42,358 bases of DNA. It comes from a virus (taxonomy: Duplodnaviria; Caudoviricetes). Position numbers and translations under genes: made by a program. Positions 1 through 42,358 of the stretch are shown one piece after another (position 1 is the first letter of the stretch; every line of letters starts with the position of its first letter). The stretch is from the IMG/VR virus record IMGVR_UViG_3300025655_000079, positions 1-42,358 of that record. The stretch is one strand, 5' to 3'. The notes beneath the pieces are model-generated. The model was not told the DNA's origin. It worked only from the letters and a program-made list of their open reading frames with translations, and made no database searches.

Positions 1-678
1 AACAAGTTTGAGGAATGTCTTGATATTCCACCAAACGTAACGCGACGGATTCCTTTTCACCTTAACCCTTCACACATGGTTGACTATGAGACTATGCGTG
101 ATGACGCCATCATTGAAGCAACTGAAGGTGATGTAACCGCTGTGAATGCTGCGGTTATGGCACAGAAGTTACTTCAAATCGCTTCTGGTGCAGTTTATAC
201 AGAAGATGGTGAGCGTGTATTAATAGACAGTGATCGCTATCACTTGATAACTGAGTTAGTTAAAGAGCGAGATCACTCTGTAGTGTTCTTTCAGTGGAGA
301 CACCAGAAAGAACTTTTGATGGAGCTATTCGATAAAGAGAGGATAAGCTATGAAGTCATTGATGGAACTGTTCCTGACGGAAGACGAAAAGATATTGTGG
401 AGGGATACCAAGAGGGTCGTTTCCAGACTTTACTCTTGCATCCTAAATCGGCGGGTCACGGACTCACACTTACCAAAGGCAAGACAACGATCTGGGCGAG
501 TCCGATCTACCAACCAAGCCTCTTCAAACAGGCTAACCACCGTATCTACCGTGCCGGTCAAACAGAACGTACTGAAACACTTATGATCGAAGCCGTTGGT
601 ACTCTGGAAGAGAGAGTTAATGTTATCCTTGCTGAACGCTTGGATAAAATGCTCAACCTTCTGGAGTTACTGACATGA
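1..678 (+). CDS. SNF2/DEAD-like superfamily 2 DNA helicase, C-terminal (HelicC) part; 5'-truncated by the window edge
   Basis: Frame 1 is open from base 1 (NKFEECLDIPP...). Motifs VVFFQW, HPKSAGHGLTL (motif V) and QANHRIYRAGQ (motif VI) are typical of phage SNF2-like helicases. Confidence 0.9.
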   Translation, partial: NKFEECLDIPPNVTRRIPFHLNPSHMVDYETMRDDAIIEATEGDVTAVNAAVMAQKLLQIASGAVYTEDGERVLIDSDRYHLITELVKERDHSVVFFQWRHQKELLMELFDKERISYEVIDGTVPDGRRKDIVEGYQEGRFQTLLLHPKSAGHGLTLTKGKTTIWASPIYQPSLFKQANHRIYRAGQTERTETLMIEAVGTLEERVNVILAERLDKMLNLLELLT

Positions 679-842
679 CTGTGGTTTCTGAAATTGTTGA
701 ATACTTTGACACAATACAGTTGCAGAACGAGGCGGAAATCTATGTAATAGACATCCCTTTCGACCTGTACGTTGAAATGTGTGAAGAAGAAAACGTTCCC
801 GGAATTATTGAAATAAATGGGGTACAGGTGAATGTGATATGA
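675..842 (+). CDS. Small acidic hypothetical protein, 55 aa (MTVVSEIVEYFDTIQLQNEAEIYVIDIPFDLYVEMCEEENVPGIIEINGVQVNVI); not in the ORF track
   Basis: ATG 675 overlaps the helicase stop (ATGA). GGAG at 663-666 upstream. Fills the gap to TGA 840-842. Confidence 0.7.
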   Translation: MTVVSEIVEYFDTIQLQNEAEIYVIDIPFDLYVEMCEEENVPGIIEINGVQVNVI

Positions 843-944
843 AGCATATTTATTTAGCTATTGCACTTTTAACACTTACTTCGCGTTTAATAACACTAGC
901 AGGAAACCTGCGCCGCGAGGTGGACTATCATAAAAGGAGAAAAA

Positions 945-2921
945 ATGGGGTGGGGAAGCATAGTCAAACCGGAACCAGAGGACGACCGACCATTTTCACC
1001 GAGGATGGTGAATTCTACGGCTCGACCGACTACGATTTTAGGGATAGATTTTGAGACATATTATGGCCAACACTTCTCTCTCACAAAACTCTCGACCACG
1101 CAGTATGTGCGCGATTTACAAAAATCCGAAATTCACGGCGCGGCTGTCTCCGTGGACGGTGGCCAAACTACTTGGTACAGGCCAGATGACTTGGCAGAGT
1201 TTCTCAGTCACTTCGATTGGGATCGAACTGCGGTTCTGGCTCACAACGCTGCTTTCGACGGCTTTATTCTTAGTCAGCACTTTGGGATCACTCCTGCTTA
1301 TTACTACGATTCTATGAGCATGGCTCGTGGCTTACATAGTCACGACATCAGTGCGTCACTAGACGAAGTAGCCAAACATTATCTTCTCGGTGCAAAAACC
1401 CCCGGTATTCTCGCTCAAGCAAAGGGCAAGCAGTGGGATGATATGGACGATAAGTTACAAGCAGCCATGATCTACTACTGCATGAATGATGTAAACATCA
1501 TGTGGAAGATCTTTAACAAGATGCTACCAAGTTATCCACAAGATGAGCTTGATCTTATTAACATTACCATCCAAGCGTTTGCTCGTCCTTTGCTTAACGT
1601 AAATCATAATCTGGTTTACGAAGAGTGGATGCGTGAACGTGACAAGAAAGACGCGCTGATGGATAAGATCATGCACCTTTTACATCAGGAAAATCGTGTT
1701 GCCTTTGAATCAGCCTTGAGTTCGAATCCTCAGTTCGCTAAGATGCTTGAATACTTTGGAGCGGAAGCCCCATTAAAGCCAAGTCCATCTAATCCGGATA
1801 CGATGACTTATGCCTTCGCAAAAAACGATATTGCGTTCCAAAACTTGCAAGTCCATCCTGACGCAAGAGTGCGGGAGCTTGTGGAAGCAAGGCTTTCTGT
1901 CAAGTCCACAATCGGAGAGTCAAGAGCTGAAAGACTTATTCTTCACAGTAAGCCTACTCTGCCCGTCATGCTCAACTATTGTAAGGCACATACAATGCGA
2001 TGGACGGGTGGAGACAAGATTAACCCTCAGAACTTCCCCTCCTCGCGTACAGACTCGCGGATCAGGGAATCACTGATACCACCAGAAGGCTATAAGATAG
2101 TCGTAATCGACTCATCTCAGATTGAGGATCGAATGAATGCTTGGGTCTCAGGACAAAGTGATGTACTCGAAGCGTATCGAGCTAACCTCGACAACTACAA
2201 ACTCATGGCAAGTAAAATTTACGATGTCCCGGTTGACGAAGTTACCAAGTCTCAGCGATTCGTTGGAAAGGTTGCAAGGCTCGGTCTCGGCTACCAGTGC
2301 GGAGCTGCAAAGTTTACTTACATGCTCAGATCAGGCGCTATGGGACCTCCTGTACTCGAAAGCGACCTATCTGAAAAAGACATCCATCTAGCTCACAAAA
2401 AATATCGTGATGCTTCAGAGCATGTTGTGGAAAACTGGAACAGAATGTTTCGAGTTATCCAGAAAATGTATGACAACGAGACATACAACATCACATCTCA
2501 AACATCAGGCGAGGTAATTGCACAGGTTAGAGGGCAGAAGATACTGATGCCAAACGGTCTCTATTTGCATTATCCCGACTTAAAACGGATTCAATATGAT
2601 ACGGCATACGGTGAGGGAGAAGAGTTCTCATACCGTACAGGCAAGCACACCAGAGGCAAGATATATGGTGGGCTACTGGCTGAAAACCTGATCCAATGCC
2701 TTGCCCGTATTGTAGTGGGTGAGCAGATGCTTGAAATAGCGTCTCAATACCCGATTGTGATGATGACGCATGATGAGGTTGTGTACTTGGCTGAAGAAGA
2801 CGAAGCCGAGGAAGCCTACAACTTCGGATTGAGTTGTATGCGTAAAGTACCAGACTGGTGCGAAGGACTACCCATTAATGCCGATGGTGGGTGGGGCGAT
2901 AATTACGGCGAAGTTAAATAG
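945..2921 (+). CDS. polA: DNA polymerase family A with 3'-5' exonuclease domain and no 5'-3' exonuclease
   Basis: ExoI DFETY, ExoII HNAAFD, ExoIII YCMND; motif A DSSQIEDR, motif B RFVGKVARLGLGY, motif C THDEVV. Strong RBS AAAGGAGA before ATG 945. Confidence 0.95.
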   Translation: MGWGSIVKPEPEDDRPFSPRMVNSTARPTTILGIDFETYYGQHFSLTKLSTTQYVRDLQKSEIHGAAVSVDGGQTTWYRPDDLAEFLSHFDWDRTAVLAHNAAFDGFILSQHFGITPAYYYDSMSMARGLHSHDISASLDEVAKHYLLGAKTPGILAQAKGKQWDDMDDKLQAAMIYYCMNDVNIMWKIFNKMLPSYPQDELDLINITIQAFARPLLNVNHNLVYEEWMRERDKKDALMDKIMHLLHQENRVAFESALSSNPQFAKMLEYFGAEAPLKPSPSNPDTMTYAFAKNDIAFQNLQVHPDARVRELVEARLSVKSTIGESRAERLILHSKPTLPVMLNYCKAHTMRWTGGDKINPQNFPSSRTDSRIRESLIPPEGYKIVVIDSSQIEDRMNAWVSGQSDVLEAYRANLDNYKLMASKIYDVPVDEVTKSQRFVGKVARLGLGYQCGAAKFTYMLRSGAMGPPVLESDLSEKDIHLAHKKYRDASEHVVENWNRMFRVIQKMYDNETYNITSQTSGEVIAQVRGQKILMPNGLYLHYPDLKRIQYDTAYGEGEEFSYRTGKHTRGKIYGGLLAENLIQCLARIVVGEQMLEIASQYPIVMMTHDEVVYLAEEDEAEEAYNFGLSCMRKVPDWCEGLPINADGGWGDNYGEVK

Positions 2922-2930
2922 GAGATTCAA

Positions 2931-3335
2931 ATGTTAAATGAAGTGTTGCAAGATGATACACCTCTAGGTACAATGATTGACAAGTTGAGTGACTTGCGTG
3001 TTCAAAAAGCAGGACTGACCTCGCAAATGAATCAACTGAACGAGGAGATTGAGGACTTGGAGTACCGGATTCGGGACACCATGAACGCAATCGGAATCGA
3101 TAAAGCCTCTGGTAAGGATATTAACGTCACTCCAAAGACGGAAGATTATCCAACCTTCGAGGACTCTGAAGAATTTCTTGATTGGGCAAGTTCCACGGGG
3201 AACCTCCACATGCTACAGAAGCGTCTGTCAGCTCCGGCTGTCAGGGAATATCTGTCTCTGCATGATGGTGAATTACCTCCGGGACTTAAGACTTTCGAGA
3301 AATTCACACTATCTGTAACTAAAAGGAGATCATAA
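2931..3335 (+). CDS. Conserved phage replication-region protein with N-terminal coiled coil
   Basis: RBS AGGAG at 2920. Heptad-like N-terminus and C-terminal ELPPGL..F.K..LSV pattern that I recognise from genes preceding phage SSBs. Confidence 0.7.
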   Translation: MLNEVLQDDTPLGTMIDKLSDLRVQKAGLTSQMNQLNEEIEDLEYRIRDTMNAIGIDKASGKDINVTPKTEDYPTFEDSEEFLDWASSTGNLHMLQKRLSAPAVREYLSLHDGELPPGLKTFEKFTLSVTKRRS

Positions 3336-4027
3336 TGGCGAAACAAGAAGTCGCTGAAGTAAACCAAACCTCTAATCTGCCTGCTTCAATTCAGCAGGAA
3401 ATTCTGGAACTGCAAAAGCGTGTGCAGGCTCCAACCGGAAGCCGTATTTCTGTTATGAATAACGGTAAGTTCAAAGTACCGGGTATTGGCGAAGTAGAAG
3501 GTCCGATCGATGTAATCGTCGTTCAGTTCGCTGCTGCCAATTATCTGTACAAAGGCGCATATCGTAAAGATAACCCACAGCCACCTGTGTGTGCCGCTGT
3601 AGGTAAAGGCACTAACGATGACCTTATCCCTGCTGAAAACGCTCCTGAAATCCAAGCAGATGACTGTAAGACCTGCCCAATGAACCAGTTTGGTTCTAAT
3701 GGCAATGGTAAAGCCTGTAAGAACATGAAGATGGTAGCTCTGCTTCCTGCTGATGCCGGTGAGGGTAATGAGTCAGATATTATGACCATCTCTGTGTCAC
3801 CTACGGGTATCAAGGACTTTGACTCCACAATCAGCAAAATTGCAGGTATGGGTCGCTTACCACGCCAGTTGGTAATGTCCATGTACACTAAAGCCGCAGG
3901 TAATTCAGATGCCAAGACCGTAGCGTTTGGTGATCCTCGTCCTCTGACTGATGAGCAGTTTGCGTATGTAAACTCTCGTCTGCAAGACGCTGAAAACATC
4001 CTGTTGGCCCCACCAAAGTTTGACTGA
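3335..4027 (+). CDS. Putative single-stranded DNA-binding/annealing protein, Cys-rich (probable Zn site)
   Basis: PVC...CKTCPMNQFGS..GKACKN pattern. RBS AAAGGAGAT, TAATG coupling, replication-module position. Confidence 0.65.
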   Translation: MAKQEVAEVNQTSNLPASIQQEILELQKRVQAPTGSRISVMNNGKFKVPGIGEVEGPIDVIVVQFAAANYLYKGAYRKDNPQPPVCAAVGKGTNDDLIPAENAPEIQADDCKTCPMNQFGSNGNGKACKNMKMVALLPADAGEGNESDIMTISVSPTGIKDFDSTISKIAGMGRLPRQLVMSMYTKAAGNSDAKTVAFGDPRPLTDEQFAYVNSRLQDAENILLAPPKFD

Positions 4028-4263
4028 TGTTACCAACTGTCCGTAAACATATCGTTGCGGATGTGCTCTCGTCTTATCGAGGGCTAACCAACAACATAAC
4101 GCAGCTCAGTCTTGCTGAGCTGTATTATGCTCTGGATCTCGAAATCGACACAAGGCGTAGACCTTCAGCCTTAGACAGGCTAATCAAGCGCATTGTGTCG
4201 GTTGAGAGTTCTAATTTACGTGAAAAATTAAGGAGAAAAGTTCATGGCTCGCAAGCCCTCTAA
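4027..4263 (+). CDS. Hypothetical protein, 78 aa
   Basis: TGATG coupling to the upstream stop; helical, L...E....RR...L.RL pattern. Confidence 0.7.
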   Translation: MLPTVRKHIVADVLSSYRGLTNNITQLSLAELYYALDLEIDTRRRPSALDRLIKRIVSVESSNLREKLRRKVHGSQAL

Positions 4264-4480
4264 AGTATTAACTGCTACACAAGCTAAGATGAAAGACCAG
4301 ATTCTTGAGAACAAAGCTGAGATCAAGAACCTGCGTGATGACCTGAAAGAAGCCAAGGCTAAAGCCCGGGAATCAATGAAAGTAGCCAAAGCTGATGAAA
4401 AGCACGCTCTTTCTATTTCCAAGCAGATCGAAAAGCTGAATCTTCAGAACGTCCGTCTGGACGACAAGGTTAATGGCTAA
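4244..4480 (+). CDS. Lys-rich coiled-coil hypothetical protein, 78 aa
   Basis: RBS AAGGAG at about 4230; heptad pattern; very Lys-rich. Confidence 0.75.
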   Translation: MARKPSKVLTATQAKMKDQILENKAEIKNLRDDLKEAKAKARESMKVAKADEKHALSISKQIEKLNLQNVRLDDKVNG

Positions 4481-4868
4481 ACCTGAAGCTAACTATATCA
4501 AGCGTGTACACAATCAGTTAAATAACTCTGTGTACACGCAGGGTATGGGGCTTACCGCCACTAACGGCACACCGGATAACTACTACGAGGGGCATAACGG
4601 TATTCTCTGGGTGGAATATAAATATGTTCAAACTCCTCCTCGTACGTTGAATTTATCCACTTCAACTCACCCTAAACTATCCAAACTTCAACTACGGTGG
4701 CTACGTAGAGCCGCCAAGAATAACGTCAAGACCGCAGTTATTATGGGTACTGATAGTGGGGGATACATTTTCACAGTAGAGGACTTGAAGAAAGACATAG
4801 TCCTTAAAGATGTGGGGATGACGCCTCGACAAGTAGCAGAATGGATAGAAGTTATGGTACTTGGATAA
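4473..4868 (+). CDS. VRR-NUC / PD-(D/E)xK nuclease (Holliday-junction-resolvase-like)
   Basis: E near the N-terminus, GTPD, WVEYK and KLSKLQ..W motifs. Confidence 0.85.
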   Translation: MAKPEANYIKRVHNQLNNSVYTQGMGLTATNGTPDNYYEGHNGILWVEYKYVQTPPRTLNLSTSTHPKLSKLQLRWLRRAAKNNVKTAVIMGTDSGGYIFTVEDLKKDIVLKDVGMTPRQVAEWIEVMVLG

Positions 4869-5116
4869 TGGACAAAACAGACAGACAAACTTACCTTGAT
4901 AACTGGAACTTCCTCAAAAATTCCATGCAGGCCGACAACGTGCAGTTATTGCCCGTTGTGGATAAGGAAGGAAATAAACGTGTTGCGATATGCCACGTAG
5001 AAGGGGAAACCTTTGTTCCAATGGCCATTATGATATGGGACAACCCTTTTGATCTTTTTCAGCCGGATGTAGGTCTTCTGGAAGAAAAAGATCAACCTAA
5101 AATAATCGTTCCTTGA
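4868..5116 (+). CDS. Hypothetical protein, 82 aa (start revised from 4841 to 4868)
   Basis: TAATG overlap with the nuclease stop gives MDKTDRQ...; last gene of the + arm. Confidence 0.7.
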   Translation: MDKTDRQTYLDNWNFLKNSMQADNVQLLPVVDKEGNKRVAICHVEGETFVPMAIMIWDNPFDLFQPDVGLLEEKDQPKIIVP

Positions 5117-5141
5117 CTAAAAAACATATTCCTCATAAACT
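5113..5141 (+). promoter_or_regulatory. Sigma70-type promoter
   Basis: TTGACT (5113-5118), exactly 17 nt spacer, TAAACT (5136-5141). No + strand gene downstream before the terminator. Confidence 0.7.
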
Positions 5142-5147
5142 TCAAAG

Positions 5148-5224
5148 CACATATTGAATCTCCTTTAATGTGTGAATGAAGTGTACTTCTAACCCCGACT
5201 TCTCGCGTTGTCGGGGTTTTTTTT
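5148..5224 (+). ncRNA. Putative small regulatory RNA (about 78 nt) with an anti-Shine-Dalgarno loop
   Basis: Begins 6-7 nt after the -10 box. 11-bp stem 5148-5158/5164-5174 with two G-U pairs and loop UCUCC; mini-hairpin GAAG-TGTA-CTTC at 5178-5189; intrinsic terminator at the 3' end. Confidence 0.55.
5191..5224 (+). terminator. Rho-independent terminator at the convergence of the two arms
   Basis: AACCCCGAC-loop-GTCGGGGTT followed by a T-run to 5224. The minus-strand U-tract is weak. Confidence 0.9.
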
Positions 5225-5225
5225 G

Positions 5226-5267
5226 TCAGCACTTCTTGCCGCCGCCGCCTTTCTTACCTTTTGCCAT
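5226..5267 (-). CDS. Basic micro-peptide MAKGKKGGGGKKC (13 aa); not in the ORF track
   Basis: ATG overlaps the upstream stop (TGATG); GAGGT RBS 8 nt upstream; stop abuts the terminator. Confidence 0.6.
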   Translation of the reverse strand: MAKGKKGGGGKKC

Positions 5268-5926
5268 CAGTATTTACCTCTTATTAGTGGATCAAAATAT
5301 CCTTTAGCGCGTATACCTTCAACTACTTCAGGAATAATTTTGCGGTTTTGCATCTGTTCTTGCATACGACGAATAGTACCTTGGCCGTCGTTAATATCAT
5401 CAACAGCATTGGCTGTTTCTGCTGCGGCTATAGCAACCTGTGCTTCCTTCGCCTTTGAAACTGAATCCGCAGCATTCTTTCCTTTGTTCCACCAGTTGTA
5501 CGCCCTTTCTGCTAATTTTTCCATACGTCGTTGTTTTAGTGCGTCACCCAAAGACTCGCCAACTTTACTTATGGCTTCCGCCTGATGCGCTGCCTTTTCC
5601 ATTCTTTTACTTCTTTCGATAGCACGCTGTTGCTTCTCAAAGCGTTTTTTTCTTCCTGATTTCTTAGCTACCTTCGCTGATAGTAACTCATAATCCTTAG
5701 TTATTTCTGCTGCCTCTTTAGTAGCAGGTCCTCTGCCACGGAAAGTTTTTCTAGCAGTCCTTCTCGCTACATTTTCATACAGATTAGTTTGCGGGGCTCT
5801 TGGTAATATTTTAGGTCCGGGGATAGCCATCAAACCTGTAGTTAGCGCCAAGTCCTGTTGCGCTGCACGCAAATCTCCGCCCTTTACCCGCTGAGCGTAA
5901 TCAAAAAGTAATGTTCCACTTGCCAT
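5267..5926 (-). CDS. Basic, helical hypothetical protein, 219 aa (start revised to ATG 5926)
   Basis: AGGAG RBS before MASGTLL; K/R/A-rich. Confidence 0.75.
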   Translation of the reverse strand: MASGTLLFDYAQRVKGGDLRAAQQDLALTTGLMAIPGPKILPRAPQTNLYENVARRTARKTFRGRGPATKEAAEITKDYELLSAKVAKKSGRKKRFEKQQRAIERSKRMEKAAHQAEAISKVGESLGDALKQRRMEKLAERAYNWWNKGKNAADSVSKAKEAQVAIAAAETANAVDDINDGQGTIRRMQEQMQNRKIIPEVVEGIRAKGYFDPLIRGKY

Positions 5927-5970
5927 TTCTGGTCTCCTATTAAAACGAATAGTCAAAGACTGGTGCTGCT

Positions 5971-6393
5971 CTAGCCATTATATTCCCCGGTTTTCATAAT
6001 TTCAGACAGCTCAACAGCTCTATTGCCTACTTGGTCTGCCCATTTACTGTCTAACATTTCCAGTGCAGCTTGCTCGTAATCCCTTGAGGATATAGCAGCC
6101 CACATCTTCTTGAATCGGCTAATTCCAACTAACCCAAGATTAAATACCATATTAACGAGGACATAGTAACGATTGCTATCAAGCTCATGAACGATGGGAA
6201 AATGAGTTCCCAAGTCTCTAGCAGCCTTATCCACGTCATTCCGCATAAGAAGCATTGCTTCATCTAAACTAATCCCGTTTGAGTCTAAATTCCTACCCAC
6301 ACCAATTGTGTTAAATCCTTCCGAACACTTGTACAGGCTCAGTCGCACACCCTCATGGCGCATTAACATATTTTCAAAGTCGTCGCTCGTCAT
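5971..6393 (-). CDS. Endolysin, T4-lysozyme-like muramidase (GH24), 140 aa
   Basis: HEG.RL..YKC..G..TIGVG (E-x8-C-x5-T triad), NMVFNLG, MLDSKWA.QV..RA..L. ATGA coupling at 6390-6393. Confidence 0.92.
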   Translation of the reverse strand: MTSDDFENMLMRHEGVRLSLYKCSEGFNTIGVGRNLDSNGISLDEAMLLMRNDVDKAARDLGTHFPIVHELDSNRYYVLVNMVFNLGLVGISRFKKMWAAISSRDYEQAALEMLDSKWADQVGNRAVELSEIMKTGEYNG

Positions 6394-6722
6394 CCACCTA
6401 ATCCCAATTTTAACCCCGCACCCGCAACAATTAGCCCAATAACTATCCATGCCGCCTTTTGGTACAGATCAGCTTTCACTGACCACCTTACTTCATCCAT
6501 TGCTTCCCGCTGCCTTATTACCTTCTCATGGTACAACCTGTGCCCATAAGGGTCTTCCTTTGGGAATGCCTTTTTTATATCATCCATGCACCTTTGTATG
6601 GCCTCAACCTTTTTATCTACATCATCCTGCCGTTCAAAAAGGTGCATCATGTAATCCGCTACATCATGCAGCCCATTATCCTTCAGGGATGATATTAGCC
6701 GTACTTGCTCCATGTTCGCCAT
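6390..6722 (-). CDS. Lysis-block membrane protein with a C-terminal TM helix
   Basis: AAWIVIGLIVAGAGLKLGLGG C-terminus; AAGGTG RBS before ATG 6722; directly upstream of the endolysin. Confidence 0.7.
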   Translation of the reverse strand: MANMEQVRLISSLKDNGLHDVADYMMHLFERQDDVDKKVEAIQRCMDDIKKAFPKEDPYGHRLYHEKVIRQREAMDEVRWSVKADLYQKAAWIVIGLIVAGAGLKLGLGG

Positions 6723-6963
6723 TGGTGTCACCTTGCGTGGCCTTAATAGCCTTCAGCATTTCACTGTTAAAGTTAAGAATACTCTCATTAAGCTGTTTTT
6801 GCTGCGTGTACAGGGCTTTTTGCTCCTTCTGAAGCTCCCTTATCCCCGATATATTTGCGTCTTGCTCCCTCTGCCAGTCCATTGCATAAAGGATAGTCGC
6901 ACCAAGGGCTGCTGCAATGGCGAAAACAATCTTCTCTAGTAGGGACAAATGCGACTGAGTCAT
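6676..6963 (-). CDS. Membrane protein, N-terminal TM plus coiled coil
   Basis: IVFAIAAALGATILYAM followed by heptads; ATGA coupling at 6960-6963. Confidence 0.7.
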   Translation of the reverse strand: MTQSHLSLLEKIVFAIAAALGATILYAMDWQREQDANISGIRELQKEQKALYTQQKQLNESILNFNSEMLKAIKATQGDTNGEHGASTANIIPEG

Positions 6964-7277
6964 CTGATTTTCCCCCAAATTGCGACTCCAAATACATATA
7001 ATTTCCGTGTTATGTAAGGTATTCCATCTAGTTCTAATTGCGCTTCAAAACGCTCCTGCGCGTGTTCCCATGAGTGTCCTTCTGACAACAGGTAGTCATG
7101 GACGAGGGCGGCGTTGAACCCACAACCCGTAGGTACGGCGAACCACCTAAGACCCCGCGGGACGGTAATTCCATCGGAGATAAACCCCATAGGGACAGTG
7201 ATCCCGCACTCTGCATGGAAATCTTCCATAAGCATAAACTGCTGATAACTTATGCGTTGCAGGAGAAGCGGAGTCAT
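6960..7277 (-). CDS. DUF1353-like protein
   Basis: VPMGFISDG.TVP and AALVHDYL motifs. Confidence 0.8.
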   Translation of the reverse strand: MTPLLLQRISYQQFMLMEDFHAECGITVPMGFISDGITVPRGLRWFAVPTGCGFNAALVHDYLLSEGHSWEHAQERFEAQLELDGIPYITRKLYVFGVAIWGKIR

Positions 7278-7768
7278 CTGTTTTCATCCTCATGGTCGTG
7301 CATTTTCTTCCATTTATCATGCTCTAACAGCAGAACGTCGTACTCTTTGCGTATGTGCATTAAGTGTTTGTCCATGTTAATTTGTTTATCCTCTACTGCC
7401 TTGATACGACCGAGAACTGATACTAGATCACGGTTGGCATCGTCTTTTGTATAGTTTGTGCTCATAGCCATATTAATCTGGTTCTTGACCTCGCTAAGTC
7501 GGCTCTCTATTGTCGAACTGGACGAGCTTAACTTGATGATATTTTCTCGGCTTTCGAGCGTGGACGTACCAACCCATGCAAGAATGCCTAGAATCAGCGT
7601 ACTAAATATTGTTTGGAAGTGTTTTTCCAACGCCCCCTTCTCAGGTGAGCCCTGTAGTGCAGCTACGGCCTTACCTATCTCATGCACCTGTGCTTGTAGC
7701 ACAGATAAATTCGGATCATAGGCGCGTTGCCGATCCTCCGCCCTGCGGTGCATTTGCTGTTCTTCCAT
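7274..7768 (-). CDS. Membrane protein, central TM plus coiled coil
   Basis: TIFSTLILGILAWVG followed by long heptads; AGGTGAG RBS. Confidence 0.75.
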   Translation of the reverse strand: MEEQQMHRRAEDRQRAYDPNLSVLQAQVHEIGKAVAALQGSPEKGALEKHFQTIFSTLILGILAWVGTSTLESRENIIKLSSSSSTIESRLSEVKNQINMAMSTNYTKDDANRDLVSVLGRIKAVEDKQINMDKHLMHIRKEYDVLLLEHDKWKKMHDHEDENR

Positions 7769-7771
7769 GTC

Positions 7772-8299
7772 TCACCTATTCTTTACGTCTGGTAGAGACA
7801 GTGCGCGTTCTCCGAACCACCACGTTGTTGCAGTCGTGGCAGAAAAAACAGTCGAATAAACAACGTACCGGACGAGACTCACAATTTCGGCACTTGAAAA
7901 TATCGTTTGTGCTTGTGAGGCCATCGAAAGGTAATTTTGCAGCGATCCCATGAGGACAAGGTGCATCAGCCACGCCACCGCACCCCACAAACACAGTGTA
8001 AGGAAAGGTCTGAAAAGAGACTTGATCGCCACCACAAGGGGAAGATTCGTCTGGTGTTTGTCCAACTCCATCTGAGCGTGGAGGCTCGTCGTCAGTCCGT
8101 CCCATGCACCCTCCTGCGAGGTTGACTGCATACGCAGTTCTATCAGTTTCAGTTCATGTTCTCTCTCTGCTTTCTGCTCAATTGCTTTTTGCTGACGCTC
8201 TTTATGCTTCATCCATGAGCCAAATGCCGCTCCGAGGACACCGAATAGGCCACCTGATGCCGCTGATGCGCCAAGTCCTAATAGTTCAATCCAATCCAT
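7772..8299 (-). CDS. Holin-like multi-TM membrane protein
   Basis: N-terminal Gly-rich TM, RPFLT + TM, and C-terminal TM ending WWFGER. Confidence 0.7.
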   Translation of the reverse strand: MDWIELLGLGASAASGGLFGVLGAAFGSWMKHKERQQKAIEQKAEREHELKLIELRMQSTSQEGAWDGLTTSLHAQMELDKHQTNLPLVVAIKSLFRPFLTLCLWGAVAWLMHLVLMGSLQNYLSMASQAQTIFSSAEIVSLVRYVVYSTVFSATTATTWWFGERALSLPDVKNR

Positions 8300-8526
8300 C
8301 AGTCGTCATCCCGCTCAATTTTGTTAGTGATGTGTTCAAATAAGAACTTAATCGCTCCGATGAGTACTCCGGCGTACGCAAATACAGCCGCTATCTGCCA
8401 CTCCTGCATGTCCATAGCGTGCTTTTTGTAAAATTCATGGAAGTCATACGTCAGCCATAGTATGAAAGCCATCACCACTAAAGGGATAATGCGAGTTTTC
8501 TGCAAAAGATGAACTAATTCGTGCAT
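8299..8526 (-). CDS. Small two-TM holin-like protein, 75 aa
   Basis: Two hydrophobic segments and a charged C-terminus (KIERDDD); TGATG coupling. Confidence 0.65.
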   Translation of the reverse strand: MHELVHLLQKTRIIPLVVMAFILWLTYDFHEFYKKHAMDMQEWQIAAVFAYAGVLIGAIKFLFEHITNKIERDDD

Positions 8527-11500
8527 TTAACTGGCCTTACACATCCCGAATATGTCCAATTCTAGCTGTTTTTGTGACAATTTCACAGAATTTGAGCATT
8601 TTTTGGCGGTAATTTCTGGGACATTTTGTACCAATTTCAGCGGCTTAGCCTTAACAATTGTCAACTCAGGCTTACAGGCGTAGATATTGAGGTCAATGCC
8701 TTCAGCCAGTACGTCAGCTTTCCACCCGATATGTCCTATATTGGTAGCATAACTGGCACAGTGTAGGTCGATTTGGGCGGGTTTAGTCAGTCGTCCAAAG
8801 ATATTGGTATAGGCTCTCGTCAGTAACTTGGCATAGGCATATACGTCAATGCTACCCTCTGCGGTCAAGTCAGAACCAGTAATCTCAAGCAATGTACTTG
8901 CGGGGACAAGGCACAGTGAGTCGATACTGGCGTCTACTTCAATAGTCAGTGAAGTAGCGGCAAGGCGGGTAATATACGCCTTGGTTGTCATAGTACATAC
9001 GCCGTTCATCGGGTCTATCTGGGCGTAGAACGACAGACTTGCATGTGGGACAACAGAGCCTATGCAGCCCAAAGTGGCAGTACCCTCAATTCGTGGAGCC
9101 GTTGGCGTTAGTGTACAGACACACTCAAGTTGGCATTTACCCGCGTCTATACTACCTGTGGCGGCAACTGAAGCTACGCAGTTAAGGGTAGTCTTGGGGG
9201 AAACAATTGTGTAAATAGCTAATGCACTTGAATTGAGAATATACTGCTCAAACCCATCAACATAAGGCCTGAATGTTATTTTATCGCCATCCTGTACAAC
9301 GATCGGGTCATGGCCTGTAGCGTTAAGGCCATTTTCTTTTAGTCTGAAAGAAAACTCTACTTCGATAGTATCACCCGCACCGAGGTTAACCCCTACGTTT
9401 AAACCATGCGTATCAGTGGATACAAAACTTTGAGAAGCATCAAATGCTCCACTAGATATTTGTTGGGTAGTTGAAAATAACCCAAACCCTAAGTCACCGT
9501 CAGTAGGGTCTTGATACATTTCAGATGAGTTTTTGAACGAATACACATCTAGATCAAACGGGTTTGTACCCGGTTCTATATAAAGGAGTTCATTAAGCGT
9601 AGGGTTATAATCGCCTTTGTACTCGTTGATTTTAGGTACGCCTGCACACTGCCATCCAAGTCCGGGATGCGTTAATGTACCGCTAGTGAATACGCGTCCG
9701 CCAACATACTGCCTATCGCCAAGTTCTCTTGCTGCATAATCTGGAGCATAAAATGGAACATAGGTTGCTTCTTGATAGTTATCGTAGGTTTCGTCGTGAT
9801 GATTATCGACTGGGCGTGTAAAACGATTTCTGTTCGGCGTTCCCCATGTATCACCGGCATAGTCCAAGTCCAAAGTACCAGTAGTAGTAGATGCGCGGAA
9901 ATAACAAGAGCAATCTAGATTATACCAATCATTAGTCGGACTTTTAGGGAACGAAATATAATAGGCTATTCCTGCGCTATTATCGACTGGGTTCAATGGA
10001 TGAATACAAATCTGTGCAATATTTGGCCAAAAAATTATGCCACCATAGGTAAGTGACGAACATTTTGGATAAATCATGTTTTGCAGGTAAGATGAAATTG
10101 AAATAGTACCTGTACCATCTGCCGGACACGAAGCAAAGTGATTCTGAGTAGCTCCACACAAACTGTAAGCTGTATAGTATGGAGAAGAGTCGGTACTCAT
10201 TAGAATAACATGGTCTTTTACTAGACGAATACTCGCGCCTGATACTTCCGTATAAGCCTTTTGGTCAGTACCGCTTACATAAGTATTTTTAACTATGTAT
10301 GGAACCCTGCCAGTGTCATCTATATACGCCGTTGGAGAACCCTGAAGGCCTGTTGCGGGAAATACGTCCGACCCAGTGGAACCACTTCCGAAAGTACATG
10401 CCCATGCCATGTATTTCTCGCCGGTTACATTGGTTGGATCATGATAGGCTACTTGCCCCCAACAGTACCCAAAAAGAGGGAGATATATAGGGGACGCGTG
10501 CCACCAAACACCACTAGAAGCAGTAGTCGTAGCAAAATTATCTGTAGTTTTTAAACCAGAGATGAATGTAGCACCGTCGCCGTTAGTTACTTCGGCAACT
10601 TTTGCATCGTCCGTTTCCCAATTTTTTGCACCTATAAAAGACTTCATCCAGTTATGCGTATTTGACCCACCCGCATCGTGCGATTTATCAAACGTAACGC
10701 AGTTATCTAGAGATCGTGCAAAGAAGAAATGATCGTTATCCGTTCCGTCGTATGTACCCCCGATAACACTAAGGCCGCTATCTATATATTTATACCATGT
10801 TGTGATAAGCGCTACCTTGGTACTATCTAGTCCTTGGGTATTCATCGCCACAGTACGGACAAAATCATACTGATAAGCCGGGGCATATACAGCGTGATGC
10901 TGCAATCCAGCAGGCATAAATCCTACTTTTCCATCAGGACTATTAATCGCGTAATCAAGCCATATTGGAGCCAGATAACGGTTATTTACAGGGTCAGTAT
11001 TCTTGATAGCAAACCGAATACGATACGTTGTATTAGGTAAGAGCGTGGGCATAGTATTAAGCGGAGCAGCCCACGTAGCTGTGGACTCGTCGCCATCATC
11101 ATTACGCACACGGTAAGCGATTACATCAATAAAGACCTGATTGATTACTGCGTTTGCATTAGTAATAGAGCATACGCCGCCCAAGTTAGTTTCCGCTTTT
11201 AATAAAAACCACTGAGTCGCATTAGGCGAAATTCCGCAAGTACCGCCACGGTTAAATGCTCCTAAGACTTCATTTCCAAAAAAATCACCAGTCGGAGAAA
11301 TTTCAGTTATGCAATCTAATTGTGTAGCGCCTAATACTCCGGTTAGTACGTTAGTTGAACCAGTTGCGGACAATGCGGACTGTCCGTTCATTCGTACATG
11401 AGTAAACCCGCCACTAGCTACGGACACCTGATAAGAACGATCCCAATCAAAAATATTGGTAGTTGTTCTCAGTGTTGAGTGTACACCAGAGTGATAAACA

Positions 11501-14500
11501 TGAACTTCAGGCGGTTTAGATCCAAACGCTCTAGTAAGGTAGTACCTTATAAAAAACCCATACTGTACTGAAGTATTTGTTCCTGAATTATTTCGTAATG
11601 GAAGCAAGTCAACGTAAGGATATGAATAGTTTGTAGTACCTACTTGGTTCCATTTGTATTGGTACATTGGGCGTAAATTGGTTTTATTATTAACACCGTC
11701 AATTTTCCATACAATGTCACCACTATACATTTGGTTTGCCGCGTCAAGATACACGTAATCCGACAACGTTAATCCTATTACGGGACTTACGTACGGAACA
11801 TTATTAAATGTAGGTTCTGCATACCATCCTGCTTCACGGGTTAAACCGTTAGTAACACTACTCGTAAGCCATGCAAATGATCCATAAGAAGCCCCGGAAT
11901 ACGGTTGTATATAATCTGCGGACCAGATTAACGGATACCCAACATCATCTTGATGATATTGTGTGTTCCACACGATTGCATTATTAGAATCTGAAGTTAA
12001 GTAACCGTTTGCATCAGTACCGCAATCGAGAGGTATAAGATTTGTCGTTCGGTAGTTATTAGCCACAAAACCAAGTAAAGAATGATTATCTAAATAAAAA
12101 TGTATAATCGACCCAGCAACATCTTCATGACAATGAATAATGTACGTTAATTCTACTTCTTCGCCCGGAGCAATTGGGTCCATAGGGCGATATACAGGAA
12201 TATTTATACCATCACTTACATAGTTTTCCACATACAAAGGAGACGTTCCAGTTCCTTTGGTTTTATTTGCGAATAAGACCCTGTCAAAAAAGTCTGGGCG
12301 TCCACTCTCACTGTTTGGGTTTACTACTACCATTGCGTGCGGCCAAAGATAATCACCACTGCTATAAGATCGATGGCAGCAAAATACGAGTTTGTTTTTG
12401 GAAGAACCTAAACCGCGGAATACAATATTATTGTCTACATCTGGGTCAGACGCATCGTTATTAGATAGGTCTTCTGATACAATTTTAAGAGTGTCCCAAC
12501 GAAGGGTAGCGGACAAATTACTTACGCTAGTGTTAGACACTACACGGACAGTAGCCATCGCTAAGAGTTCGCCATCTTCAGAATAAGTAACACTTGCTAC
12601 GGAGAAATTGTTCCATGTAGATTTGTTCCATCCAGTACCGCCGTTATTATAAACACGTACTTGATGGTCATATACCCCTTGATTGTCAGTAGCAACCTCG
12701 TGATGCGCTCCAAATAAAACAATAGGGATTGAAGTACCTTCAGGAAAAGTTACATCATTATATGTAATAACGGTTTTATGTATAGAAGCATAAAGCGTTA
12801 TTCCTGCAATAGCGGTTGCAGTAGATTTCGCCTTGTTTTTATAAAGAATAAATCCCGCAGAAGGTACATATTTAGATGTAGCTGTAAAATCGTCTTTAAT
12901 GAAGTACCAAGTACTATCATTAGGACAACCAAAAGCATAGTATTGATTGCCGCTTTCATCCTCTACAAAAACTCCATCCTGCTTACCTTCAGTGTCAGTA
13001 GAACCCAAAATACATGCTGTTTCAAAAGTACCCCCTGTCGTAGTACTCCAAGATGATCCATAATCATCAGAAATCCAAACAACATCGACATTCACATCTT
13101 CCTTAAATGCGACAATGTAACTTCCATTATTAAATCCAATTACAAGCCGTATATATGTACTCGTACCGGGCAGCCCACTATCTATGTTTACACGGGTTCC
13201 TCCGATATTATTAACAGTACCAGTAACGTCGCAATCAGCCCTGTATCCCGGAGTCGATATATACCCAAAACCAGTCATTAGGTTAGCGGTCGTAAATGTG
13301 TAAAACTCTAATTCACCTGTAGCAAAGGTAGCAGCGGCTACCCAGTCACCATTAGGTAAAAGATTTATACCTGCATGTGCAGGGTCTCCTGCTGATGGGT
13401 TATTAGGATTACAAAACTTTAGCTGTATTGCCCCTAAGTAGGTTTCAGTAGTTTTGTTCCATAAAACAAAATGAAGTCCAATACGAGCTATAACATGATC
13501 AGCATCAACGTCTACTACGCTTTGAGCCCCGTCTCGCTTAGCGAGAAAAATCAACCTAGCTTCTATGTCGTTATAATTAGATGACGGAAGCCTGTAAAAA
13601 TACGATCCTGTATAACCGTATCCGTTTAATGAAGAAACTAAGTTATCCTGTCCATCGCTCCATGTAGATAAGGATATAGGAGTGAATACACCGCTATTTT
13701 CGCGTACAGCTTTTAACTGCATAGCTAAGTTTGGATACGTTTGCGTATTTGTACCCGGATTGGAGACTACAAACTTAACAGCATAGTTTTTATTTGCTTC
13801 TATGGGATAAATATTTTGATCTGTAGCGCCTGTTATAGGCGCTTCTGTAATAGATAAAAATGGATTACTTGTGATCTCGACAACCGATGCGTGAGTGATT
13901 TCGAGATATTCTAACGTGTTATTGTAGTCACCTGTCGCTTGTAAAAGAGCATCGTCAAGAGTACTTATAGTAATTGCGCCAGATATATCTACACCAAAAG
14001 GAGCGCAGGTAAGGGAGCTTTCGCAATCAAGTTGCGTAGCCCCTATAATAGTAGGATCACCTTTACCGTAAAACTCTATGTTTTCATACCAGTCTCTATG
14101 AGAACGATAACTTTCAGAAGTTGATCGCAACGGTTCTGTGTAAGTCCAGCCATACGAGTTTAACGTATAAGTGGTATCGGGGGCCATTATGCCCGTATAA
14201 TGTTCTGCAAAAGTAAAAGATTCTGGCACATAGGCCGACATATCTCTAGGTGTGCCAGAAAATAACCCAAACCCTGTTTCAGAATCAATACACCTATAAG
14301 TAAAGTCAATAGTTTTAGCTTCTAGATCAAACTCAATAACAAGCTCTAACCCGAACTGTCCAGCACTTATATAGTGCAAATTAGAAGTAAAAGCAGAAGT
14401 TCCTTGGGGCTCTATATACGAGGTAAAGATCATAGTGCCATTGACACACCAGTAGACCTGCACTCGTATTCTGCTCGAATATACATAAGGCCTAAACGTA

Positions 14501-14655
14501 ATCCAGTTCTCTGAGTCTTTATATAACGTAGGCCCAGTAGTTAAAGTCGAATAAACATTTAACTTTGTTACTATTTTAACTGAGTTTTTACCGAAGGTAT
14601 TTGCACCTACTTGTAAAATTGCATAAGTAGAATAATAAGAATCCCAATTAGCCAT
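8527..14655 (-). CDS. Giant beta-rich fibre/adhesin (receptor-binding-like) protein, 2042 aa
   Basis: S/T/G/Y/N-rich; Asp-box-like SDDYGSSW; Cys-containing repeats; located in the structural operon. Confidence 0.75.
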   Translation of the reverse strand: MANWDSYYSTYAILQVGANTFGKNSVKIVTKLNVYSTLTTGPTLYKDSENWITFRPYVYSSRIRVQVYWCVNGTMIFTSYIEPQGTSAFTSNLHYISAGQFGLELVIEFDLEAKTIDFTYRCIDSETGFGLFSGTPRDMSAYVPESFTFAEHYTGIMAPDTTYTLNSYGWTYTEPLRSTSESYRSHRDWYENIEFYGKGDPTIIGATQLDCESSLTCAPFGVDISGAITISTLDDALLQATGDYNNTLEYLEITHASVVEITSNPFLSITEAPITGATDQNIYPIEANKNYAVKFVVSNPGTNTQTYPNLAMQLKAVRENSGVFTPISLSTWSDGQDNLVSSLNGYGYTGSYFYRLPSSNYNDIEARLIFLAKRDGAQSVVDVDADHVIARIGLHFVLWNKTTETYLGAIQLKFCNPNNPSAGDPAHAGINLLPNGDWVAAATFATGELEFYTFTTANLMTGFGYISTPGYRADCDVTGTVNNIGGTRVNIDSGLPGTSTYIRLVIGFNNGSYIVAFKEDVNVDVVWISDDYGSSWSTTTGGTFETACILGSTDTEGKQDGVFVEDESGNQYYAFGCPNDSTWYFIKDDFTATSKYVPSAGFILYKNKAKSTATAIAGITLYASIHKTVITYNDVTFPEGTSIPIVLFGAHHEVATDNQGVYDHQVRVYNNGGTGWNKSTWNNFSVASVTYSEDGELLAMATVRVVSNTSVSNLSATLRWDTLKIVSEDLSNNDASDPDVDNNIVFRGLGSSKNKLVFCCHRSYSSGDYLWPHAMVVVNPNSESGRPDFFDRVLFANKTKGTGTSPLYVENYVSDGINIPVYRPMDPIAPGEEVELTYIIHCHEDVAGSIIHFYLDNHSLLGFVANNYRTTNLIPLDCGTDANGYLTSDSNNAIVWNTQYHQDDVGYPLIWSADYIQPYSGASYGSFAWLTSSVTNGLTREAGWYAEPTFNNVPYVSPVIGLTLSDYVYLDAANQMYSGDIVWKIDGVNNKTNLRPMYQYKWNQVGTTNYSYPYVDLLPLRNNSGTNTSVQYGFFIRYYLTRAFGSKPPEVHVYHSGVHSTLRTTTNIFDWDRSYQVSVASGGFTHVRMNGQSALSATGSTNVLTGVLGATQLDCITEISPTGDFFGNEVLGAFNRGGTCGISPNATQWFLLKAETNLGGVCSITNANAVINQVFIDVIAYRVRNDDGDESTATWAAPLNTMPTLLPNTTYRIRFAIKNTDPVNNRYLAPIWLDYAINSPDGKVGFMPAGLQHHAVYAPAYQYDFVRTVAMNTQGLDSTKVALITTWYKYIDSGLSVIGGTYDGTDNDHFFFARSLDNCVTFDKSHDAGGSNTHNWMKSFIGAKNWETDDAKVAEVTNGDGATFISGLKTTDNFATTTASSGVWWHASPIYLPLFGYCWGQVAYHDPTNVTGEKYMAWACTFGSGSTGSDVFPATGLQGSPTAYIDDTGRVPYIVKNTYVSGTDQKAYTEVSGASIRLVKDHVILMSTDSSPYYTAYSLCGATQNHFASCPADGTGTISISSYLQNMIYPKCSSLTYGGIIFWPNIAQICIHPLNPVDNSAGIAYYISFPKSPTNDWYNLDCSCYFRASTTTGTLDLDYAGDTWGTPNRNRFTRPVDNHHDETYDNYQEATYVPFYAPDYAARELGDRQYVGGRVFTSGTLTHPGLGWQCAGVPKINEYKGDYNPTLNELLYIEPGTNPFDLDVYSFKNSSEMYQDPTDGDLGFGLFSTTQQISSGAFDASQSFVSTDTHGLNVGVNLGAGDTIEVEFSFRLKENGLNATGHDPIVVQDGDKITFRPYVDGFEQYILNSSALAIYTIVSPKTTLNCVASVAATGSIDAGKCQLECVCTLTPTAPRIEGTATLGCIGSVVPHASLSFYAQIDPMNGVCTMTTKAYITRLAATSLTIEVDASIDSLCLVPASTLLEITGSDLTAEGSIDVYAYAKLLTRAYTNIFGRLTKPAQIDLHCASYATNIGHIGWKADVLAEGIDLNIYACKPELTIVKAKPLKLVQNVPEITAKKCSNSVKLSQKQLELDIFGMCKAS

Positions 14656-14657
14656 AG

Positions 14658-15665
14658 TTATGTTCCGTTATAAGTAAGGTAAAGCCTACGGCGAGTAGGA
14701 GTACGTGGAGACAAGCTAGAAGGGGAAACTAACCGACCGTTCTGATGTTCTGATAAATTATATTCGTGGGCTACTTCCCAAATATCCATAGTAGTTAATC
14801 CCGCACCACGAGCCGGATTAGATCCGTTTCTTAAAACAGTTACACCCGCTGCGGCTAAAGTTGCGTTATCTACAAAATTAGCAGAACTAACAAGCTTATA
14901 CTGACTTCCTGCTGCTTCTATCAACGTTGCTGTTGGAGTAAGTCCAGCCCCGATATAATTAATGCTATTTTGTGCAGGTATAGTATAAAGAAAAGCCGCA
15001 TCAGAATAAAAATTACAGTTTTGTTGTAGGTGTTGCCATAAGTTTCCATTTGGCCCTATGTACATCCCAAAAATAGATGCGGAGTGCGCTGCGAGGTTAT
15101 TAACTGACACAAAAACTACGAGCTTATCCGTAGGTGTGATACTAAATGCCGAATATTGAGAAGCAGTAAGTACATTAGACCATGTCCATTGATACTCTCC
15201 TGTTTGCATAACAGTACCGGGGCTAGTATCACGCAACGTACCTTTATAGGTAGACAGCGTACTATCAAATACACTCAATATATAACGTGGCTGAATGTTC
15301 GCGTTATATGTAGTAGTGAAAAAACTACATCCGCCATGCGTTAGGAAAACATCTTCTGTATTATTATTAACAGCTTGTAGAGAAACCCAAGGAGTTTTCG
15401 AAGGCACAGGTAATATCAAAGCATAACATGCGACATTAGACCCGCTCTTTACTACCTCTACTGTGGCAGAATGTGTTTGTGGCGACGTTATTGTAGTGTA
15501 ATCTGATGCGTACGCGGTATGAAGTAAAGTAGGATCTGTTCCGGCTAAGCCAGAATAACCTCCAGCAAAATTATAGGATGACCCTGTCTGATCCCAAGTA
15601 GTAGCGTTAGTGTAATCCGCATTAAACCCTTGCGGAACCGCAAAATCTGTTCCTACCCATGCCAT
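14658..15665 (-). CDS. Beta-rich virion-associated hypothetical protein, 335 aa
   Basis: Long ORF with T/S/Y-rich composition; in-operon spacing. Confidence 0.75.
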   Translation of the reverse strand: MAWVGTDFAVPQGFNADYTNATTWDQTGSSYNFAGGYSGLAGTDPTLLHTAYASDYTTITSPQTHSATVEVVKSGSNVACYALILPVPSKTPWVSLQAVNNNTEDVFLTHGGCSFFTTTYNANIQPRYILSVFDSTLSTYKGTLRDTSPGTVMQTGEYQWTWSNVLTASQYSAFSITPTDKLVVFVSVNNLAAHSASIFGMYIGPNGNLWQHLQQNCNFYSDAAFLYTIPAQNSINYIGAGLTPTATLIEAAGSQYKLVSSANFVDNATLAAAGVTVLRNGSNPARGAGLTTMDIWEVAHEYNLSEHQNGRLVSPSSLSPRTPTRRRLYLTYNGT

Positions 15666-15985
15666 TGCGCTTCACTTGCTTCCTTAGCAATCCGCGCAAC
15701 GGTCTCGTCGTCGTCCCAGACACCTTCTTTTATTTCGGCATCAGAGGTTTCATACGTATCGAGGAGTGTCTTCTGCCGCCACAGACTGCCTTTGATAAAT
15801 TTATTACCAGAGCTACCAGTAGCTTGGAAGTAGCGACGTACGCCATTAAGTATTTCACGACTTCCAGTAGCGTAAAATACTACGACAAACAGTACACCCT
15901 TTTTGGGTAAATCCTCCCACGCTATCTTAGCAGAAGAATATACCCTGTTCTGTGTGTACCACGCTTTCCATCCAAGGATTTTCAT
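15653..15985 (-). CDS. Hypothetical protein, 110 aa (possible fibre chaperone or accessory)
   Basis: TAATG coupling; charged, Trp-rich. Confidence 0.7.
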   Translation of the reverse strand: MKILGWKAWYTQNRVYSSAKIAWEDLPKKGVLFVVVFYATGSREILNGVRRYFQATGSSGNKFIKGSLWRQKTLLDTYETSDAEIKEGVWDDDETVARIAKEASEAQWHG

Positions 15986-16395
15986 TACGCCATCGTAACG
16001 TCGAAATCACCAACGGAGAACTTGAAGGTATCTCCGTTATTAACGGTTTTCTGGGCAGTCAATGAGCCGTGGATCAACACCTGACCTGCGGAGGAAGCGG
16101 ACATCACCGCACAGTGAGTAATTGTGCCCCAATCAGCGGTAGCAGTTGGAAAAATCCAATCCTCATTGCTAGTAGTCGCACCCGCAGCCGCTACAGTAAA
16201 ACTGCGTCCTGATGATCCACCTACTTCCAAACGAGCATACGAGCCACCAGATACTTCGCTTGTCTGTACGTTAGTTTCCAGACCATTATCGGCAGTGAAC
16301 AACGCAATCCACACCGATGTTGGGGGAGTCCACGTTTCATTACGCAGAATATGATCCAACAGCTCTAATTCTAAAAAATCACTTAATGCAGCCAT
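15985..16395 (-). CDS. Small beta-sandwich fibre subunit-like protein, 136 aa
   Basis: MAALSDFLE..LLDH, IALFTA, EVSGGSYAR, FPTATADWGTITH, GDTFKF: pattern of a widespread phage tail/fibre family. AGGAG RBS. Confidence 0.75.
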   Translation of the reverse strand: MAALSDFLELELLDHILRNETWTPPTSVWIALFTADNGLETNVQTSEVSGGSYARLEVGGSSGRSFTVAAAGATTSNEDWIFPTATADWGTITHCAVMSASSAGQVLIHGSLTAQKTVNNGDTFKFSVGDFDVTMA

Positions 16396-16408
16396 TTGTT
16401 TTACTCTC

Positions 16409-16768
16409 CTATCGAGTTACTTCCGGTGAAACTTCAATTAAACCGTACATGAGACGGTAGACATCGCTGTTTGATCCATCTACCAATTCTAAATCATAAA
16501 CCCCTGCCGTGAAAGTCAAAGCAGCGGTATCTGTAGCGGACACATACAGGTCGATTACACCTGATGCGCCGTTCATTGTGATACGCCCATTTTCAGTGGT
16601 CAACTCCAACAAAACGGTTGTCGAAGTCACTTCCGAGCGTACTTGCATACGGGCAGTGTAGTTAGTCAGGTCGACAGGTGTGATCTCATCATCCTGAAAC
16701 CAGTTAATCTTGAACTTGAAGGTTGCCCCTTGTTCTATTTCTAGCGGTTGTTTTACAGCACAGCCCAT
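16409..16768 (-). CDS. Ig-like adaptor protein (BppU-N-like), paralogue 2
   Basis: IEQGATF...PVDLTNYTARMQVR...GVYDLEL...SPEVTR. Confidence 0.8.
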   Translation of the reverse strand: MGCAVKQPLEIEQGATFKFKINWFQDDEITPVDLTNYTARMQVRSEVTSTTVLLELTTENGRITMNGASGVIDLYVSATDTAALTFTAGVYDLELVDGSNSDVYRLMYGLIEVSPEVTR

Positions 16769-18762
16769 TATTTTAGTCCTATAAATTTAGCTACAGAGAG
16801 CAGCTTCTTGCCTACATAATGACCAAACGATCCGGGAGTCGCATGATCGGCAATAGCCTCGTCCCAGACAGCATCAGCAATATCAGAAGGAGTAGCTCCG
16901 GTCGTAGCAGGATCTACTGCATTATTGATAACAGTAGCCCCAAGGCTATAGTCAGTAACACTACCAACACCAGTAATGAGAATCGTTCCAGAAATACAAG
17001 TTGCGTCCAGAGTAACGCTACCACTACTGAGGTTGATAATAACGCTAGAATTAGCGGTAGAGCACCCCACAATACTGAGCTTTCCATACCACTCCGCAAC
17101 ATTAAGAACTGAGTCAGCACCTATGCTGATAGCAGGCGTAAAGCCGTTTGGCATCGAACTGGCGCAATTCTTCATGTAGGTGATCGAGCTAGCTACCGTA
17201 GCTACGTTACCTGCCACAGCACAGTTCTCAAAAAAGCCGTTCAGATACGCACCATTGGTAAGTACAGACTCTTGTACAATAACCGACTCAGAATAAAGTC
17301 CCTTGAACTGAACTCTGTGGAACTCTGAGTTCTTCAAGTCATAACCTACTGTATCCACTTCTGGAACACCTACACCTACCACTTTCAGATTCTTTACATT
17401 ACGATCAATCGCAATATCTGAAGTCACTATCAAAGTGGTTACATTGTGCGCTTCAGCAAAATCTATGGCATCGGTGATATTGTTAAACGGTTTTTCCTGA
17501 CTACCTTCGCCGTTAACCAGTGCTTCTGGGTCACAGTAGACAACTTTCTCCATGTAGTCCAGATAGTTGAGCAGATGCCCCATTGTGCCTTCTGCAATGT
17601 GACTTGCAGGGTTCGTATCCCACACAGCTTTGGCTACAGCGGTAGTTACTACGTCACCGGAAGTAGTCTCATTAACAAGAGTAAGGCCGCCGTTGATAAC
17701 ACCAGAATTAAGATATGTTCCATTCTCGTCAATGACTTTCCCATCCCCACGTACAACAACAGTTCCCGATACACAGGTAGAGTCTATGATTACCTGACCT
17801 GATGCCAAGTCAATGGAAGTAGCTTGGCCACCTGTCATATCTATCAATTTGATGCCACCATTGTACCCGCGTATAGCCAATGGAGTAGCTTGGATGCCTA
17901 TACCGTCACAATCGATGGTAGGAGTTCCGACCCCCGGAACACCGGAGTAGCAGTCTAGGAAATGAGCGGTATCAGACCCGCCAAGCGCAATAGTGCCGGG
18001 GTTTATCATACAACTGTACACAAACCCGTTAATGTAGTTCAGGTTGTCGATTACGCAGTTACGAAGGATCGTGCCACCGTCCAGATTACCTGTGACACTG
18101 GCTTCCTGAATCTCACAACCTTGTGTGTCTGCTCCTGAGTTTACGGTAATTTGAGTATTGGTGGCGTTCTCGCCCATCAGGATCATACCCTCGATATTAT
18201 CTCCGGTATCTAGGGTAAGGTTGCCGATAACGTGGATTCTGGTAAAGCCACGAACAGCGGCGATGGTCATAGCGTCTGTGACGTTATTAACTGGCTGAAG
18301 TGGCGTACCGGCAGGATATACAGTTCCGGGCGTACCACCGTTTTGATCCAGATGGACTTCTTCGCCAAAGATACCGTGCTGCAACTCTTTTACGTTAATA
18401 AGCCCTGCGGAGTTGTTCGACCTTATCTGAACAGTTCCCAAGTTAGTAACATCAAGGATATTATTGTTAGAGCCAACAAGATTGACCACATAAGGACTTC
18501 CAGTTTCTTCAAATGTGATGGTGTAACCGTTGATGATTTCGATGGTACGAGCGTAGTAGATACCACCAAGCAACACCTGAGTATTATGCCTATGAGTATC
18601 TGGCATAGACATGCCTACCTCTGAATCCTCCAAGTCCTTCAGAGCAAGACGGAAAGCAAAGGTGTCTAACTCGTAGACAGAGCCACCTATGAAGGAAACA
18701 ACCCCCGGAGTGTTCTGCTCAACGGTTATTACCTTGGTGGACCAATCAATTAGAATCGCCAT
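16768..18762 (-). CDS. Beta-helix-like virion protein with an internally duplicated module, 664 aa (start revised to MAILIDW)
   Basis: Two copies of G(T/S)...P(V/F)NN(V/I)TDA, TC(V/I)SGT and AVWD. Confidence 0.8.
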   Translation of the reverse strand: MAILIDWSTKVITVEQNTPGVVSFIGGSVYELDTFAFRLALKDLEDSEVGMSMPDTHRHNTQVLLGGIYYARTIEIINGYTITFEETGSPYVVNLVGSNNNILDVTNLGTVQIRSNNSAGLINVKELQHGIFGEEVHLDQNGGTPGTVYPAGTPLQPVNNVTDAMTIAAVRGFTRIHVIGNLTLDTGDNIEGMILMGENATNTQITVNSGADTQGCEIQEASVTGNLDGGTILRNCVIDNLNYINGFVYSCMINPGTIALGGSDTAHFLDCYSGVPGVGTPTIDCDGIGIQATPLAIRGYNGGIKLIDMTGGQATSIDLASGQVIIDSTCVSGTVVVRGDGKVIDENGTYLNSGVINGGLTLVNETTSGDVVTTAVAKAVWDTNPASHIAEGTMGHLLNYLDYMEKVVYCDPEALVNGEGSQEKPFNNITDAIDFAEAHNVTTLIVTSDIAIDRNVKNLKVVGVGVPEVDTVGYDLKNSEFHRVQFKGLYSESVIVQESVLTNGAYLNGFFENCAVAGNVATVASSITYMKNCASSMPNGFTPAISIGADSVLNVAEWYGKLSIVGCSTANSSVIINLSSGSVTLDATCISGTILITGVGSVTDYSLGATVINNAVDPATTGATPSDIADAVWDEAIADHATPGSFGHYVGKKLLSVAKFIGLK

Positions 18763-18949
18763 GAACCGTACTTCCCCGGCCACGGCCTAGAACATGACCG
18801 ATCAGTGATTTAGTATTTGCCTGATCCGCTGAAAGATTAGCAAGCGCACCCTCAATCTGAACAATTCTCTCCTGCATAGAACGAATGTTCTCAATAACAT
18901 TAACGAGTTCTTGGTGGAGTATCTTTATGTTTTTCTGGTCAGCAGTCAT
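18746..18949 (-). CDS. Small coiled-coil protein, 67 aa
   Basis: TAATG coupling to the upstream gene; heptad pattern. Confidence 0.7.
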   Translation of the reverse strand: MTADQKNIKILHQELVNVIENIRSMQERIVQIEGALANLSADQANTKSLIGHVLGRGRGSTVHGDSN

Positions 18950-20631
18950 TATTCATCCGGTATTAATGAAATTGTAATGTTAGTATCGTTCAAATTACTG
19001 AACGTGCCAACAATCGGTGAAGATTTGTAGTGTTTACTGTAAGCATGGGTATCGGGAGTTGCTGCCCTTACTGAACCTGCCAAAGTTTGAGCAGACCCTA
19101 ATGAACCAGTAAAACTGACCTGTCCGCTTGAATTAGTCTCAACCTTGTCGATGTACGTCGCCGTTGCGCCTGAGTTTCTACAATAGACCATCGCGCCTTC
19201 TATTGGAGAATTGGTAATAATATCCTGCACAGTAATAGTCAGCGTTACTTCATTAGCTGTTATTTCGAGCGTACCAGTACCAGTATTCTGTACTGTTGGT
19301 ATAGTTGCACCAGAGCCAACCGCAATTTTAAGAGCAGTGCCGCTAACTACGTTGACTGTAATAGCGCTATTTGCAGAACCTTGCGTTCCTGCTGTCGGAG
19401 ACTGTGTTGACCCTTCCCAAACAGATTGATTAGTAGTGCCGTTGTCTAGCTCATTAGTCCAGTTTATCGTTACTGAACCACCAGTATTTATCGTGCCTAA
19501 ATCAACGGCGTGTCCGGGCGATGTAGTTCCATTACCAACAAAAGTGCATCCAGTGACTACTGAAGCATCATTAACCGTCAAAGCAGTAGAAGCGGCAGAG
19601 TTGATAAAGAAACAGTCAGTAAAAGTTGCTCCACCCTGCGTTATTGCTTCACACCTACGAAAGATTGACCCTATAATTTCTGAATTGCTTTGAAATATAA
19701 ATGTGCCTAAATCAACAAACGTACAAGACGTAAACGTAATATTAGCATTAGCGACCGCTTCAAAGTCACCGGGAGAGATAGGGGAAGAGCCTGTAATACT
19801 TGTTTGCACACCTTGTATGGTAACAGAGTCTAAACTTACAGTTGATGAAGCATTGGATACTTCAATTTTATTAAACCCTGCGCTTACTCTTGGTGTGTCT
19901 TGAACGAGGATAGTCTTATTAGCGTCAGTAAGCGATACCGCTGTACCACTTGTTCCGAGGCTCATTAAGCCTTTCCACTCATAAATACCAGTAGCTTTAG
20001 GTATGAATAAGCCCCATCTCACAGTAGCAGTATTATCTGCTGTAGCCATTGAGGAGAAAGTTTCAGTACCCGTTACAACAATATCACCACGACCATAACG
20101 GATAATATCGGCAACAATTGGTGAACCCTTCGTTACCTTAGCAAGCGTATTAGGCAAGAACCCTATTACTCGATAACTACCACTCGTAAGACCAGAACCA
20201 TCAGAAGCATCTGGACTTGCAAAAGCTACCTCTGGATCAATAGCTACACTAATCCAACCGCCGGCAGGGTAAGGAGAGAAGTCACTACCATAGGCATTAA
20301 CGAAATCCATGTTACCACTGCTCGTTCCAATACCTATTCTGAAACCACCATTAGCCCATGTTTGAATGTTCGTTGCGGCATCATATTTACTCCAAGTCAG
20401 AAAGACCCATTTACTTGAGCCTGTCCAAGAAAGAGTAGAACCAAAGTCGCACTGCATACCTGCTGATGTACCAACTGCCTGACCTGTTGACTGGTCAACT
20501 GCTGTACCATTCTGCCAATAGTTTTCAGACGTAGCAGCAGGCGCACCTCCAGAGAGATGCCCTGCTAACTCCGCCCACTTGCCACTGGAGTCTGCCGCAT
20601 CAAAAACAGACAGGTTAGTAGTGACCGCCAT
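18949..20631 (-). CDS. Virion structural protein: beta-helix-like core plus C-terminal Ig/transthyretin-like domain, 560 aa
   Basis: FTSCTF / FTDCFF / VTGCTF turns; C-terminal LTITVQD....PIEGAMV...TNSSGQV. Confidence 0.75.
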   Translation of the reverse strand: MAVTTNLSVFDAADSSGKWAELAGHLSGGAPAATSENYWQNGTAVDQSTGQAVGTSAGMQCDFGSTLSWTGSSKWVFLTWSKYDAATNIQTWANGGFRIGIGTSSGNMDFVNAYGSDFSPYPAGGWISVAIDPEVAFASPDASDGSGLTSGSYRVIGFLPNTLAKVTKGSPIVADIIRYGRGDIVVTGTETFSSMATADNTATVRWGLFIPKATGIYEWKGLMSLGTSGTAVSLTDANKTILVQDTPRVSAGFNKIEVSNASSTVSLDSVTIQGVQTSITGSSPISPGDFEAVANANITFTSCTFVDLGTFIFQSNSEIIGSIFRRCEAITQGGATFTDCFFINSAASTALTVNDASVVTGCTFVGNGTTSPGHAVDLGTINTGGSVTINWTNELDNGTTNQSVWEGSTQSPTAGTQGSANSAITVNVVSGTALKIAVGSGATIPTVQNTGTGTLEITANEVTLTITVQDIITNSPIEGAMVYCRNSGATATYIDKVETNSSGQVSFTGSLGSAQTLAGSVRAATPDTHAYSKHYKSSPIVGTFSNLNDTNITISLIPDE

Positions 20632-20633
20632 AC

Positions 20634-22484
20634 TTATACGTCAGGTGTACGAATCGCAGAAATCGAGTTGTTGTTGTCAGCGATTGAAGCTGCTGATTCA
20701 AACGTCTTGATACCCTCTGCGTCACCACCAGTACCACCGTCACGCACACGGACATACAGATTGCGAGTAGCACTACCGTATGTAGCAGTGTAGGCGTTAG
20801 TTGCTGATGTGCCGTTGTACAGAGCGTCAATGTAAGCAATGAACATATCGTTGCTGATAGCCGCACCTGCTGTCAGAGCAGAACAATCACAACCAGTGAA
20901 TGTCAGCGTATCGGCTGAAGCGGTGTAACCTGTGTAAGTAACACGTTGGTAAACACCGTTGTCGTCCATAATACGCAGAGCAGTAGGAGTACCAGTACAA
21001 TCGTTTGGCGTATCGAACTCTGACTGTGTGCCTGTACCCAATGCCTCAGTACCACCAGTACCATCACCTGTCATTACTACAGTGGTAGAACCAGTTGTAA
21101 GCGCAGAAGTTGCTACAGCACCCTGAGTCATGTGGAAAGTACCGCCTGATTCTGGGCCTACAAGGATACGGTCTTCACCAGACTCCACACCTGTAACGGT
21201 AAAGGTTACGTTGGTTGGTGGAGTATGCGGAGCACCTGCAAGGTCAAACACCTTATCGTTCTTGCTAAGGTCAGTAGACAGAACACCAAAACCTGTCGCA
21301 CCGATGATCGCAGAACCAGTAGATACACCGATTATCGGTGAAGATACTGTGAACTCAGTGTTGCTTGAAACAGAGAACGTAGCACCAGAAGTTGTACCAG
21401 TAACCGTACCAGACGAAGGCGCAACACCAGTAAGAATCTGCATCCAGATTTTAGTAGCTGAACCAGTATCATCCACGGCAAGCAGTTGACCAGTACCAGT
21501 AGCCCAAGTAATTTCTTCTGGCTGTCCTGTCTGTGAGCTTGAAGCAGTACCGAAAGTACCAGTTGCCTGAGTACCGTTCAGAACATGAGTAATACCACGG
21601 AAAATCTTGGCATCAATGTTATACAGAGTACCTAAGTTTGCAGCAGCACCGCGAGACAGGTACTTGATGTACTGATACAACTGGTTGATGGTATTAGCAC
21701 CTTTAGTCCACTTGGAGTAGTAGTAAGAGGTGATACCAGTTTCAACGTCAATACCGTTGTAACCGTACAGTTGGTTAGAAATACCAGTCAGACCAGAGGC
21801 ATCAGACGCATCGTTCAAGTCGTCAGCGTAGGTCAAGGCGATAACGTTGTTACCGCGAGCAGAACCGTTTACCTTGAACTCGGAGAAGGTCTTACCAGTA
21901 CCGCCGTTTGAGCTTGCATCAACACGAGTCATACCGATATAGCGAGCGCCATCAATGTAACCGCCATCAGCATCAAAGTCATAAACTTTCAGCATGAAGC
22001 GGTGTGAGATACCGTTGTTGGTATCGAAGTTCAGACCTTTATAACCATTCGGGTTGATACCGCCATCATTGAACATGATGGTATTCCAGAAATCGTTAGT
22101 AATCTGAGCACCGTCCTGCATGATCTGCAAGTCCATATCAGGGGCAGCAATCACCACCTGACCGTCCCAGATTTTACAACCTGATGTGCCTAAAATTCCT
22201 TGTTCAATAGAACCGTCATACAGATGCTCGGCTACTGCGTCAGTAATGGTGTAACCATTAATGAGTTTGATGTAGTTGTCCGTTGCTCGGTCAGACGGAG
22301 TATCGTAGGTGATGTCGAGCAGGTCATTGCCTGATGCAACAGCATCATCGGCTTTGTCCATCAGCCATCTGTGAAACTCAATCGTGGTGTGATAAACCGC
22401 ACCAGTTGCCCCATGCGCTGCGCCTGTATAATCAATAACTTTTCCTGCGCTAATTGAAAAGTTGGCACTGTCTATTGCTGCCAT
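20634..22484 (-). CDS. G/T/A-rich virion structural protein, 616 aa, possibly high copy
   Basis: GGAG RBS; GGT/GCT/ACT/AAC codon bias resembling the capsid gene (by eye). Confidence 0.8.
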   Translation of the reverse strand: MAAIDSANFSISAGKVIDYTGAAHGATGAVYHTTIEFHRWLMDKADDAVASGNDLLDITYDTPSDRATDNYIKLINGYTITDAVAEHLYDGSIEQGILGTSGCKIWDGQVVIAAPDMDLQIMQDGAQITNDFWNTIMFNDGGINPNGYKGLNFDTNNGISHRFMLKVYDFDADGGYIDGARYIGMTRVDASSNGGTGKTFSEFKVNGSARGNNVIALTYADDLNDASDASGLTGISNQLYGYNGIDVETGITSYYYSKWTKGANTINQLYQYIKYLSRGAAANLGTLYNIDAKIFRGITHVLNGTQATGTFGTASSSQTGQPEEITWATGTGQLLAVDDTGSATKIWMQILTGVAPSSGTVTGTTSGATFSVSSNTEFTVSSPIIGVSTGSAIIGATGFGVLSTDLSKNDKVFDLAGAPHTPPTNVTFTVTGVESGEDRILVGPESGGTFHMTQGAVATSALTTGSTTVVMTGDGTGGTEALGTGTQSEFDTPNDCTGTPTALRIMDDNGVYQRVTYTGYTASADTLTFTGCDCSALTAGAAISNDMFIAYIDALYNGTSATNAYTATYGSATRNLYVRVRDGGTGGDAEGIKTFESAASIADNNNSISAIRTPDV

Positions 22485-22499
22485 TTAAAGTCTCCAAAG

Positions 22500-22844
22500 T
22501 TAAATTACTGTTGCCCCGCCAAATTCCGGTTTCTGATCCTGAATAATCGCCACAAGTGCGTTTTCTATAGCTACCGCCGCAGTAGCCAGATCATTATCAC
22601 CCGCTAATGCTTTGGCGTATGCAACAGCGGCGTAGTCATTGATTTCAACAGAGTCTACCTTGTTTTTGTAGTGCCTTACATTGTTATCATCAACAGCGTA
22701 AATGCGAAAAGAAATTTTGAGGGTATAGTATGGCGGTTTTGTATCGTCGCCACTAATCCTCTGGGTGAGGCGCAGTTCTTCCAGAAAAAACTTGTCGTAC
22801 ACAAGTGCCGGAAGAGTCTCAGAATTTTGTATTTGAATAGCCAT
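22500..22844 (-). CDS. Hypothetical protein, 114 aa (start revised to MAIQIQ)
   Basis: TAATG overlap at 22842-22846. Confidence 0.75.
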   Translation of the reverse strand: MAIQIQNSETLPALVYDKFFLEELRLTQRISGDDTKPPYYTLKISFRIYAVDDNNVRHYKNKVDSVEINDYAAVAYAKALAGDNDLATAAVAIENALVAIIQDQKPEFGGATVI

Positions 22845-23266
22845 TAGCTGTAACTCAAGGATGCCCTGTTTGCCCAAATGTTATCGAACTGAGAATCACC
22901 ATCAGCCCAATTGGTAGTAACATCGTCATCATTACCAATAACAATATGACGGATTCGCCAAACCGCAGAAGATTCTGAAGAACCGGGATCTGCTTCACCT
23001 TTATAAAGCTCCGAATCACTTATCCAGTCTACCCTCGTTGAATATGGCACTTCTTCTCCCGGTTCACCCTGCGGACCTTGCAAGCCATCTGCGCCTGCCG
23101 GACCTTGGATTCCTGCTGAGTAAATTGTAGCATTTTGAACCACTATTTCCACAGAATTGGGTTGAGTTGTTGACTCAACAAAGTATTTAGAAACAGCGAG
23201 TTGTACCTCAGAAGGGTAGTTCAGAGCGTCAACTACCGTGTTCTGGTTGATCGGGTAGACCGGCAT
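22844..23266 (-). CDS. Virion protein with a short collagen-like segment, 140 aa
   Basis: Seven G-X-Y triplets followed by a YKGEADPG....WRI....WANRASLSY domain. Confidence 0.8.
   Translation of the reverse strand: MPVYPINQNTVVDALNYPSEVQLAVSKYFVESTTQPNSVEIVVQNATIYSAGIQGPAGADGLQGPQGEPGEEVPYSTRVDWISDSELYKGEADPGSSESSAVWRIRHIVIGNDDDVTTNWADGDSQFDNIWANRASLSYS
23051..23113 (-). repeat. Collagen-like (G-X-Y)7 repeat
   Basis: GIQ GPA GAD GLQ GPQ GEP GEE. Confidence 0.85.
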
Positions 23267-23637
23267 TACCGTGTAACCTCTGGTGACAGACCAACTGAAC
23301 CCTTCAGGAGTCGAGTGACGTCACCGCCACTAGACTCCAGTTCTAGGTCGTAAACAGCCGTATCAAAGTCAAGTGCTGCCGTTATAGAGGCAGGAACGTT
23401 AAGGGTGATCGTACCTAAAGCACCGCCCAAAACCATATAAGTATTTGCTGTTGTGATCTCCAACAGAGGAGCCACATCCTCAATTTCTCCCCTAATGTGC
23501 ATCCTTCCGGAGAAACCAGACAGGTCAATTGGGTTGCCCAACTCATCTTTCCATGTGAAAACAGGGTTGAAAGTAGCCCCCTGCTCGATGGTTATGTTGA
23601 GCAGCCCTGCTTTTTCACTTAAACGTGGCGTAGCCAT
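23266..23637 (-). CDS. Ig-like adaptor protein (BppU-N-like), paralogue 1
   Basis: IEQGATF...PIDLSGFSGRMHIR...AVYDLEL...SPEVTR. Confidence 0.8.
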   Translation of the reverse strand: MATPRLSEKAGLLNITIEQGATFNPVFTWKDELGNPIDLSGFSGRMHIRGEIEDVAPLLEITTANTYMVLGGALGTITLNVPASITAALDFDTAVYDLELESSGGDVTRLLKGSVGLSPEVTR

Positions 23638-26600
23638 TACTCACTTTCTCCCCAATGTTTCCAGACGCTATATCCGGGCATAAACTGTTGTGGCTTACCA
23701 GAGGTAGCCATTTGCCACGTAGGTCCGAGCAAAGAGTCTACAGGGTTGCCGCCATATTTGAAATCCTTGTACATATCTATCCCTGTCTGATAACTGCCCG
23801 GTAAACCTGCACGTTGGGCTGAATGTAGGATATGGTCAAACCAACTCCAATCCTTTTTCCATCTAGGTTCTTCACTGCCGTACTGAATAAGTTCTCGAAG
23901 CATATCAGAGGCAAGCATAGCAGGCATCATCATTAATCCCACAGCAGCGGGCATCAAACTACCATGAACCGCCTCAAGCGCCATACGTTTCAGGATTACT
24001 TCGTGGAACGTGTACATAAAGGACTTCAGATGGAACATCAGCATGTAGTGAGGGTCAGAACCCCAAATAGGACGAAGCGCCGCATTTGGTCTTAGTACTG
24101 ACTGATCCACAAACTTGTTGACTGCTTTAGCCAGTTTTTCAGAACTACGGATTTGATTCCTAAGCGCGTCGTTCTCTTGCTTTAATTCCTCGATCTGATC
24201 CCTTTCAAACTGGAAATCGAGATTATGCATAATCTCTGCGTTCTCGTTTATCTTCGCCTCGGTCTCTTTGATCTGCTCGTATGACAGCAGAACGTAATCA
24301 CCATTGGCATCTGTTACCAAATCTTCAGGAGTCAAATCCAACTCAGCCATCCATCTGGCACTATTCCGGTCAGGATTAGTCATGTGCTTCTTAATGAACA
24401 GTAGACCAGTACGAGTTGCCGCTATACGGGTAAATTTAGTCCACAGGTTAAGACCAATCAAATTGAAGAACTTGTCATTGATCTTCAAATTCATACCGGA
24501 CATATAGTTCCCACCGTACAACTGGTTCAGAACCTCAATAGAAGAGTCACGACTTGAAGTACCAATAGCGTCGGCTATAGCCATCAATTCGCTTTCCTGT
24601 CCGTTATACTCTGCTTTCATGGCATTAAACGCTTCAACAAAACCCTGATAAGATACCTGAAGGTCTTGAGTACGGATCATCGTACCGAACGCATCAATAA
24701 CAGATGTCAGAGTAGCTAGACCAAGAGTTGCAAGGTTCACAGTGGTCATGACCGTAGCCATGCCTTTCTGTAGCCGCTTATCTATGACCTCACCCGGAAC
24801 AGGCGGCTGCATACCAAAGAAGGCCTTAAGCGCAGTGTTAGTGTCACGTCCAAGTGTACCCATTACAGCTTCTACATACTGTTTGGCTAAAACCAAATCC
24901 TGCTTAGTAGCACCTTGCCTGTTAGCTTCAGCAAGGATATACGCGAGCGGATCAGAACCCTGATAGTCCATATAGTCTCTGAACACTCGATTAAACTCTG
25001 CGCGTTTAACCATCTGATGAATATATGTGTGGACGCTCTGAGTAGCGTTGTCAGACAAGAACTTATTAAAACGGTTCATCTGCTCCGGCGTAGCTACTGT
25101 ACGAATCCAGTTCAGTGAACGGAACTTCTTAGCAGAAACATAAGGTCTGACTTTAGTAGCAGATTCCTCATCGTAATGCGTATCGCCCATATTGTTTACG
25201 ATAGTTTCCCACAATCTAGTCGGGTCCATCTGATGCTGCATAAGATGGTTACGCAGGTTCGCTTCATTAAACAGATCAATAAACTCTTCCCTATGATCTG
25301 TTAAATAAGGCAAGTCCATTGACCAAGGAGAATAGTTTTCGTCCAGATAGCCAATATCAACACCATTTTTCCTACCGTACTGGAACACATCAGCATACAG
25401 CGTTCTCATAGCTTTCAACGCAGTAATCAGTTTGTCGTTATACGCATGTTCATAATCTGCAACAGGAAGACCTAGGTTTAACATAGCACCAAGTTCCTGA
25501 AGCTCCACTTCAGTAAAGTCTTTAACTATCTGGTCGTATCTACGCAAGAACTTGTGCATATTACGTTCTTTGCCAGAAATGAACGATTCTTCCGTGTAGG
25601 CTTTACCGATACGCCCAAACAGCATATCACCTAGCTTTATCAACATAGGTATATTAGTGTCTTGCAGTCTGGTTGAAGCTGTAGAGAATACGCCTCCACC
25701 AAACCTAGACTTGTAAACTGCATCCCACGCAGGTTTGATATAACCGTTCCATGCCTGTCTTGCTACAGTATTCTGTGCGCCGCCAAGATGAGGGAACTGC
25801 TTATTAAGCGCAGCGTTACCTGAGTGAATATAGGCAAACATACGATCAGCCTGCTCAAGCTCATTCATATAATCGAACGTCTGACTTAATCCATCACTGA
25901 GATCCAAGAAGATTTTCCGCACTTTAGGATTCTTAATATCGGCGGCAGTACCGTCCATATTAAGGTTGCCAGTAGCCCACAACTGATAAGCATAAGCGAC
26001 AAGCAGGTTATCGTTCTTTATCAAGGCTTCTCTGAAGTTGCGGTTAGTCACGTTACCGATCAGATATTGACGTACATCTGGGCGGCGAGCAAACCGGAGT
26101 AATACCGTTCTAGCTTCATTCGAAATACCAGTATTACCGTTTGTCATAATGTCAGACATGATTTCACGATACAACGCATTGGTACGATCTTGCCCATGTA
26201 GCATACCCAACATGGCAATAGTATCTGCATCCATAGTAAGATTGGTAACAGACTTATAAAAGTCAGCGACAGCATTCAGATCATCTGGATTAAATTCTCT
26301 GTCGTTCTCGTAGTCCTGCATATTGATTCTGTGCCACGAACTTAAGGCTTCAGAGGCCATACGCGCTCCGCCCCAAAGAAGTGGACGATGCTCAACCAAC
26401 GCATCTACGAAATCCTGAACATTACCTTCGCGCACATAATCTTTATCAAACAGACGATGGAACATCGTGAGCAGATTGTCGATCATACGTTGAAACGCAG
26501 TTCTGGCAGGGGTTGTGTCACGTAAACGTGCAGACACACGATCAGCAAACCATTCGTGGAAGTCAGTTACATACTCAAGATACGCTTGCGCTTCGGCAGA

Positions 26601-29600
26601 GTTATTTACCATACTTCCGTAAATATCCGCCCCACGAGATTTGAAGCTCATAAGATCTTCAGGACGCATTTCGAGTAGCTTTTGCAAGTTACGGAAAGTA
26701 ATCTTCCCATTCAATTCGTTGGTTACAGATTTACGGTAAGCCCTGTACTCATTCATTATTTCCTGAGCTTCTTTACCATCAAGTCTGTTAAAGAACTGGT
26801 CAAGAACTGTATGACCTATTTCGTGTGCCAGAGCATCCTCAACATTAACCTTTGTCTGACGAGGATCGACATATACGAAATACTGAACATCGCCAGTAAC
26901 CGGGTCTGTATAAATGATGCGTTTACCATTTACCAAACCTTCACGAATCTGGTTGGCGTCGTCAGTAAGTCCCATATCTTCCAACATCTCGATAGCCTGT
27001 TTTGGCGTAAGAAGATGCACAGCTTCGGGGAGCGTAAGTTTCTTAATGAATTTGTCAAACTTTCTCCGAATGGCACTCATCTGAGAACTGTCGTTATTAA
27101 GATTTTCAAGTTGTGCTTCGGTAAACGGGTTAGCCACAGCATCAACAGACCGCCTATCTTCAGTACGGTTAGCTGAGTCCTCAAGTATCTTATCAACTGC
27201 TGCTCTCTGATTCTGGGTAGCTTCTTGCTGTTCAGCGTAAGACAAGCGCGTATTCCGCTGATTACGTAACTCTTCCTTAGCTTTTTCAAACGTAGCGTGA
27301 CGCGCAGCTTCGACCAATTTAACAATGTTAAGCGGCGTAGGACGCAGATCAGGATCTACTTCTTGATCTGTAGCAACTTTATAGGCCCATTTAGCTTGGT
27401 TAAACAGCCTGTACGTTGCTGCAACAGCCGCCGGCGTAGGACCTGTGTACTGTCCATCACTATTAAGCATTTCTTGGGCGCGTATAGTTCTTTCAGCCAA
27501 ACCAATAAGCAAATCGAGGTCTTCCCGGAAATCTCTAAACTCAGGGTATTCGCTGTAAGTAACTAACTCTGAAACAGCCGGTTTAAAACCTGTAAACCTT
27601 AATTTGGATACAGTATCGACATCTCTGGCAGAAAGGCCCATGTAGTTACGTAAAGCCGAGATAAACCTAGTATCTTTGCTTGTAATCTTACGGCTTGCAG
27701 TAGCAGGAGATACCGGCTTCTCATACGGCTTGAACTCTGGCAGTAAAACAGGAGTACCATCTTTATTAAGCTCAGGCACTACTGTTTTTGTTACTTTGAC
27801 GTTATCGAACTGTATAGTCTCAAGGCGTGACCGAATACGCTTAAGAACCACAACTTTCTGCGAAAGTCTTTCAGTAAAAGAACCTTCTTTAATCTTGGTA
27901 AGCTGGCCAAGATAAGATGCAAACGAACGATTAGCAGCAGGGTCGTTGATTGCATCCTTTAACTTATTCAAACTCTCAGTAAGACTATTGAACGCTGTAG
28001 CGCCTTCTTTCTTGAAGTCATTAACGATTCGAGTGTTACGTTCAGTTGCAGCAGCGTCTAAAAGTCTATTCTGTTCCTTGCGGGTCATACACTTGAAGTC
28101 AAACTTCTCGCCAGTTTCCTTATTGGTAAACTCGCGTACAGCGTTCACAATATCCTGTACTTGTGATTCGAGCGTGCGTAGCTCAGCATCGTAAATAGCA
28201 ATTTTCTGTTGAATGTTAGGGTGCTTTGCGTCGAACCTGCGTCTCAGATCAATAATATACTTTCTAGCAGCAAGGGTTTCAGGACTAGAGTTCTGAACGT
28301 CCATAACATAGACGCTACCCTTTATGTTGCTATCCTTTTTAATCTGCTCAATACGAGCATCAAGCTCGTTTTGTTTGCGGATAAGTGCAGCCTGCTTGTT
28401 AGTTACTGCCTCGATCTCAGCAGACAGTTGGACATAACGGGGCCCCCATTTCTGATTATTAACAGCTTGGTAGAACGCATCTTTAAGGCCAGTAGCTAAC
28501 GTGGATAGTTTGTCGATGTAACGGGTAAAACCAAGAACTTTTTCTAACTCAGGATTAGAAATGTCTACTTCGCTCTGGCGTTTCTCTCTACGGTCAGTGT
28601 CTTCAAACTCCATGAAGCCGCCAGTTGCTACGTCCTTGTTTTCTTCATTAGGACGATAGATAGGCCGCATATTCTCGAATGTAACCTGTGTCGGATCTTC
28701 GCGCCCTTGGAGTTGTTCTACTGCATCGACATCGAACTCTTCCATAACCTTTTCAGGCATGTACATTTCATCAGCTTTAGCGTTGTTGTATTCAATTTCA
28801 GCAGCAGTAAAATCTGATTCCAGTTGAGGAATACGTGCTTCCGTCAGTTTAATCTGATGTGACAGGTCTTTGTTTTCGTACTGAAGCGCCTTCCTGCGAT
28901 CATTCAGACGTTTGTAATTAGCACGAAGTTTGTCAATCTCCACATCCCAACGATAGGATGGGTCTGTGTTACCGCGCTCCTTAATCTCTTTGGCCTTTTC
29001 TTCCATAGCTTTCAAGTCACGTTTGATCTGGGCTATGTTTTCCAGATTGTGCTTGAGCTGTTTAGGGGCAAAGTCCATGAAAAGCTGCGCGTCTTTAAGC
29101 ATCGCAGTCGCGCCTTTATACCTAGCTTCAGCGCGGGTATCGTCGTTAGCCAGTAACTCATACAAAGAGACGTAACGCTTAGACCCATCAGGGCGCTTCA
29201 TAACGAAAGCAACAGTACCCATCTGTGGACGGAAAATACTGCTCTTTCCTTTATCTTTTGCATTAGTGTTAAACAGATCAGTGACGATAGACTCCATGCC
29301 TTTAACGCCATACAGATCACTAAGTCCCAAACGTAGAGCTTCAGCTACGCGAGCTGTAACACCATCAGAGACCATTTCATCAGCATAGCGTCTAACAGAA
29401 CGCTTAATCAAATTCATAACGGACAGAGCTTGTTTCTTGCCGTTAATCTCCACAATAATCTCGCCAAAGCGAGGTTTGTAGTTAGGAACCTTGTTGCCTT
29501 CGCTATCCTTTATATATCCAGAAAATTTAGGATCACGTATGATAGCTGAGCTGTAACGTGCATCTTTCGTATCACCAGTACCGTACAGTTCTTTACTGGT

Positions 29601-31190
29601 AAGTGGACTATCGGCAAGGTCTATATCTTCAATGGTATTGAATTTGTCGAGGAACTCTCTGGCTGACATAGACTCAGCCGCTTGTTTTGTCTTAGGCTTC
29701 TGCTCAACAATCTTATCCACTTCCATCTGAAGCGCATCTTCGTAGGCTTCGCCGCTAGTAGCTGTTATGCCTTCGTTAGCCAACTTGTTATTAATAGCTT
29801 CCAGATAGGACACAATACGGGTTGTTCTGCCTTCTTTTTCTGCGCGAGCCTGTGCTTTAACTGCACCATCCTCAATCGACTCAGAGTAAGCAAGCTGCGG
29901 ATACATCTGGGCAGTAAGATCGACTGATGGGTACATCTTGTCGTTGAAAGTACGCTCGCCCATCGCAGCTTCAGGATCGATAATCTGGAAGCCTTCGGAG
30001 AACTGATTAAGCTCACTGGTCGCCGCAGATAACTCGTCCTGACCCGCCAAGTCAAAACCTTCAATAAATTCAGGTGAATTTAGTGCTTCTTCAAACGAGT
30101 TGTAGCCCATGCTATTGGCCACACGCTCAACATATTCAACACCATATTCCTGCTTATACAGATCAGCTAAGGTCTTGGTTACTTTCTCACGACCATGCGT
30201 ATCCGCTAACGTCTTGAGTGTGGTAGTTGTAGTAGCTCCCGCACCACCAAAAGCGCCACCACTGAATGCACCAATTAAACCCGCATTAAGCGCTTGGGAT
30301 ATTTCGTCTTTAGTAGGGGCAGAATAATCTTCTTTAACAAGCCGTTGAGTACCTATATTAATTGCTTCTTGGGCTAGCTCCGTACCGCCTTCGTACAAAG
30401 AAGATTTACCGGCGGCTACCGCCCCTTCTTTTATAATTCCTTTTACAGTGTCTTTAACACCTTGACGCAATGGGTTCGATACTGCCTTTGTAACCCCGGA
30501 TAACCCAAACAGTTCCAGAGCACCGGCTAAAGAACCACCACCTTGGATATAGGCTTTAACTCTAGGGTCATCAATGTTGATGCCTTCCTGACGCAAAGAC
30601 TGAGCAATATCGCCAGTTTCGAGTGCAGTACCGTACGCTCCTGCTGCTGTAGCAGCACCAATACCTGCACCTGAAAGCGTACCAACACCGGGTATAAATG
30701 TACCAATCGGTGCGCCGATAGCTGCGCCCTTTACGGACTCGCCTAAAATATTACCCATTGTGGTACTCATTTCCGCAGTACCTTCGAGTAAATAATCAAA
30801 ACCTTGAGAAAAAGTTTCGGCATCCTCAATACGGTTAATGGCACGCGGATAGCGATATTGAGCTTCCGACATTTTGGCGTCTGCTTCTTTACGAAGCAAA
30901 CTACGCTCTACAGGGTCTTCTACATTAAGCGATTTAGAAAAGTTAAAAAGAGCTTTTTCTTCAAGCTGTTTTCGCGCTTTAGCCTTTGCCATGTTACCGG
31001 ACACGAAGTCCGGTGTTTGTGGCAAACCCAAAGATAGATCAAACATTTGAGGGGCAGATTGTTCTTGTTGCGGCTGAGGCTGCTGCGTAGGAATAGGCTG
31101 CTCAGGCAACGTAGTTTTAGGAGAAAAGACTTGTGGACGCGCTACCGATTCTTCCTCGTTCGGAAAAATCGGATTAAAGAACGTAGGCAT
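23637..31190 (-). CDS. Large internal virion/DNA-ejection (polyvalent-type) protein with a zincin-like motif, 2517 aa
   Basis: Gly-rich hydrophobic N-terminal segments, long coiled coils, HEIGH...EWFAD; third and largest gene of the trio after the tail genes. Confidence 0.75.
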   Translation of the reverse strand: MPTFFNPIFPNEEESVARPQVFSPKTTLPEQPIPTQQPQPQQEQSAPQMFDLSLGLPQTPDFVSGNMAKAKARKQLEEKALFNFSKSLNVEDPVERSLLRKEADAKMSEAQYRYPRAINRIEDAETFSQGFDYLLEGTAEMSTTMGNILGESVKGAAIGAPIGTFIPGVGTLSGAGIGAATAAGAYGTALETGDIAQSLRQEGINIDDPRVKAYIQGGGSLAGALELFGLSGVTKAVSNPLRQGVKDTVKGIIKEGAVAAGKSSLYEGGTELAQEAINIGTQRLVKEDYSAPTKDEISQALNAGLIGAFSGGAFGGAGATTTTTLKTLADTHGREKVTKTLADLYKQEYGVEYVERVANSMGYNSFEEALNSPEFIEGFDLAGQDELSAATSELNQFSEGFQIIDPEAAMGERTFNDKMYPSVDLTAQMYPQLAYSESIEDGAVKAQARAEKEGRTTRIVSYLEAINNKLANEGITATSGEAYEDALQMEVDKIVEQKPKTKQAAESMSAREFLDKFNTIEDIDLADSPLTSKELYGTGDTKDARYSSAIIRDPKFSGYIKDSEGNKVPNYKPRFGEIIVEINGKKQALSVMNLIKRSVRRYADEMVSDGVTARVAEALRLGLSDLYGVKGMESIVTDLFNTNAKDKGKSSIFRPQMGTVAFVMKRPDGSKRYVSLYELLANDDTRAEARYKGATAMLKDAQLFMDFAPKQLKHNLENIAQIKRDLKAMEEKAKEIKERGNTDPSYRWDVEIDKLRANYKRLNDRRKALQYENKDLSHQIKLTEARIPQLESDFTAAEIEYNNAKADEMYMPEKVMEEFDVDAVEQLQGREDPTQVTFENMRPIYRPNEENKDVATGGFMEFEDTDRREKRQSEVDISNPELEKVLGFTRYIDKLSTLATGLKDAFYQAVNNQKWGPRYVQLSAEIEAVTNKQAALIRKQNELDARIEQIKKDSNIKGSVYVMDVQNSSPETLAARKYIIDLRRRFDAKHPNIQQKIAIYDAELRTLESQVQDIVNAVREFTNKETGEKFDFKCMTRKEQNRLLDAAATERNTRIVNDFKKEGATAFNSLTESLNKLKDAINDPAANRSFASYLGQLTKIKEGSFTERLSQKVVVLKRIRSRLETIQFDNVKVTKTVVPELNKDGTPVLLPEFKPYEKPVSPATASRKITSKDTRFISALRNYMGLSARDVDTVSKLRFTGFKPAVSELVTYSEYPEFRDFREDLDLLIGLAERTIRAQEMLNSDGQYTGPTPAAVAATYRLFNQAKWAYKVATDQEVDPDLRPTPLNIVKLVEAARHATFEKAKEELRNQRNTRLSYAEQQEATQNQRAAVDKILEDSANRTEDRRSVDAVANPFTEAQLENLNNDSSQMSAIRRKFDKFIKKLTLPEAVHLLTPKQAIEMLEDMGLTDDANQIREGLVNGKRIIYTDPVTGDVQYFVYVDPRQTKVNVEDALAHEIGHTVLDQFFNRLDGKEAQEIMNEYRAYRKSVTNELNGKITFRNLQKLLEMRPEDLMSFKSRGADIYGSMVNNSAEAQAYLEYVTDFHEWFADRVSARLRDTTPARTAFQRMIDNLLTMFHRLFDKDYVREGNVQDFVDALVEHRPLLWGGARMASEALSSWHRINMQDYENDREFNPDDLNAVADFYKSVTNLTMDADTIAMLGMLHGQDRTNALYREIMSDIMTNGNTGISNEARTVLLRFARRPDVRQYLIGNVTNRNFREALIKNDNLLVAYAYQLWATGNLNMDGTAADIKNPKVRKIFLDLSDGLSQTFDYMNELEQADRMFAYIHSGNAALNKQFPHLGGAQNTVARQAWNGYIKPAWDAVYKSRFGGGVFSTASTRLQDTNIPMLIKLGDMLFGRIGKAYTEESFISGKERNMHKFLRRYDQIVKDFTEVELQELGAMLNLGLPVADYEHAYNDKLITALKAMRTLYADVFQYGRKNGVDIGYLDENYSPWSMDLPYLTDHREEFIDLFNEANLRNHLMQHQMDPTRLWETIVNNMGDTHYDEESATKVRPYVSAKKFRSLNWIRTVATPEQMNRFNKFLSDNATQSVHTYIHQMVKRAEFNRVFRDYMDYQGSDPLAYILAEANRQGATKQDLVLAKQYVEAVMGTLGRDTNTALKAFFGMQPPVPGEVIDKRLQKGMATVMTTVNLATLGLATLTSVIDAFGTMIRTQDLQVSYQGFVEAFNAMKAEYNGQESELMAIADAIGTSSRDSSIEVLNQLYGGNYMSGMNLKINDKFFNLIGLNLWTKFTRIAATRTGLLFIKKHMTNPDRNSARWMAELDLTPEDLVTDANGDYVLLSYEQIKETEAKINENAEIMHNLDFQFERDQIEELKQENDALRNQIRSSEKLAKAVNKFVDQSVLRPNAALRPIWGSDPHYMLMFHLKSFMYTFHEVILKRMALEAVHGSLMPAAVGLMMMPAMLASDMLRELIQYGSEEPRWKKDWSWFDHILHSAQRAGLPGSYQTGIDMYKDFKYGGNPVDSLLGPTWQMATSGKPQQFMPGYSVWKHWGESE

Positions 31191-31192
31191 TA

Positions 31193-32722
31193 TTATTTTC
31201 CCTGCTGATCCCGAACAGAAGATTGCTTCATTTTACGCTGAAAATCGCCAATAGCATTAGCGTACTGAGCTAAAATTTTCTGCGTTGGTGTTAAGTTATC
31301 CAAGTAAGCGGATGAGTTTGTTGGGCCAGAAACACTATCGTTCCCTACATAACTAATCACATCGTTTTTACCAAATATCGGGTTATCAGCAATCCAATTA
31401 CCCTTACCTTGTTGCCACCCAGAAAGGTCTGGGTTATTAATCTGACCTAAAGGAAAATTCTCAGACGGAGGAAAAACCTGCCCATCTTCATAAAGTTGAA
31501 TCGTATCGGCTTCTGCGTTCATAGGGTCTTGTAACCCAGACTTAATCGCATAAGCTAACGCACGACCTTCGGGAGAATTAAGTAAAGCAGTACGTTGCTC
31601 TGCGTCTGCATTCTGGAAATCTCCATATAGGCGGTTGCCATAAGCATTCAACATATCTTGGATAGCTATATCCTTTTCTTCCGGAGTAGCAGCAGATGTA
31701 AGTCGTTGAGTAACCTCATTAACACTATCTCGATTTTTCTGGTCCTTTGTTTCTTGCCTATCTTGTGCAGCAATAGCATCTTGTTCGGCCTGCCTATTAG
31801 CTGTACGCTCATCCTTAGCTATATTGTACGCATCTTTCCAAGTAAACTTATTTTGATTAGCGTTGCTGATATTTGCTTCCTGAAGACCAAACTGCCCTTG
31901 TAGAGTGGCTAAATCCATAGCCTGTTGGCCTCTCATTTCCTGCTGCTCTACACCCTGTAAATCCTGAATCTGCTGACGTAAATCTTTACGCAGAGCAGCC
32001 GCTTTACGGTACTCTTGAAGCGTATGGCCACGACGGTCAAAGATCGAACGAGACTTATCAAGCTGTTTCTGAAGTGCATCAATACGCGATCTCACAGAAC
32101 TAGCCGGAGCAGCTTGCTGTTGTGCTACGGCGGCAGCGGCTTCTTTAGCCTGCTGTTCCTTAAGCGCATTAGAAAACATATTGGTGTAGGAAACTGACCC
32201 ACCTTTCGAGCGAGGGCCACCCTCGTAGGAAATAGAGCCAACGCCACCTTGCTGATCCATAATGGTAGCTTTTGTGTCACCCCACTCATCCTGAGTATAT
32301 GTGATTGGCATCTCGTCAGGGTTAGTAGGTTGCTTGGTTCTCAGACTTCCAGAAATGAAAGGATTATCCTCGTTAATCATTTCATACGGATTCTGCTGCT
32401 GCCCGTTAGTGTTGTAGGTAGCGCCGCTAGTATATTGAGAACCGTCACCCCAGTCTGCACCTACGTTATTATTTCCACGTATCGAAGTTGGTGCGCCCGG
32501 AATAGATTGGTCATCGTAGGTACTTGGTGGAGTACTAGGAGTAGGAGTTCTCGACCCGTTTATCATATTGTAAATAGACTTACCTAGAGCTTGCCCCATT
32601 TTTTTAGGAATATCCTTAATATCAGGGGCGTTCCTATATGGATCAGTACTATAGTCCGCAGGAGTAGACCCGCCGATATATGTGTTCTTTTTATCTTCGT
32701 TACTTAGAGGATCAAGAGGCAT
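31193..32722 (-). CDS. Internal virion/ejection protein, 509 aa
   Basis: Low-complexity N-terminus, Q/A-rich helices; position; AGGAG RBS. Confidence 0.65.
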   Translation of the reverse strand: MPLDPLSNEDKKNTYIGGSTPADYSTDPYRNAPDIKDIPKKMGQALGKSIYNMINGSRTPTPSTPPSTYDDQSIPGAPTSIRGNNNVGADWGDGSQYTSGATYNTNGQQQNPYEMINEDNPFISGSLRTKQPTNPDEMPITYTQDEWGDTKATIMDQQGGVGSISYEGGPRSKGGSVSYTNMFSNALKEQQAKEAAAAVAQQQAAPASSVRSRIDALQKQLDKSRSIFDRRGHTLQEYRKAAALRKDLRQQIQDLQGVEQQEMRGQQAMDLATLQGQFGLQEANISNANQNKFTWKDAYNIAKDERTANRQAEQDAIAAQDRQETKDQKNRDSVNEVTQRLTSAATPEEKDIAIQDMLNAYGNRLYGDFQNADAEQRTALLNSPEGRALAYAIKSGLQDPMNAEADTIQLYEDGQVFPPSENFPLGQINNPDLSGWQQGKGNWIADNPIFGKNDVISYVGNDSVSGPTNSSAYLDNLTPTQKILAQYANAIGDFQRKMKQSSVRDQQGK

Positions 32723-32731
32723 AATTCACTC

Positions 32732-33844
32732 CTAAACGGCAGAGTTGATGGTCTGCTCTGCCAGAGAAACCATAGAGTTCTGAGAAGAGACAGCAGCCGC
32801 AGCAAGCTGACCCATAACGTTAGCGGAACTGGAAGCTGCGCTAACCATTGCGTTAATACGATTCTGGTACTCAGACGAGTTAATCTGATGCCATTTCTGA
32901 CCAAGCTCATGCTCGGCAATCGCTTCTTTGAGGTAGATTTCGCGGTCATCATAAAGCTGCGTGTAGAACTTGAGCATCGCTTCACGCAGTTTAGTAACCG
33001 CGTCAATCAGCGAAGTCATGTCATCGCCAGTAGCATTGCGTGCATCTACACATACTTTCAAGTAGTCGATGAACAGAGCTTGTACAGCTTTCTGCGACTC
33101 CATGAACAAGTCCAGATATTTGAAAGTAGCTTCATATGCCAATTTTTGCTGCTCAATCCACACATCACGAACAGCTTGGGATTTAGCCTGCATAGCCTTA
33201 TCGCGGATTTGCTCAAGGCCTTGGTTAATTGCACCGGAAGGCATTGGAAACCCACGGGCTGCAATTGCAGCAATTAGGTCATTTTCAGCCCGAATTGCCT
33301 CATTATCGAGAGCTTGGACTGATCTTTCGCGGATAGCCTGTTCGACATGAGCAGGCAGTCCGAACTGAATGTCGCCACCATATACGGTGTCAGCCAGAAG
33401 CCAAGCAGCCGTATTCTTGTAGTGATCTGCGAAATTCACGCCATCAGAAAAGGCAAAGGCCTGATTGAAGGCATTGGATAACGTACCGACCACATCTACC
33501 GCATCTTTTGCGGAGAAGTCCAGATTCTTCCAGATTGACCTACCAGATTCAGTAGCTAGACCGCGATAGAGCATATCGTAGTCCGCAGGGAGACCCTTCA
33601 GGATGTCATCAACGTCTTTTTCCAAATCCTGAAGTTTAGTGATCTCAATCAGGTCACGATCAGGGATTTCGAGGTCTACCGGATCAACGATTGTGTCAGA
33701 CGCGGTACGGAGATCATCAGCCTTATATGTGGCTTGGCGAGCGTAACTTTCTGCGTTCTTTACAGAATCTTCAGCTAAATTCCACGCGTTACAGATCGAC
33801 GCTTCAACAGCCGAATCAGCTAAACCTACATAACAACCCATCAC
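32732..33844 (-). CDS. Internal virion/ejection protein, helical, 370 aa
   Basis: AARGFPMPSGA motif, Ala-rich C-terminus; ATGA coupling. Confidence 0.65.
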   Translation of the reverse strand: MMGCYVGLADSAVEASICNAWNLAEDSVKNAESYARQATYKADDLRTASDTIVDPVDLEIPDRDLIEITKLQDLEKDVDDILKGLPADYDMLYRGLATESGRSIWKNLDFSAKDAVDVVGTLSNAFNQAFAFSDGVNFADHYKNTAAWLLADTVYGGDIQFGLPAHVEQAIRERSVQALDNEAIRAENDLIAAIAARGFPMPSGAINQGLEQIRDKAMQAKSQAVRDVWIEQQKLAYEATFKYLDLFMESQKAVQALFIDYLKVCVDARNATGDDMTSLIDAVTKLREAMLKFYTQLYDDREIYLKEAIAEHELGQKWHQINSSEYQNRINAMVSAASSSANVMGQLAAAAVSSQNSMVSLAEQTINSAV

Positions 33845-35361
33845 ACTCTCCTAGACAGGACAATCGGGACAAATTCCAGACTGTCGAGGTCAAAGTCAGA
33901 ACCTTCATTATTGTGAAGTTCAAACTGCCACAAATGAGATTTTAGACCCTTTCCGACCTTAATTCTCTCAATTCTAGCCGCTTCTGAGGTCTCTGTCAGC
34001 TCATACCAATACTCTTTCCGCTCCCCGGTGGCATCATCCCGAACGATGGTTTTGAGTACCATCGGGCCATCATTTCGAAGGCCAAGGTAGGCACGTTCCA
34101 CGCGCTTCCACTCCTGAGAGCCGAAATTCATCAAATGGGTAGAAAGGAGGGCATCGATCTGTGATCCTGCGTCATCCGAACCATCCAGTTCGTAAATCCC
34201 ATCTGCCTTAGCTCCGTAGTATTTATTGCCACCAAGATAGGCCATTGAGTTGAAGTCGAAGTTACCGTATTCGGTTACAGCCTGATTCTGGGTGTTCATG
34301 ACTACCCCGATATAGGCTTCGCCATCTACATTGAACGCAGTAACGAAATTGACTCCGTCAGAGGCAACCGCAGACATTGCAGATGTCACATCATAAGTAT
34401 CGGCTGTTGCCAGATTATCTTCCACGATCGGTAAGAAGATAATCGTTGGATCATCCGGTGTAGTATCTGTAACGCCCGTCTGGTCAGCAGCATCCGCCAG
34501 AAGCATGAGCAACGCTGTAAGGAAATTGTCGTTTAGACCTAACTGGTCAGTAACGGAGATATTAAAGCTCCACGCAGCCGCCGAAGTTAAGCCAAACGTA
34601 TCTGCTACCATCATACGCCCAGTTTGGAGTTTCTGGATGAAATCAACAGCAGTTCCGGAATTATAAAGATTAGATATATCCGTAGAATCTAAAATCCTTG
34701 AATAAATTGCCAGTTCGTCAAAAATAACAGAACTTACAGCGGCATCGCCAGAAGTTCCGCCAGAATCCCCTACATACCAATTAATATTATAAATCTGCAA
34801 ATACGCCGCGGGGCATGACCCACGTAATGTTCCATTAATATACAGTTTGAACCCGGTAGAATTATCAGAAATATCGTTGGTAATAACCACATGGTAGACA
34901 TTATCTGTCAGTGGTGTAACTGTAGAAGCAATGGAATCTGAATTTGAAGTACGTATTCTGAAATCAGTACCAGAATTGCTGATATAAAAATAAAATCCAT
35001 ACGAATAATTCATATTAAGGATGTAGCGGTCGTTACCTGCTGTTGCAGGATCGAGCACTTTAACCCAAAAAGAGATCGACCAATCTGAATAAAAATCAGT
35101 ATTGTTATAATCAGCTTGGTTAGTAAGCCAGTTGTGATCTGTTGTAGTGCCGTTAGCTATTACATTAAATCCAGTACCTACTATTGACGTATCTAAAAAA
35201 CAATTCTGCGGATTGTCGTTTAACGTGTATAACGTTTTACCGCCGATATAATCAGTGATCTGCGTATAGTCGTTATCCTCTTCGAACATTGGATAGTAAT
35301 GAACAACGCCATCTGCGATAGCGTCTTCTTCGTAGGCATAACCAGTTATGGGAAAAGTCAT
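33841..35361 (-). CDS. Tail protein: LamG/concanavalin-like N-domain, Asp-periodic repeats and a conserved C-terminal tail domain
   Basis: WSISFWVK, YHVVIT, KLYING, FDELAIYSRILDS.DI..LYN (LamG_3 signature). Confidence 0.8.
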   Translation of the reverse strand: MTFPITGYAYEEDAIADGVVHYYPMFEEDNDYTQITDYIGGKTLYTLNDNPQNCFLDTSIVGTGFNVIANGTTTDHNWLTNQADYNNTDFYSDWSISFWVKVLDPATAGNDRYILNMNYSYGFYFYISNSGTDFRIRTSNSDSIASTVTPLTDNVYHVVITNDISDNSTGFKLYINGTLRGSCPAAYLQIYNINWYVGDSGGTSGDAAVSSVIFDELAIYSRILDSTDISNLYNSGTAVDFIQKLQTGRMMVADTFGLTSAAAWSFNISVTDQLGLNDNFLTALLMLLADAADQTGVTDTTPDDPTIIFLPIVEDNLATADTYDVTSAMSAVASDGVNFVTAFNVDGEAYIGVVMNTQNQAVTEYGNFDFNSMAYLGGNKYYGAKADGIYELDGSDDAGSQIDALLSTHLMNFGSQEWKRVERAYLGLRNDGPMVLKTIVRDDATGERKEYWYELTETSEAARIERIKVGKGLKSHLWQFELHNNEGSDFDLDSLEFVPIVLSRRV

Positions 35362-35362
35362 T

Positions 35363-37756
35363 TTAAATAACCCCTATATTTGAGAAACCGCCTTCAGGGG
35401 CGTATGGGATGTTAGCATTAGCTTCAAACTTGTTTTTGTATCTAATTTTTGTGTCATAAGAAAGCATATCTATATCATTGCCTTGATAAAAATCCCCTAT
35501 TTTCATATTCTCACCAATACTATATGAATACACGATCTCTTGTCTTTCTTTGTGGATAACAAATACTTTATTAATAGACCTTTGAGAATATGGCATATTC
35601 AAATCTGTACATAAGCACAGATATATAAGCCCGTCATTGTAATCTATCCACGAAGAATAGGACTGCCCCATACCGGGCTCTTTCACAAAATGCGGTATGC
35701 AGGCTTCTCCGAATTTAAATGGTTGTCCACGTAAAAGCCCTATTTGAATAAACACTTCCGGACAACAGATTTCATCTTCAATCCAGTCGTTCAAACTAGC
35801 GTTTGCCATTTGATCCCCAACGCCACGAAAGTAATAATCAATCGCAGGTTCATTTTCAGAAACCTGAAAAGTAAAACCTTCTATCGTAGCATATGTAGTG
35901 TGGTAATGATGGTGGGGGAACGCATAACTTAATTCACGAAGTTTAGAGTCTTGTGGATATACCGTACTATTACCTGTGTAGCCCATAACATAGGAATAAG
36001 GGTGGGATTCTAAATGGTATAAAGCAAACCGTTTACGTAAATCTACTTCATATAAATCAGCAAACACTGCGGGAGAACGACGTTCTCTACCCCAACATGG
36101 TTGATCGTCTCCGATAGCAGAAGGATACACCTCGGTAGAGCCTGAAGAATATTTGTCTGTCCTAATATCACCGCCAGATCTAAATATTTCTTGGAAAACT
36201 TCCCCATCAAGCGCTTCATTAAACTCTATGATTTTAGGGTAGATTGCAAAATAATGTTTTTCTTCTGCGCGCGCTCTACTATCAAAATACATACTAATAT
36301 CTGGCGGGTAGTAGAGCAGCTTTGTACCTTTTACAAAAAAAGCTGCTTCAAACGCATCAGAGTAAAACCAGTCGTATGAACCGGCAGTAGGAGTGTATGT
36401 TTCTACAGTTGCTACATAAGACTGTAACGTAACTAATTGGTCGTTATAAAAGTCAACGCTAAGTACAGTTGCAGCCCCGTTATTATAGCGATGTAGTATA
36501 TCATCCTCGCCTACAGGTTCTTCAAGATCAACAGTCAACGTATTAGAAGAAGCCCCGGGCGACCTAGTAATAGTTATCTCGGGATTGTTTTTCTCATCAA
36601 ATATAATATTTAACTCTAGGATCTCTCGGCTAAAAGTAGCACTAGATTGTTCTTCGCCGCTTTTAGGGATATAACAAAAATCACGTATAGCCGCTGCGCG
36701 TTTGCCTGTTGAATCAAATGACCAAACACTACAATTACGTTCAGGAGACATATAGATAACTTCATCTGATACATATCCATTGTTCGGATAAATCCTACCA
36801 TCAGACTTATACATATAACTAAAGTCGAATGCTTTTAATACGTATTCGCTAGATCCCAATCTAGCTAAATAATAAGCCTCTTTTTGCGTGCCGTAATCTG
36901 GATCGTGATCCGCTACAACAGCAGAAACATAAGCAGCACCATCAATAATAACTATTGATGCGCCGGTTACGATATAATTACCCGGCACAGTATGGACGAG
37001 CCTTCCGTCCTTATATATGCGGTTTGTAAAAGCTAGTACCGTATCAAGGTCGTCATCATACAAATTAGCCGTATTGTTCCAACGGTATTTCCCGTTCGTT
37101 ATTTTACGAACGCCGCCGTACCTATTTTTAACCGTAGGATAGCTCTCGCACATTGTACCGAGAGTCATATATTGACCTAATTTACCGTAGTTCCAAAATC
37201 CATTTGCTTTACATTGTTGCCCTATTTTTACTTGTAATTGGTCGTGCAATTCAGTTGCGTGTCTAGATGGTAATCCGTCCCAAGAAATAACGGTCTTTCC
37301 TGTCTTATTAACCCAGTTAGTAACTCCGTATAAAACCTCAGTTCTATCGTTATTCGGCCAGTTCCAGTACATAGTAGTAGCAGGAGGGACTGTAATAGTA
37401 GCTGTTTTGTTTGATGGGCTTTCAGGAGTTCCGTATGTAAAGACAACTTTATTTTGTTTATCCAAAATAACATTTGTATTTGGATCGTAAGGTGCGCCCC
37501 ACCCATACGGATGGTTATCGTCATAAGGCCATCCGGCGAACCTACGAACAACTGGCTCTGCTTGAATGTATATAGAGCGTATACCTTGAGTAATAACGCG
37601 AATCGTTACGTTATTATCAGGATCAACGAAGACTGTACGAGTATAAAGTCCTAACTTGAGCGTTTGCTCAAATACTGTCCGGGCATAAGGCAACCACCTT
37701 GCGGCGATTGTCTTATCTCCCAGAAGTACTTTCTTAATGGGTTTCCCATCAGACAT
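35363..37756 (-). CDS. Tyr-rich beta-structured tail/receptor-binding-like protein, 797 aa
   Basis: Long ORF in the tail block; AT-rich; aromatic-rich. Confidence 0.7.
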   Translation of the reverse strand: MSDGKPIKKVLLGDKTIAARWLPYARTVFEQTLKLGLYTRTVFVDPDNNVTIRVITQGIRSIYIQAEPVVRRFAGWPYDDNHPYGWGAPYDPNTNVILDKQNKVVFTYGTPESPSNKTATITVPPATTMYWNWPNNDRTEVLYGVTNWVNKTGKTVISWDGLPSRHATELHDQLQVKIGQQCKANGFWNYGKLGQYMTLGTMCESYPTVKNRYGGVRKITNGKYRWNNTANLYDDDLDTVLAFTNRIYKDGRLVHTVPGNYIVTGASIVIIDGAAYVSAVVADHDPDYGTQKEAYYLARLGSSEYVLKAFDFSYMYKSDGRIYPNNGYVSDEVIYMSPERNCSVWSFDSTGKRAAAIRDFCYIPKSGEEQSSATFSREILELNIIFDEKNNPEITITRSPGASSNTLTVDLEEPVGEDDILHRYNNGAATVLSVDFYNDQLVTLQSYVATVETYTPTAGSYDWFYSDAFEAAFFVKGTKLLYYPPDISMYFDSRARAEEKHYFAIYPKIIEFNEALDGEVFQEIFRSGGDIRTDKYSSGSTEVYPSAIGDDQPCWGRERRSPAVFADLYEVDLRKRFALYHLESHPYSYVMGYTGNSTVYPQDSKLRELSYAFPHHHYHTTYATIEGFTFQVSENEPAIDYYFRGVGDQMANASLNDWIEDEICCPEVFIQIGLLRGQPFKFGEACIPHFVKEPGMGQSYSSWIDYNDGLIYLCLCTDLNMPYSQRSINKVFVIHKERQEIVYSYSIGENMKIGDFYQGNDIDMLSYDTKIRYKNKFEANANIPYAPEGGFSNIGVI

Positions 37757-38249
37757 CAGATGCGGTCAGTGTGTATGTCACGACCAACTCGTCGCCACTG
37801 ATAACTGAGCGAGCATTAGTAAACAACGCAACAGAAATCAACTTACCAGAAGTAGACTGCTTGGCCGAGTTAGAAGCCAAAAACACGCCGTACATAGTCT
37901 TAGTAGCGTTGATTGTAAAAGTAGCTCTGGAAGCAGAGTTAGTTACGGCATTACCAGTTGCGGCAACTGTATCCCACAACACGCGAGTACCTTCTGTGTA
38001 AGCTGTGGACTCAGTAGCTCTGGAAGAAATATTAGCCGCTGTATCGTCTGCTTGCGGAGTGTAGTTTGCTTCGTAAAGAGCAAGATACCATGCAGTAATC
38101 TGCGTAGCACCATTTAAAGTAACATCAAGCAAGTGAGAAAGTCCTTCGTCACACACCAGATTAGGGAAAGTTTGTGAGTCTATAATCTCACCATTGCGAA
38201 CGTGGTCTACGGTGTAATAACCCTTCGCTAAAGTTGTATCTGCGCTCAT
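37749..38249 (-). CDS. Small beta-sandwich tail/fibre subunit-like protein, 166 aa
   Basis: NLVCDEGL, WYLALY, TNSASRATFTINAT, SGDELVVTYTLT. Confidence 0.75.
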   Translation of the reverse strand: MSADTTLAKGYYTVDHVRNGEIIDSQTFPNLVCDEGLSHLLDVTLNGATQITAWYLALYEANYTPQADDTAANISSRATESTAYTEGTRVLWDTVAATGNAVTNSASRATFTINATKTMYGVFLASNSAKQSTSGKLISVALFTNARSVISGDELVVTYTLTASDV

Positions 38250-38259
38250 TGATTTAGTC

Positions 38260-39552
38260 CTATGTTAAAATTACGCCGTTTCTGATAACTTCAGCGACAG
38301 CCACATCAGAAGTATATATCCTGTTTTGTTCCCCGTCACGAGTACGTGAAACCCCAATATATTGGTTTTTACCGTCTTGTTGGCGGAACATAGCATTAGC
38401 CAAATCACCAACTCTAGGTACATATTTCGTTTCAGTGAGATTTCTGAAACTGCCGCCCTGCAATCCGGCACAGAGTCCCGCCTCAGACATCCACATTGCA
38501 ACCAAACCGTTCTGACCATCAGCCCCAAAAACCCGCTGATCGAGCTTAACCGCAGTACCCTCAATCGCCGGATAATGCGCCTTCATCTGCATCTGGGACT
38601 GGTTTATATCTGTACCTGTCAGAAGGTAAATATTGCTCTCATCTGAAATATACAATGAATCCTCAACGCTGATTACCATCAAGATCCTACTTGGCATCAT
38701 AATGAAGTCAGTGAAGAGATTCGTCAGTCCGTATTGGAAGGGCTGAGAGAAATATAATACGTTATCTTTGGCTACGAAAAGACGACCACCGTGTTGGCAC
38801 AGATGCGTACCCGCTGGCATCATATCCATAAATTGCGTACGCAGAGCATGGCCAGTACTAGGCAGTGTATTAATCTCGTAATACGTAGCACCTGTAGCAA
38901 CCGCCGAAGACAGGTAAAAAACTGCTCCGTTAGCTGTAGTACAGTATATGTTGTAATGTGTAACTGACTCGCCATGCGAAACAGGCAAGCCCTGCACATT
39001 AATTCCGCCTACGTCTGCTAGGTCGATGTAAGTGCTAAAAGTTGCACCCGATTCCCGCCCTAGAGAGTCAACGGCTGTAAATACGACCCCATACCGACCT
39101 GCCGGAAGTACACCCGTAGTGGATGTCAGGACGGGTCTAGTTGTAGGAATCGGAGTGCTCATAGGGGCGTGGGAACCGTCAGTTTTAACCACCCCTGTCA
39201 CTTTGCCATCGGAGTAATAAACGTCGCCGTTTATATCCTCGTAATAAACCTTACCGAACCTAGAAACACCAGTTCTGATCGAATCGGCAGAGTAATCTGA
39301 ATTTAACTGTTTAAGTGTGCCGTCTTCTACGAAAAGCGTAATGCTTTCGTTAGACCACAAACTATGTATATTTGTACCATTGTAACGCTTAGTGTACCCC
39401 TGACGACGGGTAATCTTACCTTTAGCGTCGATGTCGATATTAATGCCGCGAGTAAGTTCGCCATTCTGTAAAGTAGAATGGGCGTCAACATTATTGATAC
39501 CAGAAAATGCCCGGATATTGTTAGCCGAGTCGTTACGAATATTAGTAGCCAC
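38260..39552 (-). CDS. Tail nozzle/stabilisation protein (P22 gp10 / T7 gp12-like), 430 aa
   Basis: FSGINN...NIDID..G.ITRRQGY N-terminus; GGRLFVA....LYFSQP propeller blades; follows the adaptor gene. Confidence 0.7.
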   Translation of the reverse strand: MATNIRNDSANNIRAFSGINNVDAHSTLQNGELTRGINIDIDAKGKITRRQGYTKRYNGTNIHSLWSNESITLFVEDGTLKQLNSDYSADSIRTGVSRFGKVYYEDINGDVYYSDGKVTGVVKTDGSHAPMSTPIPTTRPVLTSTTGVLPAGRYGVVFTAVDSLGRESGATFSTYIDLADVGGINVQGLPVSHGESVTHYNIYCTTANGAVFYLSSAVATGATYYEINTLPSTGHALRTQFMDMMPAGTHLCQHGGRLFVAKDNVLYFSQPFQYGLTNLFTDFIMMPSRILMVISVEDSLYISDESNIYLLTGTDINQSQMQMKAHYPAIEGTAVKLDQRVFGADGQNGLVAMWMSEAGLCAGLQGGSFRNLTETKYVPRVGDLANAMFRQQDGKNQYIGVSRTRDGEQNRIYTSDVAVAEVIRNGVILT

Positions 39553-40225
39553 CGTATCTCACCACACCCGGTTTACGAGTCAGTTTGGTATTCTCGATTC
39601 GGAAACGCTCGATCTCCGTCATAAACTGCTGAAGCAGACCTTGCGACATACGCGGGTCATACATATCAGAGTCATGTTTGTTATAAGCACGCGCTCTTGC
39701 AAACACAAGTAAAGAGCGCTGATGTCTACGATCAGTCAGTTCCGTAGTCTGGGAAGTGGCTGTTAATGGTTTAAGAGGGAGGCGACTATAACTAAGCTCA
39801 AGAGAGTCATCGGCATCAGGTATAGGAGCCAGACGCCCCTCCCCTTGTGTATCATCCAACACAAGGAATGCCGGGATACCCGTTTCACTTTCCCAATTCG
39901 AAATGACTCTGCCATAGTCATCGGATGACATGAGCGTGTCCATTTCGTTAAAGTTTCGCAAACCAAGCGGTGTATCCCGATTAGTTGCCAATGTAGCCCT
40001 TCGAACACGTATCAATCCTTCTGGTAACGTGACATAAGGATTTGCGGCAGTTACCGTAATAGCAACGCCGCGCTCCTTGAATATTTCAGTGTGCATGGCG
40101 AACTCAGTCTGAGCCTCATCCAAGAAGTCGATTATTTCATCGTCTGTCCAGAGATATGGCTGAACCACATCATCCATTTCCGTACGGAACTTGGAGACCA
40201 ACTCATCTAACGTGAATCCGGCCAT
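39542..40225 (-). CDS. Head-tail adaptor (tail tubular A-like), 227 aa
   Basis: TLDELV..FR...DD....LWTDDEI.DFLDEAQ, L.PIPD and H...L..FA..RAY.K motifs. Confidence 0.8.
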   Translation of the reverse strand: MAGFTLDELVSKFRTEMDDVVQPYLWTDDEIIDFLDEAQTEFAMHTEIFKERGVAITVTAANPYVTLPEGLIRVRRATLATNRDTPLGLRNFNEMDTLMSSDDYGRVISNWESETGIPAFLVLDDTQGEGRLAPIPDADDSLELSYSRLPLKPLTATSQTTELTDRRHQRSLLVFARARAYNKHDSDMYDPRMSQGLLQQFMTEIERFRIENTKLTRKPGVVRYGGY

Positions 40226-40228
40226 TTA

Positions 40229-40609
40229 CTAATCCTCTTGAGCTTGACGCTCCTTGTAATCGTTCCACAGGTCACGAATTTCTATGGAATCGACGTGAAA
40301 ACCAACATTGGTTTTAACGACAGTAGACTTTGGAACACCGTGAGCATTGAAGTCATTACGGTTGTTTTCAGCTACCATTTTATCAAATTCTTGGAACAGG
40401 ATGTCTTTCCTGCGAATACCGACCGGAACTGTAACCGGCTTTACTTCCTCTACTTCAGGCATTTCTTGCCCTTCAGCGGGAATAGCTCCCTTGGCCATTA
40501 CATCTTCCATCATCTCTGGTGGAACATGGGTAGGGATGTTTTTCTGAAACCTAATTGCGTGTCCAGACAGACCAGACACAGTAATGTCACGGTTCATGAC
40601 CATTTTCAT
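40229..40609 (-). CDS. Hypothetical protein, 126 aa
   Basis: GGAG RBS; DFNAHGVPK motif; between the capsid and adaptor genes. Confidence 0.75.
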   Translation of the reverse strand: MKMVMNRDITVSGLSGHAIRFQKNIPTHVPPEMMEDVMAKGAIPAEGQEMPEVEEVKPVTVPVGIRRKDILFQEFDKMVAENNRNDFNAHGVPKSTVVKTNVGFHVDSIEIRDLWNDYKERQAQED

Positions 40610-40624
40610 ATTTTGTTCTCCGGA

Positions 40625-40656
40625 AACAAAAGGGAAAAGGGGGCCGAAGCCCCCTC
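40625..40656 (-). terminator. Rho-independent terminator after the capsid genes
   Basis: Minus strand GAGGGGGC-TTCG-GCCCCCTT followed by an interrupted T tract. Confidence 0.85.
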
Positions 40657-40660
40657 AGTC

Positions 40661-41056
40661 TTACGGCTGTGACTCGGTGCCACGACCATCGATAACATAC
40701 TGTACTTCGACGAACATAGAACCTGCGGAAAGACCGCCGCCTGCGCTTGTCAGAGTAACGTAAATGCCATCAAGGGTGTCTGCTTCACCATCTGTACCAG
40801 TGAACGCTGTCAGGCCAGTAGACTGAGCAGAGGTAGTGGTCAGATATTTGTTAGCAGTAGTGCTATCACCGATTACAACATCGTCAGAGGTAACTGAATC
40901 AAAAGCAGTAGTTACGCCCAGACTACCTGCGAGGACGCGAGCGCCACCCGGAAGTTTCATAGCCAGTGTAGCAACACCGGAAGTCAGATCATCAAAATTG
41001 ATAACCTGTTTGCCGACGAGGATCGTTTGACGATCAGAGTTAAGTACGAGTGCCAT
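40661..41056 (-). CDS. Capsid decoration/cement-like protein, 131 aa
   Basis: LPGGARVL.G...VTTAFDS......IGDS jelly-roll-like pattern; between the MCP and the terminator. Confidence 0.7.
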   Translation of the reverse strand: MALVLNSDRQTILVGKQVINFDDLTSGVATLAMKLPGGARVLAGSLGVTTAFDSVTSDDVVIGDSTTANKYLTTTSAQSTGLTAFTGTDGEADTLDGIYVTLTSAGGGLSAGSMFVEVQYVIDGRGTESQP

Positions 41057-41070
41057 TGTTAAGTTCCCCC

Positions 41071-42195
41071 TTAAATAGCAGTATCAATACAGAGAACACC
41101 GAAGTCTTCTTCTGTACCATTGTACTGTGATTGGAACTTAGGTTTCAGCATACCCATGATTTTGCCGACAGAGATACCCTGTTGGTTATCATAGTCAAAG
41201 CCCTTCTCAACCCATTCAGGCATACCGATGTCTGCGTAGCCCATTGCCTGAGCACCGCACAGCAGTACGCGCTGACCGTCAACAGTACCAGAAGAACCCC
41301 ATTTAGAACCAGAGGCCAAACCAGAAGTGTTGTAGACATGACGGTATTCGCGGATGGCCAGACCATCAACGTAGATAACATCAGTGCCTTTGAACAGCGG
41401 GTTAGAGTCAGAACGAGCCATTGCATTACGGTATGCAGCCAAGAAGTCCTGATCCAGTTTCAGTTTAGCCAAACCGCGTGGAGTCATGAAAACATTGTAA
41501 ACTTCCATGCCCTCAGAACCACGGATAGGCTTGATGAAGTTGTCTTTAGCGTATGCCTTTGCTTCAACAAGCATATTCCAAGAGACATAGTCACCAGTAC
41601 CGATAGCACCATTCACCATATCGGTGTGGCTAACAGCAACCAGAGATTTAGTACCTTCATCCCACTGTTTGTGACGATTAGCGGTAGGGGCTGAAACATC
41701 AGACGCATACGCCAGATATTGCAGATCAGAACCAGTACGCAGAGCGCCATTAGTGTGATACTGATAACCAACGCCTGACAGAGTCAGGAAAGCCAGTTGG
41801 TCAGAACGGTCAGCCATCCAGTAAGCCAGTACGTCGCGTGAGTTTTCACGGAAACGAATTACTGATTTCTGTTCGGCCATACGACCTTCGTGACGATTCG
41901 CATGACGCAGTTGGTCAATCTGAATCACCTGATCGTATGCTTTTCCGGCTTCTTCGTTGCCTTCCAGTGTACGATCTCCTGCAACACCATCACCCTCAAG
42001 GTCAGCAACCAGAGTGATAACTGCACGAGCACCACGCTCATCTTTGGTCAACTCAGTAATACGCTGAATCATAGAATCAGCACCAGAGCCCATGTAACGA
42101 TTCATGAACTGGTTATTACGAGCGGCCTTCCATACATCACGCGCCCAAACCGTTTTTTCTTCGGTGGTCAGCGCGGCATAGTTAGTAGTAGCCAT
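41071..42195 (-). CDS. Major capsid protein, N4-gp56/DUF4043-type (start revised to MATTNY, 374 aa)
   Basis: IQRITELTK, GD.TLEGNEE, IDQLRHA, NPLFKG, LLCGAQA, DYDNQ.GIS, EDFGV; GGAGAG RBS. Confidence 0.92.
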   Translation of the reverse strand: MATTNYAALTTEEKTVWARDVWKAARNNQFMNRYMGSGADSMIQRITELTKDERGARAVITLVADLEGDGVAGDRTLEGNEEAGKAYDQVIQIDQLRHANRHEGRMAEQKSVIRFRENSRDVLAYWMADRSDQLAFLTLSGVGYQYHTNGALRTGSDLQYLAYASDVSAPTANRHKQWDEGTKSLVAVSHTDMVNGAIGTGDYVSWNMLVEAKAYAKDNFIKPIRGSEGMEVYNVFMTPRGLAKLKLDQDFLAAYRNAMARSDSNPLFKGTDVIYVDGLAIREYRHVYNTSGLASGSKWGSSGTVDGQRVLLCGAQAMGYADIGMPEWVEKGFDYDNQQGISVGKIMGMLKPKFQSQYNGTEEDFGVLCIDTAI

Positions 42196-42214
42196 TACGC
42201 TCTCCATAAAAAAT

Positions 42215-42320
42215 TAAAGTTAAGTTTCATTCTGTTTATCGCACAGATAACGTTTTTTCAGCACTTAAGGCGTACAGAACCTAACTCATTTCGGAGAGTT
42301 AACCGAAGAATATGAGAAGT
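42215..42320 (-). promoter_or_regulatory. Structured 5' leader of the capsid gene
   Basis: Several complementary segments, including a pseudoknot-capable TTCGG/CCGAA plus TAACTC/GAGTTA pair. Confidence 0.45.
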
Positions 42321-42325
42321 GTAGA

Positions 42326-42358
42326 CTAAACAAAATCACCACGCAACTCAGCCTTCTT
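42326..42358 (-). CDS. C-terminal end of a probable scaffold protein (KKAELRGDFV*), truncated by the window edge
   Basis: Open frame from the edge to TAG; position directly upstream of the MCP; LRGD-type ending. Confidence 0.55.
   Translation of the reverse strand, partial: KKAELRGDFV

Follow-up and report, generated by a model that had tools for sequence, protein, structure and literature searches.

A predicted small RNA at the early/late junction of a phage genome, with a loop complementary to the ribosome binding sites of the phage's own replication genes

How phages that depend on host RNA polymerase shut off their early and replication genes is poorly mapped, and, according to the portion of a review cited here, few phage small RNAs have known targets (PMC12197685). 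The locus described here raises the question of whether a phage might silence its own replication module with a short RNA made where its early genes end. The DNA analyzed is a 42-kb fragment of 42,358 nucleotides (the window) from an uncultured phage, with early and late arms that converge (Table 1), and an earlier note on it had proposed that an RNA from the junction silences the replication module. A transcribed RNA unit at this early/late junction is, in our judgment, very likely. That the 5' loop of the RNA, which would be about 78 nt long, blocks ribosome loading on the phage's own tagged replication genes is a tentative reading of the sequence, plausible though short of probable. The tag, the ranking of gene 2931 and the conservation of the unit speak for this proposal; the stem and loop that are not conserved, and the lack of covariation, speak against it.

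Judged by its polymerase, the phage is nearest among isolates to the Pseudomonas phages KPP25 and phiR18 (about 34%), whose gene order is alike, and its relatives point to a proteobacterial host; blastn of the window phage against isolated phages gave a best E of about 1. Fourteen further early genes upstream were taken from L005, a near-identical copy (99.8% identity to the window over the overlap, measured on L001, a shorter version of L005), and the earliest genes are absent from the records of both the window phage and L006, the second species compared below. The record of the window phage is about 58% complete, and the left ends of both genomes are missing. One early product had been labeled SSB by the earlier note. 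We write SSB-like: its best fold hits are indeed T4 and RB69 gp32, at a weak E of 0.017-0.018, but no Pfam family matches. Relatives of this protein at 68% and 55% are closer than the L006 protein, at 41%, and ten proteins resemble the product of the last early gene.

Other features of these genomes merit record. The final ORF of the late arm (5226-5267, - strand) is a basic 13-codon ORF (MAKGKKGGGGKKC) with a GAGG Shine-Dalgarno sequence, and it stops at the terminator. A promoter-like site matching 10/12 positions (5977-6005, - strand) lies directly upstream of a late gene at 5926 that encodes a basic protein of 219 aa. The early arm of L005 encodes a DksA/TraR zinc-finger protein (4679-4897), which could shift host promoter choice. 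An early ubiquitin-like module, with ThiF-family and Mut7-C ubiquitin-like genes, is found in L005 (264-4278) and L006 (628-3480); in between stand what we take to be a JAB-like and a possible E2-like gene, labels that are motif-based and have no Pfam match. Both phages have part of the module in common, with DNA that is 90.8% identical, which suggests that they exchanged it recently and share a host.

The predicted transcription unit

The promoter lies where the earlier note had placed it (TTGACT at 5113-5118, a 17-nt spacer and TAAACT at 5136-5141, + strand). With 9/12 matches it is unremarkable alone, such sites occurring 13 times in 10 kb and 16.7 times in shuffles, and it carries weight because it is conserved in L006. 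The RNA predicted from it doubles as the 3' end of the early operon mRNA; its sequence is identical in L005 and has one extra U in L002. The + strand of the unit folds at -28.4 kcal/mol (z -5.75; 0/200 shuffles). Its 5' stem, as had been claimed, has 11 pairs at 5148-5174, including G-U pairs at 5152/5170 and 5156/5166, and is complete on the + strand only, the - strand retaining 5 pairs. The loop UCUCC at 5159-5163 and the terminator at 5191-5218, with a U-run up to 5224, are likewise as described. The loop is unpaired in the ensemble, and opening its 7-mer costs 1.1 kcal/mol. A small hairpin at 5178-5189 had been overlooked, as had the conserved core and the Shine-Dalgarno sequence with ATG on the opposite strand of the arm, which opens the 11-codon ORF (5152-5117, - strand). 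The statement that the + strand lacks an ORF is right in that none fits within the unit, but a 43-codon ATG ORF from 5176 crosses the terminator.

Table 1. Features of the window and of its predicted RNA unit
Feature	Position	Strand	Remark
Early arm: helicase, family A polymerase, small genes		+	
Late arm: capsid, large virion proteins, tail and lysis genes		-	
Polymerase ribosome binding site, predicted target	933..940	+	8 bp; sequence match
Gene 2931 (DUF7307, Pam3 gp33-like), RBS/start	2920..2933	+	best predicted target
Predicted target with two sites, 5' of the SSB-like gene	3302..3337	+	3302-3309 pairs with core, 3322-3330 with loop
Last early gene, 82 aa	4868..5116	+	synteny anchor to L006, 42% identity
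Predicted host RNA polymerase promoter	5113..5141	+	-35 box overlaps stop codon of last early gene
11-codon ORF with AAAGGAG Shine-Dalgarno sequence	5117..5152	-	opposite strand of stem arm; absent in L006
Predicted small RNA, ~78 nt	5147..5224	+	start inferred from -10 spacing
5' hairpin, 11 bp	5148..5174	+	lineage-specific
Putative anti-RBS toehold, loop UCUCC and flanks	5158..5165	+	complement of AGGAGAU and AAGGAGA
Conserved core AUGUGUGA..AAGU..CUU	5168..5190	+	kept in both phages
Intrinsic terminator	5191..5224	+	strong on +; U-tail weak on -

The loop and the early-gene tag

The matches between the loop arm and three early ribosome binding sites reported by the earlier note are exact (2920-2930, 11 nt; 3322-3330; 933-940). 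A match of 11 nt is unremarkable per se; the polymerase gene contains another, at 2588. What sets the early genes apart is the extension of their Shine-Dalgarno sequence. AGGAGAT is found at 5 of 22 early starts and at 0 of 32 late starts (Fisher 0.008), and at 5 of the 8 early AGGAG starts compared with 38 of 488 in other phages (p 1.3e-4). Either of the two 7-mers complementary to the loop region occurs at 7/8 early AGGAG starts and 126/488 elsewhere (p 4.7e-4; late starts 0/4), so that seven of the eight pair at least 7 contiguous bases with it. The control starts are partly redundant and come mostly from GC-richer phages; their AT-rich subset has the same rate (17/65). Such a concentration is rare, a single extension having reached 60% in two of 54 relative loci, both times the commonest type, and AGGAGAT starts never exceeding two per locus there. 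Helicase, polymerase, gene 2931 and the SSB-like gene all bear the tag (AGGAGAU or AAGGAGA). Within this phage, the anti-RBS match surpasses a plain Shine-Dalgarno match.

By raw duplex energy across 41 starts, gene 2931 (-20.5), the SSB-like gene (-16.9) and the polymerase (-16.3) come out on top. The earlier note expected 2931 to outrank AGGAG-containing controls, and it does so: 6/488 equal it by raw duplex, about 10% for the best of 9 starts, with an 11-base match in 1 control, and 0/66 are as good once accessibility is included. With accessibility, 2931 is first of 54 starts (-9.3), the helicase second (-7.8), the polymerase fourth and the SSB-like gene sixth; the third-ranked start belongs to a late gene and pairs with a different part of the RNA. 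Control starts do as well in 0/165 cases for 2931, 2/165 for the helicase, 8/165 for the polymerase and 13/165 for the SSB-like gene, and the predicted net energies are modest (-9.3 to -5 kcal/mol). With a wider span per start the SSB-like gene ranks first through its two sites, a score reached by 1/165 controls and near chance for the best of 54; the 8-mer at 3302-3309 is the sole other copy of the core 8-mer in the window.

It is established that antisense RNAs can block ribosome binding sites by pairing that begins at a loop. We envisage that host RNA polymerase would transcribe the unit, that the exposed loop would nucleate on AGGAGA(U) leaders, and that the weak AU/GU stem would then unzip. 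Pairing would comprise 11 bp at 2931, with an extension across the AUG, and two sites at the SSB-like gene. Ribosome loading on the helicase, polymerase, 2931 and SSB-like genes would drop, repressing them. As the junction enters the cell and the genome multiplies the RNA level would climb, and its purpose may be a delayed negative feedback. Action in cis is also conceivable, because the RNA is at the same time the 3' end of the early mRNA.

A second phage and the competing readings

L006, the sole other species close enough for comparison and, like the window phage, podovirus-like, has an equivalent unit at the orthologous early-arm junction, and 2,869 bases of early DNA are common to it and the window phage at 90.8%. 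Its promoter (TTGACA-17-TAAACT, at 11878) has the stop codon in the -10 box rather than, as in the window, the -35 box; because the stop codon sits in different promoter boxes, the shared promoter is not due to coding. The exact pattern TTGAC-N-TAAACT is absent from both strands of 3.51 Mb of other loci, and the distance from promoter to terminator is 43-49 nt in both phages. The L006 junction further comprises a 5' hairpin, the core AUGUGUGA-U-AAGU and a terminator stem with a C-G to G-C swap, and a model built from the window only detects its core and terminator (31.4 bits, E 9e-5). The 5' hairpin itself is different, with 9 bp and the loop UCGC; on the modeled start, transcription in L006 may begin inside it, and the full 9-bp stem would perhaps form on read-through early mRNA only.

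The earlier note had looked to conservation of promoter, stem and loop, and to covariation of the RNA with the 2931 ribosome binding site. Promoter and terminator are kept in L006, but the stem and loop are not, and no such covariation is seen there. L006 lacks a UCUCCU loop, AGGAG is absent at its helicase, polymerase, 2931 and SSB-like starts, and this one relative offers no compensatory pair of loop and target. Two of its three counted AGGAG starts do bear a matching 7-mer, one of them in DNA common to the window phage. Its RNA has no outstanding self-target, the best (-7.5) being equalled by 12/165 controls. A match of 8 nt between the L006 loop and its gene 10290 was considered and set aside: it is not kept in the window, where the ortholog ranks last of 41. 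Two further observations concern L006. Its helicase and polymerase starts (before 5357 and 6905) both have AGGAAGCA, and an open stretch 5' of its terminator can pair with the polymerase start over 8 bases, at an energy not above controls.

Loop and tag are therefore co-present in the window phage and co-absent at the four replication genes of L006, a single contrast, and this joint presence and absence fits co-evolution of the two. The loop resembles a module that one lineage has acquired or shed on an RNA of older origin, whose conserved core probably has a target of its own. The two-phage comparison suggests that targeting modules turn over on such RNAs while the core persists.

Viral, metagenome (32/64 parts) and genome scans yielded no third member, just near-identical copies of the window phage and L006. 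Model R2 found just the known copies in 55 pattern loci and one match, at E 0.11, in 100 loci of distant relatives. A search for a host homologue in 151 genomes gave 2 weak matches, both plain terminators. Elsewhere in the family, a hairpin with an AUCCU loop lies just 5' of the early-arm terminator in another branch (L007, 16580-16650; L155, near 11850). The junctions of L075-L083, L036, L039 and L058 are long, AT-rich and gene-free, with conserved short repeats and an origin-like appearance.

It is possible, though unlikely, that the RNA works through its conserved core, as an antisense to tRNA-Val(CAC) of the host, and that the anti-RBS loop is secondary. The core is the part that both phages keep. 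Of 26 viral matches to its pattern, 8 are cyanophage-type units running from promoter to terminator; their head equals the core at 14/15 bases, 11 of these forced by the search pattern. Among the 36 and 31 tRNAs surveyed (from 45 and 43 gene matches), tRNA-Val(CAC) ranks 3/36 and 2/31 for the window core and 2/36 and 2/31 for the L006 core, and both meet it in the same register, over the anticodon loop and D-stem. Of 149 usable genomes from the class sampled, two unpublished ones being left out, 51 have this tRNA; most carry the same common arm, against which the window core has two mismatches. The arm of a proteobacterial tRNA-Val(CAC), in L270, pairs over 15+5 bp (-29.3), but it comes from 1/401 genomes and was chosen by a pattern derived from the core.

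Shuffling weakens this case. When the 8-base head is held fixed, shuffled tails do as well on the common tRNA in 296-325/3000 trials for the window and 369-422/3000 for L006 (~10-14%), compared with 4-5/3000 for the cyanophage control, whose head ranks tRNA-Val(CAC) first in two tRNA sets (0/100 shuffles); with one tRNA variant the figure for the window core is 1%. The best-tRNA scores are attained by 7-37/100 shuffles. Moreover, the first half of the core is locked in the 5' stem of the window RNA and open in L006 (opening cost 9.6 vs 0.3-2.8 kcal/mol), and GTG codons are not avoided, late genes having 60 GTG and 61 GTC. Pairing of the core with tRNA-Val(CAC), in both phages and in register, is thus not significantly better than expected. 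The cyanophage-type RNA itself, of ~55 nt, has no Rfam match and is found in L177, L181, L182, L184, L185, L189, L190 and L192, near 1500. A role of the core as a Yfr1 sponge was rejected, as it is without the GGAG of the Yfr2 motif in the parts of two papers used for the motif (PMC2518516, PMC6778093) and the relatives indicate a proteobacterial host.

Alternatively, and this we consider quite unlikely, the RNA could be a general CU-rich anti-Shine-Dalgarno RNA directed at many host mRNAs, its match to phage genes a by-product of their strong Shine-Dalgarno sequences. Its anatomy is that of the RF02278 and anti-hemB RNAs discussed below, which give sub-threshold matches in both phages (18.8-24.5 bits), and L006 has a CCUC tract at the edge of its stem and loop. 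That tract is partly paired, however, the early-only tag is left unexplained, and an RNA of this kind would strike the phage's own strongest genes.

Very unlikely, to our mind, is that there is no regulatory RNA at all, and that the locus combines a terminator and a stabilizing 3'-UTR hairpin with a promoter countering late read-through, the RBS match being due to chance. The spacer between -10 box and terminator has a weak likeness alone (483/5000 shuffles), and on the - strand the terminator has a weak tail. In distant relatives, KPP25 included, the early arm ends in plain terminators; the KPP25 junction has two separate ones, and a comparable unit was not seen there by eye. Against this stand the exact promoter kept 43-49 nt from the terminator in both phages, the core together with the left terminator arm (4/5000 shuffles) and the tag statistics.

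In the window RNA the stem sequesters the head of the core, which would be released once the loop pairs with a ribosome binding site. This raises the idea of a two-module switch, in which loop-RBS pairing silences the replication genes and unzips the stem, and the freed core goes on to bind host tRNA-Val(CAC) at its anticodon arm. We hold this to be highly improbable; if true, it would couple replication-gene shut-off to host decoding and extend anti-tRNA RNAs beyond cyanophages to a proteobacterial phage.

Least probable of all is a cis-antisense RNA of the sar/OOP type silencing the late-strand ORF of 11 codons, whose Shine-Dalgarno sequence and ATG it covers exactly: the ORF has canonical 7-nt spacing to its ATG at 5152 (-) and contains the promoter, and L179 has such a layout against a Rha/antirepressor gene, but L006 is without the ORF and the Shine-Dalgarno spacing, the ORF lies beyond the late terminator, and the G-U pairs favor the + strand fold. 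The L179 unit (1440-1560, on a lambdoid contig) is a sar-like promoter-hairpin-core-terminator arrangement antisense to the ribosome binding site of the Rha/antirepressor gene; its score with model R2 is 33.7 bits, but it had been selected by pattern.

Comparison with known systems

The preferred reading, an RNA whose loop silences the phage's own replication genes, can be set beside several known systems. Rfam at gathering score gave 0 matches in the window. The betaproteobacterial 'toxic' sRNAs (RF02278) and anti-hemB (RF02837) are described, in the part of the source used here, as short double-hairpin RNAs with an unpaired CU-rich anti-RBS tract and an intrinsic terminator (PMC5688073). The window RNA (the L006 RNA aside) resembles them in its two hairpins, its unpaired loop complementary to GGAGA and its terminator; it differs in having one CU tract, not two, in being phage-encoded and in matching its own early-gene tag. 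Scores stay below the cut-offs of the two families (window 18.8 and 22.0, L006 22.1 and 24.5 bits, vs 50 and 49.5). The ErsA/Pseudomon-1 family (RF01719; PMC5819304, in part) was compared by model: the CUCCU, GUGU and terminator of the window weakly resemble the consensus, at 17.4 bits vs 50, the family is missing among the 18 matches listed for L006, and the model scores at a similar level in 12/14 control genomes.

Among phage RNAs, sar is one that overlaps its target site. P22 sar and lambda OOP are phage antisense RNAs, and sar pairing blocks translation initiation of a phage gene, as the relevant portion of the review has it (PMC12197685). The window RNA is alike in being a phage RNA of ~70-80 nt; its predicted targets, however, are replication genes 1.8-6 kb off, with 7-11 bases in common, and what lies opposite it is the short ORF that L006 does not keep. 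The antisense RNA C4 of P1, in the part of the source cited, is a phage RNA that uses a separate binding site to regulate one of the phage's genes (PMC8201110). The window loop is likewise complementary to separate sites before phage genes beyond chance (the 7/8 vs 126/488 above), but its predicted targets are not an antirepressor, and the C4 model leaves the window RNA unmatched at E up to 10. Lambda PreS and VP882 VpdS are trans-acting sRNAs, 50-90 nt long, with links to phage replication, again as summarized in part of that review (PMC12197685); both act via Hfq, and PreS on host dnaN.

We found no literature on a phage early-gene anti-Shine-Dalgarno RNA; most subscription papers lie outside our coverage, and absence is not implied. 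In summary, the window RNA belongs to no tested Rfam family and, from its sequence, would act like the CU-rich anti-RBS sRNAs and the phage antisense RNAs. If this is true, a single RNA that reads a phage-specific Shine-Dalgarno extension would be a compact, copy-number-sensitive off switch for the replication module.
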